This document shows positions 1 through 64,000 of a stretch of DNA of 64,000 nucleotides, piece by piece (the stretch's first letter is position 1; each line of letters starts with the position of its first letter). The stretch comes from a virus (lineage: Duplodnaviria; Heunggongvirae; Uroviricota; Caudoviricetes), in the IMG/VR virus record IMGVR_UViG_3300040801_002879, positions 23,418-87,417 of that record; one strand, written 5' to 3'. A model generated the notes under the pieces. The model had not been told where the DNA came from, did not search any database, and saw only the letters and a list, made by a program, of their open reading frames with translations. The position numbers were made by a program, and so were the translations under genes.

Positions 1-2
1 AT

Positions 3-3000
3 ATGATTGCTCAAATTATTTCTAGCTTTTTCGAAGCACACTCACCGCCTGATACTGGACCTCTACAACATATTGATAAGTGGGGTACTACATTATTTGA
101 CACTTATCTTGAGGGATTTGCAAAAGCAGACTTTGGTATTCTCAAAGATGTTGCTGGTTATATTGAACATATCCTAAGCAGTTGGATTGATATTGGTAAA
201 CTTGATGATGATGGTAACATGGAAGCTATGTTGCTTCAATTCAGACAGGATTTTGCTGGTCTTCTCTCTCAATTTAATGAGTTTGGAAGGGTAGCTGATA
301 GTGCTATCAGTGCAGTAACTGAGAGATTTGGCGAAGCTTCTGATGAAATTTTCAAGCTAATAAAATTGAACTTCCAATTAAAAAGCATTATCGAGGATAT
401 TGAGGGTGTTGAAAAGCGTAAGAAAGAAGTAACGCAAGCCTATAGAGACCAAGTACGTGACCTAATGAAGTCAAATATGTCTCTGGAAGAGCAAGCACAA
501 CTGCTCGGACAGTTACAACAAGAAAGAGACAAAGATTTAGCAATTCTTGATGAAGAACAGGAAATGCTAGAGGCTCGCAAAGATGCTGCACAAGAAGAGT
601 TAGACTTCCAAAAACAACTTCTCGATGCCTACAAAGACCAAGATGACATCTTTGCCGATATGCTCAAAGCTATGGAAGATATAAAAGATGCTTTGGGTGG
701 TGCTGGTGGTGGTTTATCAGACTTTGAACTCGAAGATATAGATGCTGAATTTGAGCTAGAGGGTATGGCAGAAGCTCAAGAAGCTATGGCAAGTTTTAGT
801 GAGGCTATGGCTAACCTCAATGGACAGGCTCTAAAGTTAGAGCTTACACTGAGAACTGTCTTTGGTACAATTGGAAGAAAATTACAAAGTCTTGCCACAG
901 ACAATATGGGAGAAATAATACTCAAGTCTGATGGTATGAAAGAACGTTTAACCTCTTTTGCTGAAACAGGTTTGAAAAGTATTTCAACACTTGAGTCGGG
1001 CACAAAAGATTATAACAAAGTTGTTCAAGACATGGTTGATATTTTCGGAAAAAACTTTATGGCAGACTTTTTCGATGATATGGAACTGAATGATACTACT
1101 TTAGATAGCACTGGTGTAAAAACGCAAGCTATAGTAGATGCCCTTGAAGAAATGGATGATGTAGATTTAGCGGGCTTTACAAAAGCTATACAAAATGCTG
1201 AGGGAGATACTGATGATGCTTTCTCAAGCATGACGAAGCTTGGTGAAGGCGTAGGTGAGCTCTTTGATGCGGTTATGCTTAAGATTGAGCCTCTCTATAA
1301 AAAGATTCGCGCCTTCTTCTTAGCTCTTAGCGGTCAAGAAGTTGATGATGAAACAATGACGATGACCGTTGATGGTGACGAAGTTGATATTGCAGGAATA
1401 GATGAGCTTGTAAATCTTGGGCACGAAATAAATCAAATATTTGCTGTTTTGGAAGAACGCCTACCCAAGATTCTCGGTTTGGTCGGACAAATTGGTGATA
1501 ATGTTCTTTCTGGTCTTGGAATTGACCTTGTTGCAGATGATATTTCTGGAAATGTAGATTCAATTTTAGGAGCTATACAAACCTTCTTAGAAAAAGTTGC
1601 TAGTATAGATAAGCCTGTACGAATGGCAATTGGTTTATTTTTAGCTATAAATGCTATAAAAACAGCATTTCAAGTAGGGGGCACTTCTCTTATAGCTCCT
1701 ATCATAAAAGGATTACTTGCACTGGGTAAAGGTGGATTAAGAGTCCTTATTTCAAGTGTTGGAGCAGTTCCTCTAACAATTTCTATACCTGTAGGTTTGG
1801 CATTACTTATTACAGGAATAGCGATTAAAAAAGAAATAAAAAGACATGATGATTTAAGAGAGGGATATGCTGAGTCTATTAGACAAGCCGCTGAAAATGC
1901 TAAATTAAAATATGATGGTGAATATATATATTCTGAAAAATTTTTAGAAGTTCTTATACCTTACAGAGCTCATTTATCCAGAATGGCTAGAGAAGGTATG
2001 ATTACAGATGAGGAATTTGAAGCTTGGGCACATGCACTTCAAAACTATGATTTTGCTTCTCAAGGATTAGATAATATGACAGGGGTTGATGTTCCTGTTC
2101 CTATTATTCCTGAACCTTATATAGATATGCGGGCTGAGGATGCTATTGCTAAAGCTATGCAGGATGCCTTAGATAGGTTAAAATTTTCAAGAAGTGCTGC
2201 GGGGGATTTCACTGCTGAAAATATGATAGCAGACGCTATTGAGCAGGCGGGTAATGCTGTTTGGGGAGCAACTCTTCCAGATGCTAATAATGCTGGACAA
2301 GAAGCTGGAAAATCTTACCTAGATGGAGTAACAACTGCTCTTTCTCAACCAGTAGAGCTAAAATCTATACAGGATATAGAGAATTGGGCTCAAATTTTTG
2401 GAATTACGCCTGAGCAGTTACTAACTGAAGATTTTGAAGGAGTTGAAGCTATTACAATTCCTGCTCCTACCTTAGCTTTTGATGATACTATCGTAGAAGA
2501 AGTTAGAGGATTAGTTGAGCAAATTGTAAGTGAATTTAATACTTTGTTTGGAGAGGCTGATTTTGCCCTTACAGAAACTGAGGGTGCTTCGATGGCACAG
2601 GGCATAGTAGACGGTTTACTCGCAGCTTTTTCTGTAACAACCATAAAAGCAGAAACATTATATGCTTTGGCAACAAATATGGCAGGTGCGTTATTCAATG
2701 CGTTTGCTCAAGGTGGTAATGCGGAAGCAATTGCTATGCTTCAAGACGTTGGTTTGGAGTGGGCTCGTATTATCAGTGAGTCTATGGATGCCGAGCTTTT
2801 TGACCCTAAAAACGCCCTTTCAAATTTTGTAACTATTGTTACTGATTTGAAAACTGCTTCTACTGGACTAGATGCAGGCTTTAGTATGGCACAATCTGCT
2901 ATTGAAAAGATTATTGGATATGTAGGTGATGGCACAGTTTGGAAGACTTTTGTAAGTGATGTAGCAACTCTTGGTGGCGAAGGAGTAGGTAGCTTTGGAT

Positions 3001-3401
3001 TTGCCTTTGTTCAAGGGTATACAGAAGCAGACAATCTAAAAACTTTCTTAGAAGGTGATTTTCTAACTGCTTTAGATAGAATTGTAGCTCTTTTCAATAG
3101 CCTGATGTCTGGTAATTGGAGCATAAAAGTAAGTGTTATTTATGAATCACTGAATAAGTGGCAAACAGGTGGCTCTGCAATTCCTGGGAATTTTGGAACG
3201 GTTGGAGAAACAGGTACAGAGTTCTTTGCTCCACCAATTAGAGGGCATGTTACCTCTCATTCTGAGTTATCAAGTATATTATCTGGTGGTGGGAAAGAGA
3301 CCAAGAAAGAAATTAATATGAATATTACAGGAAGTCCTGTTCAAATGACAGAAGATGAATTAATGAGAATGTTAAGACGTGTGGAGTTCTTATATGGATA
3401 G
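3..3401 (+). CDS. Tail tape measure protein, 5' end outside the window
   Basis: The ORF runs into the window edge and is over 1130 aa. The N-terminal part is charged and coiled-coil-like (EEQ, KDL repeats). Hydrophobic glycine-rich segments lie mid-protein (GLLALGKGGLRVLISSVGAVPLTISIPVGLALLITGIAI). It sits directly upstream of Dit/Tal-like tail genes. Confidence 0.8.
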   Translation: MIAQIISSFFEAHSPPDTGPLQHIDKWGTTLFDTYLEGFAKADFGILKDVAGYIEHILSSWIDIGKLDDDGNMEAMLLQFRQDFAGLLSQFNEFGRVADSAISAVTERFGEASDEIFKLIKLNFQLKSIIEDIEGVEKRKKEVTQAYRDQVRDLMKSNMSLEEQAQLLGQLQQERDKDLAILDEEQEMLEARKDAAQEELDFQKQLLDAYKDQDDIFADMLKAMEDIKDALGGAGGGLSDFELEDIDAEFELEGMAEAQEAMASFSEAMANLNGQALKLELTLRTVFGTIGRKLQSLATDNMGEIILKSDGMKERLTSFAETGLKSISTLESGTKDYNKVVQDMVDIFGKNFMADFFDDMELNDTTLDSTGVKTQAIVDALEEMDDVDLAGFTKAIQNAEGDTDDAFSSMTKLGEGVGELFDAVMLKIEPLYKKIRAFFLALSGQEVDDETMTMTVDGDEVDIAGIDELVNLGHEINQIFAVLEERLPKILGLVGQIGDNVLSGLGIDLVADDISGNVDSILGAIQTFLEKVASIDKPVRMAIGLFLAINAIKTAFQVGGTSLIAPIIKGLLALGKGGLRVLISSVGAVPLTISIPVGLALLITGIAIKKEIKRHDDLREGYAESIRQAAENAKLKYDGEYIYSEKFLEVLIPYRAHLSRMAREGMITDEEFEAWAHALQNYDFASQGLDNMTGVDVPVPIIPEPYIDMRAEDAIAKAMQDALDRLKFSRSAAGDFTAENMIADAIEQAGNAVWGATLPDANNAGQEAGKSYLDGVTTALSQPVELKSIQDIENWAQIFGITPEQLLTEDFEGVEAITIPAPTLAFDDTIVEEVRGLVEQIVSEFNTLFGEADFALTETEGASMAQGIVDGLLAAFSVTTIKAETLYALATNMAGALFNAFAQGGNAEAIAMLQDVGLEWARIISESMDAELFDPKNALSNFVTIVTDLKTASTGLDAGFSMAQSAIEKIIGYVGDGTVWKTFVSDVATLGGEGVGSFGFAFVQGYTEADNLKTFLEGDFLTALDRIVALFNSLMSGNWSIKVSVIYESLNKWQTGGSAIPGNFGTVGETGTEFFAPPIRGHVTSHSELSSILSGGGKETKKEINMNITGSPVQMTEDELMRMLRRVEFLYG

Positions 3402-4287
3402 AATAATTTGGAAAGACTCTACTAAGAGCATTTCCTTTGACACAAATAGTTTATTTGGTAGAGAGGGTGTTTCTCTCGTTCCTCTTTTTGGCAAATCTGG
3501 TTATATGCTTCCACCAGTTCGTCTTATTACAGATAACGTACCTAGACGACCAGGAAATGTTTTGCGAGAAAGAAAGGTTGAGGCTAGAAGAATTGACTTG
3601 CCTTTTAGACTTGAAACACTTAATTATAAAGACTTAGTAGATGCTCAGCGAGAGCTAGCTAGTTCTCTATTTAATTCTAGTGGAGACCTTGTTTTTAATT
3701 TTGCTGGAAAGCAAAGATATTTGAAAGATGTTAGTTATGTTGATGGGTTTTTGGGAGACGATAACGATGATAATGAGTTTGTTGTTTGGGCAAAATTCAT
3801 GCTCACTTTTGAGGCACATGACCCTTATTTTTATTCTTTAGATGAAGAAGAAAATATTACAATTAGTGCTTCTGTTGACCCGACAGCTTCTCCTGTATTA
3901 CTAGATACTAACTTTTTAGATAGTATGTTAGGGGAAAATCTCGTAGGAGATTCTTGGGAAATTACAAATCCTGGGGCTGATACTGCTTGGGTAAAGTGGG
4001 AAATTACTGGTCCTGTTGCTTCTGGTTTTACAGTTGGACTAGAAAACGGTCCTAGTCTAAAAATAAATAGAGCAATTGAAGATGGCGAAGTAGTAACGAT
4101 AGATACTTCCAGAGGACAAAAAATAGTTAGAAGCTCTTTAGTAGGTGATATTTTTAATTATTTAGATAAAACATCTAATCTTTGGGGATTTCCTAGAGGA
4201 ACTTCTAAAGTGGAACTAGGATTTAGTGGGTTTAATGCAGAAACGACAGTAAAAGGAGTGGCAAACGTACCTTATAGTACATTCTAG
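3394..4287 (+). CDS. Distal tail protein (Dit-like). The likely start is MDRIIW, overlapping the tape-measure stop; the ORF track gives 3379.
   Basis: It lies immediately after the tape-measure gene with an overlapping ATG/TAG junction, is about 300 aa, and is followed by a large tail-tip gene. Confidence 0.5.
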   Translation: MDRIIWKDSTKSISFDTNSLFGREGVSLVPLFGKSGYMLPPVRLITDNVPRRPGNVLRERKVEARRIDLPFRLETLNYKDLVDAQRELASSLFNSSGDLVFNFAGKQRYLKDVSYVDGFLGDDNDDNEFVVWAKFMLTFEAHDPYFYSLDEEENITISASVDPTASPVLLDTNFLDSMLGENLVGDSWEITNPGADTAWVKWEITGPVASGFTVGLENGPSLKINRAIEDGEVVTIDTSRGQKIVRSSLVGDIFNYLDKTSNLWGFPRGTSKVELGFSGFNAETTVKGVANVPYSTF

Positions 4288-4289
4288 CT

Positions 4290-6392
4290 ATGACTATTTT
4301 ATATAACTTAGTTCGGGTTTATACTAATACTACAGGAACGGGCATCGTTTCTCTTGGCAACGCTGTTTCTGGACACTTAACCTTTGAAGAATCGGGTGTA
4401 CAGGGTGGCGATGTTGTTTCCTATTCTATTATAGAGGGAAACAAGGTTGAGGTTGGTAGAGGTACTTATAACTCTGTTTACAAAACACTTTCGAGAGACG
4501 AAGTATATAGCAGTACGAATGGTGGCGCAAAAATAAGCCTTAGTGGTAATGGACAGGTTCTTATTACTGCTTTGAAAGAAGATTTTGACCATGATATTTT
4601 GCCTAATTTTGAGGCTAACGAGCACGTAGACCACTCACAAATAGATATTATAGCAGGTACTGGTTTACTTGGTGGTGGGAATCTACTCTCTGATATTACA
4701 CTATCAATAAATCAAGGGTATCAATTTCGCTGGACAGCAGACCAGATTTTCGAGCAGAGCGTATCAATGCTCTCTGGTTTACATGTTGGTGGTGAAAGTC
4801 CTGTAGATTTTGGAAACCTTGTTGTGGAAGGTGATTTGCAAGTTGGTGGAGCAACTATTTATTCTGGCGAGACCCACTTTAGCGAGCTAGTTACCACGTC
4901 TAAAGGATTACATATCGGTGGAACAACAGACCCTGATGCTCCGAGATTACAAAACCCTGATTATCCTCAAGGAAACCTTATTGTTGAGGGTAATACCACT
5001 ATTAAAGAAAGTTTATTTGCAGATAAATCTGGTCTTTTTGGTGCAAATTTAGATGTTTTGGGGCACATATCAGTTGATAAAACTGCTTCTTTTTACGGAA
5101 ATTTTTCAGCATATAGTAGTGCTTTAATAAGTGGGCAAACTAATATTCTTAATGGTTTAAGAGTAGGAGATACTCAAGAAGTAGATATTGGAAATGTAAC
5201 AATAAAGAATAGGCTCGGTATTGGAGTTATTTCTCCTGCTTATAAATTTCATTTATTGGGTGGTACAATTAGAGTTGACCCTAATAATTTGGAAGAAGAA
5301 AGATTTACAATTTTAGATGGTACGGATAGACCTATAGCTAATTTTGCAGGTCAAGCTATAAAGATGGGAGTAGCGGATAATCCTTATAAGCAAGTAGAAT
5401 TTCGCTCAGGAGCAGAAGATTCCTTTGGAGAAAATCCATTTATTTCTTTTGCTATTGGTGGTCAAGAAAGATTTAGATTTACGAATGACTCTAGTTTAGG
5501 AATAAATACTACTCCTTCTACTAAATTGGAGATTAAGAGCTCTTATGAAAGAGACTTTATAAAACTAGTTTTAGATGATATTAGATGGCATATCACTCCC
5601 CTGCTTTCAGGTGGCTTAGAATTTCGTTCAGAAGTTCCGAATATAGCACACCTAACTTTAGGGTTAGATAAGATACTATTAGGTAATTCTGTAGAGCTTG
5701 TAGATAATCTATTTATTTCCGAAGGGCTAAGCAACTCTATAGAGTTTGCACTAAACGGTAGCATTAAAACTACTCAAGGCTACTTAGACCTAAAACCACA
5801 AGAAAAGCTATACTTTTCTCCTGCTGGCAAACAAGCAGTAGTAAACGAGGGTGTAAGGTTACAATCTAAGGACTATGCAAGTAATGTTATGGGATGGGGT
5901 ATTTCTTATGATGGTATAGCCGATTTTAGAGAGGTTCGTGCAAATGAGATGAAAGTAAAAACATTTGTTTCGGACCAAGAGCAGGCAGTCGCTGGAAGTC
6001 AAATTATAAGCAAAAGTGTTTCTTCTTTATCGAGAGTTTTTGTTGCCCCTAGTCCTGGCAATAATAAGTTGTTGTTTGTTCGTAATTTTGAAGGTTTTCC
6101 TAACTATCGTGTATTTGCTGATGGTGATTATGTAAGAATTAGAACGATGCAAAGACGACCAGATGATACAACTTTTGTAGCTGATTGTTGGGGAACGGTT
6201 GTTAAGTCTGAATCAACTCCCGTAGAAGAGGGAGAACAATGCTATTTGTTCTATCGCTCAGCACTAAGCAGTGAGGAAAATATTCAAAAAGCTGGCACAA
6301 TGCCTGCTGGAACGGTTGTAGATATAGGAGCGTTAGTTTTAGATTATGGAAAAAGTGGTAGTGGTTTTATTGAGAGCACTGCTATAGGATAA
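4290..6392 (+). CDS. Tail tip / baseplate hub protein (Tal-like)
   Basis: It is 700 aa, lies directly downstream of the Dit-like gene, and is beta-rich and Gly/Asn-rich. The call rests on canonical siphovirus gene order. Confidence 0.5.
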   Translation: MTILYNLVRVYTNTTGTGIVSLGNAVSGHLTFEESGVQGGDVVSYSIIEGNKVEVGRGTYNSVYKTLSRDEVYSSTNGGAKISLSGNGQVLITALKEDFDHDILPNFEANEHVDHSQIDIIAGTGLLGGGNLLSDITLSINQGYQFRWTADQIFEQSVSMLSGLHVGGESPVDFGNLVVEGDLQVGGATIYSGETHFSELVTTSKGLHIGGTTDPDAPRLQNPDYPQGNLIVEGNTTIKESLFADKSGLFGANLDVLGHISVDKTASFYGNFSAYSSALISGQTNILNGLRVGDTQEVDIGNVTIKNRLGIGVISPAYKFHLLGGTIRVDPNNLEEERFTILDGTDRPIANFAGQAIKMGVADNPYKQVEFRSGAEDSFGENPFISFAIGGQERFRFTNDSSLGINTTPSTKLEIKSSYERDFIKLVLDDIRWHITPLLSGGLEFRSEVPNIAHLTLGLDKILLGNSVELVDNLFISEGLSNSIEFALNGSIKTTQGYLDLKPQEKLYFSPAGKQAVVNEGVRLQSKDYASNVMGWGISYDGIADFREVRANEMKVKTFVSDQEQAVAGSQIISKSVSSLSRVFVAPSPGNNKLLFVRNFEGFPNYRVFADGDYVRIRTMQRRPDDTTFVADCWGTVVKSESTPVEEGEQCYLFYRSALSSEENIQKAGTMPAGTVVDIGALVLDYGKSGSGFIESTAIG

Positions 6393-6402
6393 GGAGAAAA
6401 TT

Positions 6403-6813
6403 ATGGCACAAATTTCAGAAGCAGTTAAAAATGCAAGATTAAATGCAATTGAAACGGTAGTAGGGACAGCCCCTATTCTAAGAGTTTATGATGGTGGCGG
6501 GAGTATTCCTGCCGATTGCTCACAAGCAGTTGTAGGAACGCTACTTGTAGAAATTACTCTTCCCTCTGATTGGCTAAACGATGCTAATGGTGGGAGTATT
6601 ACAGGAATTATGGGAACTTGGTCAGATACTGCTTTAGCAACAGGGGAAGCAACTTATTTTAGAATTTATGCTTCCAATGGGACAGATTGCCATATTCAAG
6701 GAACGGTTTCTCAAACAGGTTTTGGTGGAGACCTAACTTTTGAGAGCACTGAAATTAGCTCAATTGGTGAGACGGTAACAGTAGCGACTTTTGCTCTTTC
6801 AGAGCCAAGCTAA
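6403..6813 (+). CDS. Hypothetical tail/baseplate protein
   Basis: It is 136 aa and tightly packed between structural genes, with AGGAG upstream. Confidence 0.55.
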   Translation: MAQISEAVKNARLNAIETVVGTAPILRVYDGGGSIPADCSQAVVGTLLVEITLPSDWLNDANGGSITGIMGTWSDTALATGEATYFRIYASNGTDCHIQGTVSQTGFGGDLTFESTEISSIGETVTVATFALSEPS

Positions 6814-6823
6814 AAGGAAATAA

Positions 6824-9800
6824 ATGGCTGATAATGGTTCAATAGTTGTTTTACTAGATGAGTTTTCTTTATTAGCACGTGAAACAGCTAGAAATGAAGT
6901 AGATATATTATTAGAAGATGCTTCGGTATCTTCTTCTGTAAACCTGCCAATTTCTGTAGAGACAGATAAAACTTTAGAAGATGTTATTAGTTTGTCTACA
7001 AATTATGCAGAGGTAGAGGCTATTCTGGAAGATGCCGAAGTAGATAATCCTATTATAGGGTCTCTTGAGTTTCTGTTAGAAGATGCTGACTTATCTAGTG
7101 CCTTAGATGTTTCTGGTATTCGCCTTGTAAAAACTTTAAACAATGCTACTCTAAATTCTACTTTAGAAGCTTCTGGCATAACTTTGGTAAAGACCTTAGA
7201 TAAAGCTTCTTTGTTTTCTTCTGTTATTGCAACAGGCGGGTCTCTAAATGTAGTACTTGATTACTTTGATTTAGAAAGTCAAGCTATTAGTGATAATCAG
7301 GTAAACGTAAGTATTTCTTTAGAGGATGTTTCTAAGACTATAGAAGCAGACCTGCTAGTACAATCACAACTAGAAAAAAGCTTAGAAGATGTTTCTGTTT
7401 CATCTTCATACTCTACAAATATAGTTGCAACTCTAGTAAAAGACTTAGAAGAGCTTACTGTAGATAGTGATGTAAAAGGAAATGTCTTTTTTCCTGCTGA
7501 AATTGAGTTTGGTGATGTTGTCTCTTCCGCAGAAGGCTATCTACTTACAGGATTACTAAGTCCATATCAAGATTTTGCTAACTGGACAGGACACCCTGCT
7601 ACAGGACAATCGCTAAAGGTGAGAATAGGAAATCTTAAGGGTGTAACAAACTTAGATGAGTTTGGTTTATTTGCAAGCTCTGGTTGGAATTTAGCTTCTC
7701 AAGGCACTATTGACGAAGAAAATATTCCTGATTCTGTTAGTCACTTGATTGCTAGCAACAAGGGAGTAAGAGCCTATAATATGGATATTACTCTCTTTGA
7801 TAATGGTGCGCCAGTTATAGAATTAAATCATTCCGTACCAAGCTTTGCTCTTGGCTCTACTCTACCATCAGGTTATAACTCTGGTGAAGGTATTTGGATG
7901 GGCAAGGACACAGACGATACTTATAAGTTTAGAGTGGGTGGCACAGGCGACCAAGATAATAGTATTCGATATGATGGGGATGCCTTAGAGATTAGGGGTG
8001 CAGAATTTATACAATATAATCTTTCTACGCCAGTTATTAGTCTAAATCCTGCGGGTCCAAGCCTAGCTATAGGCAACCCTGTTCCTGCTTCTTTTTCTGC
8101 GGGTGTTGGTTTATGGACAGGGTTAGATGGGGGAGAATTTAAATTTAGAATAGGAGACCCTACAGATGCTCGTTTAGAGTGGCTAACGGACACTGGAGAG
8201 TTAAACTTATATGGTACATCTCTGACTTTTGATGGTGAAGAGGGTTTTATAATTCTTACACAGTCATCATTATTTAAGGATATATCAGGTAACTTCACAG
8301 GCTCAGGCGTTTATATTGACAGTCAAGGTATTTCAGGTGTAAATTTAGACCAAGAACAGGTTAGAATTGACTCACAAACAGGTGAGATTATAGCTTCTGG
8401 CGTTCACCTAAATGCCTCTGGTATTTCTATGGTTGGTGGTACGTTTACTGTAGGACAAGCTACATCCTTTAGTTCTGGTATAGGTGTTTTCATTGGAGAA
8501 TTGCCCTCAGATGTACTAGTATCTGAATCACTAGGGGATTATATTTATAGTGAGGGTAGTGAGCTTGGCTATCAAGGAACAGATGAGTTCCGTATCGCTC
8601 TTGGCGGTGGTTGGGCTTTCAGAATTGGAGACCCTGCTGGTGATAGGTTAGAGTGGGATGGTAGTAACCTAAATCTCTATGCTCCTGTTATAAACTTGAT
8701 AGAAGGCATCTCAGACCCAACTCTTTATTTTAAGAGTCTCGCAGGAGACCCTCTGTTTACTGTAACCGCTTATGAAACGACAGTACCTATAGTTGAACTT
8801 AACTCTATAGGCACAAATGCAGAACTACATATTAATGCTGATGTTATAGATTTTTCTAGTGTGCCAACTGTAGATTCAGACCCAACAGAGGCTCTTCAAT
8901 TAGCTACAAAACAATATGTAGATAATAATACTGGCGGTGTTGAGGACCACGGTTTATTAACTGGACTAGGTGATGATGACCATACTCAGTATTTGAATAA
9001 TGCTAGACATGATACAACTACAAGACACACTCTTGGAACAGTTGTTCCCCACGATGACCATGGGCTATTGTCTGGTCTTGGTGATGATGACCATACCCAA
9101 TATTTGAATAATACTCGCCATGACACGACTACGAGGCATACGCTAGGTACGGTTGTACCACGGGATAGTACAAAAGCAGATGACGCTGATGTGGTGCATG
9201 ATACTGGTGATGAAACAGTTGCTGGTGTTAAAACGTTTAGTTCTATTCCCGTTTTACCCGCAAGTGACCCAACTCTTGCTAATCAGGCTGTAAGAAAATC
9301 TTATGTTGATAATGGTTATAGATATTTACAAACAGTAACATTTACTTCTAATGGCACTTTTTCAAAAGCTAATTATTCTGGTATAAGAGCAGTTAGAGTT
9401 CGTCTGGTGGGTGGTGGAGGTGGAGGCGCTGGTGCTCCCGCGACTGCTGCTGGGCAGGTTTCATGTGGTAGCGGTGGAAACGCGGGTGGCTACTCAGAAG
9501 AATTTATTTTGGCAAGTGTGTTAGCTTCAAGCGTGACTGTTACTATCGGTAGTGGCGGTTCTGGGGGGTCTTCGGGTGGGGACGGTGGAGGTGGTGGCAC
9601 AACAAGTTTTGGCTCGTTCTTGTCGGCGACTGGCGGGGGCGGGGGCAATGCTCTTGGCGCTTCGTCCAGTGGTGTTATTCCAGCGATTACAGCCGATGCA
9701 GCAGGTATAGGTTCTGGCGGCGACTTCAATACAAGAGGGGGTACATCTGGAGTAGCCCTCAGAAATGGTGACTCGGAGGTTTCGCTTGGTTCTAGAGGCG

Positions 9801-9982
9801 GGGACAGCCTGTTGGGTGGAGGTGCTGGGGGAAGATTCACAGCATGGCATGGTTCAGGTGGAGGCTGGAGTGCGGATGGCTACGGTGGCGGGGGTGGCGG
9901 CGCCTGTAACGGAAGTTCTCAAGGCGCCAAGAATGGTGGCAACGGGAAATCTGGAATAGTGATAGTAGATGTTTATATATAA
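6824..9982 (+). CDS. Tail fibre protein with tandem DDDHTQYLNN repeats and a glycine-rich C-terminal domain
   Basis: It is 1052 aa. A 39-aa segment (GLLTGLGDDDHTQYLNN.RHDTTTRHTLGTVVP) is duplicated in tandem. The C-terminal 200 aa are dominated by GGGG/GSGG runs. Confidence 0.65.
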   Translation: MADNGSIVVLLDEFSLLARETARNEVDILLEDASVSSSVNLPISVETDKTLEDVISLSTNYAEVEAILEDAEVDNPIIGSLEFLLEDADLSSALDVSGIRLVKTLNNATLNSTLEASGITLVKTLDKASLFSSVIATGGSLNVVLDYFDLESQAISDNQVNVSISLEDVSKTIEADLLVQSQLEKSLEDVSVSSSYSTNIVATLVKDLEELTVDSDVKGNVFFPAEIEFGDVVSSAEGYLLTGLLSPYQDFANWTGHPATGQSLKVRIGNLKGVTNLDEFGLFASSGWNLASQGTIDEENIPDSVSHLIASNKGVRAYNMDITLFDNGAPVIELNHSVPSFALGSTLPSGYNSGEGIWMGKDTDDTYKFRVGGTGDQDNSIRYDGDALEIRGAEFIQYNLSTPVISLNPAGPSLAIGNPVPASFSAGVGLWTGLDGGEFKFRIGDPTDARLEWLTDTGELNLYGTSLTFDGEEGFIILTQSSLFKDISGNFTGSGVYIDSQGISGVNLDQEQVRIDSQTGEIIASGVHLNASGISMVGGTFTVGQATSFSSGIGVFIGELPSDVLVSESLGDYIYSEGSELGYQGTDEFRIALGGGWAFRIGDPAGDRLEWDGSNLNLYAPVINLIEGISDPTLYFKSLAGDPLFTVTAYETTVPIVELNSIGTNAELHINADVIDFSSVPTVDSDPTEALQLATKQYVDNNTGGVEDHGLLTGLGDDDHTQYLNNARHDTTTRHTLGTVVPHDDHGLLSGLGDDDHTQYLNNTRHDTTTRHTLGTVVPRDSTKADDADVVHDTGDETVAGVKTFSSIPVLPASDPTLANQAVRKSYVDNGYRYLQTVTFTSNGTFSKANYSGIRAVRVRLVGGGGGGAGAPATAAGQVSCGSGGNAGGYSEEFILASVLASSVTVTIGSGGSGGSSGGDGGGGGTTSFGSFLSATGGGGGNALGASSSGVIPAITADAAGIGSGGDFNTRGGTSGVALRNGDSEVSLGSRGGDSLLGGGAGGRFTAWHGSGGGWSADGYGGGGGGACNGSSQGAKNGGNGKSGIVIVDVYI

Positions 9983-10166
9983 AGGAAATAAATAATGGGA
10001 CAAACAATATTTAGAAGCAGGGATTTATACGATAAATACTGGAACACACTATGTAGACCATGGTACTAGCGACCATCATCCTGAGTTTGGTATCCAGAAA
10101 TTAAATATTTAGAGCTTATTTATGTATGGAGTACTAGTTTCAATTGAAGTATTATAGGAGATTATA

Positions 10167-11159
10167 ATGGCAGAAAAAGCATTCAGTAGTTTTGACCCTT
10201 ATTCAGGGACACCCGCAGCAAACGACCTGTTTTTAATGACAGACGTTGACTTTACGGGGACTGAGAAAACGCATAATATTACATACAGTAATCTTATTTC
10301 TGGTTTACAACCAGCGTCTAGTGATTTATCTGGTTTAGCATCAGACTTGCCTTCTATTACAGGACTACTTTATTGGAATGGTGGGACAGAAGATGCCAGC
10401 CAGATTGTTGCTGGTGATGGTATTGTTATTGGAGCATCTGATATTTCAATAAATATAGCTGGTGATAGTGGTATTAGCATTACTGGTACTTCTCTAAAGA
10501 CAATTTCTTTGTCTAAGTTTGGACTTGGAGCGTTAGGAGACCCTACAAGCGAAAGTCTTTTACTAATATCATCTTTAGGTCTTTCTAGTTTTCTTGAAGC
10601 AGGCTCTGGTATTTCATTTTCTGGTGGAAGTATTTCTCTTAGCAAGTTGGGACTAGAAACCCTTTCAGACCCTAATGCTGATAGAATTATGTTTTGGGAT
10701 GATAGTGAGGATTCTTTAAAATGGCTAACGATTGGCGCAGACGCAGGATTAGCCATAAATAGTAGTGGTCAATTAGTTCATGCTCCTGAGCCTGTTGTTG
10801 TTTCTCTTAGAGCAGTTGAAGGAACAACAGACCTAGAAGCTGGTGTAGCAACTTATTGGACAGTGCCAGAAGAATTAAACTTAGCAACTATTTCTAATGT
10901 GGATATTGCTTTTGTTAATCTTAGTGGTAGTGCGACAGTAGCAGTTGATAGAGCACCAAAAGGAACGCCAACCAACTTTGCTAATATACTTACTCAAAAT
11001 CCTATTGTTACTTCTGGTTATAGTACGTTTGAAACAGGACAAACGAGAGGTACGAGTAGTAGTACTTTGGCTACAGGGGATAGACTAAGAATTACACTAT
11101 CAGGATTAAGCACCACAGCACCTCAAGGCTTAGATGTTATTTTTGGATTAGAGGTCTAA
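10167..11159 (+). CDS. Hypothetical tail fibre-associated protein
   Basis: It is 330 aa and Ser/Gly/Thr-rich, with an internal SLSKFGLGALGDPTSESLL / SLSKLGLETLSDPNADRIM repeat. It is followed by an ATGA overlap into the next fibre gene. Confidence 0.55.
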   Translation: MAEKAFSSFDPYSGTPAANDLFLMTDVDFTGTEKTHNITYSNLISGLQPASSDLSGLASDLPSITGLLYWNGGTEDASQIVAGDGIVIGASDISINIAGDSGISITGTSLKTISLSKFGLGALGDPTSESLLLISSLGLSSFLEAGSGISFSGGSISLSKLGLETLSDPNADRIMFWDDSEDSLKWLTIGADAGLAINSSGQLVHAPEPVVVSLRAVEGTTDLEAGVATYWTVPEELNLATISNVDIAFVNLSGSATVAVDRAPKGTPTNFANILTQNPIVTSGYSTFETGQTRGTSSSTLATGDRLRITLSGLSTTAPQGLDVIFGLEV

Positions 11160-12421
11160 TGAGAGTAATATGTGTTAGTGGCTCAAAGCCACCTGTTTCT
11201 CAAATACTTATGCCACAAGACGTAATTGTTCTATGGGCATCGGCTACTATTCCCGATGGGTGGGAAGCATTTTCTAGTGCACAGGGAAAGTTTATAAAAG
11301 GAGCAGGTGCGGGACAGATAGACTTAACAGGTGCTGGTAGTTTGACACATGCTCATACAACAAGCTTAACAAATTCTTCTGGAAGTCATGCTCACTTGCT
11401 AGACCCAAATATGAATAGTGCTTCTGGAAGTACAAATTTTTATACAGGTGGTTCTGGTGACACTGCTGCTGCAGGACATGGACACTCTCCTGGCAACTTT
11501 GATTCTGGAACTGGTGGCTCACATCAACATACGCTTTCTAATACTAATTCTGCTAGTAATTTACCGCCTTATAAAAAACTTTTGTGGATACGTTCTACAC
11601 AAGCTGATGTTGTATTGCCTATAAATGCTTTATTCTTCTATCCCTCAAGCACTGCTCCAACAGGATTTCAAAAATATGGCTCTATAACAGATGGTAGTTT
11701 TATTTATGGTGCTACTACAGGAGATATTGGTGGTACTGGAGGGGCATCTTCCCATACGCATACTAATCCTGATTCTGGTAGTAATGGTGCACATACCCAT
11801 CCTAGTGCTTCTACATCTTCTGGTTGGAATAGTAGTAATGGACCAGACGCAAATACATTTGGAGATGCAACAGTTTCTGCAAGGCACTCTCATAATTTTT
11901 CAGCCGATTTAACCAGTGCAGGAGCACATACACATACAATTGGTGCTACAGGTTCAGGAAGTAATTTACCCTCTTATGTTAACTTAGCATTAGTTGAATA
12001 CTTAAATGGTGAGAGTCTTCCTGCTAATTTAATTGTAGGTTTTTCTGGTAGCTCAGGTTCAATTCCTTCTGGATGGGCTCTTTGTGATGGGAATGGGACC
12101 ACAAATCTTGTTGATAAATATATAAGAGTGGTTACAGGAACGACAGGGGGTATTGGTGGAACAACAACACATAATCATACCATGCCAAATACAAATACAA
12201 CAGGGTCGCATAGTAATCATGGTGTAAATACAAGTGTAAGTAGTGCTGGCGGGGTGTCTGCGGTTGCTGGCAGTGGCTGGAGTGCCGCTTCTCCTTCGCA
12301 TAGTCATGGTTCATCAGCAGCGGTATATTCATCAGGAAGTCACGCCCATTCAAATCCTGATACAGGGTCATCAAACCATGAGCCCCCATATATTAAACTT
12401 TATTTTATTCAAAAGACATAG
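11159..12421 (+). CDS. Tail fibre protein with three His-rich collar-like (MdpB/phage tail collar-like) repeats
   Basis: Three repeats end in NLPPYKKLLWI, NLPSYVNLALVEYL and NHEPPYIKLYFI. They are rich in HxH/HTH motifs and G/S/T, a pattern typical of tail-collar domain fibres. Confidence 0.6.
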   Translation: MRVICVSGSKPPVSQILMPQDVIVLWASATIPDGWEAFSSAQGKFIKGAGAGQIDLTGAGSLTHAHTTSLTNSSGSHAHLLDPNMNSASGSTNFYTGGSGDTAAAGHGHSPGNFDSGTGGSHQHTLSNTNSASNLPPYKKLLWIRSTQADVVLPINALFFYPSSTAPTGFQKYGSITDGSFIYGATTGDIGGTGGASSHTHTNPDSGSNGAHTHPSASTSSGWNSSNGPDANTFGDATVSARHSHNFSADLTSAGAHTHTIGATGSGSNLPSYVNLALVEYLNGESLPANLIVGFSGSSGSIPSGWALCDGNGTTNLVDKYIRVVTGTTGGIGGTTTHNHTMPNTNTTGSHSNHGVNTSVSSAGGVSAVAGSGWSAASPSHSHGSSAAVYSSGSHAHSNPDTGSSNHEPPYIKLYFIQKT

Positions 12422-12441
12422 TGAGAAAAGGATTGTAGAGA

Positions 12442-12663
12442 ATGATGAAACAAAAATTGACAAAAGGACAAATCTTATCGTTAAGAGCTTTGGCAGAAAA
12501 ACGAGAACAGGTGATAAGTGTTCTTAAAGAATTAGCCGAAGCAGAACAAGACCAACTACATATGTTGGTGAAATTTTATGATTTGCCAGAAGACAAAGAG
12601 TATACAGTTACTCAAGAGGGAGACGAAGTTTTCCTTGTTGAAAAACCTGTAAAATCGGAGTAG
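12442..12663 (+). CDS. Hypothetical small protein
   Basis: It is 73 aa and charged, with an RBS-like GAGAATG context, and lies in the structural operon. Confidence 0.45.
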   Translation: MMKQKLTKGQILSLRALAEKREQVISVLKELAEAEQDQLHMLVKFYDLPEDKEYTVTQEGDEVFLVEKPVKSE

Positions 12664-12679
12664 TAAAAGGAGATAAATA

Positions 12680-13042
12680 ATGGCACTAATAACTGATAAC
12701 GCTTTTGATGCTGCACTAAGCTACATTAGCACGAATGGTACTGAGTTGCACATTCTTAGCCAAGCACCCGCATCTTTCGCTGATGTTGGTACATATACGT
12801 TGGGTAATGCAGTCCCAAGCTATACTGGACCTGCCAATGGTGATGCAAGTGGGCGTAAAATTACGGTAGACGCTATCTCAAGCGGTAGTGTTACTGGTGA
12901 TGGTACAGCTTCACACGTTGCTATTACTGATGGTGTGGGCGAGCTTATTGCATGGCAAGCTCTTGCTTCCTCACAAGCAGTTACCAATGGTAACACATTC
13001 AGCTTGACAGCATTTGACATCGAATTACCAGACCCCGCATAA
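12680..13042 (+). CDS. Hypothetical structural protein
   Basis: It is 120 aa, preceded by AAGGAGATAAATAATG. Confidence 0.5.
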   Translation: MALITDNAFDAALSYISTNGTELHILSQAPASFADVGTYTLGNAVPSYTGPANGDASGRKITVDAISSGSVTGDGTASHVAITDGVGELIAWQALASSQAVTNGNTFSLTAFDIELPDPA

Positions 13043-13123
13043 AGTAGGGTAAACTAATATGAATATGGCGAAGTACACCATATTATAATGTGGTGTATTT
13101 TGTCGTATCTATAGGAGATATTT

Positions 13124-16100
13124 TTGGCTCAGTTTGCTAGACCTAACTCTGATATAACAGTAGGTTCTTGGACCCCAAATACGGGTACTACGCTTTTTGG
13201 CGTTCTGGATGAAGCAACGCCCTCTGATGCCGATTATATTTCTTCTTCTCCTAATAGTAGCACTGCTGGTAGGGTAGGATTATCAAGTCTAAATGCTCCT
13301 TCTTTAGATACAGGGCATATTCTAAGACTTAGGGCAAGAAGCGGAAGACGTGGCACTGCTGTAATGAATTTCATGCTGTATCAGGGTACTACTTTGATAC
13401 ACGACTCTGGTGCAATTACACTAACCTCAACTGCCTACGGTGATTTTAATTTTACTCTTACGGAAGCAGAAGCTCAAAACATTACGGACTATACTAATTT
13501 GCAAGTTGAGCTTGATATTGCAAGCCCAGGCTCAGGTGAGTATGGTGAAATTTCTTGGGTTGAATTAGAAGTACCCGATGCTGTAGTATCAGATGATTTG
13601 ACTTCTCAGGATATTACTAGTGGTACACCTACGCTAGACTCCCCTACACTATCTCAAATACATTCACTATCTTCTCAAGAAATTACTTCTACTACTCCTA
13701 CGTTAGAACAAGCAAGTGTTAGTCAAGTTAGTGTGCTTACTGCACAAGAAATAAATTCAGGTATTCCTTTAATAGGGACTGCTACTCTTAGTGAGATTGC
13801 TGTTCTTACTCCTTTTTATATTAATTTCGGGAAAGGTAATGCCGAAGTTACTGGTATTACAGAAGTAGAAGTTGAGAATGGTATTTATAAAAGGGTATCA
13901 GATTATAATAATAGACCAAGATATATACTTAATGATAGTATTATTTATTATGAAGTTTTAGTAACACAAGAGACTTTCTACTGGCATATAGCTCAAATAA
14001 GTAGCGGTAAAATTTTATACAATTCTTTTGACGATAGTCTTACGCCTTTTGGACTTGCTTATGAACCAGCTCAAGGGTCAGGCGTACCAGAAGTTCAGGC
14101 TACGTCTGGTTCTATTCCTACGATTGATTCTTCAACACTCAGTATTGCTGCGGGGGTAGATAATCTTACCTCACAAGATATTTATGCTAGCGAGCCAGTG
14201 GTCGAGAGTCCTACTTTTTCACAAAAACATTCTTTGTCTACACAAGAAATAGTTTCTGGTACTCCTGCTATTCAACAAGCTAATATAAGTGTTTTAATTG
14301 GGCTTACTGCTCAAGATATTACGAGTGGTGCTCCTACTTTTGATGATATTTTAATATCCCAAGACCATGAGTTTAGTTCTCAAGGCATTTTAGGTGGTGC
14401 GCCTACCTTAGACCTATCTATATTGGCGCAAGCGCATATTCTTTCTATAAATGACCTACTAAGTACAGTCCCAACCCTAGCATCTTCAACGCTGTCACAA
14501 GACCACTCTCTTACTTCACAAGAGATTACTGCTGGTATACCTACAGTAGAATCACCTGATTTATCAGAAACAAATCAATTAGATTCCCAAGAAATTATTA
14601 CAACGATTGCCATTGAGCAATCCGACATATCACAAAATCATTCTCTTAGCGCACAAGAGATTACTTCTGGCGTGTCTACGATTGAATCTCCTTCAATCTC
14701 ACAACTCCACGACCTCGGCAGTAGTGAAATTACTTCTGGCGTTCCTACTGTCGAGAGTCCTATTCTTTCTCAATTACATAATCTAAATAGTTTAGAGATA
14801 AGCTCGCAAATACCAGAGATTAGCTTACCAACTCTTTCTCAAATTCATTCTCTGACTTCCCAAGAGCTTCTAAGCCAAATACAGGTAGATACGAGTGTTA
14901 TCAGTCAAGCTCATTCTTTAGATAGCTTAGAAATTACTTCTAGTCCAAATTTAGACCTAAGCACTCTTTCACAAGACCATAGTTTAGCTACAAGCGATGT
15001 TGTTAGCACACCTAGTATTGATTTTGCTAGTCTTTCAGAATCTAATGCTTTTATTGTAAATGATACAAGTTCTGGCACGCCTACAATTGATAATCCATCA
15101 CTAACTCAAAATCATGCCCTAACGTCTCTAGGCGTTTTAAGCCAAGTAGATATACAAACATCCTCAATAGAGCAGGTACATGCCTTAGAGAGCCAGCAAA
15201 TCGTTTCTAGCCCTATCGTAGAGTTTTCTTCACTATCAGAATCTAATGAATTTGGTGTTTTAGACCTTACAAGCACTGCTACATTCGAACAACCTTCTTT
15301 AGAGCAGGTTCACGAATTATCTTCACAAGAAATAAGCATAGGCACAACAGTTGAACAACCTAGCTTATCTCAAATTCATGGTCTAAGCTCTCAACCAATA
15401 CAGTCACAAATTGTTATAGATAGTCCAGATATATTAGAGGCAAATACTCTGATTGTATTAGATATTGTTTCTATTTCAACAATAGAGCAGTCTGCTATTA
15501 CACAAACCCATGAATTATCTAATAACGATATAGAAATTCAGTCTATTATCGAGCAGTCCAGCTTATCCCAAAATCATGCTCTTACTTCTCAAGAATTAGT
15601 AAGTACTGTTATAATTGAAAGTCCTACTGCATCAGAAGCAAGTCATAATTTGACAGCAAATGATATAGTAGGGTCAATTCCAGAGCTAGAAAGCCCTGTT
15701 TTTGAGCAAAATCATGTTCTAAATTTGCTTGAAATTGAATCTCAGATAGACGTAGAGCAACCATCTATAGCACAAGAACACTCGTTAACATCTTCTGATA
15801 TTCAAGGTGTTGTAACAATTGAACAACCGCTTCTAGCAGGCTCTCATGCACTAGGGTCACAAGATATAGCAATAATTCCTACTATTGAATCTCCTAACCT
15901 TTCTCAAGCTCATGCTTTATCTATCGAAGATATTGTAAGTCAAACAACAATTGATTCTCCTGCGCTATCTCAAAACCACGAGCTAGTTTCACAAGACCTT
16001 TCTAGCCAGATTATTATAGAGCAAGCTTCTACCAGCGAGACAACGGATAACCTAACTGCTCAAGATATTTTATCTGGTACGCCTGAGATTGCTCAGTCCA

Positions 16101-16492
16101 TATTTGGACAAGACCATGAATTAGGAAGCAGTGATTTAGTAGGGTTTGCTCCTATAATAAGTTCTCCAACCCTAGCGCAAGAACATAATCTACATCCTTC
16201 TGATATTTCTATTGAAACTTCCATAGAAGAAACTCAATTATCTCAAGAACATTTGCTTGTTGCTCAGGGCATAAGCAGTCAAACAATTGTAGATAATGTA
16301 TCTCTTGACCTTGAAATAACAACACCACAAGAGAGATTACAAAAGATAATCGAAGAAAACCGCGTTGTTGAAGTTGATTTTGAGGATAGATTTGTAACTG
16401 TCTTAGCAGAAAATAGAATGGTAGAAATTGAATTTGAGGATAGGTTTATTACAATATTACCAGAAAACAGGTTTGTAAAAGTAGAGGAATAA
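13124..16492 (+). CDS. Giant repeat-containing fibre/adhesin-like protein (paralogue A)
   Basis: It is 1122 aa. The N-terminal domain of about 150 aa (MAQFARPNSDI...) is followed by about 45 imperfect 19-aa tandem repeats (consensus approximately PTLSQIHSLSSQEITSGTP). A C-terminal triple ENRVVEVDFEDRF repeat follows. Confidence 0.7.
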   Translation: MAQFARPNSDITVGSWTPNTGTTLFGVLDEATPSDADYISSSPNSSTAGRVGLSSLNAPSLDTGHILRLRARSGRRGTAVMNFMLYQGTTLIHDSGAITLTSTAYGDFNFTLTEAEAQNITDYTNLQVELDIASPGSGEYGEISWVELEVPDAVVSDDLTSQDITSGTPTLDSPTLSQIHSLSSQEITSTTPTLEQASVSQVSVLTAQEINSGIPLIGTATLSEIAVLTPFYINFGKGNAEVTGITEVEVENGIYKRVSDYNNRPRYILNDSIIYYEVLVTQETFYWHIAQISSGKILYNSFDDSLTPFGLAYEPAQGSGVPEVQATSGSIPTIDSSTLSIAAGVDNLTSQDIYASEPVVESPTFSQKHSLSTQEIVSGTPAIQQANISVLIGLTAQDITSGAPTFDDILISQDHEFSSQGILGGAPTLDLSILAQAHILSINDLLSTVPTLASSTLSQDHSLTSQEITAGIPTVESPDLSETNQLDSQEIITTIAIEQSDISQNHSLSAQEITSGVSTIESPSISQLHDLGSSEITSGVPTVESPILSQLHNLNSLEISSQIPEISLPTLSQIHSLTSQELLSQIQVDTSVISQAHSLDSLEITSSPNLDLSTLSQDHSLATSDVVSTPSIDFASLSESNAFIVNDTSSGTPTIDNPSLTQNHALTSLGVLSQVDIQTSSIEQVHALESQQIVSSPIVEFSSLSESNEFGVLDLTSTATFEQPSLEQVHELSSQEISIGTTVEQPSLSQIHGLSSQPIQSQIVIDSPDILEANTLIVLDIVSISTIEQSAITQTHELSNNDIEIQSIIEQSSLSQNHALTSQELVSTVIIESPTASEASHNLTANDIVGSIPELESPVFEQNHVLNLLEIESQIDVEQPSIAQEHSLTSSDIQGVVTIEQPLLAGSHALGSQDIAIIPTIESPNLSQAHALSIEDIVSQTTIDSPALSQNHELVSQDLSSQIIIEQASTSETTDNLTAQDILSGTPEIAQSIFGQDHELGSSDLVGFAPIISSPTLAQEHNLHPSDISIETSIEETQLSQEHLLVAQGISSQTIVDNVSLDLEITTPQERLQKIIEENRVVEVDFEDRFVTVLAENRMVEIEFEDRFITILPENRFVKVEE
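13600..16310 (+). repeat. Array of about 57-bp imperfect tandem repeats inside CDS 13124..16492
   Basis: The periodicity is visible in both DNA and protein (SQxHxLxSQEIxSGxPTxE). Units are diverged at many positions. Confidence 0.7.
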
Positions 16493-16493
16493 T

Positions 16494-16787
16494 ATGATAT
16501 TAGAAAATAACCAAAGAATAAAAAGTTTAGGTGCTGATTTAGATTTTGGCTTTGATTTTACCGATTGGCTTGCGGAAGGTGAATCTATTGTGTCCCATGA
16601 GGTTGTATATGTAGATGATGCTTTAACCATTACAGATGATATGATTGTAGATGGTTTTGTGATTTTCTATGTGAGTGGTGGGGAGCTTGGTAGATGGCAT
16701 GACATTAGAATTAGGATTACTACAGATGCAACGCCTAAAGCTAGAATTGAAGAAGCAACTATGGAAATTTATGTGACACAAAAATAA
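16494..16787 (+). CDS. Hypothetical protein between the two paralogues (possible fibre assembly/chaperone)
   Basis: It is 97 aa and acidic. It starts one codon after the upstream stop. Confidence 0.5.
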   Translation: MILENNQRIKSLGADLDFGFDFTDWLAEGESIVSHEVVYVDDALTITDDMIVDGFVIFYVSGGELGRWHDIRIRITTDATPKARIEEATMEIYVTQK

Positions 16788-16817
16788 GATTTACGCCAAG
16801 AGTAGAGAGGTTAGATA

Positions 16818-19800
16818 ATGGCGCAGTTTGCGAGACCTAATTCAGATATAGCAATTAACGGTTGGACCACAACTCCGTTATATGCACAAATAGATGAGGC
16901 AACAGCTTCCGATACCGATTTTATCGAAAATAATGCGGTATCATATGCTGAGGTATCTCTCAATACTGTTAGTGACCCTAATCTTTCTTCGGGGCACGTT
17001 GTTCGCTATAGATATGGGCGTAGCGCAACAAACCGAACACTTACCCTTGTTGTTAGACTCATGCAAGGCTCTACCGAAATTGCCTCATGGACACATGTAG
17101 ACCCTTCTCAATCTTTTGTTTTAGCAGAACAAACTCTCACAACAACCGAAGCTGATTCAATTACAGATTATTCTAATCTTCGCTTACGTTTTGATATTAC
17201 TGCTATACAAAATAGCCAAACTTCAGGACAGGTTTCTTGGGCTGAGCTAGAAGTACCTGACCCCCCACCAAATAGTGCTTTAACTTCTCAAGAGATTACA
17301 ACAGGAACTCCTACAGTAGACCAGCCTACGCTTACTGAGACAAACATCCTCACTTCTCAAGGCATAAGTAGTACGGTTATTGTTGAACAAATCTCTTTAT
17401 CCCAAATACACATTTTAGGTTCTCAAGAATTATCTAGCACGATTCTTTTAGAACAAAGTAGTATTGGATTAGCTTATCTCCTAGACTCTCAAGAAATTAT
17501 AACAGGCACTCCCTCAATTGGTGCTTCTGAGCCAGCAGCATGGGCAGAATTTGTAGGACAAGAGATTCTTTCTCAGGTTGTTTTTGACTCTCCAACAATT
17601 TCGCAGATACATGAGTTAGTAGCAAATGATTTATCTTCTACGGTTACTGTAGGTAGTCCTGTAGGTGCTTTACCTGCTGAGGACATCTCTTCTCAAGTAA
17701 TAATAGAAACTCCTAGTATTTCTCAACACCACTCTTTAGAAGCTAATAATATTGTTTCACAGGCTGTTATTGAGGGAATGAACGCCTTTAATCCAGAGGA
17801 TATTTTCTTTATTCCTGACCTAGTAAGCTCTATTGAAATAGATGCTCCATCCATATTTGGACTAATTGATTCTCAACAAATCTCGGCAATTGAAGAAGAG
17901 GAAAGCAGTGGTACGGTAGCCTTATTAGACGGGGCAGTGTTAGGGCGTTCTGCTCTTGGGCAAAATGATATAAGCTTTCAAACACCTGCTTTTCTGAATA
18001 CGCCTTATATTATAGTATCTACGCCTAATGGATTTGAAACAGAGATAGATATTTCGTTACAGTCGGGTGCGTTTGGCGAAAACATAACTTGGGGCATAGA
18101 CGAACAATCAGGATGTGGTACTGCTTATTTTGGTGATGACCCTACGACATGGGGTGAAGAGACACAAGGACAATTTACAAACACATTATACTTTACGCCT
18201 TCGGCAACATGGAATCCCCCATACAGAATAAATATTTTTGTTACCGATGGCAATTATACAATTAGAACGAGTGTATTTATATACTTTGCAGGGGCATTGA
18301 CAATGCTAGCGGAGGTTTCGATGGATGATTATGAGATTTTCTTAGCGGATAGAGAATTTAATCTAGGCGCACAAATAGACAACTTTGTGGATGCAACTTT
18401 TGTTGTCAAATACAATGATGTTGGTACTTTTTCTATTTCAATGGATATAGAAGATGTTACCGACTTTGAGGGTAAGGTAAGGGCGGGTTGGGGAGAGCCT
18501 GATACAGGTACTTATGGCAATATTATACTAACTCGAAATGCTCAGCCTATCTTTTGGGGAATTGTTAAAGAATTTGAAAGAGAATGGGATGTTGATAAAG
18601 ACCTGCTTGTTATGAAGGGTGAGGACACCATGAGTCATTTGAAAGCTCGTCTAGCCTTGCCTAAGACAGACAGAGTTACAGAAACAAATGATGATGGTGA
18701 GGTTGTTCCTATCTATTCTTCAAGCATTTATCATGTTATCCCTTATCCTACAATCAGTGCAGTTTCAATAAGCTCTGGCAATCCTAATTCAGCTTCTGAT
18801 ATTGAAAATGTGGCTGCCGCTGGTGCGTCTGTAAGTAATGCAACGAGAGAATATCGAGTATGGATTGTTGAAAAAGGGGAAGATGGCGGTCCAGATAAGT
18901 TTGCTTGGAAAGAGATAAGCAGTGGAAACGCTGATGTAGACGGTATAAAGATTACTGGAAAAGCACAATCTATAGATAATGCGGTTGTGAGTATACAATT
19001 TGCTTCTATAGACGGTCATGCTCTTGGTAGTTTTAGTTCAAATTACTGGACATTTACTTTTAAGCAATCGAATATGTTTGCTGAGCAGGTTATTAAAGAG
19101 TATGTTAAAAAGAATATTGGTAGTGAGGCATTACCATTCAGACAAATTAGTGGTCTGGAAGTAGAGCCTTTACATACTCCTGTTTTGGGCAACTATGCTA
19201 GAGGTAGGGCAAGATTTGATATTTTACTAGAGTTTTTACAAAATATAGCTTTGCCTAATCTTCGTGAAGCAGAAGAAGATAGAAAACCAATTCATTTCTA
19301 TATGGATGGTCTCACTTTTAGAACAAGAGAAATAGCAGATTTAACGGATAGTGTAAAACTAAGTAAGAACTTAAACACTATGAGACGTTTCAAATACAAT
19401 GCTAAAGCTTCTACAGGAAACTATCTGTATGTTGGTGGTAAAGGTGAGGAAGGCGAGAGAGAGTTTATTGAGTGGGCTAACGATGAAGGAAGCATACCTA
19501 AATATGGTTTAATTGAGCGATTTGTAGATGCAAACGGTGGTGAAACTATTACAGACTTGTATGCGACTGCTATCGAGGAATTGGTAAAAACACAAGATAA
19601 TACTGTATTGGAAGTAGAGCCAATAGATAAGCCTTTTATGACTATTATTGATGATTATTGGGTTGGCGATAAGGTCACTGCGATTGTAGATGGTAGTGAG
19701 TTTCAGGAAATAATAAGAGAAGCTACTATAAAAATCAATGCGAATGAGGGAGCAGTAATTACTCCCGTACTTGGAACACCTGATACTCGAAGAAAAGAAT

Positions 19801-19865
19801 TATTAACATTATTCAAGACGGTACGAAAAATAGACTCACGTTTGAGTGGGTTCGAAAGGAGATAA
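16818..19865 (+). CDS. Fibre/host-specificity protein (paralogue B) with a distinct globular C-terminal domain
   Basis: Its N-terminus matches 13124..16492 (MAQFARPNSDI, SWxELEVPD). A shorter run of the same 19-aa repeats is followed by a roughly 650-aa non-repetitive domain. Confidence 0.7.
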   Translation: MAQFARPNSDIAINGWTTTPLYAQIDEATASDTDFIENNAVSYAEVSLNTVSDPNLSSGHVVRYRYGRSATNRTLTLVVRLMQGSTEIASWTHVDPSQSFVLAEQTLTTTEADSITDYSNLRLRFDITAIQNSQTSGQVSWAELEVPDPPPNSALTSQEITTGTPTVDQPTLTETNILTSQGISSTVIVEQISLSQIHILGSQELSSTILLEQSSIGLAYLLDSQEIITGTPSIGASEPAAWAEFVGQEILSQVVFDSPTISQIHELVANDLSSTVTVGSPVGALPAEDISSQVIIETPSISQHHSLEANNIVSQAVIEGMNAFNPEDIFFIPDLVSSIEIDAPSIFGLIDSQQISAIEEEESSGTVALLDGAVLGRSALGQNDISFQTPAFLNTPYIIVSTPNGFETEIDISLQSGAFGENITWGIDEQSGCGTAYFGDDPTTWGEETQGQFTNTLYFTPSATWNPPYRINIFVTDGNYTIRTSVFIYFAGALTMLAEVSMDDYEIFLADREFNLGAQIDNFVDATFVVKYNDVGTFSISMDIEDVTDFEGKVRAGWGEPDTGTYGNIILTRNAQPIFWGIVKEFEREWDVDKDLLVMKGEDTMSHLKARLALPKTDRVTETNDDGEVVPIYSSSIYHVIPYPTISAVSISSGNPNSASDIENVAAAGASVSNATREYRVWIVEKGEDGGPDKFAWKEISSGNADVDGIKITGKAQSIDNAVVSIQFASIDGHALGSFSSNYWTFTFKQSNMFAEQVIKEYVKKNIGSEALPFRQISGLEVEPLHTPVLGNYARGRARFDILLEFLQNIALPNLREAEEDRKPIHFYMDGLTFRTREIADLTDSVKLSKNLNTMRRFKYNAKASTGNYLYVGGKGEEGEREFIEWANDEGSIPKYGLIERFVDANGGETITDLYATAIEELVKTQDNTVLEVEPIDKPFMTIIDDYWVGDKVTAIVDGSEFQEIIREATIKINANEGAVITPVLGTPDTRRKELLTLFKTVRKIDSRLSGFERR

Positions 19866-19871
19866 AATATT

Positions 19872-20603
19872 ATGGCAGGAACTTCATATCCCTTTGCTGG
19901 TGATGCACTTAGTCCTATTGAATGGTCTCAAATGGCTAGACTTTGGCAACGGAGCGGTGTTGTGGCAGGTCAAGGGTCTGAGCTAGTAGTTACGGTATCT
20001 GGTGATGCTATTGTCGGTAGTGGTGCACTTTGGCTAAATGGATTTCTTTATCAGAGTGGGTCTACTCAAAGTGTGTCCTTGATTGGTGGGGCAACCACTT
20101 ATATTAATGCAAAAGTCGACTCTAACCCAACAAGTATAGATTTTATAGGCGAATCTTCTCCCGCACCTTCAAACAGTAAAGAAAAAATAACCATCGCTTC
20201 TGTCTCATCGGCAGGAGTTGTAACAGATTTAAGAGCTTATGCAGGAGAAACCTACTTACCACTTATTCTAGGTAATGGCGCAACAGCGATTCCTGTAGGC
20301 AAGTCTAAAGTAGGTATTCCTATCCCTTATGATGCTATGATTAAAGGTTGGAGTATTTATGGGGATGTAGCAGGACAGGTTTCTGTGCAGGTTCAAACTG
20401 CTACTTATGATAATTGGACAGCTACAGCAGGTACAACATTATTTACTGCTTCTGTTAATGCTGGTAGTATTAAAAATTATGGAAGGGTAAATCATACGAT
20501 TAGAAGGGGTGTTCTTATCAGACCTAATGTAACCTCTGTTAGTACGATGACTCAGGCAGTTCTAACGCTTGCTTTAGCTCCTATCTTGGTAACAGGAGCG
20601 TAA
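19872..20603 (+). CDS. Hypothetical structural protein
   Basis: It is 243 aa and tightly coupled to neighbouring genes. Confidence 0.55.
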   Translation: MAGTSYPFAGDALSPIEWSQMARLWQRSGVVAGQGSELVVTVSGDAIVGSGALWLNGFLYQSGSTQSVSLIGGATTYINAKVDSNPTSIDFIGESSPAPSNSKEKITIASVSSAGVVTDLRAYAGETYLPLILGNGATAIPVGKSKVGIPIPYDAMIKGWSIYGDVAGQVSVQVQTATYDNWTATAGTTLFTASVNAGSIKNYGRVNHTIRRGVLIRPNVTSVSTMTQAVLTLALAPILVTGA

Positions 20604-20604
20604 T

Positions 20605-21237
20605 ATGGCTGGAAATACTTCAATAGTTAGTGCCAGAATGTATCTAGGGAACGCTAATCAGTCTATCAATATTGATGGGGCTGATGGTATAGTGGTAATG
20701 AGTTATTCTAGTGTTCCTCTAACTGGTGTTGCTATAGGTGGTGGAGCACTTTCTCGTAAGTGGGTTTCAGGAGATGCTAGCGTCTGGTATAAACCCTTGC
20801 CTAATAGTGTTGGAAGTGCCACGCTGACTATTACTGCTTCAAGCGATGTGGTTTACGTAGTGGTAGCTCTTAAAAATGGGGCGGGTATTCGTTTTTCAAA
20901 ATCAGGCTATGGTTACACGCCTAGCGGTGGTGGAGAAATTGATTTAGACATCCCTGATGCTTATACAAGCCCAGGAAACTTATGCTTAGGAATGGTTGTT
21001 AGTGTTCCTAGTGGTGGTACATATTTTGAAAGACTAGGCGGTACAGCTTCTTGGACAATGCTAGGTGGGGGCTTGATGGGGGATGATGGAAGAATTGTAA
21101 GAATACCTTATTATAAAGTATCTGGTGGAAATGCCGAAGAATGGTACATTAAACATACTTATGGTGGTTTTTATTCTCTAACGACAGTTGTAGAAGGCTA
21201 TAATTATTCTGGTTTTTCTGCTGTCACAATGTTATAA
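20605..21237 (+). CDS. Hypothetical structural protein
   Basis: It is 210 aa and starts 2 nt after the previous stop. Confidence 0.55.
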   Translation: MAGNTSIVSARMYLGNANQSINIDGADGIVVMSYSSVPLTGVAIGGGALSRKWVSGDASVWYKPLPNSVGSATLTITASSDVVYVVVALKNGAGIRFSKSGYGYTPSGGGEIDLDIPDAYTSPGNLCLGMVVSVPSGGTYFERLGGTASWTMLGGGLMGDDGRIVRIPYYKVSGGNAEEWYIKHTYGGFYSLTTVVEGYNYSGFSAVTML

Positions 21238-21266
21238 ATTTTATTGGTAAAATTAAAGGAACTTTT

Positions 21267-22013
21267 ATGGAAAACATATTCACTGATAACCTCAATGCGA
21301 TTTTAGCGGGTGTTATCACTACGCTACTAACAATAATTGGCATCGTTGCTCAACGCTACTTGTCAAAAATTAAAAAGAATTTAGACTTACAAACTGCTCA
21401 AAAAACTCCAGAGGAAGCAGAAGAGGATATGGGGTTTAGTCTTTGGTGTGATAGAGCTATCATGGATATTATAGCAGAGACTAGAGTAAAGACGGACAGT
21501 GCTAGAGCATATGTTATCAGATTCCATAATGGAACTTATTTTTCCAATCGACAACCTATTTGGAAACTCACCTGTACCCACGAGTCGACTGCCAAAGGCG
21601 TAGAATATCTTACGACAAAAGATGTTCAATCACTTCCTGCCTCTAACGTACTTGATATTATTGTTCCTTTTTGGGGTGGTATAAGCAGAGGGGTAAAGCG
21701 CATAGATATTCCTGACCCAACCGTAGAAGGAGACTTAGACCCTAGAAATGGGGTTTATCTTATAGATACTGAGCAAATGGATTCTAGTATGGGGAAACAG
21801 TTGTTACGTAGTGAGGGTGTTACTTGTGCTATGAATATTCCTCTGGTTAGTCCTAAAGATGGGCGCATACTAGGCTTATTTGGTTTAGATTGCTTAGACT
21901 CCGTTAGAACGTTTTCTCCAGAAGAAATAGAAATGCTTAAAGACGTTGCTGATAGAATTTCTTATATTCTTTGTAGAGAAAAAGATGAGTCTGTTCCAAA
22001 CAACGGTAATTAA
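21267..22013 (+). CDS. Membrane-anchored hypothetical protein (N-terminal TM helix)
   Basis: It is 248 aa with an N-terminal hydrophobic helix (ILAGVITTLLTIIGIVA). It is the last gene before the terminator. Confidence 0.55.
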   Translation: MENIFTDNLNAILAGVITTLLTIIGIVAQRYLSKIKKNLDLQTAQKTPEEAEEDMGFSLWCDRAIMDIIAETRVKTDSARAYVIRFHNGTYFSNRQPIWKLTCTHESTAKGVEYLTTKDVQSLPASNVLDIIVPFWGGISRGVKRIDIPDPTVEGDLDPRNGVYLIDTEQMDSSMGKQLLRSEGVTCAMNIPLVSPKDGRILGLFGLDCLDSVRTFSPEEIEMLKDVADRISYILCREKDESVPNNGN

Positions 22014-22020
22014 AAATAAA

Positions 22021-22046
22021 CCCCCCGATTAAGGGGGGCTTTTTTA
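22021..22046. terminator. Bidirectional rho-independent terminator (CCCCCCgattaaGGGGGG followed by T-run)
   Basis: A perfect 6-bp GC stem with a 6-nt loop is followed by TTTTTT on the + strand and by an A/T-rich tail on the - strand. It lies between convergent gene blocks. Confidence 0.8.
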
Positions 22047-22060
22047 TCTCACGAATTTTC

Positions 22061-22840
22061 TTATTCGTCTAAAGCGTCAAATACAATTTGAGCTGCACGT
22101 TGTAGTGCTTTCTCTTCATCTGTAATCGGTTTGAACATCATACCGCTTTTAGCTTTGAATTTGCCAGTGAGATACTGGACAACAAACTTGCCAGTGCTTT
22201 CATCTTTCGATGCTTCTTCCAAAGTCTTACCCTTGAAAGGAATACCCATATCAGGTACAACCATGGCTTTAGCTTTTTCAAGCTCTTCTTTGGTGTATTC
22301 GATAGCTTCTTGAGCCTCTTCTGGCTCTTCATCACCGAGAGTTGTAGCAGAATAATTCTCTCCTACTTCACCCTTATAACCTGCGGGAAGTGCCCATTGA
22401 GGGAGCTTAGGAGTAGATTTAAGATTAACATATCTACCCTTTTTCTCAGCAGGGACCCAAGTTGCCCCAAGCTTATACAAATAACGCCCAATGCCCCATT
22501 TGATACCAGCACGTTTGAAGGCATCACTTAGACCGCCTTTGACAGATTCGAAAGTGGATTCGTTAGCACCATCAGATTTGCTAACCCACTCATCCCCTAT
22601 TTTGATAGCAATAGTGCAGATATATCCTCTGTCTCCACCGTCTCCTGAGATAGGCTTATAGCTGTCTTTCCAGTTTTCAGGTCCAACAACTTCGTCAAGG
22701 CGATTCATAACAGCACGAGCAGTAATATATGCTAATGCCATAGCCTTGTTAGTACGTTCTGAAAAACTACCTGCCCGCCATTCCACATCGGAAGGGTCAA
22801 AAGGCTCTAATAGTTTTTCGTGTAATTCTTTAAAACTCAT
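22061..22840 (-). CDS. Rad52/Sak-like single-strand annealing protein
   Basis: It carries the GIGRYLY motif and the overall pattern of Rad52/Rad22-family phage recombinases. It lies next to replication genes. Confidence 0.65.
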   Translation of the reverse strand: MSFKELHEKLLEPFDPSDVEWRAGSFSERTNKAMALAYITARAVMNRLDEVVGPENWKDSYKPISGDGGDRGYICTIAIKIGDEWVSKSDGANESTFESVKGGLSDAFKRAGIKWGIGRYLYKLGATWVPAEKKGRYVNLKSTPKLPQWALPAGYKGEVGENYSATTLGDEEPEEAQEAIEYTKEELEKAKAMVVPDMGIPFKGKTLEEASKDESTGKFVVQYLTGKFKAKSGMMFKPITDEEKALQRAAQIVFDALDE

Positions 22841-22851
22841 GTAATACTCCT

Positions 22852-23832
22852 TTAATCTAATTCGGCTCGATTTACAATCGGTAATCTCTTAATCAGGTCT
22901 TGCCTTATTTCTTCTGGCAACCGTGAGGTAATGTCGGGATAGAAGGGGATAGCCAAAACATCTACAATAAACTCTGTACCGTTGTCGTCTAATTCTTTCT
23001 TGACAAGCTCTACGATAAGAGCATCAGCCTCATCATCCCAACGATAGCTAATTTCTGGTTTCTTGAGAATATCGTGTCTAACATAATCAAGTACGTCTTT
23101 TACTCGCTCATGTTCTGCAACTTCTTCTAAGAGAGAAGCAATTGCGCCTTTGATTTGGTCTTCGGTATAATCCTTTCTACCATCAGGTAATAGGGGAACG
23201 TCTTCGATATTTTCGCCATACTTTTCCATAAGCCTGTCTGCAACCTCTGGCTCCATTTCAACTAACTCTGCTCCATTCCATTTGCCGAGAGTACGAAGGG
23301 TTTCGCTGATAGCATAAGGCTTAGCGATAATGGTTTTGAAAGTTTTCTCTAAATCCATGCCTACGTACTGACAGCGTTTGATTGTAGCAAGTCGCTGAAA
23401 TACCAGTGACCGAGAGACGTGACTAGCTTCACAAAAGTAGCCAATAAGGTCTTCCATTCTAGTGAAAGGCTCGCCAGTAAGGGGATTATTCATGCCTACA
23501 TAAATAGGCGTACCGTCTTCTCTAGTCATTTCCGTTAACCGATAGATACGGAATAAACCACGTTCCCGCAAAAGCCTTGATAGGTTTATATCCCTACTCG
23601 CTACCCTCAGTGTGGTTGCTACGTCTCCGTCTACAACTTCTGGCAGTTTTGCGCTGAACAACTCTGCGAATAGCGCAACTAGTCCCAACATCTGTTTCTT
23701 TAGTTTAGGGTCAATACTACCATTACTTTTCAGTGCGTCAAAAGCTTCCTGTAACTGGATGTCATTTACCAGTTGGGCTACTTCCTGCTCCGCACTATCT
23801 GTAAACCCTATATTTACAATTTCATTTGTCAT
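22852..23832 (-). CDS. Hypothetical protein (possible recombination partner)
   Basis: It is 326 aa and shares an operon with the annealing-protein gene. I found no recognisable motif. Confidence 0.55.
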   Translation of the reverse strand: MTNEIVNIGFTDSAEQEVAQLVNDIQLQEAFDALKSNGSIDPKLKKQMLGLVALFAELFSAKLPEVVDGDVATTLRVASRDINLSRLLRERGLFRIYRLTEMTREDGTPIYVGMNNPLTGEPFTRMEDLIGYFCEASHVSRSLVFQRLATIKRCQYVGMDLEKTFKTIIAKPYAISETLRTLGKWNGAELVEMEPEVADRLMEKYGENIEDVPLLPDGRKDYTEDQIKGAIASLLEEVAEHERVKDVLDYVRHDILKKPEISYRWDDEADALIVELVKKELDDNGTEFIVDVLAIPFYPDITSRLPEEIRQDLIKRLPIVNRAELD

Positions 23833-24218
23833 TATTTATCCTTTTTTCCATAGTTTAGATAAGTCTCAATTGGTGTGGTGTCTAAGAAGGTGTCAAGCTC
23901 GCCATCCAAATAAGCTAAGCGTGATTTATAAACCCACCAGTCTTTAGGGCACATATGGTCTTCTACCACTGTACCGTTTTCGTCAACAAACCTGATACCA
24001 ACATGCTCACCACACGTACACTTATCAGTGATAACCTTTTTCATGGTATCTAATTTGCGAATATATTTTGCACGTTCTGAGAGATTTTTTAGTTTGTTCT
24101 CGTCAACGCTCTTCTCGGTATCTTGAATAAACCGATTTACCTTTTGATACAAAGCAATCATGTTATCTTCAAGAATGTTCATGTGGGTCATTACGGTTTT
24201 TAATGCTACGTCACTCAT
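23832..24218 (-). CDS. Hypothetical Cys-containing protein
   Basis: It is 128 aa with CTCGEH...MCP motifs and an ATGA overlap with the upstream gene. Confidence 0.5.
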   Translation of the reverse strand: MSDVALKTVMTHMNILEDNMIALYQKVNRFIQDTEKSVDENKLKNLSERAKYIRKLDTMKKVITDKCTCGEHVGIRFVDENGTVVEDHMCPKDWWVYKSRLAYLDGELDTFLDTTPIETYLNYGKKDK

Positions 24219-25198
24219 TTATAACTCCTTTTGAAGTCTCCGTACCATGCACCACTAACATCTTCAATCGCTGTGGTAACAGAAAATGTATTGGATTTTC
24301 GTGAGTCTAAGATACCAATTTCCATTTCACTAGTGCCACTTTCATAGTCGGTATAAAAGATTGTGTTAGCTTCTTGGTGGGCTTTACTACCGCCCATAGC
24401 TGTCCATTTGCCTGTACCCTCTTTCTGCGCCCTCTGGCTAGTGAGAGATACCTGCGATATGAGGAACACCACTACACCATATTTAGCAACAAGCTCGCCA
24501 ATCTCACCAACAATTCTTAGCTGTTTCTCATAATCACTGAGACTTCTCATGTCACCAAAAGAATAAAGCTGTAGGTGGTCAATAATAAGAATTTTCATAC
24601 CATGGTCTTCGATTAGCTTTTCCCAACGTTTCATGCCAAGCTCTAAGCTACGAGTGTTACCTTGATGTGGGTTAGCTCCATATAAATATAAATTCCAATT
24701 CATCATTTCTGCCAGTGCAAAATCAATAGCTCTTTGCTGGTCTGCTGACCTGCTATTGAACCTTAGAAATTCTGGACTGATGCCTAACTCCATACAGGGT
24801 GTGTTTCTGCAAACAGGACAACTGGAATTATGTTGGTGTCCCTGCCTTAGCAAGTAGCGTGTTGCCACATTTGAAATCAGGGAGTCTCTATAACGATTAG
24901 GGGGCATACCTGATTCCAAGGTATCTACCACAATAAAAGGCTTTTCCTCTGGCTTGTTGCCCATCATAATATTAGCAATAACATTAATCATAAAAGTGGT
25001 TTTACGTTTCTTTTCGGGAGCCATTACAATGTTTAGCTCGCCATTGATAACGTCAATACCATAGAGAGCCATATCAAAAGGCTTGATACCATAAGGTACG
25101 AGAAGTTTTCTCTGTTCCTCTGGATTGCCCCAATCATCTTTAGTTGCCTCAATCAACGCCTGAATAGAGGGATTATATACTTTTTGTTCTTTTGTCAT
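24215..25198 (-). CDS. DnaB-family replicative helicase (RecA-like C-terminal domain)
   Basis: Walker-B-like ILIIDHLQL is followed by VVVFLISQVSLTSQR (the SQLNR-like motif) and a helix H4 region typical of DnaB C-terminal domains. A CPVCRNTPC insert is present. Confidence 0.7.
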   Translation of the reverse strand: MTKEQKVYNPSIQALIEATKDDWGNPEEQRKLLVPYGIKPFDMALYGIDVINGELNIVMAPEKKRKTTFMINVIANIMMGNKPEEKPFIVVDTLESGMPPNRYRDSLISNVATRYLLRQGHQHNSSCPVCRNTPCMELGISPEFLRFNSRSADQQRAIDFALAEMMNWNLYLYGANPHQGNTRSLELGMKRWEKLIEDHGMKILIIDHLQLYSFGDMRSLSDYEKQLRIVGEIGELVAKYGVVVFLISQVSLTSQRAQKEGTGKWTAMGGSKAHQEANTIFYTDYESGTSEMEIGILDSRKSNTFSVTTAIEDVSGAWYGDFKRSYK

Positions 25199-25461
25199 TA
25201 ACTTAAATCCTTCATAGCATCCCTAAGCTTTTGCTCTGGAATTTCAGTAAACATAGATACAATTTGAAATTCCCAATCCTCTACAAGATAAGGTAAGTAA
25301 GTATCTAAATCGTGGGATACTTCCCAAAATCTATTTACCATAGCTTCGGGAGCAGTATAGTAAACCGATGTTCGAGTAGCTTCTAAATTTCTTCTAAGGG
25401 TTGTTTCCTCTTCTGGAATAAGCTTCAACATTTCATCAATTAATTTTGCTAAGTCTCTCAT
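25198..25461 (-). CDS. Hypothetical protein
   Basis: It is 87 aa with an overlapping stop/start with the helicase gene. Confidence 0.5.
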   Translation of the reverse strand: MRDLAKLIDEMLKLIPEEETTLRRNLEATRTSVYYTAPEAMVNRFWEVSHDLDTYLPYLVEDWEFQIVSMFTEIPEQKLRDAMKDLS

Positions 25462-25521
25462 TTTACTCCTTTCTGAATTGTCTATCTATTATAGCACATG
25501 TTTAGTTAGTTGTCAAGTGCT

Positions 25522-27447
25522 TTAATGTGCTCCATACCAAGATTTAGCAATTCCTGGGTCTGCTTCTAGTGGGACTCTCATTTCAAAGACTTCACCTGTC
25601 TTTTCCATTATGTTTTTAGTAAGCTCAGCGACTTTTTCAGCTTGATTTTCCTTGACCTCAATCAGCAATTCATCGTGTACCTGTCCGATAATTCGAGCAT
25701 CGAAGTTCTTTTCTTTGAATAAATCATAGAGAACAACGGAAGCATAGTTGATTATGTCGGCTGCAGAACCTTGAATAATGCTGTTTACCGCCTGACGTTC
25801 TGCTCTACCACGTGTTGCACCATCGTAGGATTTGATACCCTGTAAGTGCCTTCTTCTCTTAGCAATAGTCCGAACATATCCTAGCTTCTTAGCCCAACGG
25901 ATAACATCATTTTTCCATTGTACCAGAGCAGGTCTCGCTTGCTCAAATCCATCAATCCATTCTCTAGCTTCGTTCTGATTAGGTCTAGGATAACCGCTAG
26001 ACTCAATTGTATCACAAAGTTTACGAGGACCAGCCCCATACGCCCATGCAAAGTTTAAGGTTTTGCCAATGCTACGTTCCACACCAACCAAATCTGCTGT
26101 CTGCTGGTGAGGGTCTCCACCTTCTCTGAATAGCTTGATATAGTTTTCATCCTGTGAATAATGCGCTAGAATACGTAACTCAAGCTGGCTGTAGTCACAG
26201 TTGACAATCATATAGCCATTTTTAGCAACAAATAATTTACGAATATCATCCCCTGTTTCGCCATGGGAAGGAATGTTTTGTAAGTTAGGACTGGAAGAAG
26301 ATAGCCTACCAGTTACTGTACCAGTTTGATTATAGTTTCCATAAATGCGTGGTTCATCGGTATCTTGAATTTCAACAAGCTCAATGAAAGGCTGAATGTA
26401 AGTGCTCAGGAGCTTGCTATACTTGCGGTAGTCTAACACTGCTGTAACAAAGCCTGAGTCATCCTCTGGCTCTAATCTCTGTAGTGCTAATACGTTTGTA
26501 CTAGGTGCGCCACTATTGGTTGTTAAGGTTGTTTTAAACCCTCTCTGCTCATATAAGTATTCAGCTAGTTGTTGAGTAGAGTTGGGGTTGAAGTCCTCTC
26601 CCGCCATCCCCTGCAATTTCTCTTCACAGGTTTTCATTTCTTGAAGGTATTTCTTTTCCAACACGTAAAGCTGTTCTTTATCAATACCTAGTCCTGATTT
26701 TTCCATCTGGTATAGGACAAAGATAAAAGGCATTTCGATATTCCAAAAAACATCCTCTACCTGTTCCTCTTTCAGATAATACTTCATCTTTTGCCAGAAG
26801 TCATATGTAAGTCTAGCGTCTAGCGCAGCATACCGCCCAAACTTTTGGGGGTCCATGTCTAAGGCGGTAATTTCTTTATGTGAAGAGAATTTCATTTCTG
26901 GTGGATTATCTTCCATCCCAAACAAAGGCGTTCCTTTTGCTGGATTTTTCTTGCGATACTCTTTCAAGTCCTCTTTGTATTTATCTCTTAACTCTTGATA
27001 TAGCTCTTTTTGCATATCCTTGAATGTAGGTAATTCCAAGCTTATGTTTAGATAGTGCTCAGATAAAGGCTTGAGTGCCTGACTTCTATTTTCATCCACC
27101 ATAAAGCTGGCAATCATTGTGTCTGCTACATTTACAAACTCAACACCTAGCTGAGAGATAAAGTGCAGGTCAAAGACTGCATTATGAAATACAAACAGGT
27201 GATTAGGGTCTTGCGCTTTTACTCGTAGCTTACTAGCAAAAGGTACAAGAGCATCCTGAGTGAAGTAGAAGGCGGTATCTTGATTAGCTATACTGATACC
27301 TACTATCTCATCCTGTCGGGGGTCTAACCCTGTTGTTTCGCAGTCTATACCGTATTCTGGTACAGAGCCTAGCTCCTTTAGTGCTTTCGGTACGTCTGAT
27401 TCTTTCGTGATGATTTGGTAATCAAATTCAAATTCTCTAGTCATCAA
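25522..27447 (-). CDS. polA: DNA polymerase I (family A) with a 3'-5' exonuclease domain
   Basis: Exo I GIDCETTGLD and Exo III YAALDA are present. Polymerase motif B KTLNFAWAYGAG and motif C QVHDELLIEV are present. Confidence 0.9.
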   Translation of the reverse strand: MMTREFEFDYQIITKESDVPKALKELGSVPEYGIDCETTGLDPRQDEIVGISIANQDTAFYFTQDALVPFASKLRVKAQDPNHLFVFHNAVFDLHFISQLGVEFVNVADTMIASFMVDENRSQALKPLSEHYLNISLELPTFKDMQKELYQELRDKYKEDLKEYRKKNPAKGTPLFGMEDNPPEMKFSSHKEITALDMDPQKFGRYAALDARLTYDFWQKMKYYLKEEQVEDVFWNIEMPFIFVLYQMEKSGLGIDKEQLYVLEKKYLQEMKTCEEKLQGMAGEDFNPNSTQQLAEYLYEQRGFKTTLTTNSGAPSTNVLALQRLEPEDDSGFVTAVLDYRKYSKLLSTYIQPFIELVEIQDTDEPRIYGNYNQTGTVTGRLSSSSPNLQNIPSHGETGDDIRKLFVAKNGYMIVNCDYSQLELRILAHYSQDENYIKLFREGGDPHQQTADLVGVERSIGKTLNFAWAYGAGPRKLCDTIESSGYPRPNQNEAREWIDGFEQARPALVQWKNDVIRWAKKLGYVRTIAKRRRHLQGIKSYDGATRGRAERQAVNSIIQGSAADIINYASVVLYDLFKEKNFDARIIGQVHDELLIEVKENQAEKVAELTKNIMEKTGEVFEMRVPLEADPGIAKSWYGAH

Positions 27448-27928
27448 ATATATCCTCTCTCGTCATTACCTGCTCTAGTGCTTTCTTTTCTCTACGTTGC
27501 TGTTCTTCTTCCTCTTTTTTCTTTGCTCTTACAATAGCAATTATTATACCAGCGTCACCTAGTATGCTTTTGAGAGATTGGCGATTTTTCCACGCAAACC
27601 TGTTACCATAAAAAGCTTCATGTAAAACTTCTTTAGCAATCTCTATGTCCATGTCACATTGTTCAAGCAGTTGTTTCGCAAAGCCTAATTCCCTGCGATA
27701 TTTAGCAGTACCTTTGCGAATATCCCAAACTACGTTTCTGGTAGCTGTAGATAGCTTTTCGCTAACATAGTCCTCAAACAATGTTAGAATTTGTTGTGTT
27801 GGTGAGCCTTCTGACGCTAGATACCACCCACCATTATAGAGAATAATGTCCTCTAAGCAGTTAGGGCACATACCGTCTTGTCGTCTTGTCTGGTTTGTTT
27901 TACAATTTGGGCAAATTGGCATCGACAC
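27437..27928 (-). CDS. Zinc-ribbon protein (CPNC...CPNC)
   Basis: An N-terminal double CxxC is followed by a C-terminal Lys/Glu-rich tail. It overlaps the polymerase start. Confidence 0.55.
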   Translation of the reverse strand: MSMPICPNCKTNQTRRQDGMCPNCLEDIILYNGGWYLASEGSPTQQILTLFEDYVSEKLSTATRNVVWDIRKGTAKYRRELGFAKQLLEQCDMDIEIAKEVLHEAFYGNRFAWKNRQSLKSILGDAGIIIAIVRAKKKEEEEQQRREKKALEQVMTREDIFDD

Positions 27929-28226
27929 CCATCCCTTCTAAGTTTCTTCTTATGCTCTGTAGATTATCTTCTATATTAATATGTGTAACTTCGCTCATTA
28001 TATCCCTAAGCTCTTGAAATTCTTCTTTATCAAGATTCATTCTGGAAACCACTCCATGATTTCTGACAAGAAGAGTGGCTGTTTTTTCGTTAGAATAGTA
28101 AATCAGGGATACGTATTCTCCTTTAAGATGGTGGGTTGCTTTTTTATCTATAGTAATTTTAGCCATTATATTCCTCAATTCCTTTATAATCAACATCGTG
28201 TCTTTTTGGTTCAATATCATTTTCAT
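27900..28226 (-). CDS. Hypothetical protein
   Basis: It is 108 aa and part of a compact operon. Confidence 0.45.
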   Translation of the reverse strand: MKMILNQKDTMLIIKELRNIMAKITIDKKATHHLKGEYVSLIYYSNEKTATLLVRNHGVVSRMNLDKEEFQELRDIMSEVTHINIEDNLQSIRRNLEGMGVDANLPKL

Positions 28227-28443
28227 TTTCTGCGATATAGATATGACCTTTCAATACAGACTGGTCTTTCTTTAGAATAATTCCTTCAATATCCTCAATG
28301 TTTTGCTCAGGATTTACAAAGATAGTTGTAGGCGTTCTTTTGTATTTCTTTTTAAAATGGGATAGTGCTTTTCTTCCTTCCTCTGCTGAAATAATACTGT
28401 TCTTTTTATTGAATTGAACATACCACATCATCATATCAGCCAT
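28159..28443 (-). CDS. Hypothetical protein
   Basis: It is 94 aa. Confidence 0.45.
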   Translation of the reverse strand: MADMMMWYVQFNKKNSIISAEEGRKALSHFKKKYKRTPTTIFVNPEQNIEDIEGIILKKDQSVLKGHIYIAENENDIEPKRHDVDYKGIEEYNG

Positions 28444-28446
28444 GGA

Positions 28447-28653
28447 TTAATCCCTTTTTAATGGAACGGAAATAATAAAAGCAGTTTCAATGCTGGCAAT
28501 TTGGTCGTCTCGCAAGAGAGTAAAATCCTCATAAACTTCGGGCAGGTCTGCCAGTTTCTCTCTAGCAATCTCTTCTGTCTCATAGGCAACATTATGTACC
28601 AAGAGAACATCGAAGGGTAATTCAAGTGTCCAATGATAAAACAATTTAGGCAT
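28447..28653 (-). CDS. Hypothetical protein
   Basis: It is 68 aa, followed by promoter-like TTGACA/TATACT upstream sequence. Confidence 0.45.
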   Translation of the reverse strand: MPKLFYHWTLELPFDVLLVHNVAYETEEIAREKLADLPEVYEDFTLLRDDQIASIETAFIISVPLKRD

Positions 28654-28758
28654 AAATATCTCCTTAGTCTAAGTATGTACTAAGTAAAGTATACTACATT
28701 TTAGTTAGATTGTCAAGGGGTTTGGAAAGAAAAAAGAGGGCTTTCACCCTCTCTTGTT

Positions 28759-28965
28759 TTACATATGTACTTGGTCGTGAGTGATAACTTCTGCTTCTTC
28801 AAGCATGTCTCGTGCTCGGATAATAGCATCGTACCTGACCTCTAAATCTTCGGTACTGAGTGCTTCATCAATAGCTTCTTTTGCGCCATCGAGCCAAGGG
28901 ATAGCTTCTTCACTCACATCTGTATAGATAAGCTCTCTAAGAACTTTCTTGTTCATCTTCTTCAC
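28759..28965 (-). CDS. Hypothetical protein
   Basis: It is 68 aa and acidic. Confidence 0.45.
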   Translation of the reverse strand: MKKMNKKVLRELIYTDVSEEAIPWLDGAKEAIDEALSTEDLEVRYDAIIRARDMLEEAEVITHDQVHM

Positions 28966-29152
28966 CTTTCTGTAAGTCCTGCGTCATTCGCTGTAAAGCG
29001 TAAGCCAATATTTTTAATACCAACTCTGTCTCGGCTGGAACTAGCGTTGAGTTTTGGTCCTTTCTTAAATCAAGTATCATTCTAGCCATGAGATTGTCAA
29101 GTCTTTTTACGTTTTGCTTTTCTCTGGTTGTCTTTATTCTTTTACGTGCCAT
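28937..29152 (-). CDS. Hypothetical basic protein. Start adjusted to MARKRIK, which has an AAAGGAG RBS.
   Basis: The longer ORF (to 29209) would run into the tRNA. The internal ATG has a good Shine-Dalgarno. Confidence 0.45.
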   Translation of the reverse strand: MARKRIKTTREKQNVKRLDNLMARMILDLRKDQNSTLVPAETELVLKILAYALQRMTQDLQKGEEDEQESS

Positions 29153-29178
29153 AGTGTATACTCCTTTCTTTTGAATTA

Positions 29179-29254
29179 GTAGTCGTGGGGGGAGTCGAAC
29201 CCAAACCAACCTGCGCCTTATAAGAGCGATGCTCTAACCATTGAGCTACACGAC
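29179..29254 (-). tRNA. tRNA. The anticodon-loop region is TCTTATAA, so the specificity is uncertain (possibly Ile/UAU-like).
   Basis: A perfect 7-bp acceptor stem (AGTCGTG/CACGACT) with discriminator A is present. The D-arm is GCTC-AATGGTTA-GAGC and the T-loop is GGGTTCGACTCC. The anticodon stem is imperfect when folded by eye. Confidence 0.6.
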
Positions 29255-29281
29255 TAAATATATCTTACCACAAATCTTGGG

Positions 29282-30613
29282 TTATGTCAAGCCACTACTG
29301 CCTAATTGTATTGTAGAAGGGTCTCTACTATATAGTCTTTCATATTCCTCATCCATTTGTATACTAGGACTATAAAATATTTTGCCTGTATTTCTAGCAA
29401 CCGCTTTAAAAAGGTCTACCCATTCATCATCTTCTAAATAATATTTTAGAACAGCATCTAATAGCTCTTGTGCGGAATTTATATTTGTATTTCTTGCAAT
29501 CTCTCTTACTTTGTTGCCAAGCGTATTTGAGGTAACAGCGTTTCTAAGATTTTCTATAAGAAGAATACCATTAAAATCTTTATCAGGTGCAGCATTGTTT
29601 AGATAAGAGATTATAACTGAAACAATATTTGTAGGAGCAGTAATATCTTCTAAAAATCCTTCTGGAAGAGGTTTACCTGCTTCTAGTCCTAGTTTTTGTA
29701 GTTTGCCTCTAATAACATTTGAAATTTGTTCAATACTATAAAAAGTAGTGAAGACTGCCTCTACTGTAAAGCTGTATACAAGGTTTCTGCCAAAACCCTT
29801 CATTACTTCTTCCCACTTTGTAGCGTTTATTCTTAATTCTCTTGAGGATTTTCTTCCCCAAAAATCCATGACTTCTGCCATATTCTTAGAGATTTTCTTT
29901 ACTTCTTGTTCTTGCATACCCATATTTGGAAACCATCTTGTATCATTTACTACTATTTTAGCATATCCAACAGTGCCATCATAATTTCTAAGGTCGGCAG
30001 TGTTTAGTCCTTTATTTTGTTTAGCATTATTACTACTAGTAGACTTAACTTCTATTGTGGTTTTTAACTCTGGAATAAAACCATCAGCGTTTTTTACCCA
30101 ATCTACTTCATCATAATGTTTGTCTAATACAGGGTCATAATATTTACTTAGCTGTGATACATATTGTTTTGTGCTGTTTACATTAAGAGGGTGTAGTAAA
30201 GTAAATCCTTCTGAGGGAGCTTTTTTAAGTTCCCTTTCTAGTGCTTTCTCATATTCCATTTCTACTTTATCAGCACGCCATTTGAAACTCCAATATTGAT
30301 ATTTTGCTCCTTCCTCACTCATAGTAGATTCAATTACGTCTGCTGGACCATGAATTACTTGATTTAGGCTAGATAATTCTTTTGCATGTACTCCTGAAAT
30401 TGAGAGCATTTCTTTATGGTAGTCTTTTATATCATATTTTTTACCTATTAGCTTATCGCCAGCATCTTTCATTTTATCAGCAACAAATTTTGCAGTAACA
30501 GATGTTTTATGTTGTTTAATTCTTTTTGTTCTGCCTTGTCTGTTTGCAGAAGCATTAAACATTGTTTGTTGAACTTGACTTAAAAGACCTGCATGTTCAT
30601 TTGTAATAGTCAC
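29282..30613 (-). CDS. Orphan 443-aa protein, markedly AT-rich relative to neighbouring genes (candidate horizontally acquired gene)
   Basis: The ORF is long and uninterrupted, and Lys/Asn-rich. Its composition looks lower in GC than its flanks. It lies directly beside a tRNA. Confidence 0.6.
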   Translation of the reverse strand: MTITNEHAGLLSQVQQTMFNASANRQGRTKRIKQHKTSVTAKFVADKMKDAGDKLIGKKYDIKDYHKEMLSISGVHAKELSSLNQVIHGPADVIESTMSEEGAKYQYWSFKWRADKVEMEYEKALERELKKAPSEGFTLLHPLNVNSTKQYVSQLSKYYDPVLDKHYDEVDWVKNADGFIPELKTTIEVKSTSSNNAKQNKGLNTADLRNYDGTVGYAKIVVNDTRWFPNMGMQEQEVKKISKNMAEVMDFWGRKSSRELRINATKWEEVMKGFGRNLVYSFTVEAVFTTFYSIEQISNVIRGKLQKLGLEAGKPLPEGFLEDITAPTNIVSVIISYLNNAAPDKDFNGILLIENLRNAVTSNTLGNKVREIARNTNINSAQELLDAVLKYYLEDDEWVDLFKAVARNTGKIFYSPSIQMDEEYERLYSRDPSTIQLGSSGLT

Positions 30614-30906
30614 TATCTGCTTGCTCCTATGTGCTTAATATTATATCTTGAGTGCTCATTTCTAAATTTATAATGAAAATACCTTCCCTTGCTAGGAGCA
30701 CCTTTCCAAAAGTAATAAAAATCATCATATGCTACGTTGTCATAGAGGTATATACGTTTTTGAGACTCATTAAACTCAACATACATTCTACCAACCGCTC
30801 TTTCAATTGAATTAGTAGAATTTCGTACCCACATTACTGCATTAATGTGAGAACTAGAAACTTTTTTCCAATCTCCTTTTTTAACCTCTTTAGCATAATC
30901 AGGCAT
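30613..30906 (-). CDS. KTSC-domain protein
   Basis: The segment VSSSHINAVMWVRNSTNSIERAVGRMYVEFNESQKRIYLYDNVAYDDFYYFWKGAPSKGRYFHY matches the KTSC domain signature (S.I.sv.Y....L.V.F..G..Y.Y..V....Y..f..A.SKG.Yf). Confidence 0.6.
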   Translation of the reverse strand: MPDYAKEVKKGDWKKVSSSHINAVMWVRNSTNSIERAVGRMYVEFNESQKRIYLYDNVAYDDFYYFWKGAPSKGRYFHYKFRNEHSRYNIKHIGASR

Positions 30907-30909
30907 AAA

Positions 30910-31131
30910 CTATTCCTTACGTTCTACAATTGCTTCCCCTGCTCCGTTCCTTCCTTTATATTGAGTAAAACCTTCATCAGCATAAATAACATTGGGAGTA
31001 GACCAACTTCTAATCAGCTTGCCCCCGCATTTTTCACATGGGGGTGGGTTGTGTCTATCTTCCATGTGCATTGGTATCTCGAATGTCTCTCCGCACTGTG
31101 TACATCTAAAATCATAACGTGGCATAATCAA
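30910..31131 (-). CDS. FmdB-like zinc-ribbon protein
   Basis: It starts MPRYDFRCTQCGETFE and carries a ...CEKCGG motif. Confidence 0.55.
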   Translation of the reverse strand: MIMPRYDFRCTQCGETFEIPMHMEDRHNPPPCEKCGGKLIRSWSTPNVIYADEGFTQYKGRNGAGEAIVERKE

Positions 31132-31268
31132 ATCCTTTCTCTAAGCTAGGAATAGTAAGGCAAGTATCAGGACAAGAGCCATGAAAGCACTTCCCATAAC
31201 ACCTATAAATATTCCCAAAATAAATCCTACTACTATTACTACAATCAGGTCAAAGAAGAACTTTATCA

Positions 31269-31556
31269 TTATTTTCCTTTCTGAATAAGTCTTACTACTC
31301 TTGCAGTAAGAAAGATTGTTGCGTATACCAATAAAGTATACACCAAACCCTGCCAGTATGTCAAGTAAGGAATACCCTCAATTTTTGAAAGCTGTGCCCA
31401 TACCAGCCAAGAGAGAGACGAGGTTACAAAAATCATAGCGATATAACCTGCTTGCAGAGCTTTCTTCTGTTTTCGCAAGGCTTTCTTTTGTTTTTCGACA
31501 TTTTTCTCTTGCATTTTCTTAATTTTCTTCATCAATTCTTCTTGTTTCTTATTCAT
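31269..31556 (-). CDS. Small membrane protein
   Basis: A Lys-rich N-terminus is followed by two hydrophobic helices. Confidence 0.5.
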   Translation of the reverse strand: MNKKQEELMKKIKKMQEKNVEKQKKALRKQKKALQAGYIAMIFVTSSLSWLVWAQLSKIEGIPYLTYWQGLVYTLLVYATIFLTARVVRLIQKGK

Positions 31557-32211
31557 TTTTAATTCCTTTCAGTATGTGATTGTATACTTTTTCAACGTGG
31601 TCTAAGAACTCTTGATAGGGAGTGTCGGTTTTCATGGAGTTACATCGCCAACAGCAAGGTACACAATTTCCTATTTCATATCCCTTACTGCTATCTTTCC
31701 TATCAACCCCATTTCCTTTACTTCTATCATCATAATCTTTAGAGTTTCCACCACAATAATGACAAGGCTTACTAACTATACTCCTAAACTGTTCTAATGT
31801 CAAGTCAAAACTAAGTCCTCTTCTTTTAGCACTGCCTTTATATTGCCAGTATTTCTCCCGTTTATTTGATGCTCCATGAATATAATTATGAGCATTTTCG
31901 CCTGTGTATAACATCGTGTTGACACATTTAGGACAATAAGTTTTTCCAAATCTTCTGTAACTACTTTCTTCTCTTGTAAATAGAGACCAAAAATTTGATG
32001 TGTGCTCTTCACCACAATTATCACACCTATATCTAACTGGTATCGTGCTACTGCTCATTAAGTCTTCTACAGCAACCTCTATTTTTGTACCTCTTGGTGT
32101 TACTAGTCTTCCCCTAGTATCTTTTTTTTCTGGTACATCATAACCTAAATCCATAAAATGTTGTTTATTTACACTTCCAATTCCAACTAATACAGTTTTA
32201 TCTATAATCAT
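31549..32211 (-). CDS. HNH endonuclease
   Basis: The C-terminal CHYCGG...D..KG.E..N.VPCCWRCNSMK is an HNH motif. Additional Cys pairs are present upstream. Confidence 0.7.
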   Translation of the reverse strand: MIIDKTVLVGIGSVNKQHFMDLGYDVPEKKDTRGRLVTPRGTKIEVAVEDLMSSSTIPVRYRCDNCGEEHTSNFWSLFTREESSYRRFGKTYCPKCVNTMLYTGENAHNYIHGASNKREKYWQYKGSAKRRGLSFDLTLEQFRSIVSKPCHYCGGNSKDYDDRSKGNGVDRKDSSKGYEIGNCVPCCWRCNSMKTDTPYQEFLDHVEKVYNHILKGIKNE

Positions 32212-32283
32212 TATCTGCTCCTTATTTTATATGTTGTCTTACTTACTCCAATCGAACTCAATAAGGTACAGAGTATTAATGGA

Positions 32284-33327
32284 TTATTTTATAAAGCTTA
32301 GTATGTGAACTATCACGTCTACTGTAAAAGAGTTTCCTAATGCCCGTAATCGTTGGGTTTTAGAGATAGGTTTCGTTTTGTCACCAAAATCGCCCATGGC
32401 GGTATAGCCCTCATAGAACGTTTGCAGTCTCTCGACCTCAGTTGGGTGAAATTCTCTTGCACCATCAACGTCTTTGAGTACGTTGTAAGGCACACCTTTT
32501 GCCCAATTAGCTACAACGGTTGCGCTCTTGCTATCTCGAATGTCTGAGTGGTGAGCAAAATCCCAATGGGTACGCCCATCTGCCACCCTACGATTCATGT
32601 AAGCTAAGCCCTTCTCACTCAAGGCAAGCTCTTCTCTAAGCTCTTTAATATGCTCTACTGCTTCGATTTTGATAGCTGATGGGATAGACCCACCACCAGA
32701 GTTAGCACGAATAGTAGGAGATTTCTCAAGAAAAGCACGCATGTTAGGCTCACTAAAGCCACCATAGATATTGTGGATAGCTACAGGAAACACGTTTGGG
32801 TACAGAACGTCTACTAATTCAATTCCTCTGTCCTCTGGTTGAGTAACGTTAGGAATGTTGGTCCAATACAGGCGTTCCCTGCGTTGTGCGCTAACGAGTG
32901 CGCTATCAATCAGGATAGGCTCTACTCCCATAATTTCAGTCATTTCATCCTGCCACTCCTGTTTCATTTTTACGTTTTCAAGCAGGAAATAAACATCAGG
33001 ATTTAGCTCTTTGACATGTTCAAGAATGTCTACAAAGTCATAGAACAGTCGGGAGTCTGACCCTTCCAGTCCTCTACCGTTACCTGCTCGGCTAAGCTGA
33101 GTGCAGGGAGACCCACCAATAACAAGGTCAATCTCGCCAAAGGGAATGTCCCACTCCTGCCACTTAGTAATATCGCCAAGCTGAATAGTATCAGGATGAT
33201 TAAACTGAGTGATAGCAATAGCATACTTGTCAATCTCACTAGCGTAGTAGGCATCAACTTCAATTTCTAATTCCTCTAGTGCTAATTGTGCTCCTGAAAT
33301 TCCGTCAAATAATGATAATACTTTCAT
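32284..33327 (-). CDS. DNA (cytosine-5)-methyltransferase
   Basis: Motif I LSLFDGISG, motif IV GGSPCTQLS and motif VI LLENV are all present. Confidence 0.85.
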   Translation of the reverse strand: MKVLSLFDGISGAQLALEELEIEVDAYYASEIDKYAIAITQFNHPDTIQLGDITKWQEWDIPFGEIDLVIGGSPCTQLSRAGNGRGLEGSDSRLFYDFVDILEHVKELNPDVYFLLENVKMKQEWQDEMTEIMGVEPILIDSALVSAQRRERLYWTNIPNVTQPEDRGIELVDVLYPNVFPVAIHNIYGGFSEPNMRAFLEKSPTIRANSGGGSIPSAIKIEAVEHIKELREELALSEKGLAYMNRRVADGRTHWDFAHHSDIRDSKSATVVANWAKGVPYNVLKDVDGAREFHPTEVERLQTFYEGYTAMGDFGDKTKPISKTQRLRALGNSFTVDVIVHILSFIK

Positions 33328-33581
33328 TCCTCTACTCCTTCTTTAATATAGCTGATAAGAAACTTTTGCAAGGTTTCAGGTAAATCTTCCCAATTTTTCC
33401 CTTGTCCTAAACCAACGGTGAAGTCGCCCTGATTGCTAGAAAATACGCCTTGTGGATGAGAGGGGCTGTCGCTTGCAGTAAGAGTTTCGTAGTTGTCTCC
33501 CCAATCAATTCCTATAATCCAGCAGTCGGCAAACCCATTATCAAATCCTATAAATTCAATTTGTTCTGGTCTCTCAAACAT
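33324..33581 (-). CDS. Hypothetical protein
   Basis: It is 85 aa, lies upstream of and is coupled to the methyltransferase gene, and has its own promoter cassette. Confidence 0.5.
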   Translation of the reverse strand: MFERPEQIEFIGFDNGFADCWIIGIDWGDNYETLTASDSPSHPQGVFSSNQGDFTVGLGQGKNWEDLPETLQKFLISYIKEGVEE

Positions 33582-33617
33582 TCGTATCTCCTTTGCTCTG
33601 TTTACTTAACTGTACTA

Positions 33618-33672
33618 ATTCTACTACATGCCAAGGGTAAAGTCAATGGTTTAATGTTAATAGATTGTTAAC
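33618..33672 (-). promoter_or_regulatory. Promoter cassette (GTTAACAATCTATTAACAT, then TTGACT-17-TAGAAT)
   Basis: The -35 is at 33641-46 and the -10 at 33618-23. Confidence 0.65.
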
Positions 33673-33940
33673 GCTTTATGTACGCATTTACTACAGTGCC
33701 AAAAGGATAGGGGGGTGTATGGTGTAATATGTCTATCCAATAAACATTTTCATCTAACATGACGATTGCCCCTCCTCTGTCTCGACATGTATAAGTACGC
33801 CCATCTAAAACAATCTCTGTACCAAAAAGTAATTCTCTAGGACAAGCGATAGTATTATTCTTGCCCCAATAATCCTGCCAAGGCTCTCCGTTAGCCATAC
33901 GAGAAATACATTCGCCATTGACAAAGCTAGCGCAATTCAC
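33668..33940 (-). CDS. Hypothetical Cys-rich protein
   Basis: It is 90 aa. Confidence 0.45.
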   Translation of the reverse strand: MNCASFVNGECISRMANGEPWQDYWGKNNTIACPRELLFGTEIVLDGRTYTCRDRGGAIVMLDENVYWIDILHHTPPYPFGTVVNAYIKR

Positions 33941-34044
33941 ACCGCCTTTAGCAGGAACGTAATAAGAAATCTTTACTTTTATAGGTACAAGGTTGTCTGC
34001 TACCTCTGTAGGGGTAGGCTCAACAGTCTCTACAGGCGTAGGGG

Positions 34045-34269
34045 TTACTGAGACTGGTTTGGAGTAAAATTTGTTTCACCGTTATTGATAATAACCTGAG
34101 CTTCCTGAATATAGTCGGCTAAACCATCACCGTTTATATCAATAAATCGGTTTTCAATTGTGACAACATTTGTTTCTTGCTGATTTGCATACAGATAAAA
34201 ACCAGCAGACACTATAAAAAGTGCTCCCAACAGTACAACAATAATTAGTTTTCTTACTTTATTATCCAT
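34045..34269 (-). CDS. Small membrane-anchored protein
   Basis: An N-terminal TM helix is followed by a DINGDGLADY-like motif. Confidence 0.45.
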   Translation of the reverse strand: MDNKVRKLIIVVLLGALFIVSAGFYLYANQQETNVVTIENRFIDINGDGLADYIQEAQVIINNGETNFTPNQSQ

Positions 34270-34281
34270 TATATATCCTTT

Positions 34282-34719
34282 CTAAAAATCTCTCATAATT
34301 AATCGCCAAAACTCATGTCTGGCGTGTAGGTAGCTAGGATGAAAAGGTCTGGTGTAATGTAGTGCTTCATCAAATTCTTCTCTATCCATGGGTTGTACAA
34401 TCTTATCTGTATGTGCTCGCCAAGGCTCTCCTTCGCCCCTGCGCCATAAGATAAACTCTACGCCCTCTTGCTCACAAATCCAAACATTCAGGAGCGCATG
34501 AATTTTAGTGACAACCTCAAAGAGGTCATCTTCATTTCCATGCTTCCAAACAGACCAGAAATGCTTGTCTCTGATAAGCTCTGACACTTTACGATGTTTT
34601 TTCGTGCCATATTGCTCATCAATAGGTCGAGTAGTCATATAATCTCTTTCTCTAGGCTTGAATTGCCAATTATCCAGATACTTCATTACCGTATGCCTGC
34701 GTTGTAAATAGCTCGTCAA
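34282..34719 (-). CDS. Hypothetical protein
   Basis: It is 145 aa. Confidence 0.5.
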   Translation of the reverse strand: MTSYLQRRHTVMKYLDNWQFKPRERDYMTTRPIDEQYGTKKHRKVSELIRDKHFWSVWKHGNEDDLFEVVTKIHALLNVWICEQEGVEFILWRRGEGEPWRAHTDKIVQPMDREEFDEALHYTRPFHPSYLHARHEFWRLIMRDF

Positions 34720-34942
34720 TGTAATAAAGTTGTGGCTTTACTTCAAAATCTTCGTAGTCCTCAAAATCAGGATGTTCGAAGTCCACAAAAAATCTAGCAG
34801 TCTTTTCATCATAACCACCATTTAGAATTTCTGCGTCTTGTGGAATTGCTTTGCAATAAGAGGTTTCCATTTCCAGAAAATTATCTTTTACAAATGCGTT
34901 CAATAGTGTATCAAACTTAATATATGCTCTTGCTACTCCCAT
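34670..34942 (-). CDS. Hypothetical protein
   Basis: It is 90 aa. It overlaps the downstream gene in a different frame, so the start may be later. Confidence 0.4.
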   Translation of the reverse strand: MGVARAYIKFDTLLNAFVKDNFLEMETSYCKAIPQDAEILNGGYDEKTARFFVDFEHPDFEDYEDFEVKPQLYYIDELFTTQAYGNEVSG

Positions 34943-35025
34943 TATATACTCCTTTGTCTAATCCAATTCCCTTATATTCTACTACATTTCTGTAATAAAA
35001 TCAAGGGAATTTTGTTAATGATTTG

Positions 35026-36243
35026 TTAAGAGGATTTAAAATTGTAGATAGGTTTGATGATTTTTAATATTCTTACGCTGTCCTGCACATTATCTACAAT
35101 ATCCTCTAAGCTTTTGTAAGCCATGGGTGCTTCATCTAAGGTACTTTGCCCTACCGATGTGGTGTAAATGCCTTCCATGGTGTCTCTAAAGTCCTCTAAG
35201 CTAAGCTCAGACTTTGCTTGCCCTCTGCTCATTAGCCTACCTGCGCCATGGGGAGCAGAGAAATTCCAATCAGGGTTGCCTTTGCCTTCACAAAGTAAGC
35301 TACCGTCTCTCATGTTGATAGGAATTAGTAGTTTCTGACCTTCATATGCTTCTACTGCGCCCTTACGGATAATATTGTCTTTGAAGCTAATAAAGTTATG
35401 AGTTGTGTGAAAAAAGTTAAATTGGTCCAATGCTCCTAAGCCTATATAATTTAGGATAACTCTAGCCATAACCTTACGATTATACTTAGCATATTCCTGA
35501 GCAATTTCCATATCGTGCAAATAATCTTCTCTATGTTGTCCTGTTAGAAAACATAGCTCAGCAGGATATTGAGGATGTTGCTTATCAAACTTAGCTCTAA
35601 GCTTTTTTAGCTCCTTAGAAATTTGTTTTTGCTTGCCTTCCTTCTTTAGGCGTTTAATCAATTCCTCTTGTTCTTTTTGGTAGCTAGCAGTGTTTTTACA
35701 ATCTTCTATTGCCAAATCCTGATAATATTTAGCAACCTGTAAGCCAAGGTTTCTGCTTCCAGAGTGGATAACTAAGTATAGGTTGCCTTCATCATCTTTA
35801 TCAACCTCTACGTAATGATTGCCTGAGCCAAGAGTACCTAACTGTGCTTCGTAATTTTTATCTGGTATGTTTTTTAGGCACTTTAGTTCTTTAATACTAT
35901 CAAATAAGGCTATAGGAGATTTGTGAGAGTTGAAACCAGCAGGTACGTATTCATGGATTACCTTGTCTAACTTTTCTAAATCCATTTCTATTTTACCTAA
36001 TTTGACTGTTAACATCCCACATCCAATATCAACTCCGACTAAATTAGGCACTACTTTATCCCCTAAGTTAGCAGTAAAACCTATAACGCACCCTGCTCCT
36101 GAATGTACATCAGGCATAATACGTACCTTAGCGTCTTTAGCGAAAGGTTGGTTTAGTAGTTGTATAATTTGTCCTTGTGCTGAGCTTTCTACTTTGTCTG
36201 TAAAAATTTTTGCTCTTCCGTATTTACCGTCTACAAAAAACAT
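35026..36243 (-). CDS. rtcB: RtcB-family RNA ligase
   Basis: The motifs MPDVHSGAGCVIG, GSGNHYVEVD and APHGAGRLMSRGQAK match the RtcB metal/GTP-binding and catalytic-His signatures. Confidence 0.85.
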   Translation of the reverse strand: MFFVDGKYGRAKIFTDKVESSAQGQIIQLLNQPFAKDAKVRIMPDVHSGAGCVIGFTANLGDKVVPNLVGVDIGCGMLTVKLGKIEMDLEKLDKVIHEYVPAGFNSHKSPIALFDSIKELKCLKNIPDKNYEAQLGTLGSGNHYVEVDKDDEGNLYLVIHSGSRNLGLQVAKYYQDLAIEDCKNTASYQKEQEELIKRLKKEGKQKQISKELKKLRAKFDKQHPQYPAELCFLTGQHREDYLHDMEIAQEYAKYNRKVMARVILNYIGLGALDQFNFFHTTHNFISFKDNIIRKGAVEAYEGQKLLIPINMRDGSLLCEGKGNPDWNFSAPHGAGRLMSRGQAKSELSLEDFRDTMEGIYTTSVGQSTLDEAPMAYKSLEDIVDNVQDSVRILKIIKPIYNFKSS

Positions 36244-36287
36244 GGTTGTCTCCTTTATATAAAAAATCCCTGCATTTCATTATAAGC

Positions 36288-36342
36288 ATTATACTACATA
36301 CTCTTCTGAAATGCAAGGATAAAATGTTAACAGATTGTTAAG
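36288..36342 (-). promoter_or_regulatory. Promoter cassette upstream of rtcB (CTTAACAATCTGTTAACAT, then TTGCAT-17-TATAAT)
   Basis: The -35 is the reverse complement at 36311-16 and the -10 at 36288-93. The repeat at 36325-42 is identical to the + strand copy at 60050. Confidence 0.7.
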
Positions 36343-36347
36343 AAATC

Positions 36348-37142
36348 TTATTCAGGATTTACCAAGTAATCTGCTATGTCAAACACTGGCTCTGTACCAC
36401 TGATAACCTGCGGTAATTGTCCATTCCAATTTGTCAAGAATAAATATTGGAGATAGCTCTCACTTAGTGCGCCTGTGTTATTCAAAATTTCTTGAGCATC
36501 AGCTTCTGCTTGAGCATTAATCTTAATTGTCTCAGCGTTAATTTCTGCTTGTTCTCTCTCTAATTTAGCAATTTCTACTTTCTGTTCCTGTACCTGTTTT
36601 TGCTCAATAGAGTTATTATATTCGGCTGAGAATTGAATGTCCTCAATATTTAGCGTTTGAATAATAATATAGAAAGGCTCTAATTCACTCTGTAATTGTG
36701 CTTGTGCTACCTGACTTAGCTCTTCTCTTTGAATAATAATCTGTTCTGCTGTATATTGTGCGGTAGCTGATTTGAACGCCTGTTCAATTTGAGGTTTAAT
36801 TATAATATCCTCATATTCCCTGCCAACTTCCTGATAAAGGTCGGCTGCACGCTCCCCAATAATTCTATAGTTGACAGAAACAATAGCTGATACTGCTTGT
36901 AGATTTGAGCTACCTGCTTCTGTTTGTAATTCAAGCTTTTGCGTTTGAGCAGACATTAATTTTCTGCCTTCAACAAGCGGAATTTTCAAACCAACGCCAG
37001 GATTTACTACTCTGTTGATAGCCCCAAAGCGTGTAATAACGCCTACGTGACCTGCTGGTACAGAGTACACTGAAAAAAGTACTACCACTACTAGCAAGAA
37101 CGCTCCTACTAGCCCTGCAATAAACTTACCTTCACTATTCAT
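36348..37142 (-). CDS. SPFH/band-7 (HflC/prohibitin-like) membrane protein
   Basis: An N-terminal TM helix is followed by an SPFH core (HVGVITRFGAINRVVNPGVGLKIPLVE) and a coiled-coil Gln/Glu-rich tail. Confidence 0.8.
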   Translation of the reverse strand: MNSEGKFIAGLVGAFLLVVVVLFSVYSVPAGHVGVITRFGAINRVVNPGVGLKIPLVEGRKLMSAQTQKLELQTEAGSSNLQAVSAIVSVNYRIIGERAADLYQEVGREYEDIIIKPQIEQAFKSATAQYTAEQIIIQREELSQVAQAQLQSELEPFYIIIQTLNIEDIQFSAEYNNSIEQKQVQEQKVEIAKLEREQAEINAETIKINAQAEADAQEILNNTGALSESYLQYLFLTNWNGQLPQVISGTEPVFDIADYLVNPE

Positions 37143-37153
37143 TTACTACTCCT

Positions 37154-37408
37154 TTACTCATATTGGTTTGGGTCACGGAAAGGACTTGTTCCTTTGCGAA
37201 AGTCAAGATACTTGTCCAATTCCGCTTTGAACTGCTCAATCTCAAATGGATTGAGGTCGAAGAACAAGGCTACTGCAATTGCTAAGCCCTGTCGTTTCTC
37301 ATTACTGTTTGGTCTTTCAGAGTCCTCTAAGAACAAGCTTCTGAAAGCTGTAGCCACTGCTACCTTACGAACTGCTTCGGGAATATCGTACCCACTTCTA
37401 TAAGTCAT
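37154..37408 (-). CDS. Hypothetical protein
   Basis: It is 84 aa. Confidence 0.5.
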   Translation of the reverse strand: MTYRSGYDIPEAVRKVAVATAFRSLFLEDSERPNSNEKRQGLAIAVALFFDLNPFEIEQFKAELDKYLDFRKGTSPFRDPNQYE

Positions 37409-37855
37409 TTATGACTCCTTTCGTTGGTATAAACCAACAACTAAAGCGATTATTGTTAAAACTACTGCTATAAACCATCTTGTATCAGTCGGATAAGCAG
37501 GGAAAAACCCAAGCCATTTGCCAAGCCATGTTAGTGTTAAGTAAATAGATGGTACTAGGCTACCTAATGCAATAATTACTTGTAATATTATACTAAGAAG
37601 GCTCTTACCAAAAAGTAACTGAGTGCCTGTAAGTCCAATAACTATTATAATTATTGTTAAAAAGGTAGCAACAAAGTTCATAAGAAATAGGCTTGCTATA
37701 ATACTAATAGTCGTATTAATAAGTGGGTTTTCAATAACACCCCCACCAATTACTATCCCCGACCATAAAATTACTCCCATGAGTGTATTAAATAAAAATC
37801 CTAAAAGTGGTTTTTTATTCATATTTTCCTTTCTATAAATACATATCTTGTTCAA
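37409..37855 (-). CDS. Polytopic membrane protein
   Basis: It has four hydrophobic helices and is AT-rich. Confidence 0.55.
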   Translation of the reverse strand: MNKICIYRKENMNKKPLLGFLFNTLMGVILWSGIVIGGGVIENPLINTTISIIASLFLMNFVATFLTIIIIVIGLTGTQLLFGKSLLSIILQVIIALGSLVPSIYLTLTWLGKWLGFFPAYPTDTRWFIAVVLTIIALVVGLYQRKES

Positions 37856-38177
37856 ACGCTATCAAAACAGCTTCTAAAGGGTCGTAAGAACCTCCACTAT
37901 TTATCTGGTCTGCCCTGAAAGCTGGTACGTGGGTATAGACACGCCAATAATCTTTATCGTTCTCATCTTCCTCTAACCTAGCCCCATATTCTAAAGGCTC
38001 TTGTGAAATGTCCCCGTTTCTATAAAACTGAAATGATATGAGGTCTCTTTTTTTCTGTATTTTCATTATACTAAAAAAGTCTCCTGCAATCGTAAGCGTG
38101 TATTCATTTTCCTCATATATTCTTGAAACGACAATTGCTATATGTTTTCTAAGCTGGTAAATCTTTGATTTAATCAT
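37833..38177 (-). CDS. Hypothetical protein
   Basis: It is 114 aa. Confidence 0.5.
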   Translation of the reverse strand: MIKSKIYQLRKHIAIVVSRIYEENEYTLTIAGDFFSIMKIQKKRDLISFQFYRNGDISQEPLEYGARLEEDENDKDYWRVYTHVPAFRADQINSGGSYDPLEAVLIAFEQDMYL

Positions 38178-38219
38178 AATTGTATTATACCATCTTTTCA
38201 GGATTTGTCAAGTCCAAAC

Positions 38220-39272
38220 TTAGACTAGTTTTGCAAACCTCTCTCTGGCGTTTTCATCCAGCACATAAAAATCATTCAAGTCTTTATGTTCTTCTGGTAG
38301 AAAGACAGGCTCTGTCATAAAAGGCATTAACTCTTGCCACCTACTAAGTGCATCCATACCTGCTTTATCATTATCAGGAACAGGTCTAAGTGTCCTGCCA
38401 TCCAGCTTGTCTCTAATTATCTTTACATGAGCAGTAGAAAGAGACGTACCAGATAAGGCTATTGCGCTATAGCCCCAATATATAGCTATCATAGCGTTTA
38501 GTGCCCCTTCCATAAGCAGAACATCACTTCTGTCTACAAAAGGTAATTCAATACCAAAAATAGGTTTTCTAAAATTAGGTACGCCTAGGTATTTGTTTCG
38601 GTTAAATTCTATTGCTCTGCCATACAGATACAAAGGGTTTCCTCTAGCGTCAACATCAGCAAATACAACCCTATTATGAAAAAACTCATAGAATTTGTTC
38701 TTGCCCTGTCGGACCAAACCAGCGTAGACCTGCTCTTTACGTGAAATACTTGCCAGCGAGAGAAAATCACTATCATATTGAGGACAAAAGCCAAAGTGCC
38801 ATTTGTCTAATACTTCTTGAGGGAGTTTTCTTCGTTTTATATAGTTTCGAGCTTGTGTATTTTCATTTAGCTCCCTCTTATAGAAGTACAACGCCATTTT
38901 CCAGAGGTAGGTCACGTTAGGAGTCCTCTTATGGTAGGTAGCAGTAGGTGTTTTGATAGTGCGAGTGGGTGTCTCATTCTCTAGGCTATCTAAAGCTTTT
39001 CTAAACATTTCAGTGTTACTAACATCCCACTCACTACCAAACTTAAGCATACCAACAAAGTCAATCAAGTCACCAGATACATTACAGCTACCCGCATGAC
39101 ATTTGAAGTACCAATTGCCATCAGCAGGGAATATAGAAAAGCTAGGTCGGGAGTCTTTGTGAAAAGGACATAATCCTAAATATCCGCTACCGCTTTCGTG
39201 TAATTCCATGCCAGCATTTTTAGCTACTTCTGGTAGACTATGTTTCTGCTTAATTCGAGAAATTCTGCTCAA
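38220..39272 (-). CDS. DnaG-type DNA primase (CHC2 zinc finger plus Toprim)
   Basis: GLCPFHKDSRPSFSIF...YFKCHAGSC is a CHC2 finger. The Toprim acidic motifs are EGALNAMIA and PDNDKAG. Confidence 0.75.
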   Translation of the reverse strand: MSRISRIKQKHSLPEVAKNAGMELHESGSGYLGLCPFHKDSRPSFSIFPADGNWYFKCHAGSCNVSGDLIDFVGMLKFGSEWDVSNTEMFRKALDSLENETPTRTIKTPTATYHKRTPNVTYLWKMALYFYKRELNENTQARNYIKRRKLPQEVLDKWHFGFCPQYDSDFLSLASISRKEQVYAGLVRQGKNKFYEFFHNRVVFADVDARGNPLYLYGRAIEFNRNKYLGVPNFRKPIFGIELPFVDRSDVLLMEGALNAMIAIYWGYSAIALSGTSLSTAHVKIIRDKLDGRTLRPVPDNDKAGMDALSRWQELMPFMTEPVFLPEEHKDLNDFYVLDENARERFAKLV

Positions 39273-39275
39273 GAT

Positions 39276-39767
39276 TTACTCCTGTACTTCGCCACTCTCG
39301 ATAGCTTTCACCAACGCACTACGACTACCATAGACATACTTGCCAAGAGCTTCAAGAAAACCATACTCTCTCGAATATTCATCATCTTCGCTAGGTCTAA
39401 CCGTTACGACTGTGCCATCCTTGAATTTCAAAGCGACAACCTGCTTCTTGTCGTTATAGAAAACCATTTCAGGTTTCACTTTCTCTTTAGCATCTTCCTC
39501 AGTTATGCCAAATACACTTTCAAAACTAATCATCCAACTACCACTTGCCCTATCCATATCCATATTTGCCATCGGTAATCCTTTCTTTTCTAACGTAATA
39601 ACTGTTTTAGGCTCTCCCATCCAACTGTTTTCTATCTCGACCTGAGTAACATAGTACTCATCATTGAGCAGAGGAAGGGGTTGTGTAACGTGTCTCAATT
39701 CTTCCACATTTTTCATTATTAATTCTGTATCTTTTGATATAATATCTCCAAAGCTCATGCTGTCCAA
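39276..39767 (-). CDS. Hypothetical protein
   Basis: It is 163 aa. Confidence 0.5.
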   Translation of the reverse strand: MDSMSFGDIISKDTELIMKNVEELRHVTQPLPLLNDEYYVTQVEIENSWMGEPKTVITLEKKGLPMANMDMDRASGSWMISFESVFGITEEDAKEKVKPEMVFYNDKKQVVALKFKDGTVVTVRPSEDDEYSREYGFLEALGKYVYGSRSALVKAIESGEVQE

Positions 39768-40003
39768 TACCTCACTTTATCTAAATCTCCATAATCGGGT
39801 AATTCCTTTCCACAATAAGGACAATATTCTAACCAATCTAAAAGGTCACAGGCTAGGCTACGAGAAATTCCTAGAAAATCCTCACCATCATAGATTATAA
39901 AATATTTTCCCTTAATAATGGCTTGTCTAAAATCCATGCAATAATCACCTTCTAAAGGAATGTGCCCTGCATCACTCGTAGGCACTAACGTTTTAATTTT
40001 CAT
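39755..40003 (-). CDS. Hypothetical Cys-containing protein
   Basis: It is 82 aa with a CPYCGKE motif. Confidence 0.45.
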   Translation of the reverse strand: MKIKTLVPTSDAGHIPLEGDYCMDFRQAIIKGKYFIIYDGEDFLGISRSLACDLLDWLEYCPYCGKELPDYGDLDKVRYWTA

Positions 40004-40359
40004 TAGATTACCCCAAGTTCAAAAAATTTACCAGAGGGAATAGTGTAAATATCACCCTTTTCAACAAAGATTTCATTTCTGAAAGTGAATACTTTTGGTC
40101 TTAGTCCACCAAGCGTATTATAAATATCATATCCTTTGATAACGCCACGAAACATATGGATAGGAAACTCTAACTCAGTCGTAGCTATTGCCACTAGAGA
40201 GCTTTTGTGAGGTACTAGCCAATCTTCGGGTATGTTCATGCCTAGTAAAGGCTCACCAAATCTGCTCAGAACATATGCTGTACCACCATTGACACTCTCA
40301 ATAAAGCTTTCTAATGCGTTTTCTAACAGAAAATTGGTAAATCCTTTTGTTGCTCCCAT
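40003..40359 (-). CDS. Hypothetical protein
   Basis: It is 118 aa. Confidence 0.5.
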   Translation of the reverse strand: MGATKGFTNFLLENALESFIESVNGGTAYVLSRFGEPLLGMNIPEDWLVPHKSSLVAIATTELEFPIHMFRGVIKGYDIYNTLGGLRPKVFTFRNEIFVEKGDIYTIPSGKFFELGVI

Positions 40360-40960
40360 ATCCTAGCTCCTTTACTCTATCTTGAATAAACTCATTGATA
40401 TAATTATAACGTATTTGTCCAGCTTTGTCAAGACTGAAATTCCCAAGTGCCCAAGACATGAACATATCAGCATAATCTTCTTTATAAGTCATATCCGTAT
40501 TGTTCTTATAGAACGGTTGCCCTCTAAGAGTACGCTCATATTTCCCTGTCTCAGGATTATAACCACTAACATGAATATAATTACCATCTTCATAATAGCC
40601 TAGAGAATAATCAGCAAGCTCTGACCCTGTTCGCCCTGTATCATTGATAAAGCGATGTCCTAACTCATGCAATAGTAGCCCATCCATAACATCGGACTCT
40701 ATATCGCCATAGCAGTAAAGACTAGCCCAACAAGATACATAAGGCTCGCCTGTTTCTACGTGCTGAAAGTGGAGTGGTCCAAATATCTCGAATATCACCC
40801 TACTCTCTGGTACGCCTGTAACCCCTGATAGCTTGCGTGCCAAGGGTGCTAGCTCGCTCTCTAACCATTCCTGCTCAAAGCCCTGCTGTGTTATGCCAAA
40901 CATTGAGCTAAGAACGGTTAGAATAATAATAAGCTTCATTAGAAGTCTAGCTCCGCACAA
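40298..40960 (-). CDS. Secreted HExxH zinc-metallopeptidase-like protein
   Basis: An N-terminal signal-peptide-like segment (MKLIIILTVLSSMFG) is present, with HELGHRF downstream. Confidence 0.55.
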   Translation of the reverse strand: MCGARLLMKLIIILTVLSSMFGITQQGFEQEWLESELAPLARKLSGVTGVPESRVIFEIFGPLHFQHVETGEPYVSCWASLYCYGDIESDVMDGLLLHELGHRFINDTGRTGSELADYSLGYYEDGNYIHVSGYNPETGKYERTLRGQPFYKNNTDMTYKEDYADMFMSWALGNFSLDKAGQIRYNYINEFIQDRVKELGYGSNKRIYQFSVRKRIRKLY

Positions 40961-41166
40961 GTTACAACATCTGCATTATGAGAGAATTTATAAACCTCAT
41001 CCCAACACATGCCACAATCTTTACAAGTAATTGTGCGCCATGCCTCTTCTTCATCACAATACAGGGGGTCTGCTTCCAGCTTTTTACTACCACATACAGG
41101 ACAAGTTTCTCTAGCTATTTTCATTATAAATCCTCTCAAAAGTAGTAACAAATCGTTTAGCCTCAT
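40939..41166 (-). CDS. Zinc-ribbon protein
   Basis: It carries CPVCGS...CKDCG motifs. Confidence 0.45.
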   Translation of the reverse strand: MRLNDLLLLLRGFIMKIARETCPVCGSKKLEADPLYCDEEEAWRTITCKDCGMCWDEVYKFSHNADVVTCAELDF

Positions 41167-41392
41167 CTAATAATGCTTTTGCTTTATCTTCTCTCATACC
41201 AATACTACTTTGATAAAATTTCTGTACGTCTCTTGCAAAGTGGTTGAAGTTTACCTTGTGTCCATTTATCATCAGGACAACGTGAAAACCTTTCTCATCA
41301 GCAGTATAGCTTTTGCCATCTTCTATTTGAGTACAAATTATAGTCCAAATCAAATCTTTTTCAGCATCTGAAAATTCTAAGTAGTCTTTCAT
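41111..41392 (-). CDS. Hypothetical protein
   Basis: It is 93 aa. Confidence 0.45.
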   Translation of the reverse strand: MKDYLEFSDAEKDLIWTIICTQIEDGKSYTADEKGFHVVLMINGHKVNFNHFARDVQKFYQSSIGMREDKAKALLDEAKRFVTTFERIYNENS

Positions 41393-41697
41393 TCCTCATC
41401 TTCTCCTTCATAATAAGAATATTTACGATAATCATTAATAGTATTAGTAACCCACTCTATAGTATACCATAAGAATAGTATTGGTAAAGTAGTAGCTATA
41501 ATTACTCCAAACCCATATCCTAGTAGAAAAAGTCCAAGAAGAAAAACTCGTAATATAGCAGGAGTTATTTCAATAAACAACTCAGTATATGGTGATATGA
41601 GTACTCCTACTAATATTAGAGCTAAAATTGAAGCAATTACAATGCCTAAATATTTAAGAGCTATTGCTACTATATAAGCTATTTTACTCGGTCTCAT
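41389..41697 (-). CDS. Membrane protein
   Basis: It has three hydrophobic helices. Confidence 0.5.
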   Translation of the reverse strand: MRPSKIAYIVAIALKYLGIVIASILALILVGVLISPYTELFIEITPAILRVFLLGLFLLGYGFGVIIATTLPILFLWYTIEWVTNTINDYRKYSYYEGEDEE

Positions 41698-41872
41698 TTT
41701 CTTCTCCTATCGTAATCCTCTCTCGATTTTTACCAGTGCCTTTACATTCAGGACAGGTAACTAGCTCAAAGCCCTTATCAGTCATAGCCCAAAGCCTACC
41801 TCTTCCTTTGCACGTTTCGCACTTAGTTATCTTGATATATTCCACAATTTCCTTTTTCTCGTGGTAAAACAT
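41684..41872 (-). CDS. Zinc-ribbon protein (CETCKGRG...CPECKGTG)
   Basis: It has double CxxCxGxG motifs of the DnaJ-Cys-repeat type. Confidence 0.45.
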   Translation of the reverse strand: MFYHEKKEIVEYIKITKCETCKGRGRLWAMTDKGFELVTCPECKGTGKNRERITIGEENETE

Positions 41873-42066
41873 TAGTCAAATTCCTGATGAATAGTCATTA
41901 CGTTGTGTGCCACCGAGCCTACTCGGACACCGCCACCAATAACTCGTACTGCTAGGTCATTATCTCTTACATAGAAAGTAAAAGTCTGGTCTCCAACCTT
42001 TATCAAAACTGATTCTACCTCTTCAATGTATTTAAAGCTTAATCTTTTTCCAACTTCAATATCCAT
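41872..42066 (-). CDS. Hypothetical protein
   Basis: It is 64 aa. Confidence 0.45.
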   Translation of the reverse strand: MDIEVGKRLSFKYIEEVESVLIKVGDQTFTFYVRDNDLAVRVIGGGVRVGSVAHNVMTIHQEFD

Positions 42067-42068
42067 TT

Positions 42069-42347
42069 TTACTCCTTTATCATCATGTGATAATAGTGGA
42101 TAACTTCTTCAAAAGCTTCCATGGATGATATTCCATCCTCAGCTATCCAAAAGGTTGCAATACGAGCAGTTAGTTCATCGTCAAAGAACGTGTTAGTATT
42201 CCAAACCTCAATCTTTCGAACAATATCAACTTCAAGAAAATCAATATCTTGAACAAGCCCATTAGCTTCAATAATATCTACGTGGTCTGGATATTCCATT
42301 TTAGTCCTTTCTAGGTATACTGTCACTTTATTTCTCCACGCTAACAT
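42069..42347 (-). CDS. Hypothetical protein
   Basis: It is 92 aa. Confidence 0.45.
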   Translation of the reverse strand: MLAWRNKVTVYLERTKMEYPDHVDIIEANGLVQDIDFLEVDIVRKIEVWNTNTFFDDELTARIATFWIAEDGISSMEAFEEVIHYYHMMIKE

Positions 42348-42504
42348 TCATGGTAGTGGGTGAACCACATTCGCAAGTGCTGTAAATCTTATCAGCAATT
42401 TGCCTTGAGAAGGTCGGGTCCTCTGCCCTAGCTAAATCAATGCTGACAGTAGTAGTAAGACCACACTTCGGACATTCGTAAACTCTAAATTCTTTGCTCA
42501 TCTA
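42342..42504 (-). CDS. Small zinc-ribbon protein of about 54 aa (below the ORF-track cutoff): MSKEFRVYECPKCG...CECGSP
   Basis: I translated it by eye. It has a double CxxC, sits directly behind a promoter cassette, and ends in TAA. Confidence 0.4.
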
Positions 42505-42585
42505 AAATTCCTTTCTTTGTTGACTTGACTATACTTATTTTACCACATTGTACGGAGAAGTCAAGTCAATTATGTTAACGGAATG

Positions 42586-42768
42586 TTAAGACTTCCATGA
42601 CCTCTCAATAACTTTTCCATCAGTGTCAACAATATACCAACCCCCTTTTAAGCTTTCGTCTACTATCATAGGCATCCCACCAATCTTATACTCCCGCCAG
42701 CGTTTCTCAATTTCAGGAGCACTCATAAGCTCATTATAAAATTCTTGTGATACATATATTCGCATCAT
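42586..42768 (-). CDS. Hypothetical protein
   Basis: It is 60 aa and overlaps the downstream gene start. Confidence 0.4.
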   Translation of the reverse strand: MMRIYVSQEFYNELMSAPEIEKRWREYKIGGMPMIVDESLKGGWYIVDTDGKVIERSWKS

Positions 42769-42962
42769 ACTAAACTCGCAAACCCATCTTCATCTGTACG
42801 GATAGAATAACTACGTGCATTACTCACTGGCTCATTTCTCTCATTGTCAAATATTTCTACTGCGTTACCCTTTTCAAGCTCGGTACGTGCAATATTCTCA
42901 TCATACTTACCAGTGTAAACAAATGCACCAGTTTCGCCATTATAAACATTCATGCTAATCAT
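42765..42962 (-). CDS. Hypothetical protein
   Basis: It is 65 aa. Confidence 0.4.
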   Translation of the reverse strand: MISMNVYNGETGAFVYTGKYDENIARTELEKGNAVEIFDNERNEPVSNARSYSIRTDEDGFASLV

Positions 42963-42964
42963 AT

Positions 42965-43183
42965 TTATTGCACCATATAAGTACTTTCTGCCTTATCAAT
43001 AAGGCTCATAATTATATTAGCCCCTGCTTGTCCTAAGCGGTCTTGCAAAGCAAATGCTAGCACCTCTCTAAAATGTTCTGTATGTGCTAAAGCGTGTCCA
43101 ATGTTACGAGTACCCTGTTCATAAATTTCTTTATCAAACTCTTTAGCTTTTCTCTCTACAAATTGCTGATGTGCGTTAGGCAT
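42965..43183 (-). CDS. Hypothetical protein
   Basis: It is 72 aa. Confidence 0.45.
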   Translation of the reverse strand: MPNAHQQFVERKAKEFDKEIYEQGTRNIGHALAHTEHFREVLAFALQDRLGQAGANIIMSLIDKAESTYMVQ

Positions 43184-43195
43184 GTTATATCCTTT

Positions 43196-43984
43196 CTAGT
43201 CATCCTCATAAAATAATGCGTGCTCGTGGTCAATAAGCAGGTAGTAGTGTCCATTACCACAGCCCCTGTATTCCTCACTATAGCTACCAGTCATTCTCTC
43301 AGGGTCGTAACTAACAGATACATCATAATAGTTAGGCACATCCTCAAATTCCCTGAAAGGCTCTTTATTTTCCATAGCTTCTTTCAATGCCTGTCTAATA
43401 TCGTCTGTTCGATACTTGCCAAAGTAAATGGTCTTGATTTTAGCATTTCTGCTCATTTTCCAGATAAGCTCTGATTGGATAACTTCGTTGCCCTCTGAAT
43501 TGATATAGACTAATCCCTCATGGATAGCTTTCAATTCATCGGTAACATCCTCATCCCACCCACGTCTTTCAACGGAGCGTGCTTTCTGCATATCTTTATA
43601 GCCAATTTCAAGCGCAATTCGAATGTTATCAGCGTATTTCTCGAATAAGCCTGATTGCTCTAAGTAGCCCAAAGCTGTTTTCCAGCTATCTTCCCAAACC
43701 TCAGCATCTGTTTTGCGTTTCTCAGGAACAACAACAGATTTGATAGTGCCAAGGGATAAGTAAGTGCCCCAACGTCTCCTGCCTTTAGAGTAAACAAATA
43801 TATCATCACTGTATACATTGATACGTCTTTTCTGGCTATAATCATCCCCATACTTAGGAGAATAATTAAGAGTTACTCGCACCTTCTCAAAGCGGTAGTT
43901 TTCATTAAGGTAGTCAATAAGCTTTGCTCGTTCTGCTGTTCTTTCCTCATATGTTTTATCTGCAAATTCAAATGTAACTGCCAT
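43196..43984 (-). CDS. Hypothetical protein
   Basis: It is 262 aa and is the first gene behind the promoter cassette at 44018-44073. Confidence 0.55.
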   Translation of the reverse strand: MAVTFEFADKTYEERTAERAKLIDYLNENYRFEKVRVTLNYSPKYGDDYSQKRRINVYSDDIFVYSKGRRRWGTYLSLGTIKSVVVPEKRKTDAEVWEDSWKTALGYLEQSGLFEKYADNIRIALEIGYKDMQKARSVERRGWDEDVTDELKAIHEGLVYINSEGNEVIQSELIWKMSRNAKIKTIYFGKYRTDDIRQALKEAMENKEPFREFEDVPNYYDVSVSYDPERMTGSYSEEYRGCGNGHYYLLIDHEHALFYEDD

Positions 43985-44017
43985 CTGTAATTCCTTTCTG
44001 TATTTGACTATGCTCTA

Positions 44018-44073
44018 ATTATACTACCAGCCATGAGAAAGTCAAGGCTATTTATGTTAAGAGATTGTTAACA
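44018..44073 (-). promoter_or_regulatory. Promoter cassette (GTTAACAATCTCTTAACAT, then TTGACT-16-TATAAT)
   Basis: The -35 is at 44040-45 and the -10 at 44018-23. Confidence 0.65.
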
Positions 44074-44333
44074 AAACCCTTATGAGTACTATCAATAGAT
44101 TTTTTTATTTCAGGCGTAACTGGTTGAGAAAAGAAAAACCAATTAGCCATTTCATCCTGTAGCATGAGAGGACAGTCGTCTGGTCTACCAACATCATCCA
44201 TCAAGTACAAATATGTACCAGTAATCCCACACTCGCCACCATGTTCGCTTACGGTATGAGCAAACGGACAATCCCAACAATTTTCATACATTTCCTCTAC
44301 CAATACTTTCTTTACATTATCAAATTTAGGCAT
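44052..44333 (-). CDS. Hypothetical Cys-containing protein
   Basis: It is 93 aa with CWDCP...CG motifs. Confidence 0.45.
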   Translation of the reverse strand: MPKFDNVKKVLVEEMYENCWDCPFAHTVSEHGGECGITGTYLYLMDDVGRPDDCPLMLQDEMANWFFFSQPVTPEIKKSIDSTHKGFVNNLLT

Positions 44334-44344
44334 AACAATCCTCT

Positions 44345-44542
44345 CTAAAACCGTTCCAATTTTCCATACTTATCAACATAGTAAGTATAATGAGATAGAA
44401 GTCTTTTTTCATTAAGCTTACGTGACATTACATGAAAAGCGTCTTTTGCTGGTTTCATTCTAAGAATAAACCTATGATTAGTGAAGTCATACTCTACATC
44501 GTCAACCTCTTGTACGTTAATTTCTACGATAAACTCTGCCAT
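44345..44542 (-). CDS. Hypothetical protein
   Basis: It is 65 aa. Confidence 0.45.
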   Translation of the reverse strand: MAEFIVEINVQEVDDVEYDFTNHRFILRMKPAKDAFHVMSRKLNEKRLLSHYTYYVDKYGKLERF

Positions 44543-44724
44543 TATAAAACCTTTCCAATAGCTTCGGATAATTCGAACAGTTCTTCCTCACGTAGGACAA
44601 TTTTCCTGAGACCCATGCGGATAAAAAACCAACCATCCTCATCAATTCCCACTTCTGCCATACCATTGTCCTCTTGCCAGATAACCTCTTCTTCGGGTAC
44701 GTAGTCGTCAAATAATTCATCCAT
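44542..44724 (-). CDS. Hypothetical acidic protein
   Basis: It is 60 aa. I preferred it over the overlapping alternative frame 44517..44720. Confidence 0.45.
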   Translation of the reverse strand: MDELFDDYVPEEEVIWQEDNGMAEVGIDEDGWFFIRMGLRKIVLREEELFELSEAIGKVL

Positions 44725-45206
44725 TAGAACCTCTCATTCACAATTTCAGCATCAGGATATTTTTCTTTCACTGCTTTGATATAAGCAGGAGTAGGTGAAA
44801 CATTCACTGTACGATATTCCCCTTTACCACAGTCAGAAGTAATGAGGACAATTTTATTCTTGCACAACCTCTTCCATTGTTTGTTTTCCTCATACTCATT
44901 AACCAACTCGTCAACTACAATATCAAGGCAACTATCAACAGTTGAATTGAATACAGGAACAGGCGGTAATGATTTAGCATACTCTCGTGCTTCGTCAAGC
45001 TTATCTTGATTGAGTACATCATAGCGATATTCGCCACCCCAAGCATCATCAGTAACAACTGCAATCCGTTTCCCATCGGCATACAAACTAGCCTGAAAAC
45101 CAATTCCCTCAACGCCTGTCCAAGTCTTGACATTTTTGACTTCTAGTTTCATTTCTAAACTCCTTTGCTCTTTGAATGTAAATGAATTATACCACTTACT
45201 AGCCAT
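44724..45206 (-). CDS. Hypothetical protein
   Basis: It is 160 aa and is the first gene behind the promoter cassette at 45186-45240. Confidence 0.55.
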   Translation of the reverse strand: MASKWYNSFTFKEQRSLEMKLEVKNVKTWTGVEGIGFQASLYADGKRIAVVTDDAWGGEYRYDVLNQDKLDEAREYAKSLPPVPVFNSTVDSCLDIVVDELVNEYEENKQWKRLCKNKIVLITSDCGKGEYRTVNVSPTPAYIKAVKEKYPDAEIVNERF

Positions 45207-45240
45207 AGGTCAAGGGTAGTTATGTTAACAGATTGTTAAA
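45186..45240 (-). promoter_or_regulatory. Promoter cassette (TTAACAATCTGTTAACAT, then TTGACC-16-TATAAT)
   Basis: The -35 is at 45208-13 and the -10 at 45186-91. Confidence 0.65.
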
Positions 45241-45502
45241 TCTCAAGCCTAATATTTTTATGTTTTTTAGCTTCTTCTCTAGCTTCTCTTCTTTCAATAA
45301 CTGCTTTTTCAACTGAAAGTTTAGCGTCTTTATCATTAATAAAATATCCCTCTAAATGAAATTGTCTAATCCAAAGGATACCTAGAACTCTTTCATAGAC
45401 CTCATACCAATACTCTCTTCTTCTGTAGTAGTAGCTATGAAATACTCTGTCTGTTCTTTTAAGTTTATACTTAGTCATTTTGTTTCTCCCTGAGATAATC
45501 AA
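45236..45502 (-). CDS. Hypothetical basic protein
   Basis: It is 88 aa. Confidence 0.45.
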   Translation of the reverse strand: MIISGRNKMTKYKLKRTDRVFHSYYYRRREYWYEVYERVLGILWIRQFHLEGYFINDKDAKLSVEKAVIERREAREEAKKHKNIRLEI

Positions 45503-45692
45503 ATATGATTTTCGCCATAACCTGCGTGGAGCGCAAGCCTTTAGCAGGATTAAAATTATTCATATGTCTAATCATATTATGAATAATGGTAAATCGTAAC
45601 ACAAGGTCACTCACCATTTGTTCATCAAATTCTACTTTAGCACCTTCCAATGCCCTGATAATAAAACCTCTGTAACCATAATCTTCTGTCAT
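45471..45692 (-). CDS. Hypothetical protein
   Basis: It is 73 aa. Confidence 0.45.
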   Translation of the reverse strand: MTEDYGYRGFIIRALEGAKVEFDEQMVSDLVLRFTIIHNMIRHMNNFNPAKGLRSTQVMAKIIFDYLREKQND

Positions 45693-45883
45693 TATTCTTC
45701 CTCTCTTATTGGTAGTAAGGTTTCGCCATGGAATTTAGCGTCACATTCCATGCAACTAAATATCCAATCATATACCCTATTATATAAATAATCCATAGCC
45801 CCGCCACAAGCAGGACACTGGTGATATGCTCTCATGCGATACTGCATGTAGTCTGCAAATGCTTCTAACCACTCATTAGCCAT
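45692..45883 (-). CDS. Zinc-finger protein. Start adjusted to MANEWLE, which has an AGGAG RBS.
   Basis: It carries CPACGG...CMECDAKF motifs. The internal ATG has a strong Shine-Dalgarno. The upstream extension overlaps a small TM ORF. Confidence 0.45.
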   Translation of the reverse strand: MANEWLEAFADYMQYRMRAYHQCPACGGAMDYLYNRVYDWIFSCMECDAKFHGETLLPIREEE

Positions 45884-46266
45884 TGTTATACTCCTATCAG
45901 TTGTGCGATAGCTGATATTAAATAAATAGTTACTATAATCATCAATAAGGTCGCAACAATACTTCCGAAAACTGTCCAAACAGGTACTACAAATTTCCAG
46001 AAAAGTTTCTCATGCCAGCTCTCTTTAAATCTCATTAGAATAATCCTTTCACCAACACTGCCAGCACTGCCAGCATAATCAATATTGCGAGTATGCTCCC
46101 GACTATTGAAAGCACCATAGATAATTTGTCAAGCCAAGTTTTCATATTAGTTTCTCCTAACTGTTTAGTTAGCCCTACCTATATCAAATATTAGGCACGC
46201 CTAACTTAACACTTTTCCTAGACTAAAAGCCACCCCAAATTGAGGAATGGTTAGTCCAAGTATAGA

Positions 46267-46461
46267 CTATTTATCACCTTTATAAAACCATTTTACGAGC
46301 AATTTCTGTACCTTCTGCTTTACATTCGCATCTTCTATTAGCTTTGCCAGCTTTTCTACCATAGGCATGATTACAAAGAACGCCAGCAAGAAACCAATTA
46401 TGCCAACAAGTAAGCCAATCTCTATTCCACGTAAAACGCCACCGATTAACTCATCTATCAT
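46267..46461 (-). CDS. Small membrane protein
   Basis: It is 64 aa with one TM helix. Confidence 0.45.
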   Translation of the reverse strand: MIDELIGGVLRGIEIGLLVGIIGFLLAFFVIMPMVEKLAKLIEDANVKQKVQKLLVKWFYKGDK

Positions 46462-46683
46462 TTACCATACTCCTTTGAATTTAGGCTTACACTCCGCATC
46501 CAACATCTGTTTCGCCATCACGTTTGCCAATCCTATTCCATAACGATGTTTCAAAGCTATGTGTACAACCAGAATAAAGTCATCTATTTCAGCAAATGCT
46601 TCTCCAAATGTGTTTGGATTATACTTGCCTAGCTCTTTATGTATTCTGTCAATGTGTTCCTGTCTAGCTACTGTTCGCTCCAT
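46462..46683 (-). CDS. Hypothetical protein
   Basis: It is 73 aa. Confidence 0.45.
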   Translation of the reverse strand: MERTVARQEHIDRIHKELGKYNPNTFGEAFAEIDDFILVVHIALKHRYGIGLANVMAKQMLDAECKPKFKGVW

Positions 46684-47044
46684 TAGTTACTCCTTTCATG
46701 TAAATAAGCATACCACCTTATTTATGTTTTGTCAAGAACAGTTACTCCAAATAGCCATCGTAAATGATAATGTATTCACTGGCGAAGTCAACTACCAACT
46801 GAAACCCACCATACTTATCATACAAGTCCTGTAAGTCCTGTATAGTACCGATATATACAGTTTCCACATGTTCGCCATCACAATTCCACACTAAGAATTT
46901 CATTCTACCACTCTCCTTTGACCACTAAAACAATCCCCCATATGAATACAATACCTATAACAATCAGTAAGCCAATATTCTGATTTTGCCACGCCATTAC
47001 TGTGACAAGCCCCAAAAGAAAAAATACAAGATTTCTAAATGCTT

Positions 47045-47242
47045 TCATTTTACCTCACTTCCACAAAACGGACAATAACTAAATTCATTATATTCTTCAT
47101 CCAATAATTCATATTGCCCAAACGTATTGGTGGATAACACAATCAACCATCTACCCTGTTCCTTCTTGATAGCTAACTTATGGAAAGCTTCTTCAAAGGT
47201 TGTACAGCATGGGGTGTGTTCTTTACCTTCGACAAACATCAT
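47045..47242 (-). CDS. Zinc-ribbon protein
   Basis: It carries CCTTFEE...CPFCGSE motifs. Confidence 0.45.
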   Translation of the reverse strand: MMFVEGKEHTPCCTTFEEAFHKLAIKKEQGRWLIVLSTNTFGQYELLDEEYNEFSYCPFCGSEVK

Positions 47243-47558
47243 ACATCCTCTCTAGTAATTCTCGAATATGCTTATGTAATCATCATCCCAACCCCTGCTT
47301 TCAAACTCATTCTTGATTGTCTGAAAATCTTCTTCATCAGGAAGTGTACCATCGAATAAATCGTTTGTCAAGAGAGAGGAAAGGAAAAGTATGAATTGTT
47401 TATCAGTCATTAAAACTCCTTATTTTACCCGTCTGGACACACACAAACAAGCCTCTCAAAATTCCCTGAGCCACGAGTGATAAGTGTACCCTCTTACCCT
47501 CTACTCGTCTCCTGAGCCTTCCTGTGCGTTCCTGTGCCTATTTACAGCCTGTTTCAGA

Positions 47559-47801
47559 CTACCAAAACAACTCTCTATCCGATATTCTCTCGATAGCCCA
47601 CACTATGCCCCATAATAATAACCCTGTTCCGACTATCGCAAGGATTGCCCATATACCCCCGATAAGGTAAAGCAGGTATAGTATTATTCCTGTGAATGTA
47701 AATGCTGGTATCATTATCATTGCTATTGCGAGTTTATCTAATAACTTCTCTTTGCTCATTTCTGCTCCTTCCAGCGAAAACCTTATACAAACGTTATCCA
47801 T
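47559..47801 (-). CDS. Small membrane protein
   Basis: It has two TM helices. Confidence 0.45.
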   Translation of the reverse strand: MDNVCIRFSLEGAEMSKEKLLDKLAIAMIMIPAFTFTGIILYLLYLIGGIWAILAIVGTGLLLWGIVWAIERISDRELFW

Positions 47802-47968
47802 AAGAATATGCCTGAGAATATAAGACTCATCAGTGCCATGGATGTAAGCTGTGCCACTGTTTGCCAGTCCTTCCTGCGAATATAGCTTACTATATAGCGT
47901 ATGAATAGTGCCACAAAGAAAAGGTGGACACCTGCGCCTATTCCCGCGAAAAACCTAAATATTATCAT
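47783..47968 (-). CDS. Small membrane protein with an MIIFRFFAG N-terminus
   Basis: It is 61 aa. The TTTTCGCGGGAA motif lies inside its first 12 codons. Confidence 0.45.
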   Translation of the reverse strand: MIIFRFFAGIGAGVHLFFVALFIRYIVSYIRRKDWQTVAQLTSMALMSLIFSGIFLWITFV

Positions 47969-48219
47969 TGTGTTAACTCCTGTAAGAGGATATGGTCATC
48001 TATCCCATACCCATCTAGCTCATATAGGAAACCGTTAGGCATTGTAGCGTAGCATCGAGTGATAAGGAATCCCTGCTCCCATGTCACCACGTCACCATAC
48101 AGTGCCTGTAAGTCTTGACAGTCTCTCAGGTCTGCTGTCGCTACTACTGAAAGCATTATGATTACAAAAATTGCAAACGCACCCAAAAAACCAAACATTA
48201 TTTTCAATCCATCATCCAT
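47965..48219 (-). CDS. Small membrane protein
   Basis: It is 84 aa. Confidence 0.45.
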   Translation of the reverse strand: MDDGLKIMFGFLGAFAIFVIIMLSVVATADLRDCQDLQALYGDVVTWEQGFLITRCYATMPNGFLYELDGYGIDDHILLQELTQ

Positions 48220-48220
48220 T

Positions 48221-48505
48221 TTAGTCTCTCCAATACTCTATGTGCCTGTATTCCTGCTTTGAGATAAGGGTGCGCCCATCATAGGTTTCATCCCTCTCTG
48301 TCACTTCGAACTCCGCTAAGGGATGTTCCCGCAAGGCGTGGTCCACCAGTGCGAATACAGTCTCTAATTCGATACCCATTATCCATGCGTTGAAGATACA
48401 ATTCCCGCTATGATTATATTGCGCTATCTTGAATGTATACTCGCCTTCCCCGCTATCCTGCGCTATTATATCTTCTATCTCCCGATTATAAGTAGCATTG
48501 TCCAT
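48221..48505 (-). CDS. Hypothetical protein
   Basis: It is 94 aa. Confidence 0.45.
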   Translation of the reverse strand: MDNATYNREIEDIIAQDSGEGEYTFKIAQYNHSGNCIFNAWIMGIELETVFALVDHALREHPLAEFEVTERDETYDGRTLISKQEYRHIEYWRD

Positions 48506-48514
48506 ACTTTACTC

Positions 48515-48859
48515 CTATTTTAAGGTGTGTCTGATAGCTATGTCCATAGCATATGCTACGAGACTATTACTTGCATCCTCATCGTCTCCTGTCAAAGCTC
48601 TTTTCCACGCTTCTACGGTCTGCACTGGTGATGCCAGTCTCAAAGCTTCTGTTACCGCTTCTACCAGCAGTTCCTCTTTCCCGCATTCATACAGGTGATT
48701 TGCCAGTGCACCTACCAGAGCAGGAATGTCATCATTCAACAGGTAGCCAGTGCCCCCCATATCCACGGTATCATTCTCGAAAGCTAGGGTGTAACAACCC
48801 TTCTTTTCCAGATAAAAATTCTTATCAACATTATCTCGCCAAAGTTCTTTGCCCATCAT
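48515..48859 (-). CDS. Hypothetical protein
   Basis: It is 114 aa. Confidence 0.5.
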   Translation of the reverse strand: MMGKELWRDNVDKNFYLEKKGCYTLAFENDTVDMGGTGYLLNDDIPALVGALANHLYECGKEELLVEAVTEALRLASPVQTVEAWKRALTGDDEDASNSLVAYAMDIAIRHTLK

Positions 48860-48913
48860 AACTCCTTTATATTCTCGTGACTAAACTAATTCTACCATAA
48901 GGTATCTTGAATG

Positions 48914-49135
48914 TCAAGCAACTGCTACCACTACGCCATAGGCTACGGTATCTTGAGGGTACTCCCGTGTCTGCCATGGGGATTCATACAGCCCCTGCCC
49001 GATACGATGTACCTGCACGTGCCCAAACTTGTCTCTCGTGGCATCATCCCATTCAACCATGTTGGTGTCTCCCTCTTCCCCGATAATATATAATGCCCGA
49101 ATGTCAAACTTTTCTGCTAACTCAATTAGTGTCAT
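48914..49135 (-). CDS. Hypothetical protein
   Basis: It is 73 aa. The motif TTTCGCGGGAAAGGAATAATATG lies at its translation start. Confidence 0.45.
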   Translation of the reverse strand: MTLIELAEKFDIRALYIIGEEGDTNMVEWDDATRDKFGHVQVHRIGQGLYESPWQTREYPQDTVAYGVVVAVA

Positions 49136-49156
49136 ATTATTCCTTTCCCGCGAAAT

Positions 49157-49531
49157 CTAGTCTAAACTTGTACTAAAATTATACCCCTGCTCCCGCAACC
49201 AGTCAAGTACCCCCTCACTACTCAACTGCCACCCCTGATAAGGCAATCCTGCGATAACCTGCCACTTATACCTTTGATAATAAAGAGCAGTATCAGCCCA
49301 CGTGTCTACTTTACTTTTATTCAACACCTTACTAAGGACTGTATACAATATTGCCCACGCTAGTTGAGCAGGACCACTCCCACCATACCCCCACTCAAAA
49401 CCTGTAGGAGAGTGATTACAATGCTCTAAATATAACGGAAGAGGTTCTGGCTCAAAACCAACCGCCCAATAATATACCTGCTTACTCTCAATTGGCTGTG
49501 CAGGGTCTCTACTTCCCGCGAAAATAATCAT
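49157..49531 (-). CDS. Hypothetical protein with an MIIFAGSRD N-terminus
   Basis: It is 124 aa. The TTTTCGCGGGAA motif lies at codons 3-6. Confidence 0.5.
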   Translation of the reverse strand: MIIFAGSRDPAQPIESKQVYYWAVGFEPEPLPLYLEHCNHSPTGFEWGYGGSGPAQLAWAILYTVLSKVLNKSKVDTWADTALYYQRYKWQVIAGLPYQGWQLSSEGVLDWLREQGYNFSTSLD

Positions 49532-49848
49532 TATATCCTTCCTCTCATGTACTTAGTAATATCTCGAAAGCCTACACCAATAACCTCAGACCAATCACCA
49601 TCATCGAGATTTTCCACCACATCCCCAATAGACATAGAGGTATGGTCCAACTGGAAGTCTCGGATAGCCTGCCTAGCTTCGCCATTAGGCGACCATATTT
49701 CCCCCTGCATTTGGACAAACACATCTTCCAAGTTCTCTGCCTCTAGGCGCATGATAGGTACATAGCAATTGGTAAAGTCCTCAAGAGCCTGTTCTGTATC
49801 TTGAATATAGTTCCTCTTATACCATACCTGATAATTAGGCATATGCAA
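49531..49848 (-). CDS. Hypothetical protein
   Basis: It is 105 aa. Confidence 0.5.
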   Translation of the reverse strand: MHMPNYQVWYKRNYIQDTEQALEDFTNCYVPIMRLEAENLEDVFVQMQGEIWSPNGEARQAIRDFQLDHTSMSIGDVVENLDDGDWSEVIGVGFRDITKYMRGRI

Positions 49849-50215
49849 ACATCCTTTCTAACTGTTCTGGAATATCGTAAAAATTGCAGTACTGATTCCT
49901 ACCCCCTGTATAATCCTTCTCATGTTCCGCAGTGCGAATGAGCAAGCGTTCAAACCATGAGTCCTGCCAGTAGCGCACATCTGAGATAGAGATATACACC
50001 CAACGGTCAAGGCTTTCATTGTACAGGAAACCAGAGGTTGTAAACCAGTTACCCTTCCAGCCTGTTTTCAACTCCCAACCTGTGCCTTTGAGCATACGTT
50101 TAAGGTCTGAACGTGTGTCTCGAATAAACTGAGCAAACGCATCAGACCGATTTTCGTGGGTTGTAGACCAACCCCTGTTATTGAAGTCGTAACCTACCCA
50201 TTTGCGTGCTTTCAT
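49835..50215 (-). CDS. Hypothetical protein
   Basis: It is 126 aa and is the first gene behind the TTGACA/TACAAT promoter near 50243-50275. Confidence 0.5.
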   Translation of the reverse strand: MKARKWVGYDFNNRGWSTTHENRSDAFAQFIRDTRSDLKRMLKGTGWELKTGWKGNWFTTSGFLYNESLDRWVYISISDVRYWQDSWFERLLIRTAEHEKDYTGGRNQYCNFYDIPEQLERMFAYA

Positions 50216-50304
50216 CTGTTATCTCCTATTGTCTCGTGACTTGACTGTAATAATTGTACCACATGCCAGCAGGTTGTCAAGGGTCAAATCTCGAATTGCT
50301 GCAC

Positions 50305-50430
50305 CAGTTCCCGCGAAATTTATCTTGATTTCGTATAGTTATTCCCGCGAAAATAAGGGTTTCGTATAGACAAAATATGTGCCATTTCGTATAGCCTAGC
50401 CCAGGAATTTGGGAGCATTTCGTATAGCCA
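50305..50430 (-). repeat. Iteron-like array: four CTATACGAAA words, two of them followed at N7-10 by TTTCGCGGGAA
   Basis: On the + strand, tttcgtatag is at 50329, 50360, 50385 and 50418, and ttcccgcgaaa is at 50308 and 50342. All copies share one orientation. Confidence 0.65.
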
Positions 50431-50461
50431 AACGAAGGGGGAGCTCCGCAAATCGGACTAT

Positions 50462-50653
50462 TTAGGTCCGATAAGGGGAGTTTTCAACCCAACAAAACCA
50501 TGAGAAGGGTGAGGTACGCATCCACCGCCCTGGGTTGAGTTTAGCTATTGCTCGCATGGTCTCAGGGTCTTGGTAGTTCTTATCAAGAACCACGAGCAAA
50601 GCATCTTCATCAATAACCTCAGCAGGTCTGTCACCATAATCAATTAGAAACAT
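50462..50653 (-). CDS. Hypothetical protein. Start adjusted to MFLIDYG.
   Basis: The ATG overlaps the upstream stop in ATGTTTCTAATTGA, consistent with translational coupling. Confidence 0.45.
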   Translation of the reverse strand: MFLIDYGDRPAEVIDEDALLVVLDKNYQDPETMRAIAKLNPGRWMRTSPFSWFCWVENSPYRT

Positions 50654-50834
50654 TTTGCTCCAATCTTTCAATGCGTTCTTTAGCAAGCTTTTTAACTGCG
50701 ATACCTCGTGCAATTGTCTTTCCCTCGTTGACAGCGTTAATGGTGTCAATCAATTCTTGCCAAGCCTCAATAGCTTGTTTGGTAAATCCAGCTCTTTCAT
50801 ATACAAGTGCGGTGTCTAATAATTCTAAAAACAT
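50640..50834 (-). CDS. Hypothetical protein. Start adjusted to MFLELLD, which has a GGAGGA RBS.
   Basis: The Shine-Dalgarno is 7 nt upstream of the internal ATG, and a TATAAT lies about 25 nt further upstream. Confidence 0.45.
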   Translation of the reverse strand: MFLELLDTALVYERAGFTKQAIEAWQELIDTINAVNEGKTIARGIAVKKLAKERIERLEQNVSN

Positions 50835-50888
50835 GTGTTCCTCCATTTCTAAATAGATTATACTTGAATTTCCCCCTATTGTCAAGTA

Positions 50889-51728
50889 CTAATCCCAAGT
50901 AATTCCTAAGATATAGTCGGATGCCTTTTGTGCCAATGATGCGCCTGTGAGTAACATCTGGCGGTCATTCTTGAGCACCTTTAGCCAGTGCTGAATGTAG
51001 GCGGTTGACTGCTGGATGGTATTGTCAATCCCTGCCTCAGCACATAAGAAAGCTGATGTAAATTCTGCCACCAATTCCTCAAGGCTGTACTTCTCATCCC
51101 CGAAAGTATTTTCGATTTTCCGATTGAGACGATTTTCTGCACCAGTGGAGTGTGCTAACTCGTGGAACAGCGCAGAATAAAAGTTGTCGGGAGAATTAAA
51201 ATCTTCTTTCAAAGGCATATGCACCTTATCAGTCGAAGGACTATAGCGAGCACTAATGCCACCAAATTCGATTACAGGAGCATTAGGCATACCCTGTACA
51301 ATCTCTTCTGCTCTCTCAACTGGTTCAAACTCTTCTGCTTTTGGCAAAGACTCGATAATCTCTTCTGCTTCATCAAGCTGTGAAATGGACCAAACCTTGT
51401 AGTAGCGCAACAATGGGAATTTATCACCTGTCTTTTCGCCAGCGTCATCTTTCTTGTCAATCCATTTAAAAAATGCGATATACTGAGGACTTTCACCCTT
51501 GCCAATGCGATACCCATGTTTCTTGATACTCTTGGCGGTAATCCAACGATTGACCCAACCCTCAACGTCTGCGGTATAAGATAATGTAAGCTGGTTCAAG
51601 CCACGATATACTTTGTTACTATCGTGATTGACTGCCCCGCTTGACCATGGCTGATGCCAAGGCAAATCACCCTTTTCCAAACCCTCAATAATCTTTCTGG
51701 TTACAATCTCTCTAATGTCTAATCCCAT
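50889..51728 (-). CDS. ardC: ArdC-like anti-restriction protein (N-terminal ssDNA-binding domain plus C-terminal HExxH metallopeptidase-like domain)
   Basis: The N-terminus (REIVTRKIIEGLEKGDLPWHQPW...YRGLNQLTL) matches the ArdC-N pattern. The C-terminal FHELAHSTGAENRLNRK matches the ArdC zincin motif. Confidence 0.7.
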   Translation of the reverse strand: MGLDIREIVTRKIIEGLEKGDLPWHQPWSSGAVNHDSNKVYRGLNQLTLSYTADVEGWVNRWITAKSIKKHGYRIGKGESPQYIAFFKWIDKKDDAGEKTGDKFPLLRYYKVWSISQLDEAEEIIESLPKAEEFEPVERAEEIVQGMPNAPVIEFGGISARYSPSTDKVHMPLKEDFNSPDNFYSALFHELAHSTGAENRLNRKIENTFGDEKYSLEELVAEFTSAFLCAEAGIDNTIQQSTAYIQHWLKVLKNDRQMLLTGASLAQKASDYILGITWD

Positions 51729-51763
51729 GATTTCTCCTGTTCACTTGTTTGTTAACTGTCTAT

Positions 51764-51834
51764 ATTATACCATTTTTCCGCCACCTGTCAAGCACTTTCA
51801 GAGATTGTTAACCTGTTGTTAACAAAAGAACTCC
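51764..51834 (-). promoter_or_regulatory. Promoter cassette upstream of ardC (GTTAACAACAGGTTAACAAT, then TTGACA-17-TATAAT, then leader TATAATATAGACAGTTAAC)
   Basis: The -35 is at 51787-92 and the -10 at 51764-69. Confidence 0.7.
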
Positions 51835-51885
51835 ACAAATCAGACCTTAATTGTCCAATTTGTGGAGCTCCGCACTTCGTATAGT

Positions 51886-52128
51886 CTACGAAGGCGGTTT
51901 ATTCTTTTCTGCTTTTGCATCTAGTTCCTTTACCTCATCAGCATCCAAGACTATCCTAATATGACGCTCCATGTTTGCCAAGGGGTAAAGCTCAACTATC
52001 CTACTCCCATCCTCATAATTATGAGAGATAAGATAACACTGGTTTTCTGTGTCAAATCCCCACCCATCAGTGTTGACATCCAAATTCTGCACTAAACTTG
52101 TGGTAGGTCTGAATTGAATTGAAGCCAT
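51886..52128 (-). CDS. Hypothetical protein
   Basis: It is 80 aa. It is followed by a hairpin plus T-run built from a GGAGCTCC element. Confidence 0.45.
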   Translation of the reverse strand: MASIQFRPTTSLVQNLDVNTDGWGFDTENQCYLISHNYEDGSRIVELYPLANMERHIRIVLDADEVKELDAKAEKNKPPS

Positions 52129-52267
52129 AATTTTCCTTTCACTAGTGAATAAGAGCTTGTCTTTGGTTCCGATAAGCGTGGGAGTTCATCACCCGTTGTT
52201 TCAAAGGACTTTCACCTTGCCTACGGTGGGATTTTAACCCTTAGTCCCAAAGTCTCCAAGCTCTCAG

Positions 52268-52340
52268 TACCCCTAGAAGGACTCGAACCCTCATTTCCTG
52301 TTTAGAAGACAGGTGCTCTATTCCATTGAGCTATAGGGGC
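52268..52340 (-). tRNA. tRNA-Arg (anticodon UCU)
   Basis: The acceptor is GCCCCTA/TAGGGGT with discriminator A. The D-arm is GCTC...GAGC. The anticodon stem CCTGT/ACAGG is perfect, with loop CTTCTAA. The T-arm is GAGGGTTCGAGTCCTTC. Confidence 0.75.
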
Positions 52341-52429
52341 AAATATCGGGCTGACAGTCCTCCGCAGTTAACTCTAATCGGTAGGTCACTTACGCTCTGC
52401 TTCTTTTAGAAAGACCCGATGTTCTCACG

Positions 52430-52684
52430 CTAGATTGTTGAAAACCGAAATTCTGCTGGCACGCCAACAAGTGAAGAAGGAACACTCACATTGTTCTCAG
52501 GATTGTCCTTGTCCAGATGCAACCAGATAAATCCTGTGCGGTCTGTAACTGTCACAAACGCTGTCTTGTCGTCATAATAGAAGTCTGACCCCGCCACTGA
52601 TTTTGTGGTGTGGCAATCTGTACCCACAAGTTCATTCACTTCACCGTCATATTTTTCAATCGCCAAAAAATAAAATTCATTCAT
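52430..52684 (-). CDS. Hypothetical protein
   Basis: It is 84 aa. Confidence 0.45.
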   Translation of the reverse strand: MNEFYFLAIEKYDGEVNELVGTDCHTTKSVAGSDFYYDDKTAFVTVTDRTGFIWLHLDKDNPENNVSVPSSLVGVPAEFRFSTI

Positions 52685-52743
52685 TTCGCTACTCCTTGTC
52701 TAAATTTGGACTAAATATATTCTACCATAAACCTTACTACTTG

Positions 52744-52944
52744 TCAAGCATAAATTTCAAAGTCATCATTCACTTCATAAAGGTCTGTAATCTCTGCAAG
52801 GGACACATCCTCAAGCATTTCCCATTCTGCCTCGCCTTTAGTTTCATTCTGGCTAGCAATCCTGCGTGCTTCCTCGATGCTATCCGCATCAATAATTGTT
52901 TCCCCTGAGTGTGGTACTGAATAACCTACGTAAAATTTAGCCAT
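52744..52944 (-). CDS. Hypothetical acidic protein
   Basis: It is 66 aa. Confidence 0.45.
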   Translation of the reverse strand: MAKFYVGYSVPHSGETIIDADSIEEARRIASQNETKGEAEWEMLEDVSLAEITDLYEVNDDFEIYA

Positions 52945-53161
52945 TTCTATCTCTCCTTGGTATTCTCTCGATATATTGTTCGATTTTCACTGTGTGCATC
53001 CGACCATCAGCCTTGCGCTCTTTGGTAAGGTGAAAGTTACTTCGCCATGCGTGCCCCTGCTCGCACCACGATACACCTTGGGGACAACGCTCTCTCGAAT
53101 AGACTTCCCCGCCACACTCAGGACAGTGCTCGGTGTCTACATAAATCCTCTCGATTGTCAT
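52937..53161 (-). CDS. Zinc-ribbon protein
   Basis: It carries CPECGG...CPQG..C motifs. Confidence 0.45.
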   Translation of the reverse strand: MTIERIYVDTEHCPECGGEVYSRERCPQGVSWCEQGHAWRSNFHLTKERKADGRMHTVKIEQYIERIPRRDRNG

Positions 53162-53295
53162 TCTTCATCCTCTCTCGCTACGAGCAGAACTTGATTACAG
53201 TCCTCACACTCAACGCATACCTCACCAATCAACTCATAATGAGTTATCACAATCTTGTGACCAACATGCTCAATTAAGATTTCCCAATCATTCAT
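53158..53295 (-). CDS. Small Cys-containing protein. Start adjusted to MNDWEIL.
   Basis: The longer ORF overlaps the upstream gene by 83 nt. The internal ATG abuts the upstream stop. Confidence 0.4.
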   Translation of the reverse strand: MNDWEILIEHVGHKIVITHYELIGEVCVECEDCNQVLLVAREDEE

Positions 53296-53296
53296 T

Positions 53297-53509
53297 TTAA
53301 TATTCCTCCATTGAACCACAACCGAACCTGCCTTCTGCCCTGTCAGCGCACCTGTCGCACTGGTAGCCGAGCTTGACATCCTTAGCGGTCAACTGGTTTT
53401 CTCGACCACATGTAGGACAAGGATACTCACGCTTGCCAGCACGTAAAGCGGAGCGACCCCAAGGGTTTGCAAATTCACTTCTATCTTCGTAACCGTAACC
53501 GTAACCCAT
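53297..53509 (-). CDS. Zinc-ribbon protein
   Basis: It carries CPTCGRE...CDRC motifs and is the first gene behind the promoter cassette at 53544-53606. Confidence 0.5.
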   Translation of the reverse strand: MGYGYGYEDRSEFANPWGRSALRAGKREYPCPTCGRENQLTAKDVKLGYQCDRCADRAEGRFGCGSMEEY

Positions 53510-53543
53510 TTTGTATCTCCTTTGTTGTTTCTTGACTGTCTAT

Positions 53544-53606
53544 ATTATAGGATATTCCAGCGAGAAAGTCAAGGGTGAATTTGGATTGTTAACCTGTTGT
53601 TAAACT
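53544..53606 (-). promoter_or_regulatory. Promoter cassette (GTTTAACAACAGGTTAACAAT, then TTGACT-17-TATAAT, then leader TATAATATAGACAGTCAAG)
   Basis: The -35 is at 53567-72 and the -10 at 53544-49. Confidence 0.7.
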
Positions 53607-53681
53607 AGGACAAATAAGACCAGGATTGTCGCATTTGCGGAGCTCCATTTCGGACTATTTAGGTCCGAATTGGAATATTAT

Positions 53682-53996
53682 TTATCCGATTGCTACCACC
53701 CTATACCAAACATCGTCAATCTTTCTAAGTTTATCACTGCGGAAGTCTGCAATTAAGTTCTGCAAGTCTCCGAGCTCGTAAGGCTCAGGCAGGGACTCGA
53801 CCAGACGCTTAGCATCAACCAGCCCAACCGCCCCATCTAAGGCAAAGCGTACAAATTTTATAGCCCCAATTTTGGTAAAAGTGTCATTCTTATTAAATTC
53901 CATATTTCGTGTAGTATTCATTAAAACCTCTTTCCTGTAGTAGTTAGGGACCCAATCCAACCGATAAGCACAAATATAAGTAGAAAGCCTATACAA
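53682..53996 (-). CDS. Hypothetical protein (TTG start in the ORF track)
   Basis: It is 104 aa. Confidence 0.4.
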   Translation of the reverse strand: MYRLSTYICAYRLDWVPNYYRKEVLMNTTRNMEFNKNDTFTKIGAIKFVRFALDGAVGLVDAKRLVESLPEPYELGDLQNLIADFRSDKLRKIDDVWYRVVAIG

Positions 53997-54004
53997 ACCA
54001 TATA

Positions 54005-54685
54005 CTAGCCCCCCTTTGCTGGTTGCGTACCGTGAATTGTCAGAGCAAATGACTCACCATTTCGAATGTGGTCAAAATCATCGGAAGGCTCATCAATGCA
54101 GGCAGGCGTAAGACCCATAGCCAGAGCATCCTCAACCGTTTCCACGACCTTAACCGCTGGTTCATCAGTCACCATGTTATCGAATACCCCACCGTATGAA
54201 TAAACAAGGCTCATATTTTCAGGCATATCCATTGACACGTAAGGCAACATTTTCGTATAGCCAAAGAAAATAATATCGGGGTTCATTTTAGCAACCTCGA
54301 CCCAAGCCAGAAAATAAGCTTTAGAGTAGAAGTCACCGCTGGCGTGTATACGTACAACCTCAACACGTGCAGGGATGTTATCGCTTATAAGCGTAGCCAT
54401 ATCTTGAATGGACAGACCCTGTAAAGCATCGAAGTTATCCCAATGATTAGAGCGTGCCGAAGGACTGAAAGCCTCAATGCTCGCGGCATAGCATCGGAAT
54501 TGGCAGTCTTTCCCATCTGTGATTTTACCAGTTTCTCGATTGGCAGTGGACTTGCAAATTTTAGCCGCTGGACATGTGTGACCCGCAGGCAGGTCAAACC
54601 CAACCACGTGTGTTTTAGGAATACCTAAATAATCGCCTAGCTCACGAAGTTTACGATTATTCTTAGAAAAATGAAGTGTGCTCAT
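54005..54685 (-). CDS. Hypothetical Cys-cluster protein
   Basis: It is 226 aa with GHTCPAAKICK...CQFRCYA motifs, and is the first gene behind the promoter cassette at 54720-54791. Confidence 0.55.
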   Translation of the reverse strand: MSTLHFSKNNRKLRELGDYLGIPKTHVVGFDLPAGHTCPAAKICKSTANRETGKITDGKDCQFRCYAASIEAFSPSARSNHWDNFDALQGLSIQDMATLISDNIPARVEVVRIHASGDFYSKAYFLAWVEVAKMNPDIIFFGYTKMLPYVSMDMPENMSLVYSYGGVFDNMVTDEPAVKVVETVEDALAMGLTPACIDEPSDDFDHIRNGESFALTIHGTQPAKGG

Positions 54686-54719
54686 TAGTGCCTTTCTTGA
54701 CTAGTTGATTGTAAGTACT

Positions 54720-54791
54720 ATTATACTATCTCACCGCCAGAAGTCAAGGGTAAAAAGCACCAATTTTCCATCGTTAACAATCTGTTAACAT
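54720..54791 (-). promoter_or_regulatory. Promoter cassette (ATGTTAACAGATTGTTAACG, then TTGACT-16-TATAAT)
   Basis: The -35 is at 54742-47 and the -10 at 54720-25. Confidence 0.65.
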
Positions 54792-54903
54792 TCCCCCGTT
54801 AATTCGTATAGTCTAGCCCCCAGGAATTAGGACAAATAGGACCAACTTTGTCCGATTTGCGGAGCTCCACATTTTTATTAACCTGTTGTTAACATTCCAA
54901 GCC

Positions 54904-54931
54904 TTGACAAGCCACGAGAAAAGAGTATAAT
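54904..54931 (+). promoter_or_regulatory. Sigma70-type promoter TTGACA-16-TATAAT for the gene at 54962
   Basis: The hexamers are consensus and are followed by the conserved TATAATATAGATAGTCAAC leader. Confidence 0.7.
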
Positions 54932-54961
54932 ATAGATAGTCAACAATAAAGGAGTTTTGAA

Positions 54962-55165
54962 ATGACAGAACGATGGGTAGAATCTGGTAAATTAGTTTTT
55001 CATGGTGGACAGTGGGTTTACTGCTTCACCACCTATGCAGGAGCAAAGGCTCATGCTAACCTAATGAACGCCTGTTCTTATAAATTTGAATATCGAGTGG
55101 AAAAAATAGACAATTTTTATTTCATTGGTATATATGATGAAGGAAGTTTCTGGACATACCACTAA
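54962..55165 (+). CDS. Hypothetical small protein (+ strand island)
   Basis: It is 67 aa, with its own TTGACA-16-TATAAT promoter, a conserved leader and AAGGAG. Confidence 0.55.
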   Translation: MTERWVESGKLVFHGGQWVYCFTTYAGAKAHANLMNACSYKFEYRVEKIDNFYFIGIYDEGSFWTYH

Positions 55166-55258
55166 TAAATACTCCTAATTGGACCTAATTAGTCCAGTTA
55201 CGGAGCTCCGCAATTCAGACTATTTGGGTCCAAATTGGGAGATTTTCAGGGGGTTTTC

Positions 55259-55435
55259 ACACTTCTTCACGCATTTTTCGCTTTCTTTCACGCTGTTTCT
55301 TGCGCTTAATTTCCTCTGCACGCTCACGCTGTAGGCGTTCAATCAGGAAGACGGACTTGCTCCCAACCGTCATACCGTTCCGTTGTTTGTTGCGTTTCTT
55401 GTCACGCCTGCGCTGTTTATCAATCTGGTAAGCCA
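55259..55435 (-). CDS. Highly basic protein of 58 aa (below the ORF-track cutoff): MAYQIDKQRRRDKKRNKQRNG...
   Basis: I translated it by eye. About 45% of residues are Lys/Arg. It has a GGAGAGGATTAAAATG RBS. Confidence 0.4.
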
Positions 55436-55437
55436 TT

Positions 55438-55659
55438 TTAATCCTCTCCTATAGGATAATAATTGTGTTGTTCAAAATCAAAAATATATGTTACTGGTTT
55501 GTCAACTTCCACGACCCGCCACTCATCTACACCCATCCAACGAGAAAATAAATCTCTCGCATAAGCTTCTGCCTCTTTCTCTGTGGCAAAGACTAAAGCG
55601 TTAGTATAGAATTTTTGTCCACCGATTTCCTTAAATTCTGCTTGAAAAGCCATGTTCAA
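55438..55659 (-). CDS. Hypothetical protein
   Basis: It is 73 aa. Confidence 0.45.
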   Translation of the reverse strand: MNMAFQAEFKEIGGQKFYTNALVFATEKEAEAYARDLFSRWMGVDEWRVVEVDKPVTYIFDFEQHNYYPIGED

Positions 55660-55698
55660 CTCCTTGTTGACTAATGTATAATAATCTTACCATGTCAC

Positions 55699-55884
55699 TT
55701 AGGAATTGTCAAGGGGCAATTTATAATCATCATCATCGGGCATAATTACGTCAACCAATTCCCAATCAGGGAACTTTTGACCCGCGAAATTTTTAAGGTC
55801 ATTTCGTGTAGTATTTTCGGGCACATCTACTGCAATCTCTTTAAATTTAGTCTTAGCTAAAATTACTCTAATTCGTATAGTCAT
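55699..55884 (-). CDS. Hypothetical protein; its start lies inside a duplicated AAGGAGCTCCGATGACTATACGAA module
   Basis: It is 61 aa, beginning MTIRIRV. Confidence 0.45.
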   Translation of the reverse strand: MTIRIRVILAKTKFKEIAVDVPENTTRNDLKNFAGQKFPDWELVDVIMPDDDDYKLPLDNS

Positions 55885-56008
55885 CGGAGCTCCTTTCGTA
55901 TAGTCATAGAGAGCTTGGTCTATGAAGCAAAGTCAGGAATCTCACCTAGTCGTGGACTGTAACCCATTAGCACTAGCGTGCCCGCATACATAGAACCAAG
56001 CCCTCTTA

Positions 56009-56089
56009 GTGGAGCCCGCAGGAGTCGAACCTGCTTCTCACCTAAGTACGTCTACCTAGGGTGCACCCTGCTGATTAAGAGTCGAGCCC
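56009..56089 (-). ncRNA. tRNA-like domain RNA with alanine identity elements and no anticodon arm (resembles a tmRNA tRNA-like domain)
   Basis: The acceptor is GGGGCTC/GGGCTCC with a G3.U70 wobble and discriminator A73. The T-arm GCAGG-TTCGACT-CCTGC is perfect. The 5' part GGGGCTCGACTC...AGCAGGG resembles the tmRNA 5' end. A sigma70 promoter lies about 100 nt upstream at 56197-56225. Confidence 0.45.
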
Positions 56090-56196
56090 CATAAATTATA
56101 TCCAGTGCCCGCCCACCGACACCGATGTTAGCCCGCCCATACACCTATTGGCTAACGCCCTCATCAACACAATCAAGGAGAAACATCACTATAAAG

Positions 56197-56225
56197 ATTA
56201 TAACACATATACTGATGTTTGTCAA
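56197..56225 (-). promoter_or_regulatory. Sigma70 promoter TTGACA-17-TATAAT driving the transcript that ends in the tRNA-like domain RNA
   Basis: The -35 is at 56220-25 and the -10 at 56197-202. No ORF lies downstream. Confidence 0.6.
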
Positions 56226-56232
56226 GTACTAA

Positions 56233-56305
56233 TTCGTGGCTGAGGATTTGAACCTCGTCTGCCTAACAGACCGCCCGCTTTTATTTTTATTCAAGCAACC
56301 ACGAA
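56233..56305 (-). ncRNA. tRNA-like element (non-canonical cloverleaf)
   Basis: A perfect 7-bp acceptor (TTCGTGG/CCACGAA), a T-loop GAGGTTCAAATCCTC and a hairpin GTCTG-TTAGG-CAGAC are present. The D-arm is A-rich and irregular. Confidence 0.35.
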
Positions 56306-56308
56306 ACG

Positions 56309-56366
56309 AGTCGTAGGGGGGATTTGAACCACACCATTCTCTAGTAGTCTTGTCCATTAGACGACT
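56309..56366 (-). ncRNA. Minimal tRNA-like element of 58 nt, related to the tRNA at 29179
   Basis: The acceptor AGTCGTC/TACGACT and T-loop GGTTCAAATCC are present. It shares AGTCGT...CCCCCC(N)ACGACT ends with the tRNA at 29179-29254. Confidence 0.3.
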
Positions 56367-56609
56367 ACAACTCTCAGTTATCTTGCGCTTGATAACTTTT
56401 CGTGGGAGAGCAGGGGTTTTCACCCTGATGCCTGTAGCCATCCCCTCTTACAGGCGTTCTCTCTCGGAGACTTCACTCATCTAACGAGACTTCTCACCCG
56501 AAAAATCATCAAACTAATGTTAAAGTTCTGGTGACTGTCAGTGTAAGCCGATTGCTATAATCTGATTACAAGTTTCCGACCTTTGCCGATTGCTTGCCTG
56601 TCACCTAAC
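56367..56609 (-). ncRNA. Promoter-driven structured non-coding RNA of about 240 nt, upstream of the tRNA-like elements
   Basis: A sigma70 promoter (-35 at 56639-44, -10 at 56617-22) sits upstream. No ORF longer than 35 aa is present. Several perfect hairpins are present (GCCTGTA..TACAGGC, GTTATC..GATAAC, CAGGG..CCCTG), plus a long-range GGTGACAG/CTGTCACC pairing and repeated GCAATCGGC and GAAGTCTC words. Confidence 0.45.
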
Positions 56610-56665
56610 TATTTATATTATACCAGCTTGCCTAGAGAAGTCAAGCACTTTATGTTAACGTTTTG

Positions 56666-56911
56666 TTATTCCTCTACGTAATACTGAGTAGTAATTGTAA
56701 GCGTGCCTTCTTCCTCAATATGCTTTGCGATATGAGCAAGCGCATCTAAAGCAGGATTTTTTGATTTTACCCAAGCCTCATCTTTAACAGATGTTTCTAT
56801 AAAAGCTTCGCTTTCGGGAAATATATTAAGAGTATATTCTTCTCCCTCTTCGCCCAATGGTGCATAATTTTTCTGCGTAATTTTAATAAGACCTAAGTGT
56901 AGTTCTTTCAT
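56666..56911 (-). CDS. Hypothetical protein. Start adjusted to MKELHLG, which has an AAAGGAG RBS.
   Basis: The promoter -10 (56944-49) lies inside the longer ORF version. The internal ATG has a good Shine-Dalgarno. Confidence 0.5.
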   Translation of the reverse strand: MKELHLGLIKITQKNYAPLGEEGEEYTLNIFPESEAFIETSVKDEAWVKSKNPALDALAHIAKHIEEEGTLTITTQYYVEE

Positions 56912-56943
56912 CCGTAACTCCTTTGTTGTGGTTAACTGTAATA

Positions 56944-57005
56944 ATTGTACCACCTATCTATAGTATGTCAAGGGTGTTTTGAAGTTGTTAACAATCCGTT
57001 AACAT
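56944..57005 (-). promoter_or_regulatory. Promoter cassette (ATGTTAACGGATTGTTAACA, then TTGACA-16-TACAAT)
   Basis: The -35 is at 56966-71 and the -10 at 56944-49. Confidence 0.6.
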
Positions 57006-57103
57006 TCGCCAGGAATAAGATAAATAAGACCTAATTACTCCAATTTACGGAGCTCCAAATCGGACAATTACAGTCAGAATTATCCGATTTAGATTTCGTA
57101 TAG

Positions 57104-57838
57104 TTATTTCATTATCTGCTCCTTTACAAAGTCCATGGTGCGGGTTTCCAATTCCTTTTGTAAAATTCTATCAGGCTCTTGTGCTTTGAAAAAAGCCTCA
57201 ACCTGCTCAAACTTGCGCTTGTGCCAATCATCAATCAAAGATAAGAATACAGCTAATTCTACCTCATTATTCTTAATCTTCATTAACATCCTTCTAAAGC
57301 GTGAGTCACTCTCAAACCAAAACGCCTCATTCATAGGCATACCGCTTGCCACTCGCTCCGCTAATAATAAAACTCTCAAAGCGTGGTGAGCATCCTTAGT
57401 ATCATAACCAAACTCATCAACAATAGGTTGAGTCTTTGCAGTACCTTTGTATAAGGTGCTCATTTTTTCTCGGTGCATCCCCAAGCAAGCAAACCCAAAG
57501 GAGCGCAAATGAATTTTTGAAATTCTATCAGCATTTTCTTTCAACCAAATAGGAAACCCACCAATACCACCATGAAACTTAGTTGAGAATAAAACCTCAA
57601 CAAAATTTGGATTAGCTTTCCATAACAAGTGAGATAATTGTCGGATGTCATGTACCGTATAATCAAACTCATCGGACTGCTTGCCATTAGAGAACATCCT
57701 ACCCTTGTATAAGTCCTCAAACGTGGGAGCAACAAAGAACTTCCAGTCCTCATCACTCGCAGGCGTGTTTAGATTATAGTTATGCGACCCTGTTAATGCT
57801 TGAATTATAACTCGTCTACCACCAAATCGTTCTGTCAT
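57104..57838 (-). CDS. Pol-beta-superfamily nucleotidyltransferase (RlaP/DUF-type, about 245 aa)
   Basis: The N-terminal motif ALTGSHNYNLNTPASDEDW fits hG[GS]x9-13Dx[DE] of minimal nucleotidyltransferases. The size fits stand-alone nucleotidyltransferases. Confidence 0.6.
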   Translation of the reverse strand: MTERFGGRRVIIQALTGSHNYNLNTPASDEDWKFFVAPTFEDLYKGRMFSNGKQSDEFDYTVHDIRQLSHLLWKANPNFVEVLFSTKFHGGIGGFPIWLKENADRISKIHLRSFGFACLGMHREKMSTLYKGTAKTQPIVDEFGYDTKDAHHALRVLLLAERVASGMPMNEAFWFESDSRFRRMLMKIKNNEVELAVFLSLIDDWHKRKFEQVEAFFKAQEPDRILQKELETRTMDFVKEQIMK

Positions 57839-57839
57839 T

Positions 57840-58046
57840 TTAGTCCTCTTTCAAGTGTTCAATTTTAGCTTTGATTATGTTCAGCGCATCCTCACGACCC
57901 GCCCAATACAATTCTGCATCACCACCACCGCAAGCGTCAAAGTTGCTCTTAGCGATTGTAATATCTCGGTCAATTGCTTTCAAAATCTCGTCTACTGTCA
58001 TGTTTATCTCCTTTAGTTGATTAGTTATATTATACCATCTTGCCAC
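57840..58046 (-). CDS. Hypothetical protein
   Basis: It is 68 aa and starts 2 nt after the upstream stop. Confidence 0.45.
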   Translation of the reverse strand: MARWYNITNQLKEINMTVDEILKAIDRDITIAKSNFDACGGGDAELYWAGREDALNIIKAKIEHLKED

Positions 58047-58156
58047 AAGAAGTCAAGGGTAAATCCCAAATCTGATAAATCGGATAAGATTTGTCTGAAT
58101 TGGAGCTCCGCAATTCGGACAATTCCCCTCTTATTTGTCCTATTTGCGGGCTGTGC

Positions 58157-58432
58157 TTACACATCTAAGGCTCGTACAACCTCTATCAAAGCATAGTCAT
58201 AGCAGTCATCCACATAGACCACATTAACCCGACTGGTAAACCATCGCCCAGGACCATTACTACCAGCAGGAACATGCCCTGTAGTATACATAAACAGCTC
58301 TCTAACATCTTCTTTGTCCTCTGGCAAAGGACCATCACATCTATCCTCTGCTACCATTCTAAAGAGGTTTACGCCTACATCTTGGTGTAATAAATAACCG
58401 CCAACCTTCTCAATCCTTACCTGTATATCCAT
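58157..58432 (-). CDS. Hypothetical protein
   Basis: It is 91 aa. Confidence 0.45.
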   Translation of the reverse strand: MDIQVRIEKVGGYLLHQDVGVNLFRMVAEDRCDGPLPEDKEDVRELFMYTTGHVPAGSNGPGRWFTSRVNVVYVDDCYDYALIEVVRALDV

Positions 58433-58683
58433 TAGTCACTCCACTCCATTCTATCATAAAATGCGCCAGCGTTCATTTCCATGGCTTGCTCTAGTACATC
58501 CATATCCTCATCACCAAATAACTCACGTTCTGCCTCTGCTACTTCCTCATCGGTGCAGTAGCTGTGACTTCCACACTCAGGGCACTTGCCTTCGTAGACT
58601 TCCTCTACGTACTGCGTGCCACAAGCGTTACAATAAACCCAATTGACTTCCACTAAATCGCCATTCCAATTTCGTACTGCCAT
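58432..58683 (-). CDS. Zinc-ribbon protein
   Basis: It carries CNACGT...CPECGS motifs. Confidence 0.45.
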   Translation of the reverse strand: MAVRNWNGDLVEVNWVYCNACGTQYVEEVYEGKCPECGSHSYCTDEEVAEAERELFGDEDMDVLEQAMEMNAGAFYDRMEWSD

Positions 58684-58945
58684 TTTGTCTCCTTAGACTG
58701 TTTGATTGATGTATATATTATAAGCTGCGGGAGCCAGAAGGTCAAGCGATTTTCGGCATCGTTAACAAATCGTTAACATTCGCCTGCGCCTGTCCCTGAG
58801 TCTAAATATGGATAAATCAGACCAGGTTTATCCGATTTCGGAGCTCCGCTAATCGGACTAATCAGGTCCAATTAGTCCAATAAGCCGAGCAAGCCAGCAA
58901 TCAGGATGCCTAAGCCAAACAGTATCATCATGCCTACGACTGCCA

Positions 58946-59124
58946 CTATTCCACCTCTCGCTCTTCAATAATCATCACGCTACGAGCCATGGGGCGCACA
59001 TTATCCAAAGCTTCTACAACCTCAATCTTGCGCTTTTCCTCTTCGGCACGCTCTCTGGTGGCAAAGACTCGCACTTCCCTTGCCCTGTCCTCTCTCTCAA
59101 ACATTATAAATACTTTACCAGTCA
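58946..59124 (-). CDS. Hypothetical Arg/Glu-rich protein. Start adjusted to MTGKVF.
   Basis: The longer version is Met-rich and overlaps the upstream gene by 60 nt. Confidence 0.4.
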
Positions 59125-59321
59125 TCATCATCCTCATCTTCCCAATCGTCATCCCAATCGTCATCACCAATATCAATGTCGCCTAAGCCAAACTCAGCGA
59201 GCTTGCGGTCAATTTCTTCCTCATCCTCATAAAACAGGTCTTCCATCATGTCATTAAATTCCTGTTCTTCTGCCCACATATCAGCTTCTGCATCAAATTC
59301 ATCTGCGTAAAAATCACTCAT
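59115..59321 (-). CDS. Highly acidic Asp/Trp-rich protein
   Basis: It is 68 aa with a C-terminal DDDWDDDWEDEDDDDW. Confidence 0.45.
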   Translation of the reverse strand: MSDFYADEFDAEADMWAEEQEFNDMMEDLFYEDEEEIDRKLAEFGLGDIDIGDDDWDDDWEDEDDDDW

Positions 59322-59784
59322 TGTTTTCTCCTGTAGTCTAAGTTTGTACTTACAATTATACTCAATTTCGCCAGCTTGTCAAGGGTTATCTGGAAAGTCG
59401 TCTTAGTTCCTTCCACATCAGCCCGAACATGAGTGAAAGAATGATTGTACCTACATTCCACACGCCACCTTGGATATAGCTTGCAATCGCTTGAACGGTT
59501 TCAATAATCAGGTTTTCCATCTCGTTTCCTCTCGTGTAGTTGACTGTATATATTATACACCCCTGCCCCTGCCCTTGTCAATAGCAAATTCCAGTTGTTA
59601 ACATAACGTTAACATTCAATTCGGACAATTCGGATAAGAATACTCCGATTTCGGAGCTCCCTAAAGTGGACAATTTAGGTCCAATTTGTCTTATTACATT
59701 TGTCATATCCTGGGTATAACATTCTGCTTGACACAGGAGCTGGCGTATGGTAATATTATTATATCAACAGAACAGGAGAAAATT

Positions 59785-60054
59785 ATGAGCACAGTTTATT
59801 TCCAGAACGCACAGGGCAACTTTGAAATTGACTTATACCATGACTGGGTAGATGAGGTTACAGGGGTTGAAGATGTGAACATCCTGAGCCTGTCAGAAGA
59901 TGCTCAAGAGTACGTACAACGTTTGCAAAACCTTGGCGGTGACGTAGAAGCTCAACACTCAGACGGTGATAAAATCTTATGCGAGCTATTAACAAAGCTT
60001 GGATATGGTGCAGTGGTGGAAGAATGGGAAAAATTACATCGGTGGTATTCTTAA
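59785..60054 (+). CDS. Hypothetical protein. Start at MSTVYFQ with an AGGAG RBS; the ORF track extends upstream from a TTG.
   Basis: A TTGACA-17-TAATAT promoter lies at 59728-59756. The Shine-Dalgarno is 7 nt before the ATG. Confidence 0.5.
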   Translation: MSTVYFQNAQGNFEIDLYHDWVDEVTGVEDVNILSLSEDAQEYVQRLQNLGGDVEAQHSDGDKILCELLTKLGYGAVVEEWEKLHRWYS

Positions 60055-60105
60055 CAATCTGTTAACATAAAATCGCTTGACTTCTCACTGGCAATCGCTT
60101 ATAAT
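60050..60105 (+). promoter_or_regulatory. Promoter cassette: TTAACAATCTGTTAACAT direct repeat, then TTGACT-17-TATAAT, then conserved leader
   Basis: TTGACT is at 60077-82 and TATAAT at 60100-05. The GTTAACA direct repeat is immediately upstream and overlaps the stop codon of the preceding gene. Confidence 0.75.
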
Positions 60106-60138
60106 ATATATAGTCAACTAGTCAAACAGGAGTTTGAA

Positions 60139-60402
60139 ATGAACGAAACATTTGGAATTACATACGAAATTAAAAATCCAGTTCCTTGGCAACCAAACAA
60201 AACGGTGCGAGTGAAAGATACAGGCTTTACAACGATGCACGATGCTAGCTCACGAGCTGGTAAGGAAATCCAGAAACCTTTCATCCAGTCGGTATGCTCC
60301 TACCAGCGTACAGGAAAAAATGCTGGTGCAATCGGTGTGTATCTGGCAAAGGATAGCCAAGGGCACGTGGTCAAGCGTGAGTACAATCCCTCACGTTCTT
60401 AA
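60139..60402 (+). CDS. Hypothetical protein
   Basis: It is 87 aa, with a consensus promoter cassette at 60050-60105 and the conserved AGTCAACTAGTCAA leader. Confidence 0.55.
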   Translation: MNETFGITYEIKNPVPWQPNKTVRVKDTGFTTMHDASSRAGKEIQKPFIQSVCSYQRTGKNAGAIGVYLAKDSQGHVVKREYNPSRS

Positions 60403-60404
60403 CA

Positions 60405-60452
60405 AAACGTTAACATTATAGGCTTGACTTTCAGGGGGAGATAGCCTATAAT
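60405..60452 (+). promoter_or_regulatory. Promoter cassette (GTTAACA repeat, then TTGACT-17-TATAAT)
   Basis: TTGACT is at 60424-29 and TATAAT at 60447-52. Confidence 0.75.
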
Positions 60453-60482
60453 ATAAGTACAGTCAACTAGTCAAGGAATTTT

Positions 60483-60740
60483 ATGAACACACGAACAGCT
60501 TATAAATTTGAAAATAAAGAATATACCACATGGGACAGCCTGTGTGAGGCAGTCGCTGAGGCACATCCTGAGCTATTGGATGATAGCATGGTAGATTTTA
60601 TCGAGTCAGAAGTTGAGGAAATCGAATATACAGCTTGCTATGCTTGCGGAGATTTTATCCCCAACACTGCACCCCCATTCCTCAAAGAAAAGGGTTGTTG
60701 CTCATGGCGTTGTATACAGGATTTGTACGATTATTCTTAA
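60483..60740 (+). CDS. Hypothetical Cys-containing protein
   Basis: It is 85 aa with CYACGD...CCSWRC motifs, and a consensus promoter cassette at 60405-60452. Confidence 0.55.
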   Translation: MNTRTAYKFENKEYTTWDSLCEAVAEAHPELLDDSMVDFIESEVEEIEYTACYACGDFIPNTAPPFLKEKGCCSWRCIQDLYDYS

Positions 60741-60790
60741 CAAATCGTTAACATTAGCCCCTTGACTTTTCAGAGCTAAGGGTCTATAAT
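60740..60790 (+). promoter_or_regulatory. Promoter cassette (GTTAACA repeat, then TTGACT-17-TATAAT)
   Basis: TTGACT is at 60762-67 and TATAAT at 60785-90. Confidence 0.75.
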
Positions 60791-60825
60791 ATATATACAG
60801 TCAAACAACAACCAAGGAGCAAAAA

Positions 60826-61062
60826 ATGACATTCGATAATAATTTTTCAGCAGACACCTTAGACGCAAAAGCCGACCAGTGGCAGGAACAGCAGGAAGTT
60901 TTAGCAGAACTGGCAGAAGTGACACGCATTGAGGAAAGCCTCAACGTTTCATTTGAGCAGGCGTTAGAAATTCGCAAAGACGCTTTACAGTCGGCAATCG
61001 ACAACACCAAGAGCGAGTTTGTACGCTCCGACCTTCAAGCAAAATTGGCATTATTAAGCTAA
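60826..61062 (+). CDS. Hypothetical coiled-coil protein
   Basis: It is 78 aa, with a consensus promoter cassette at 60740-60790. It is followed by a terminator. Confidence 0.55.
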   Translation: MTFDNNFSADTLDAKADQWQEQQEVLAELAEVTRIEESLNVSFEQALEIRKDALQSAIDNTKSEFVRSDLQAKLALLS

Positions 61063-61075
61063 ATCAGATAAGATT

Positions 61076-61108
61076 AGTCCAGATTGAGGGTCTGGACTTT
61101 TCTTTTGT
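61076..61108 (+). terminator. Rho-independent terminator (AGTCCAG-attgagggt-CTGGACT followed by TTTTCTTTTG)
   Basis: It has a 7-bp perfect stem, a 9-nt loop and a T-rich tail, at the end of the + strand island. Confidence 0.65.
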
Positions 61109-61154
61109 GGATAAATTGGATATAAAAGGTAGGAATTGTCCACTTCTCCCGAAA

Positions 61155-61232
61155 ATTAAGCCTCGTTTCGCATAGTCATTCTCCCGAAAATTTAAGGCGA
61201 TTTCGCATAGTCAGCGTTTCGTATAGCCAGTA
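61155..61232 (-). repeat. Tandem copies of the bipartite motif (GACTATGCGAAA-N10-TTTTCGGGAGAA, two copies, plus CTATACGAAA)
   Basis: A roughly 35-bp unit is duplicated in tandem and is related to the array at 50305-50430. Confidence 0.6.
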
Positions 61233-61741
61233 GCCTGGGTCCAGGCAACCGTAAATCGGATAAATAAGACCTTTTTTGTCCGAATTGCGGAGCTCCCTAA
61301 ATATGACAAATAGGGTCCAATTAGTCCAAATATAGACTATAAAAAAAGAGCCTTACAGCTCTTTCCTTACTTGAACTCGGATGCCATCGAGAGGTTGGCG
61401 TTCCGCTTGCTTCACTTTCTCGATAGCTTCCTCTTTACTCTCGGCTTCTACGAGCATCTGGTGTCGCCCACCGCCTGACATTGTGTAATATTGTACCTCA
61501 TATAATTTCATTATTTCACCTCGATTGTTGCAAAGATTTTATTTACTGTGTCCTGTACTAGCTTGTCCATTTCACCTGCATCCCCTGTTGCTGAATACTC
61601 GATTATTCCATAATAGTCGTCCCCAAATTTTTCTACTATTTCCATTACCTTGTTTCGTTTCTCTTCTTGTGTCATTTTAAGTCCTTTTCTTGATAAGTTG
61701 ATTTAATATTACCTGATTTTATCGGGGATGTCAAACCCCAA

Positions 61742-62227
61742 TTATTTGGAATTGTGACGCTTGACATACTCGATACGGATTTTAGCCTCAATGGGAGCTC
61801 GCCCCTTATTCTGCCGACCATATCCACAAAACCATAACTCGATTTCCTCACCGAAGTAATCGGATAAAAATTGTCTTAATTCTTCCTCATCCTCGATACC
61901 GTCTACCATCTCGTTCATTTCAGCGGGAAGAGCAATAATTTTCAAATCCCCACCCTCGCAGATGATGAAGTTGTCCATCTCGATGTAGTCGCTAGCAGAT
62001 GTTCCGAAATGGCAAGACTGCCAATCCCAATCAAAGCTAAAATTCGATGGCATCCAAATTTCAGCGAGTAGACCACGATTTAAGTACCGAGCACCTGTTC
62101 GCATTGCGCTTTCATCTTGAATATCGCAAACAATAACCGAACCGCCCATAGCCTCAATTTCAGCGACTGTCATATTTTTGGTAAATTGGACTTTTTTGGT
62201 CTTATTCATCGAGTAGCTCCCTTGCAT
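61742..62227 (-). CDS. Hypothetical protein
   Basis: It is 161 aa. A dense GTTAAYA repeat array lies directly upstream (62280-62340). Confidence 0.5.
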   Translation of the reverse strand: MQGSYSMNKTKKVQFTKNMTVAEIEAMGGSVIVCDIQDESAMRTGARYLNRGLLAEIWMPSNFSFDWDWQSCHFGTSASDYIEMDNFIICEGGDLKIIALPAEMNEMVDGIEDEEELRQFLSDYFGEEIELWFCGYGRQNKGRAPIEAKIRIEYVKRHNSK

Positions 62228-62524
62228 GTGTTAAATATCTGACTGTCTTAATGATAGCACGCCAATATTAACAGAGTATTAACAGCATGTTAAATCTTTT
62301 GACCAATTTTGTTAACATTATTAACAATCTGTTAATATTCTAATTCAGACCTTCTTTGTCCTATTTGTATATGGTTTGTATAACGTGCCAGGAACGATTG
62401 CTGCTCAGTAATTATGGACTATTCGGACCTTTTTTGTCCGATTACTCCCTTGTTGGGCGTTGTACAAAGGTTATACAGCTGACGCGGCTAGCCTCTCGTA
62501 AATTTTTCCCCCAAAATTTTTACC

Positions 62525-62845
62525 CTATTGATGCCCTTCTTCCATATCACCATCAGAGAAGTGCTTCATCGCTTCCCCGACCCCTGATACTCCCTCAAAG
62601 TCATACATCCCCCCAATTCGTACCAAGTCATCCCCCAACTTTTCTTTCAAACAGTGCTGGCATATATCGCATCTATACTGGTCTCCATCCCCAAACACTG
62701 AGCCAAACCCGCCAGTAAAGGCTATATGAGTAAACTCCTGTGTTTCCAACCAGTCCTCTTCATTATCATACTCTTTGCCACAAACGTCACAGACTATAGA
62801 TACGCATTTATTTGTTGTTCTGGTAATTTCGATATATTTTCTCAT
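62525..62845 (-). CDS. Zinc-finger protein
   Basis: It carries CDVCGKEY...CDICQHC motifs. Confidence 0.5.
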   Translation of the reverse strand: MRKYIEITRTTNKCVSIVCDVCGKEYDNEEDWLETQEFTHIAFTGGFGSVFGDGDQYRCDICQHCLKEKLGDDLVRIGGMYDFEGVSGVGEAMKHFSDGDMEEGHQ

Positions 62846-63105
62846 TATTCCTCAATATTCGGTGGCTCAGGAATATATATCCAGCACAGTACTTGTTCTA
62901 GGGTAAGGTATTCTAAGATTGAGAGCCAAGCGCAGAAAAGCTCTTCTTCTGGTTCATACCAGCCTATACTTACTCGGTTTGATTCTTTGTCAACAAATGC
63001 TATGAGTGCAAGGTCGTCTTCTGGTACTGCATCTTTTACAAATGTCCAGCCTTCTACTAATTCTTCTTCCCCACAATTGGGGCAAATATACTTAGTCATT
63101 AGCAC
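62845..63105 (-). CDS. Zinc-ribbon protein
   Basis: It carries a CPNCGEE motif. Its stop and the downstream start overlap. Confidence 0.45.
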   Translation of the reverse strand: MLMTKYICPNCGEEELVEGWTFVKDAVPEDDLALIAFVDKESNRVSIGWYEPEEELFCAWLSILEYLTLEQVLCWIYIPEPPNIEE

Positions 63106-63238
63106 CCTCTCACAATTGCTGTTCCAAAAAGAAACATAAGGAATAAGAAAAACACAAAGCCAGCAAGACTTCCTTCTTCAATAGAATCGCACATAAACTT
63201 AAACCAGAAACCAAAGCTAACTAATAAAATTATCGTAA

Positions 63239-63457
63239 CTACCATTTTACTATCCTCATTTCTTTTTGATTAGGGAACATAGGCAATAACTCTAAATGTA
63301 AATCTACAAGCTGTTCGCAAATAAATAACTCGAAAGTTTCAGGCTCTTTGCCAAGCACTGCTCGTAGCAAATCCCGAAACCTGATATATAATACGATTGA
63401 TTCGCCTGATTTTTTGTTGGATGATAATACTAGTTTCATTCTTCCTTCTTTCCCCAA
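63239..63457 (-). CDS. Hypothetical protein
   Basis: It is 72 aa. Confidence 0.45.
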   Translation of the reverse strand: MGKEGRMKLVLSSNKKSGESIVLYIRFRDLLRAVLGKEPETFELFICEQLVDLHLELLPMFPNQKEMRIVKW

Positions 63458-63681
63458 TCAGGCTGTCTTGCTTTTTCTACTACTAGATTAAGCCAATGAA
63501 GACAGAAAGCGGTGAGTTCATCCTCTGGCACTGTAATAAAATTTTCAGTCCAGTAATCAACCAGTTCAACCTGCTCACCATCATAAACTGTCAACTCTTC
63601 TGTACTCCAAATACAATCTTCTCGTATAGCTTTTATCTGTTTTCCCATACTATTCCTCTTTCCACATCGGATTAGGCACAT
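63436..63681 (-). CDS. Hypothetical protein
   Basis: It is 81 aa. Confidence 0.45.
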   Translation of the reverse strand: MCLIRCGKRNSMGKQIKAIREDCIWSTEELTVYDGEQVELVDYWTENFITVPEDELTAFCLHWLNLVVEKARQPDWGKKEE

Positions 63682-63844
63682 CGCCTAGATGAATATGATG
63701 TATTTCTTTTTCTAATTCTTTGAGAGCCAGTTCTAAGTGCTTTTGAGCCTTTCGGCAACCTTTGCCTTCTAAGTCCTTCAAACGACTTATTTCCCAAGAA
63801 ACATTAGTATAACAGTAGCGTAATTGGCGTTCTTTTTGGTTCAT
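63650..63844 (-). CDS. Hypothetical protein
   Basis: It is 64 aa. Confidence 0.45.
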   Translation of the reverse strand: MNQKERQLRYCYTNVSWEISRLKDLEGKGCRKAQKHLELALKELEKEIHHIHLGDVPNPMWKEE

Positions 63845-64000
63845 GGAAGTTCAATTTCTCCATACATTTGTATAGTATCACCTTTTTTGAAAGACTTGTC
63901 TTCGAAATAATATTTAAGAACATTGTCAAAATCAATGTGAGGAATTAATCCTTCCCAACCCTTATCAATTGTTACTTCCCAATCATTCGTTACCAAGCCC

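Follow-up and report, generated by a model that had tools for sequence, protein, structure and literature searches.

A predicted alanine-type tRNA-like RNA that lacks an anticodon loop, in a phage with tRNA-repair genes

The jakobid mitochondrial tmRNA and the Mallomonadaceae plastid forms are tmRNAs that consist of the tRNA-like domain alone (TLD-only) and are CDS-less. To our knowledge, the only reports of TLD-only tmRNAs up to now concern one phage (DS6A), some mitochondria and two plastids. In tmRNA, SmpB and the T loop dock at the GG..UUCGAC and GGAC motifs, and the resume codon is most often of the GCA type; charging by AlaRS is independent of the anticodon. The anticodon loop is the recognition target of most anticodon nucleases, and we know of no such nuclease that is titrated by RNAs devoid of this loop. 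The TLD-only tmRNA of mycobacteriophage DS6A (PMC4131195, PMC11915505) is a sound precedent for the tmRNA-like domain that an earlier note on the DNA considered here had proposed; the same two papers also describe the inhibition of tmRNA by an engineered TLD, possibly via titration of SmpB. Two further systems connect tRNA-like RNAs with RNA repair. Bacterial Y RNAs (YrlA) possess tRNA-like modules and are associated with Rsr/RtcB repair operons (PMC4201824, PMC7824862). The RlaP protein repairs damaged tRNA ends (PMC12776372), and tmRNA is the most frequent RtcB substrate reported in bacteria according to work cited in PMC11090510.

The locus examined here is an 81-nt tRNA-like element on the minus strand of a 64-kb stretch of Caudoviricetes DNA, the whole of which is called the window below. 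The element runs from G1 (56090) to the discriminator A73 (56010), with the sequence GGGGCUCGACUCUUAAUCAGCAGGGUGCACCCUAGGUAGACGUACUUAGGUGAGAAGCAGGUUCGACUCCUGCGGGCUCCA, and its minimum free energy (MFE) fold (-32.7 kcal/mol, z=-2.5) is a cloverleaf without an anticodon loop. The acceptor 5' strand GGGGCUC (56084..56090), which includes G3, pairs at 7/7 positions with 56017..56011, and the 3' strand GGGCUCC together with A73 occupies 56010..56017; the stem contains two wobbles, G3.U70 and U6.G67. The T arm, GCAGG-UUCGACU-CCUGC (56018..56034), is intact, with 5/5 stem pairs and the T-loop consensus, and is stacked directly on the acceptor stem. The earlier note had described a minus-strand element of this length, with both acceptor halves present and with a 7-bp acceptor, G3.U70 and A73 that make up the AlaRS identity set, and all of this is borne out by the sequence and its pairing. 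The chance of a 5' acceptor strand pairing fully at the right place is about 2.4%, and the GGTTCRANTCC T-loop motif occurs 6 times in the window as against 0.14 expected.

The 47 nt between the acceptor 5' strand and the T arm had been described as lacking an anticodon stem-loop, which is correct, and as otherwise holding little structure, which is not. Both the MFE and the centroid fold predict two hairpins in this segment. The first is a D-like hairpin (56065..56082, minus strand) with a 5-bp stem, ACUCU/AGGGU, and an 8-nt loop, UAAUCAGC; the second is a closed hairpin at the anticodon-arm position (56039..56063, minus strand) with 10 bp, one bulged C and a GACG tetraloop, and it contains the triplets GCA CCC UAG. 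The palindrome GGGUGCACCC, singled out earlier in this segment, forms no hairpin in the MFE fold, and a 7-nt anticodon loop cannot be drawn for the element. Position 8 is G and not U8, and the D-like loop is without GG. We regard the element as a real phage gene for an RNA that is predicted to be tRNA-shaped, to have alanine identity and to lack an anticodon loop.

ARAGORN calls no tRNA, no tmRNA and no tag peptide in the element region, and an Rfam search at gathering thresholds calls nothing on the element, including no tRNA (RF00005). An ordinary tRNA is ruled out by these negative results and by the absence of a drawable 7-nt loop. In a permissive search the Rfam tmRNA model (RF00023) scores 20 bits (E=1.1e-5 in a 1.5-kb region), which is above the other tRNA-clan families and does not reach its gathering score of 47; the alignment covers both ends of the element, with the 324-nt tmRNA body deleted. 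In a scan with a model of viral TLD-only tmRNAs (R1), the element is the top match of the whole window (26.3 bits, E ~2e-4), a match that is not fully independent because the pattern that yielded the R1 seed had itself been suggested by the element. Compared with these 26.3 bits, the members of the model score 55-85 bits and ordinary tRNA-Ala-type genes 27.2, 29.4 and 26.9 bits. Similarly, genuine viral TLD-only genes obtain 48.3-77 bits with the Rfam tmRNA model, above its gathering score, as against 20 for the element.

The motifs specific to tmRNA are absent from the element: the place of the GG..UUCGAC D-loop analogue is taken by GACUCUUAAUCAGC, which is predicted to be paired, and the place of GGAC before the T arm by GAGAA. 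Both the Rfam tmRNA model and R1 leave these positions unaligned or mismatched, and the alignment of the element to the tmRNA models comprises only features common to tRNA-Ala and tmRNA. A canonical member of the TLD-only tmRNAs is ruled out by these scores and motifs, calibrated against real members, and the absence of GG..UUCGAC and GGAC makes SmpB binding by the element doubtful. The resemblance to tmRNA that the earlier note had seen thus holds for the acceptor stem and the T arm, both of which are shared with tRNA-Ala, and fails for the score (20 vs 47 bits) and for the two motifs. Its interpretation as a whole is supported in part, in the tRNA shape and the alanine identity, whereas canonical membership among tmRNA TLDs is lost.

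An mRNA-like domain with a resume codon and tag frame is likewise not present in the element, in which GCA CCC UAG (nt 27-35) lies inside the longer hairpin. These triplets could still be read as those of a working ultra-minimal tmRNA, which would transfer alanine, resume on GCA, add Ala-Pro and stop: the frame starts with GCA, an in-frame UAG follows two codons on, and some full-length tmRNAs have 2-codon tags (PMC11915505). Such a mechanism is barely credible: the frame is buried in a stable 10-bp hairpin and separated by only about 20 nt from the acceptor stem, the element has neither a helix 2 nor a pseudoknot scaffold with which to reach the decoding centre, and the tmRNA-specific motifs are absent.

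Canonical TLD-only genes (~79 nt) with covarying structure are widespread in viral contigs, where they surfaced through a relaxed IMG/VR pattern. In this viral family G3.U70 and A73 are invariant, GG..UUCGAC and GGAC are near-invariant, and CCA is encoded in 6 of the 38 members. How common these canonical genes are in viral contigs suggests that interference with trans-translation by phages, or its supplementation, might be widespread.

When the 3' 25-mer of the element is searched against 185,579 species genomes, a single exact match is found, which extends to 29 nt (56009..56037, minus strand) and belongs to a Candidatus Saccharibacteria MAG (CAZUKH010000001.1, here L255; positions 2249..2277). 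BLAST of the window against this contig returns the same block, at 29/29 identity, as the only significant match. The block forms the 3' end of a 67-nt gene (2313..2247, minus strand) that is CDS-less and ssrA-like, with sub-threshold scores of 30.3 bits (Rfam tmRNA) and 28.3 bits (R1) and no ARAGORN call; the gene encodes a minimal anticodon-less Ala-type RNA and not a normal tRNA-Ala or tmRNA. The identity spans the T arm, the 3' acceptor strand, A73 and C74, and ends inside the CCA (ACUA in the element vs ACCA). The 5' acceptor strands differ, being GGGGCCU in L255 and GGGGCUC in the element, and each pairs fully with GGGCUCC.

An exact match of this kind raises the question of attP, a relic of which the earlier note had considered while observing that no integrase is nearby. 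Typical attP sites have common cores of 30-45 bp that span the 3' half of a tRNA/tmRNA gene (PMC10865867), and the 29-bp block likewise covers the 3' end of a chromosomal ssrA-like gene, from the T arm to the first C of the CCA; moreover, about 23 kb of the phage lie outside the window. The earlier note had named an exact match to a host tRNA or tmRNA 3' fragment, together with an integrase elsewhere in the phage, as evidence against its reading. This outcome is seen in part: the match to an ssrA-like 3' end is real, whereas no integrase/recombinase domain is found in the ORFs of at least 150 aa of the 64-kb window, nor within 6 kb of the element, and integrases normally adjoin attP. The window encodes the phage's own DNA polymerase, primase, helicase and Rad52-type recombinase, as well as tRNAs and RNA repair genes, and from its own replication, recombinase, tRNA and RNA repair genes the phage looks lytic. 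The host signals also disagree, in that the RNA match points to Saccharibacteria while the nearest relatives of RtcB and RlaP are clostridial proteins. Given in addition the break of identity inside the CCA, the complementary 5' strand and tRNA-gene flanks that an attP would not need, and the lack of such a block at the same position in relatives, we consider it very improbable that the block is a common core for integration into a host ssrA-like gene with the rest of the element incidental to it.

The flanks of the element copy those of the phage's tRNA-Arg and tRNA-Ile genes, with TATTT before the first nucleotide and CTNA after the final A. The 3' flank following this A is CUAAG in the element vs CUGAG and CUAAU in the tRNA genes, and CCA is encoded in none of the three. 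About 100 nt upstream of the element lies a promoter, P2 (56197..56225, minus strand; TTGACA-17-TGnTATAAT, 12/12 match). Comparison with two relatives, L007 and L131, reveals a conserved structured leader RNA downstream of this promoter (56100..56190, minus strand), composed of UUCUCCUU..GAGGG-stem-GUAUGGG-stem and then a hairpin with the loop GGUGGGCGG. A terminator-like hairpin (56125..56102, minus strand; 56125..56092 with its U-rich tail) stands between P2 and the element. The leader stems change on both sides across L007 (RlaP 81% identical) and L131 (RlaP 55%), a covariation that was read by eye; RNAalifold aligned the three leader sequences in poor register. P2 is kept in L007 and recognisable in L131, both of which are without the element, and on this comparison P2 belongs to the conserved leader RNA, whose transcription it would drive in relatives without the element. 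The earlier note had called the element promoter-driven and its own transcript; the consensus promoter is there at about the distance given, whereas the claim of a separate transcript is weakened by the retention of P2 in relatives without the element and by the intervening hairpin. A TATAAT hexamer 4 nt upstream of G1 (56095..56100, minus strand) is a possible -10-only start, with no -35 and no TG. It reads CATAAT in L002, a contig of the same phage population, and being polymorphic within that population it is probably not essential.

Downstream of the element come the hairpin and SD of a 61-aa ORF (55884..55699), so that the element sits exactly between the conserved leader and the signals of this ORF. 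Such an arrangement, the flanks matching those of the phage tRNA genes, and the similar placement of other tRNA-like elements, which punctuate the P1 transcript, would suit a fold that acts only as an RNase P/RNase Z signal parting the leader RNA from the downstream mRNA, the excised RNA having no role. We think this punctuation improbable, since relatives do without the element at the same position, and it needs neither the alanine identity set nor a 3' half identical to that of a bacterial ssrA-like gene.

No close DNA relatives are found among deposited phages by megablast or blastn, and exact and relaxed pattern searches of IMG/VR return no relatives of the element variant. Among the matches listed in a metagenome pattern scan are the 3' parts of unrelated full tmRNAs, along with tRNA-Ala genes and canonical TLD-only genes; the source contigs are not listed. 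Relatives were located by synteny through RlaP homologues. Five of the contigs (L002-L006) are the same phage as the window and hence provide no covariation information, and another (L008) stops short of the element region. The element is absent at the same position from its closest relatives, L007 and L131-L133, which indicates that it is dispensable for the phage lineage. L007 and L009 contain different acceptor/T-arm RNAs, uncalled, beside RlaP, and L131-L133 contain RlaP and no tRNA-like elements. Because no homologue of the element with varied sequence was found in the searches made, its two inner hairpins have no covariation support. Other phages have the T arm of the element in tRNA-like genes of various kinds, most of them uncalled; with the same 20-mer in unrelated genes of this kind, the T arm alone is ruled out as a marker of kinship. 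The element is a divergent, poorly conserved variant.

This phyletic pattern bears on whether the element might be a decaying relic, that is, a captured copy of a tRNA-Ala or ssrA-like gene that has lost its core and lies passively in a variable 5' UTR/ncRNA region with its ends not yet eroded. A relic would agree with the absence from the closest relatives, the lack of diverged homologues in the searches, the D-like loop without GG and hence without the canonical elbow contact, the degenerate look of a neighbouring element (element A, with a poor T stem), and the commonness of uncalled tRNA-like fragments in phage contigs. It is nonetheless unlikely, in view of the acceptor stem (7/7 pairs), T stem (5/5), T-loop consensus, G3.U70 and A73, all of which are intact. 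Furthermore, the interior consists of two clean predicted hairpins and not of random sequence, the flanks are those of functional tRNA genes, the 5' strand is unlike that of the Saccharibacteria gene and still pairs fully, and several contigs assembled independently, all from the same phage population, carry the element in identical form.

The element is one of four predicted anticodon-less tRNA-like elements in a 780-nt non-coding island that adjoins the RlaP gene, which is about 1 kb upstream of the element; the RtcB gene is elsewhere in the same phage, at a distance. Three of the six T-loop motifs of the window fall within 330 nt. For element B (56304..56233) the predicted fold is again a cloverleaf (z=-3.7), in which a triloop caps the 'anticodon' arm. 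The terminal stems of elements A and D resemble acceptor stems, and element A, with its poor T stem, looks degenerate. A Y RNA is ruled out for the element by its topology, by the absence of a Ro/TROVE domain among the window ORFs, and by the Rfam Y RNA model, which has no match to the element region at E<=10.

These neighbours lend themselves to another explanation, in which the four elements form an array of 'headless' tRNA decoys that distract tRNA-binding factors (anticodon nucleases or other tRNA-targeting defence effectors), or that partner or sense RtcB/RlaP, and have no part in ribosome rescue. Consistent with this are the clustering of the T-loop motifs, the folds of elements A, B and D, the location of the island next to RlaP and the presence of RtcB in the phage, the other uncalled acceptor/T-arm RNAs at RlaP in L007 and L009, and the fast turnover of elements among relatives, which would suit an arms race. 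Bacterial RNA-repair platforms, too, use a tRNA-like partner RNA (PMC7824862, PMC4201824). However, known anticodon nucleases mostly need the very loop that the element lacks, the occurrence of RlaP without such elements in L131-L133 implies that the association with RlaP is not obligatory, and the intact alanine identity set is left unexplained. A decoy array is, in our estimate, unlikely.

Taken together, we tentatively favour the reading of the element as a processed, alanine-chargeable, non-decoding mimic of the TLD and tRNA-Ala. According to this model the element would be part of a longer precursor that starts either at P2, with polymerase reading through the leader hairpin, or at the weak -10-only site. 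The 5' end of the RNA would be made by RNase P, cutting at G1, and the 3' end by an RNase Z-type cut after A73, in the same way as for the two tRNA genes of the phage, which also lack CCA; the host CCA-adding enzyme would then complete the 3' end. The host AlaRS might then charge the RNA with alanine via G3.U70 and A73, and EF-Tu might bind its acceptor/T-arm helix. With neither an anticodon nor a usable reading frame, the RNA would neither decode nor tag; as a non-decoding mimic of Ala-tRNA and the tmRNA TLD it may instead take the place of the host's ribosome-rescue RNA, or compete with it, at AlaRS, EF-Tu and possibly SmpB. By analogy, such a competitor or stand-in matches the result with the engineered TLD and the proposal made for phage DS6A. 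As both internal loops are closed hairpins, the RNA would offer no target to nucleases of the anticodon loop or the mRNA-like region, which fits a phage that has the tRNA-repair enzymes RtcB and RlaP.

A bolder version, which we regard as rather unlikely, is that the element and its three neighbours represent a class of phage 'headless tRNAs' not described before: mimics of the acceptor and T arm, with closed hairpins in place of anticodon loops, that would be substrates for RNase P, CCA addition, synthetases and EF-Tu, immune to anticodon nucleases and non-decoding. Within this class, the nuclease-proof alanine member would stand in for, or compete with, a CDS-less rescue RNA such as the 67-nt Saccharibacteria gene, and the set would work with RtcB/RlaP in a conflict over the cleavage of host tRNAs.

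If the element is processed and charged, then phages deploy Ala-accepting, non-decoding mimics that lie outside the tmRNA family models and are for that reason invisible to ARAGORN and Rfam. It would also follow that tRNA mimics can adjoin tRNA-repair genes and that counterparts may exist in reduced bacteria, e.g. Saccharibacteria. The question would then be the role of an anticodon-less aminoacylated RNA in infection, for which titration of SmpB, AlaRS or EF-Tu, untagged ribosome rescue and a decoy function are candidates.

Among known systems, the attP cores share with the element an exact block of ~30 bp over the 3' half of a bacterial gene, whereas in the element a 5' acceptor strand of its own and flanks of the tRNA-gene type are present, the identity ends inside the CCA, and no integrase is found among the window ORFs of at least 150 aa. 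The Y RNAs (YrlA) are comparable as non-coding tRNA mimics in genomes with RtcB-type RNA repair; however, their ends lie in a Ro-binding stem and their acceptor-like arm is closed, whereas the element has a normal acceptor stem with free ends. With the L255 gene the element has in common the alanine identity, the shared UAGGUGAGA and the lack of a called anticodon-type decoding arm, but the bacterial gene is chromosomal, encodes CCA, keeps the tmRNA-like UGGU.UC and CGGAAG, is 14 nt shorter and has other inner hairpins. In relation to tRNA-Ala and the AlaRS minihelix, the element retains G1-C72, G2-C71, G3.U70, G4-C69, A73 and the T arm, and differs in lacking U8, a GG D loop and a 7-nt anticodon loop. 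It resembles the TLD-only tmRNAs in falling within their size range of 65-85 nt, in G3.U70, A73 and the canonical T arm, in the absence of an anticodon loop and of a tag frame, in being phage-encoded, and in the CCA, which is often not encoded. Canonical members of that group are distinguished by the D-loop analogue GAnGGnUUCGAC, a P2 helix that covaries, and GGAC preceding the T arm; the element has instead a D-like hairpin that is paired and without GG, a long hairpin with a tetraloop, and GAGAA. The most fitting description of the element is that of a minimal and divergent relative of the TLD-only (CDS-less) tmRNAs and of tRNA-Ala.

The element, an 81-nt RNA encoded on the minus strand at 56090..56010 (GGGGCUCGACUCUUAAUCAGCAGGGUGCACCCUAGGUAGACGUACUUAGGUGAGAAGCAGGUUCGACUCCUGCGGGCUCCA, followed by CUAAG), is a real phage-encoded, anticodon-less tRNA-like RNA of alanine identity, akin in concept to tmRNAs that consist only of the tRNA-like domain (TLD). 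Its minimum free energy and centroid folds are the same cloverleaf (-32.7 kcal/mol, z=-2.5), and equal stability was reached in 2 of 200 shuffles. The acceptor stem has 7 bp, among them G3.U70 and U6.G67, and the D-like stem has 5 bp and closes the loop UAAUCAGC. In place of the anticodon arm stands a 10-bp hairpin that bulges a single C and ends in a GACG loop; after it come a single-stranded stretch of 4 nt and a T arm (GCAGG-UUCGACU-CCUGC), and the discriminator is A. In the window ARAGORN called only tRNA-Ile(TAT) (29179-29255) and tRNA-Arg(TCT) (52267-52340), and Rfam at gathering thresholds recovered the same two genes only. These searches, proposed in the earlier note, called no tRNA or tmRNA at the element, and the note's description of an anticodon-less RNA with alanine identity downstream of a consensus promoter proved accurate. 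The element has no decoding or tagging capacity, and it is extremely improbable that it works as an ultra-minimal tmRNA which adds an Ala-Pro tag.

Several observations set the element apart from chance. When 55500-57000 was searched permissively with Rfam, the element's top match was the tmRNA family RF00023 (20 bits, E=1.1e-5); the alignment covers the 5' GGGGC..UCGA and the 3' GA, T arm, acceptor and AC.A, and deletes the 324-nt body. Where 0.14 copies of the T-loop motif GGTTCRANTCC would be expected in the window, there are six: two lie inside the real tRNAs and three within 330 nt of the minus strand, at 56021, 56244 and 56320. The probability that a 5' strand able to pair completely would lie at an appropriate distance by chance is about 2.4%. 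The sixth copy, GGTTCAATTCC (12056-12066, plus strand), falls within a 420-aa ORF (11159-12421) and is probably a coincidence.

The element lies in a non-coding island of 780 nt without credible ORFs (56665..55885), which contains two minus-strand promoters, P1 (56644..56617) and P2 (56225..56197), the latter matching the sigma-70 consensus at 12/12 positions and having an extended -10. Upstream of P2 is element B (56304..56233, minus strand), a 72-nt cloverleaf fold (z=-3.7) with a UCGUGGU..GCCACGA+A acceptor and a GAGG-UUCAAAU-CCUC T arm; its D-like loop has 14 nt and is AU-rich, its "anticodon arm" is a triloop on a 6-bp stem, and its 3' end stops 8 nt short of the P2 -35. Two further minus-strand elements are carried on the P1 transcript: element A (~56373..56307), with a 9-bp terminal stem, a weak T stem, a D-arm-like GUCU/AGAC hairpin with the loop AAUGGACA and no anticodon arm, and element D (56465..56403), in which an acceptor-like stem (GAGAGAG/CUCUCCC+A) is stacked on a 5-bp hairpin (CAGGG-UGAAAAC-CCCUG), and which also has an inner hairpin. 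Neither ARAGORN nor Rfam at its gathering thresholds called a tRNA at A, B or D. A 70-aa ATG ORF (56229-56441, minus strand) that overlaps A and B matches no family and is probably spurious; its counterparts annotated as "genes" in related contigs may be non-coding RNA too. That the element is one member of an array of "headless tRNA" decoys set among these neighbors is unlikely. Between the element and the Shine-Dalgarno site of a 61-aa ORF lies a further minus-strand RNA (55900-56008), a 17-bp interrupted stem around a branched interior (-42.3 kcal/mol, z=-4.0).

Contigs with identical flanking proteins represent the same phage and differ by one substitution, in the leader that follows P2. 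Graded relatives were obtained via homologues of the phage RlaP: L007 (81% identity), L131-L133 (55-57%), L009 (51%) and L010 (47%). L007 keeps both promoters, an AGUUAUC..GAUAACU hairpin and the RNA from P2 up to the position of the element, and the element itself is absent; L131-L133 keep the leader motif and carry no T-loop-bearing elements, so that the element is not conserved in these close relatives. At the position of element B, L007 has a longer, different tRNA-like RNA (UCCGUG..GUGGGUUCGAGCCCCAC..CACGGAA), at that of element D an analogue with another pairing stem (GGGGGUG/CACUCCC+A), and at that of the long-stem RNA a different long hairpin, before a conserved UGACUAUACGAAA. Beside its RlaP gene L009 carries acceptor/T-arm RNAs of another kind, with large bodies, and L010 has real tRNAs and uncalled T-arm fragments. 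In L009 a promoter (within 9200-9730) is followed by three RNAs starting GGYGGCGGCGUG..CACGC, two of which end in a canonical T arm and an acceptor-like 3' strand (..UCAGGUUCAAAUCCUGACCACCCA and ..GCAGGUUCGAAUCCUGUCCGCCA) after bodies of more than 100 nt; none was called by ARAGORN or the TLD-only model. The structured leader (56100-56190, minus strand; L007 ~1840-1935; L131 ~3480-3590) recurs in relatives with as little as 55% RlaP identity, and consists of an anti-Shine-Dalgarno-like UUCUCCUU, GAGGG, a covarying stem around GUAUGGG and a covarying hairpin with an invariant GGUGGGYGG loop. Read by eye, a leader stem varies on both sides in L007 (GUUAGCC/GGCUAAC to GUUACG/CGUAAC), and the stem below the GGUGGGYGG loop is also altered there. 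Rfam gave no match to this leader, which may act as an sRNA or regulate the small ORFs downstream in cis. The conserved unit that P2 drives is thus the leader, to which the tRNA-like pieces are added as variable cargo. Leader and element are split by a hairpin that resembles a terminator and has a U-rich tail (56125..56092), and the phage population is polymorphic for a TATAAT hexamer that lies 4 nt before G1; expression of the element is hence plausible, but the strong promoter does not imply it. Thus, of the promoter-driven transcript claimed earlier, the perfect sigma-70 promoter stands, but it serves the conserved leader, with a terminator-like hairpin in between. It appears quite improbable that the element serves as RNase P/Z punctuation to set the leader RNA apart from the mRNA.

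Of 185,579 species genomes, a single one, a Candidatus Saccharibacteria MAG, contains the exact 3' 25-mer of the element, there as the end of a 67-nt, CDS-less, ssrA-like gene of alanine identity, GGGGCCUUGGUCUCAGUAUAGGUGAGACUUUCUUCGGAAGCAGGUUCGACUCCUGCGGGCUCCACCA (CAZUKH010000001.1, locus L255, 2247-2313, minus strand). This gene folds into an acceptor, a 7-bp hairpin, a small hairpin and a T arm; ARAGORN did not call it; its scores are 30.3 bits on Rfam tmRNA, where UGGU.UC and CGGAAG align with tmRNA motifs, and 28.3 bits on R1, our covariance model of viral TLD-only tmRNAs. It sits in an ordinary chromosomal context, flanked by a hypothetical gene and by a reading frame that, by eye only, resembles ribonucleotide reductase; the ORFs scanned on the other side included no integrase. 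The identity of element and locus, 29/29 nt, takes in the T arm, the 3' acceptor strand, A73 and C74; nothing else in the window is significantly similar to L255, and UAGGUGAGA is also common to both RNAs. Their 5' acceptor strands differ (GGGGCCU in the 67-nt gene, GGGGCUC in the element), yet each pairs fully with GGGCUCC. The T arm alone was rejected as a kinship marker, the same 20-mer being found in varied phage tRNA-like genes. That the sole genome match is a minimal anticodon-less Ala-type RNA, rather than one of the far commoner tRNA-Ala or standard tmRNA genes, argues for real kinship. The 67-nt gene also hints that in some CPR bacteria the rescue RNA may consist of the TLD alone. Around GAAGCAGGTTCGACTCCTGC matches, three viral contigs (L257, L260, L263) share a bare acceptor/T-arm minihelix of ~45 nt (ACGAACGG-UGUGGUUGAA-GCAGGUUCGACUCCUGC-CCGUUCGU), a different type of tRNA-like element that likewise goes uncalled.

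The two real tRNA genes of the phage are preceded by TATTT and end in an A followed by CTGAG or CTAAT, with CCA unencoded. The element is likewise preceded by ATTTAT and runs from GGGG to CTCCA before CTAAG, whereas the Saccharibacteria gene encodes ACCA. Such CCA-less tRNA precursors are cut by RNase P at the 5' end and by an RNase Z-type cleavage, and then receive CCA. With its tRNA-gene-like flanks and CCA-less end the phage copy looks fitted to the phage's own tRNA processing. These flanks speak against a random, decaying relic, which we regard as an unlikely origin even though the element is missing from relatives, and against an attP core, which is very improbable; no integrase domain was found in window ORFs of at least 150 aa.

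The source phage is novel: deposited phages gave no DNA match to the window, and its DNA polymerase is ~32% identical to known ones. Tail genes occupy the plus strand and replication and accessory genes the minus strand; a Rad52-type recombinase, a primase and an ArdC-like protein are also encoded. The minus strand further carries an RNA-repair kit, with RtcB (35026-36243) adjoining a Band-7/SPFH protein (pair 35026-37142) and, 20 kb off, an RlaP-family nucleotidyltransferase (57104-57838) beside the island, ~1 kb upstream of the element. The 29-nt match suggests a Saccharibacteria-type host, while the closest named homologues of RtcB (Clostridia, namely Clostridium, Desulfosporosinus and Caloramator, 57-61% identity) and RlaP (Clostridium and Peribacillus) point elsewhere, and the promoters and Shine-Dalgarno sites look Firmicute-like. 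Tentatively, we favor the element as a non-decoding Ala-tRNA/TLD mimic. It would be processed by RNase P and RNase Z, receive CCA, be alanylated by AlaRS, which requires only the acceptor stem, and be bound by EF-Tu, and might then compete with, or replace, the host rescue RNA. As both internal loops are closed, the element offers no anticodon-loop or mRNA-like nuclease target, which would fit a phage investing in RtcB and RlaP. RlaP extends damaged RNA 3' ends by 1-2 nt and contributes to the repair of tRNAs with heavy damage (PMC12776372), phage RlaP accompanies RNA ligases (PMC7824862), and tmRNA is the most frequent bacterial RtcB substrate according to a report cited in PMC11090510.

CDS-less tmRNAs are known from jakobid mitochondria and two plastids, the TLD-only tmRNA being an already known form (PMC11915505); in the literature found, it was reported for one phage only, DS6A. 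Scanning IMG/VR with the relaxed pattern GGGG-N3-GA...GGTTCRANTCC-N6-CTCCA, we found that most matches listed form a coherent family of ~79 nt (about 77-81 nt), widespread in viral contigs, with at least 38 unique core members and the layout GGGGCUG-GAUGGUUUCGAC-P2 helix-mini hairpin-GGAC-T arm-CAGCUCCA. Support for this structure is strong, with 94.5% of alignment cells pairing against ~50% in slid controls and covariation at six of six P2-helix pairs. Among the matches listed, ARAGORN called none of the 38, four lie near tRNA genes and six encode CCA. Members score 55-85 bits on R1 and 48-77 bits on Rfam tmRNA (gathering score 47). The element is the top R1 match in the window at 26.3 bits (E ~2e-4), comparable to ordinary tRNA-Ala-type pattern matches (27.2, 29.4 and 26.9 bits), and its alignment is restricted to the acceptor, the T arm and two GA dinucleotides. 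By these scores, 20 bits on Rfam and 26.3 on R1, and with the tmRNA-specific GG..UUCGAC and GGAC motifs missing, the element cannot be classed with the tmRNA family and would at most act like a TLD. The tmRNA TLD resemblance proposed from the sequence therefore holds for the aligned acceptor and T arm and fails for family scores and motifs.

Follow-up and report, generated by a model that had tools for sequence, protein, structure and literature searches.

A putative early noncoding-RNA operon with tRNA-derived elements near the RlaP gene of a tailed phage

Described stable RNAs and tRNA-like signals

Stable RNAs other than tRNAs have been known in phage tRNA clusters since the 1970s, with T4 species 1 (rnaC) and species 2 (rnaD) as examples. 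Both T4 RNAs are released by tRNA-processing enzymes. To our knowledge, neither rnaC nor rnaD has an assigned function, and the same holds to date for the stable RNAs of phage tRNA clusters as a class. GOLLD and ROOL illustrate that phage RNAs near tRNAs can be striking molecules. The MALAT1/mascRNA transcript carries a tRNA-like processing signal of the same type as the t-elements of plant mitochondria. We know of no earlier description of tRNA-like punctuation within an early ncRNA operon of a bacteriophage. The t-elements were found through the motif GGTTCRANYCC. RNase P and RNase Z cleave them, and in the longer transcripts in which they lie these enzymes set the ends of the flanking RNAs (PMC1920247). 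GOLLD and ROOL are elaborately structured RNAs encoded by phages; they have no assigned function, are 'often near tRNA islands' and in some cases contain tRNAs (PMC12286853).

The locus described here most likely represents a fresh example of the 'stable RNAs' that accompany phage tRNA genes. It belongs to an uncultivated phage, and the analysis covered a 64-kb stretch of the 87-kb contig (the window, labelled W in comparisons with fetched metagenomic loci, which carry L-numbers). The original prediction had likened it to the stable RNAs of phage tRNA clusters, and the comparison was apt. In T4, rnaD and rnaC directly follow tRNA-Arg, and rnaC ends in the T-arm CCGGG-UUCGAAU-CCCGG; in the window, a module named M5b directly follows tRNA-Arg(UCU). 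As in T4, the RNAs are phage-encoded, non-coding and arranged head-to-tail with tRNAs, and the layout of promoters and terminators suggests that they are co-transcribed with the tRNA genes. However, the locus has no sequence similarity to rnaC or rnaD (best blastn E = 1.9), for which Rfam holds no model, and its folds are different. It also differs in having its own consensus early promoters, in shuffling its modules from relative to relative, and in carrying degenerate rather than intact tRNA punctuation.

Like the t-elements, the tRNA-derived elements of the locus are non-canonical cloverleaves that retain the GGTTCRANYCC T-arm and the acceptor stem. The t-elements and MALAT1/mascRNA, however, operate in organelles or nuclei, next to mRNAs or lncRNAs, and cleavage in the phage is a prediction. 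The locus also differs from GOLLD and ROOL, with no Rfam match and with modules of 80-140 nt instead of a single 600-800-nt fold.

Promoters, modules and relatives of the locus

The locus runs along the minus strand from 56610 to 55908, about 720 nt, and extends about 330 nt past the end of the region first flagged. Its features, listed from the RlaP gene downstream, are as follows (z-scores compare MFE values with dinucleotide shuffles).

57104-57838, minus strand: RlaP nucleotidyltransferase gene (Pfam PF10127, E = 1.4e-10)
56617-56644, minus strand: promoter P1, TTGACT (56644-56639), 16-nt spacer and TGgTATAAT (TATAAT at 56622-56617)
56525-56610, minus strand: module M1, an 86-nt three-way junction in its MFE fold
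56388-56516, minus strand: central domain, a 21-bp closing helix around a variable three-hairpin interior
56377-56396, minus strand: local hairpin, GUUAUC-AAGCGCAA-GAUAAC with an 8-nt loop, by direct reading
56308-56373, minus strand: element 1, a tRNA-Ile(UAU) paralog without an anticodon arm (Rfam register 56371-56309)
56233-56305, minus strand: element 2, 73 nt, with a cloverleaf as its MFE structure (z = -4.07)
56197-56225, minus strand: promoter P2, TTGACA, 17-nt spacer and TATAAT, 12/12 consensus matches plus TG
56098-56186, minus strand: module M3, which starts UUCUCCUU..GAUGAGGG and continues with two hairpins
56010-56090, minus strand: element 3, an alanine-type tmRNA-TLD-like RNA, found by a scan for acceptor plus T-arm
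55908-56006, minus strand: module M5a, an interior of about 60 nt closed by a 17-bp helix that has a single bulged U (z = -4.34)

Promoter P1 stands where the original prediction had placed it (56644-56617). It matches the sigma-70 consensus at 11 of 12 positions and has a TG extension, and transcription probably starts near 56610. P1 was kept in the relatives L005, L087, L091 and L092. The -35 hexamer of P2 begins 8 nt past the 3' end of element 2, and this promoter was kept in L005. Two tandem near-consensus sigma-70 promoters would allow transcription by the host RNA polymerase immediately upon infection. A repeated terminator-like intergenic element was present only at 57089-57028 and 55236-55177; the DNA that joins the locus to the ORFs at 55884-55257 has none. 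This implies that the RNAs are co-transcribed with mRNAs and need endonucleolytic release.

The locus is non-coding. The sole ORF of at least 60 aa in the flagged region (56229-56441, 70 aa) had no match in a Pfam search and no counterpart among the homologous loci, on which grounds the protein-coding reading was rejected and the earlier claim of no credible ORF was borne out. Similarity between loci was spread over all six frames, only in fragments of at most 36 aa, and gene callers placed no genes in the homologous stretch of L002, L003 and L005. A conserved small protein, which had been raised as a counter-explanation, is not encoded. At the Rfam gathering score only the two ordinary tRNAs of the window passed, leaving the locus unassigned, in agreement with the prediction that it belongs to no obvious known RNA family. 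When the cut-off was relaxed to E <= 10, riboswitches, ribozymes, 6S, RNase P, GOLLD/ROOL and sRNA families were still absent from the matches at the locus. The whole 377-nt unit had a z-score of -3.1 against its dinucleotide shuffles. The G-U pairs and the better minus-strand fold of the central domain indicate that the RNA is a product of the minus strand.

RlaP served as the anchor gene through which all homologous loci were recovered, and about five independent sequences of the locus family were available for comparison. The locus is present in related phages with compensatory base-pair changes, the covariation that had been proposed as a check. The order is M1, central domain, element 1, element 2, P2, M3, element 3 and M5 in W; M4, central domain, one tRNA-like element, P2, M3 and a stem in L005; M1, a tRNA-like element and M3 in L092; and M1, M3 and a conserved 15-mer in L091. 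L088 and L090 share M1, M3 and the 15-mer with L091, and all three have zero tRNA-like elements, so the punctuation is dispensable for some modules at least. Wider searches for family members gave no match in INPHARED (blastn), noise only in E. coli genomes, and nothing or chance matches in GC-rich coding DNA in pattern scans of IMG/VR and GTDB. Relaxed regexes across all fetched loci returned the known clade alone, and the covariance model R1 gained L092 only.

The region upstream of the tRNA-like elements had been described as a single RNA of about 240 nt. It is indeed structured, but it is two modules, M1 and the central domain, which shuffle independently. The 6-bp helix P1 of M1 joins GGUGAC (56605-00) to GUCACC (56535-30). 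This is the long-range pairing of the original prediction, which is real, although the 8-nt words quoted for it are not those that pair. Helix P2 has two parts and is capped by an AAAG loop, and P3 is formed by UCAG/CUGA. The fold has a z-score of -2.95, and the words UAAUCAG and UUACRCUGAC are conserved. W and L087 share 99% identity over M1, as against 73% over the adjoining RlaP DNA. A covariance model built from these two copies recovered the L092 copy (44.7 bits, E = 3e-8), in which the pairs survive the sequence changes. Variable inserts made the MAFFT alignments of M1 and M3 inconsistent in structure, so the stems were counted on hand-delimited strands; those of M1 contain canonical pairs throughout, many of which have changed on both sides.

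The closing helix of the central domain pairs UAGUUUGAUGAUUUUUCG.. with ..CGAAAAGUUAUCAAG, and the domain as a whole is far more stable than its dinucleotide shuffles (z = -4.86). Between W and L005, 21 of 21 pairs were kept, three of them changed on both sides, while slid controls reached only 40-55% pairing. In a two-sequence shuffle control, 65 of 500 shuffles reached the observed value, which is not significant. The predicted hairpins GCCUGUA-12 nt-UACAGGC (56455-56430) and GUUAUC-8 nt-GAUAAC are both present in the sequence. The third, CAGGG...CCCUG at 56427-56411, has the predicted stem but a loop of 7 nt (UGAAAAC), not 6. The local hairpin at 56377-56396 competes with the 3' strand of the closing helix, and in L005 it reads GUUAUC-AAGCGCA-GAUAGC, with a U-A pair changed to U-G. 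As to repeated words, GCAAUCGGC occurs in the two copies that had been noted; in L087 the second reads GCAAUCAGC, which shows that the duplication is no conserved feature. GAAGUCUC had been counted three times, but only two copies lie in the locus, and its five occurrences in the window, against 2.2 expected, are unremarkable.

The two hairpin loops of M3, UGGUGUAUGGG and UCGGUGGGCGGG, do not vary among W, L005 and L091, and both stems have been fully replaced among the three sequences yet remain paired. The fold of M3 is not more stable than its shuffles (z = +0.29). A pairing of its G-rich loop with the 16S decoding site would come to 9 nt, wobble pairs counted in, and was set aside. The invariant loops and words of the locus (GGUGGGYGG, UAUGGG, UAGUUUGAUGAUUUU and UAAUCAG) point to the binding of an RNA or protein partner. 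M5a begins 3 nt past element 3, and its far end meets the Shine-Dalgarno sequence of ORF 55884. The element after tRNA-Arg in the sister locus below is its paralog, and L121 has an analogous element behind a tRNA-like RNA.

52152-52420, minus strand: sister locus, consisting of M4, then tRNA-Arg(UCU), then M5b
52420-52345, minus strand: module M4, 83% identical to L005:1497-1561
52340-52267, minus strand: tRNA-Arg(UCU), called by ARAGORN and Rfam
52264-52152, minus strand: module M5b, with a long-stem fold

M4 is not more stable than its shuffles, and the M4-like stretch of L005 stands at the position of M1 in the main locus. The junctions of the two loci are equivalent, tRNA-Arg lying between M4 and M5b and element 3 between M3 and M5a. 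The locus offers a compact comparative system. In several new RNA modules, loops that do not vary are carried by stems that covary freely; module order and content change among related phages, and the tRNA-derived elements seem to be selected on their processing half only.

We also considered whether the locus is a cis-acting leader, a long structured 5' UTR controlling the stability or translation of the small ORFs from 55884, and yields no RNAs that act in trans. The absence of a terminator before these ORFs and the meeting of the M5a 3' end with a Shine-Dalgarno sequence are consistent with this, as is L091, whose RNA runs into the Shine-Dalgarno sequence of its next ORF. However, the ORF after the locus differs among relatives, and the modules change order and place, M4 being at the tRNA-Arg locus in W and at the main locus in L005. 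Known bacterial leaders, moreover, lack two internal promoters or tRNA-type elements. A leader function is therefore highly improbable.

tRNA-derived elements at the module boundaries

The original prediction of two tRNA-sized elements with aberrant anticodon regions was correct, and element 3 lies in the downstream half of the locus. The elements are of tRNA ancestry, which is clearest for element 1 and the following tRNA.

29179-29255, minus strand: tRNA-Ile(UAU), the intact paralog behind element 1, called by ARAGORN and Rfam

Element 1 scored 23.1 bits against the Rfam tRNA model (gathering score 29), with 6 nt in place of the 15 model positions of the anticodon arm. As had been noted, its 58-nt core (56366-56309, AGUCGU...ACGACU) has its ends in common with the tRNA at 29179 (29255-29179, AGUCGUG...CACGACU). 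The two also share the AAUGG D-loop and an unusual CCCCCC T-stem. The acceptor of element 1 is GUUGUAG/CUACGAC and its D-arm is GUCU-AAUGGACA-AGAC, and the T-stem forms only three of five pairs. Folded alone, the element did not adopt a cloverleaf, and its stability was not significant against dinucleotide shuffles (z = -0.89). Element 1 is not present in L005. Its sequence shows it to be a decayed paralog of tRNA-Ile(UAU) and no minimal tRNA built for a purpose. Because it lacks a cloverleaf fold and has a T-stem of three pairs, it may be an inert relic.

Element 2 has the perfect acceptor stem that had been predicted, with seven of seven Watson-Crick pairs (UUCGUGG/CCACGAA). Its D-like arm has an A/U loop, GAAUAAAAAUAA, without GG, the arm in the anticodon position has a 5-6-bp stem and a 3-5-nt loop, and a 4-bp T-stem goes with GGUUCAAAUCC. 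It gave no Rfam tRNA match at E <= 10 in a 156-nt search and no ARAGORN match. L005 has a positional counterpart, in which the acceptor (UUCCGUG/CACGGAA) is compensatory relative to W, and the acceptor and T-stem differ between the two by pair-preserving changes only. Elements 1 and 2 share GGTTCAAATCC, of which there are exactly two copies in the 64 kb, with 0.08 expected. Both retain an acceptor stem and a GGTTCRANYCC-type T-arm, with weak T-stems, and neither has the 5-bp/7-nt anticodon arm of a tRNA. ARAGORN called only the tRNAs at 29179 and 52267 in the window, leaving elements 1 and 2 uncalled. Partial tRNA copies of the attP type are unlikely, since both acceptor halves are present and no integrase was found among the ORFs tested.

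The acceptor of element 3, GGGGCUC/GGGCUCC, contains G3:U70 and is followed by A73, and the T-arm pairs perfectly (GCAGG UUCGACU CCUGC). A 10-bp rod with a GACG tetraloop replaces the anticodon arm. CCA is not encoded, the terminal A being followed by CUA (ACUA, not ACCA). The MFE structure is a cloverleaf (z = -2.3). The G3:U70 pair, A73, the UUCGACU T-loop and the missing anticodon liken it to the tRNA-like domain (TLD) of tmRNA, whose model it matches better than the tRNA model, and the G3:U70 pair and T-arm are those of a TLD. The match to Rfam tmRNA (20 bits, E = 1.2e-5) covers the TLD ends only and falls below the gathering score of 47 bits, and ARAGORN found no tmRNA in the window. Unlike tmRNA, element 3 lacks the mRNA-like region, the pseudoknots and the tag reading frame; 44 nt separate its TLD halves, as against 324 positions in the tmRNA model, and it resembles the E. 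coli ssrA body no more than expected by chance. A TLD-only tmRNA is known from jakobid mitochondria, and a reduced form of tmRNA occurs in jakobid mitochondrial DNA (PMC3590771). Derivation of the modules themselves from tmRNA or RNase P RNA was prompted by the shared 7-9-mers CUUAAUCAG, UAGUUUG and GCAGGGUGC. It was rejected: the matches to E. coli ssrA are at chance (E >= 3), and the Rfam models see only the TLD of element 3.

Could these elements be no more than the relic of a former tRNA cluster, that is, roleless pseudogenes among which only the modules, or nothing, is functional? Element 1, as a deletion derivative of the tRNA-Ile paralog, fits such a history, and close relatives differ in having anything from 0 to 3 elements. 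The element of L092, too, resembles early decay, reaching 34.9 bits against the Rfam tRNA model with a 5-nt loop and a bulged acceptor. Decay, however, should strike all parts of a tRNA equally. The GGTTCRANYCC-type T-loop was present in all eight tRNA-like elements (with C changed to G in one), and acceptor pairing was likewise kept in all eight, whereas none has a 7-nt anticodon loop. The compensatory acceptor changes in element 2, its stability far beyond that of shuffles, and the position of the elements exactly at module boundaries, like the true tRNA-Arg, also argue against simple decay. We therefore regard the relic explanation as unlikely, though deserving of serious weight.

Proposed processing of the transcript and the RNA-repair neighbourhood

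The explanation we prefer, and consider somewhat more probable than its negation, is an early polycistronic noncoding-RNA operon in which tRNA-derived top halves serve as processing and stabilising signals for RNase P and RNase Z. The transcript would be a string of self-contained modules (M1, central domain, M3 and M5), with tRNA-derived elements set between them; these elements no longer have the decoding half, including the anticodon loop, but retain the acceptor/T-arm top half. Bacterial RNase P requires only the acceptor/T-arm stack, and CCA-less T4 tRNAs are matured by RNase BN/Z. Host RNase P would cut at the 5' ends of the top halves, whose 3' ends would be handled by RNase Z/BN, or by exonucleases together with the CCA-adding enzyme. 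These cuts would split the precursor into discrete small RNAs and free them from the downstream mRNAs, while the 17-21-bp closing helices may supply RNase III sites or shield the ends. We infer both the cleavage and the existence of discrete products from this arrangement. Elements 2 and 3 possess the structural prerequisites of a tRNA-like processing signal, which are weak in element 1. The nucleotide at position -1 is U in the case of element 2, element 3 and both true tRNAs, and after element 3 and both true tRNAs the 3' context is A followed by CU(A/G). If punctuation by RNase P and RNase Z is true, the locus is a bacterial-virus counterpart of mitochondrial tRNA punctuation and of MALAT1-mascRNA processing. 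It would also caution against dismissing phage 'pseudo-tRNAs' as junk.

The neighbourhood would also fit a different role for the top halves. One small ORF separates RlaP from the RNA locus downstream, and the same genome encodes RtcB and its SPFH partner. RlaP extends the 3' ends of damaged RNA by 1-2 nt and contributes to restoring repaired tRNAs (PMC12776372). The mimics might be the active agents, acting as decoys, sponges or substrates for readers of the acceptor/T-arm in counter-defence against RNA-targeting immunity. Candidate readers are host acceptor-end toxins or nucleases, AlaRS, EF-Tu or SmpB in the case of element 3, and the RlaP-RtcB pair of the phage. In the phage of L121, whose RlaP is 51% identical, a promoter-driven noncoding region of 850 nt directly upstream of RlaP holds large tRNA-like RNAs, and the unrelated RlaP phage L056 has two alanine-type elements like element 3. 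The G3:U70 pair, A73 and best score on the tmRNA TLD of element 3, and the early and strong expression predicted from the promoters, are also consistent with active mimics. However, most of the 80 RlaP loci fetched had no tRNA or tRNA-like element nearby, so this set does not show the association to go beyond the general clustering of tRNA genes in phages, and a general link between RlaP and tRNA-like elements was unsupported in it. PADLOC gave no matches in the neighbourhood of the locus, no element is tied to a specific partner, and L091-type relatives lack the elements. Active mimicry is accordingly rather doubtful in our view.

A broader version would make the locus the RNA arm of phage counter-defence against RNA-targeting immunity, working alongside RlaP and RtcB. 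Early top halves in bulk, together with the alanine-accepting, TLD-only element, would divert attackers or readers of acceptor ends; alternatively, ribosomes stalled on cleaved phage mRNAs would be rescued without degradation tagging. M1, M3 and M5, with their invariant loops, would be dedicated protein- or RNA-binding decoys. Taken with all its parts, this is a speculation to which we give little credence.

The presence of RtcB also raised the possibility of a bacterial Y RNA resembling YrlA, in which a tRNA-like module and a stem bind Ro60/Rsr, as in rsr-yrlA-rtcBA operons. YrlA is a tRNA mimic without a decoding anticodon arm, is linked to RtcB RNA-repair operons, and serves both RNase P and the CCA-adding enzyme as a substrate (PMC4201824). 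The tRNA-like modules without a normal anticodon arm and the long terminal stems of the locus are similar in this respect. However, a YrlA would be expected to have a Ro60/TROVE gene on its strand within about 4 kb, and none is nearby: no ORF of at least 280 aa lies within about 45-64 kb, and no TROVE match was obtained among the ORFs tested. A regex search found the Ro-binding motif GNCGAAN0-1G, which in YrlA lies close to the 5' end (PMC4201824), in neither locus. The topology also differs, as the tRNA-like domain of YrlA lies inside the stem, whereas the elements here have free acceptor ends. The Y RNA explanation has a negligible probability and is effectively already refuted.

With the operon still the preferred explanation, its site beside RlaP, in a genome with RtcB, suggests a possible tie to RNA damage and repair during infection. 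The phage is presumably virulent, because no integrase was found among the ORFs tested. Another candidate RNA, a long ORF-free stretch after RlaP in L038, proved to be an iteron-rich DNA repeat region.

The phage and the extent of the locus

A novel tailed phage is the source of the 64-kb window. No INPHARED entry exceeds 32% identity to its family-A DNA polymerase, and a blastn search of the locus against the 50,697 phage records there gave no match. From ~22 kb onward the minus strand carries all genes, and the last ~14 kb is early-type, dense in small ORFs and in sigma-70 promoters of consensus type (71 promoter-like sites observed versus 31.5 expected). RtcB and RlaP, both encoded here, constitute a phage RNA-repair set, in which RlaP extends damaged RNA 3' ends by 1-2 nt, either before ligation or after it (PMC7824862, PMC12776372).

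Features of the window
35026-36243, minus: RtcB, adjoining an SPFH/Band-7 protein
57104-57838, minus: RlaP nucleotidyltransferase
56610-56525, minus: folded module M1
56516-56388, minus: central domain
56373-56308, minus: tRNA-like element 1
56305-56233, minus: tRNA-like element 2
56225-56197, minus: P2, a second perfect promoter, beginning 8 nt after element 2
56090-56010, minus: tRNA-like element 3, with the alanine identity features G3:U70 and A73 and without a normal anticodon arm
Downstream of element 3, minus: M5a, a long-stem module (z = -4.3, z being folding stability versus dinucleotide shuffles)
52420-52152, minus: second noncoding locus, tRNA-Arg(UCU) between a conserved module (directly 5') and a long-stem module of 113 nt (directly 3')

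The original prediction is real as a finding, and its interpretation is supported and extended. Promoter P1 and the three hairpins lay where it had placed them, although one loop had 7 nt rather than 6. The proposed long-range pairing exists, but it comprises only 6 bp (GGUGAC/GUCACC) and differs from the words given. GAAGUCUC, supposedly present three times, was found twice, a count that is not unusual. The region indeed lacked a credible ORF: the sole sizeable one (70 aa) had no family match and is not conserved in relatives. The flagged stretch holds, but its end at 56233 was set too short, since a second promoter unit lies beyond. There, P2 drives another ~290 nt without an ORF, containing M3, element 3 and M5a. 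The genuine tRNA-Arg(UCU) lies within a sister locus, with module M4 directly upstream of it and an M5 paralog directly downstream.

A repeated terminator-like intergenic element flanks the unit at 57089-57028 and 55236-55177, with none between. On this layout, transcripts from P1 and P2 are expected to extend across the RNA modules and into the ORFs at 55884-55257, and discrete RNAs could thus arise only by endonucleolytic processing. That the noncoding stretch serves instead as a cis-acting leader seems improbable.

The flanking element (~60 nt, ..GGAGCTCCG[T/C]AAATTGGAGTAATTAGGTC..) has at least 10 copies, in both orientations, at early transcription-unit borders, and also occurs in the related contigs L005, L087, L091 and L092. 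In one copy, 51871-51827 forms a terminator-like hairpin of 19 bp. The element probably acts as a bidirectional terminator or insulator. Words with GTTAAC palindromes, AATGTTAACGGATTGTTAACAA and TAACAAAACGTTAACATAAA, are conserved upstream of many consensus early promoters and are possible operators of a phage regulator.

Repeats and palindromic words
~60-nt repeat: 57089-57028, 55236-55177, 58811-58873, 59621-59690, 53609-53672, 51895-51835, 54868-54831, 61317-61268, 50440-50471, 58065-58119
GTTAAC words, window: 57007-56985, 56668-56645, 60051-60114, 60737-60797, 44071-44007, 42579-42528
GTTAAC words, L005: 3209-3230, 3319-3339

Folding, conservation and modularity

The 377-nt unit was more stable than shuffles by 3 sd. 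Its strongest-folding parts were the central domain (z = -4.9) and element 2 (z = -4.1), and the stability of element 1 against shuffles was not significant. Folding was better on the minus than on the plus strand and G-U pairs occur in the helices, so the RNA belongs to the minus strand.

Relatives recovered with RlaP as anchor fell into three sequence groups. L002-L004 are the same phage from three other samples (99.9-100% identical). Four diverged versions of the locus were represented by L087, L005, L088/L090/L091 and L092 (RlaP identity 70%, 81%, 55-57% and 58%). L121 (RlaP 51% identical) is a more distant phage with its own promoter-driven noncoding region directly upstream of RlaP (L121:9100-10000; 850 nt, ORF-free, consensus promoter), which had no sequence match to any other locus. 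Pattern scans of IMG/VR and GTDB genomes and searches of INPHARED and E. coli genomes returned nothing comparable, and members of the RNA family are known so far from only a few metagenomic contigs.

The closing helix of the central domain formed 21 of 21 pairs in both the window and L005, with 3 pairs changed on both sides; when the partner strand was slid as a control, pairing fell to 40-55%. M1 was 99% identical between the window and L087, whereas the adjoining RlaP DNA was only 73% identical. A covariance model built from these two copies found the one in L092 (44.7 bits, E = 3e-8), where all helices were preserved despite substitutions. Both hairpin stems of M3 were wholly replaced among the window, L005 and L091 yet fully paired, and the loops UGGNGUAUGGG and GGUGGGYGG were invariant. 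Differences between the element 2 acceptor and its L005 counterpart were all pair-preserving. The covariation sample comprises ~5 independent sequences, so the statistics are necessarily weak, and in a two-sequence control 65 of 500 shuffles reached the observed value.

Module order in the window and relatives
Window: M1, central domain, element 1, element 2, then P2, M3, element 3, M5
L005: M4, central domain, one tRNA-like element, then P2, M3, a stem
L092: M1, a tRNA-like element, M3
L091: M1, M3, conserved 15-mer

Shared building blocks recur in differing order. The modules are separate functional units on one transcript, not a single large RNA, and appear to be new RNA families within a small clade of uncultivated phages.

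tRNA-like elements and their possible role

Both GGTTCAAATCC T-loops were found as predicted. Also as predicted, element 2 has a perfect acceptor, and the 58-nt core of element 1 has acceptor ends in common with tRNA-Ile. Element 1 scored 23.1 bits on the Rfam tRNA model, with the acceptor, T-arm and D-arm (GUCU-AAUGGACA-AGAC) retained and 6 nt replacing the anticodon arm. It shares acceptor ends and the same odd C-rich T-stem with the phage tRNA-Ile(UAU), and arose by deletion from a paralog of that gene. Element 2 folds as a cloverleaf, with a D-like loop lacking GG and an "anticodon" loop of only 3-5 nt. In element 3 a 10-bp rod with a GACG tetraloop replaces the anticodon arm; its match to the tRNA-like domain in the Rfam tmRNA model (20 bits, E = 1.2e-5) outscored that to the tRNA model. 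The L005 element has a 6-nt loop, and that of L092 a 5-nt loop, yet the latter exceeds the Rfam tRNA threshold at 34.9 bits.

The T-loop motif was kept in 8 of 8 elements and the acceptor was paired in every complete one (the contig ends within the L087 copy), while a 7-nt anticodon loop occurred in none readable there. Selection for the half recognized by RNase P, RNase Z and the CCA enzyme would produce this pattern of a kept top half and a lost anticodon loop. Random decay would not give such one-sided loss, and it is unlikely that the elements are inert relics of a decayed tRNA cluster. The positions of true tRNAs and tRNA-like elements coincide exactly with module junctions; a U(-1) lies before elements 2 and 3 and both true tRNAs, and element 3 and both true tRNAs have a CCA-less A|CU(A/G) 3' context. 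On balance, the most likely reading is that the elements are processing and end-protecting signals, to which the 17-21-bp closing helices might add RNase III sites. Tying them as top-half decoys or substrates to RNA damage and repair is a still more doubtful proposal. The RNAs might conceivably be counter-defence or RNA-repair cofactors, an idea based on the genomic context.

Counter-defence-type genes include the RtcB-SPFH/Band-7 pair (35026-37142, minus) and 50889-51728 and 32284-33327 (both minus), listed in that order as an ArdC-like antirestriction metallopeptidase and a C5 cytosine methyltransferase. An extremely basic, Arg/Lys-rich 59-aa ORF (55257-55436, minus), three genes downstream of the RNA locus, keeps its position in L005 and L091. 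It had no family match; its product is conceivable as an RNA-binding partner.

Known systems and additional observations

The closest analogue is the T4 tRNA cluster, where tRNA-Arg is directly followed by rnaD and rnaC, the latter with a T-arm; the 52420-52152 locus mirrors this layout. The T4 RNAs share no sequence similarity with the locus. Rfam holds no model for rnaC or rnaD, and therefore the Rfam-negative result does not set the locus apart from RNAs of that kind. The MALAT1-mascRNA type is one mechanistic analogue. Another is the plant mitochondrial t-elements, which were defined through the same motif, GGTTCRANYCC, and are cleaved by RNase P/Z (PMC1920247). GOLLD and ROOL share the theme of ornate phage RNA near tRNAs (PMC12286853), but the locus matches neither. 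The arrangement would be a new form of phage stable RNAs processed alongside tRNAs, set apart by punctuation with anticodon-less tRNA derivatives. A Y RNA is highly improbable, as the defining features looked for at and around the locus were not found.

Element 3 resembles a tmRNA reduced to its tRNA-like domain, but failed the defining tmRNA tests.

The tRNA-Ile(UAU) (29179-29255, minus) looks functional (55 bits on Rfam). Its unusual T-stem has three G-C pairs and two U-C mismatches, and its variable region is ~10 nt. Directly upstream of it is an unannotated ORF of 443 aa (29282-30613), for which no Pfam or PHROG match was found.

Other RlaP contigs also carry unusual tRNA-like genes. L056, from an unrelated phage, has two alanine-type elements (G3:U70, A73) resembling element 3, both missed by ARAGORN (892-977 and 982-1052). 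A 114-nt gene lies 42 nt downstream of RlaP at L049:4184-4297 and L054:3377-3490; its acceptor, D- and T-arms are normal, ~41 nt are inserted within the anticodon loop, and it received no ARAGORN call. An intron-containing tRNA is one possibility, in a phage with RNA-repair genes as well. L086 has two 97-105-nt elements (97-201, 669-765) in a phage tRNA cluster ~3 kb upstream of RlaP; in each, a single acceptor stem surrounds two consecutive T-arm-like hairpins (GGTTCGA.TCC twice). The L121 region contains two large tRNA-like RNAs (134 and ~112 nt) with acceptor, T-arm and 70-95-nt inserts; they start GG[G/C]UGGCGGCGUG and are followed by long-stem elements. A 1.3-kb ORF-free stretch after RlaP in L038 (4736-6054) was rejected as an RNA gene, since its several short tandem iteron families (AAATTTTCCCCC, CTATCAAAAC, CACTGTGACAA, TAGATTACATA) look instead like a replication origin or genome end.

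At 55885-55907 the window has a direct duplication of 23 nt (ATGACTATACGAAAGGAGCTCCG) that gives rise to the Shine-Dalgarno sequence of ORF 55884. L003, identical in other respects, lacks it (L003:2575). The difference is a natural polymorphism between strains, located where the RNA locus ends on its 3' side.
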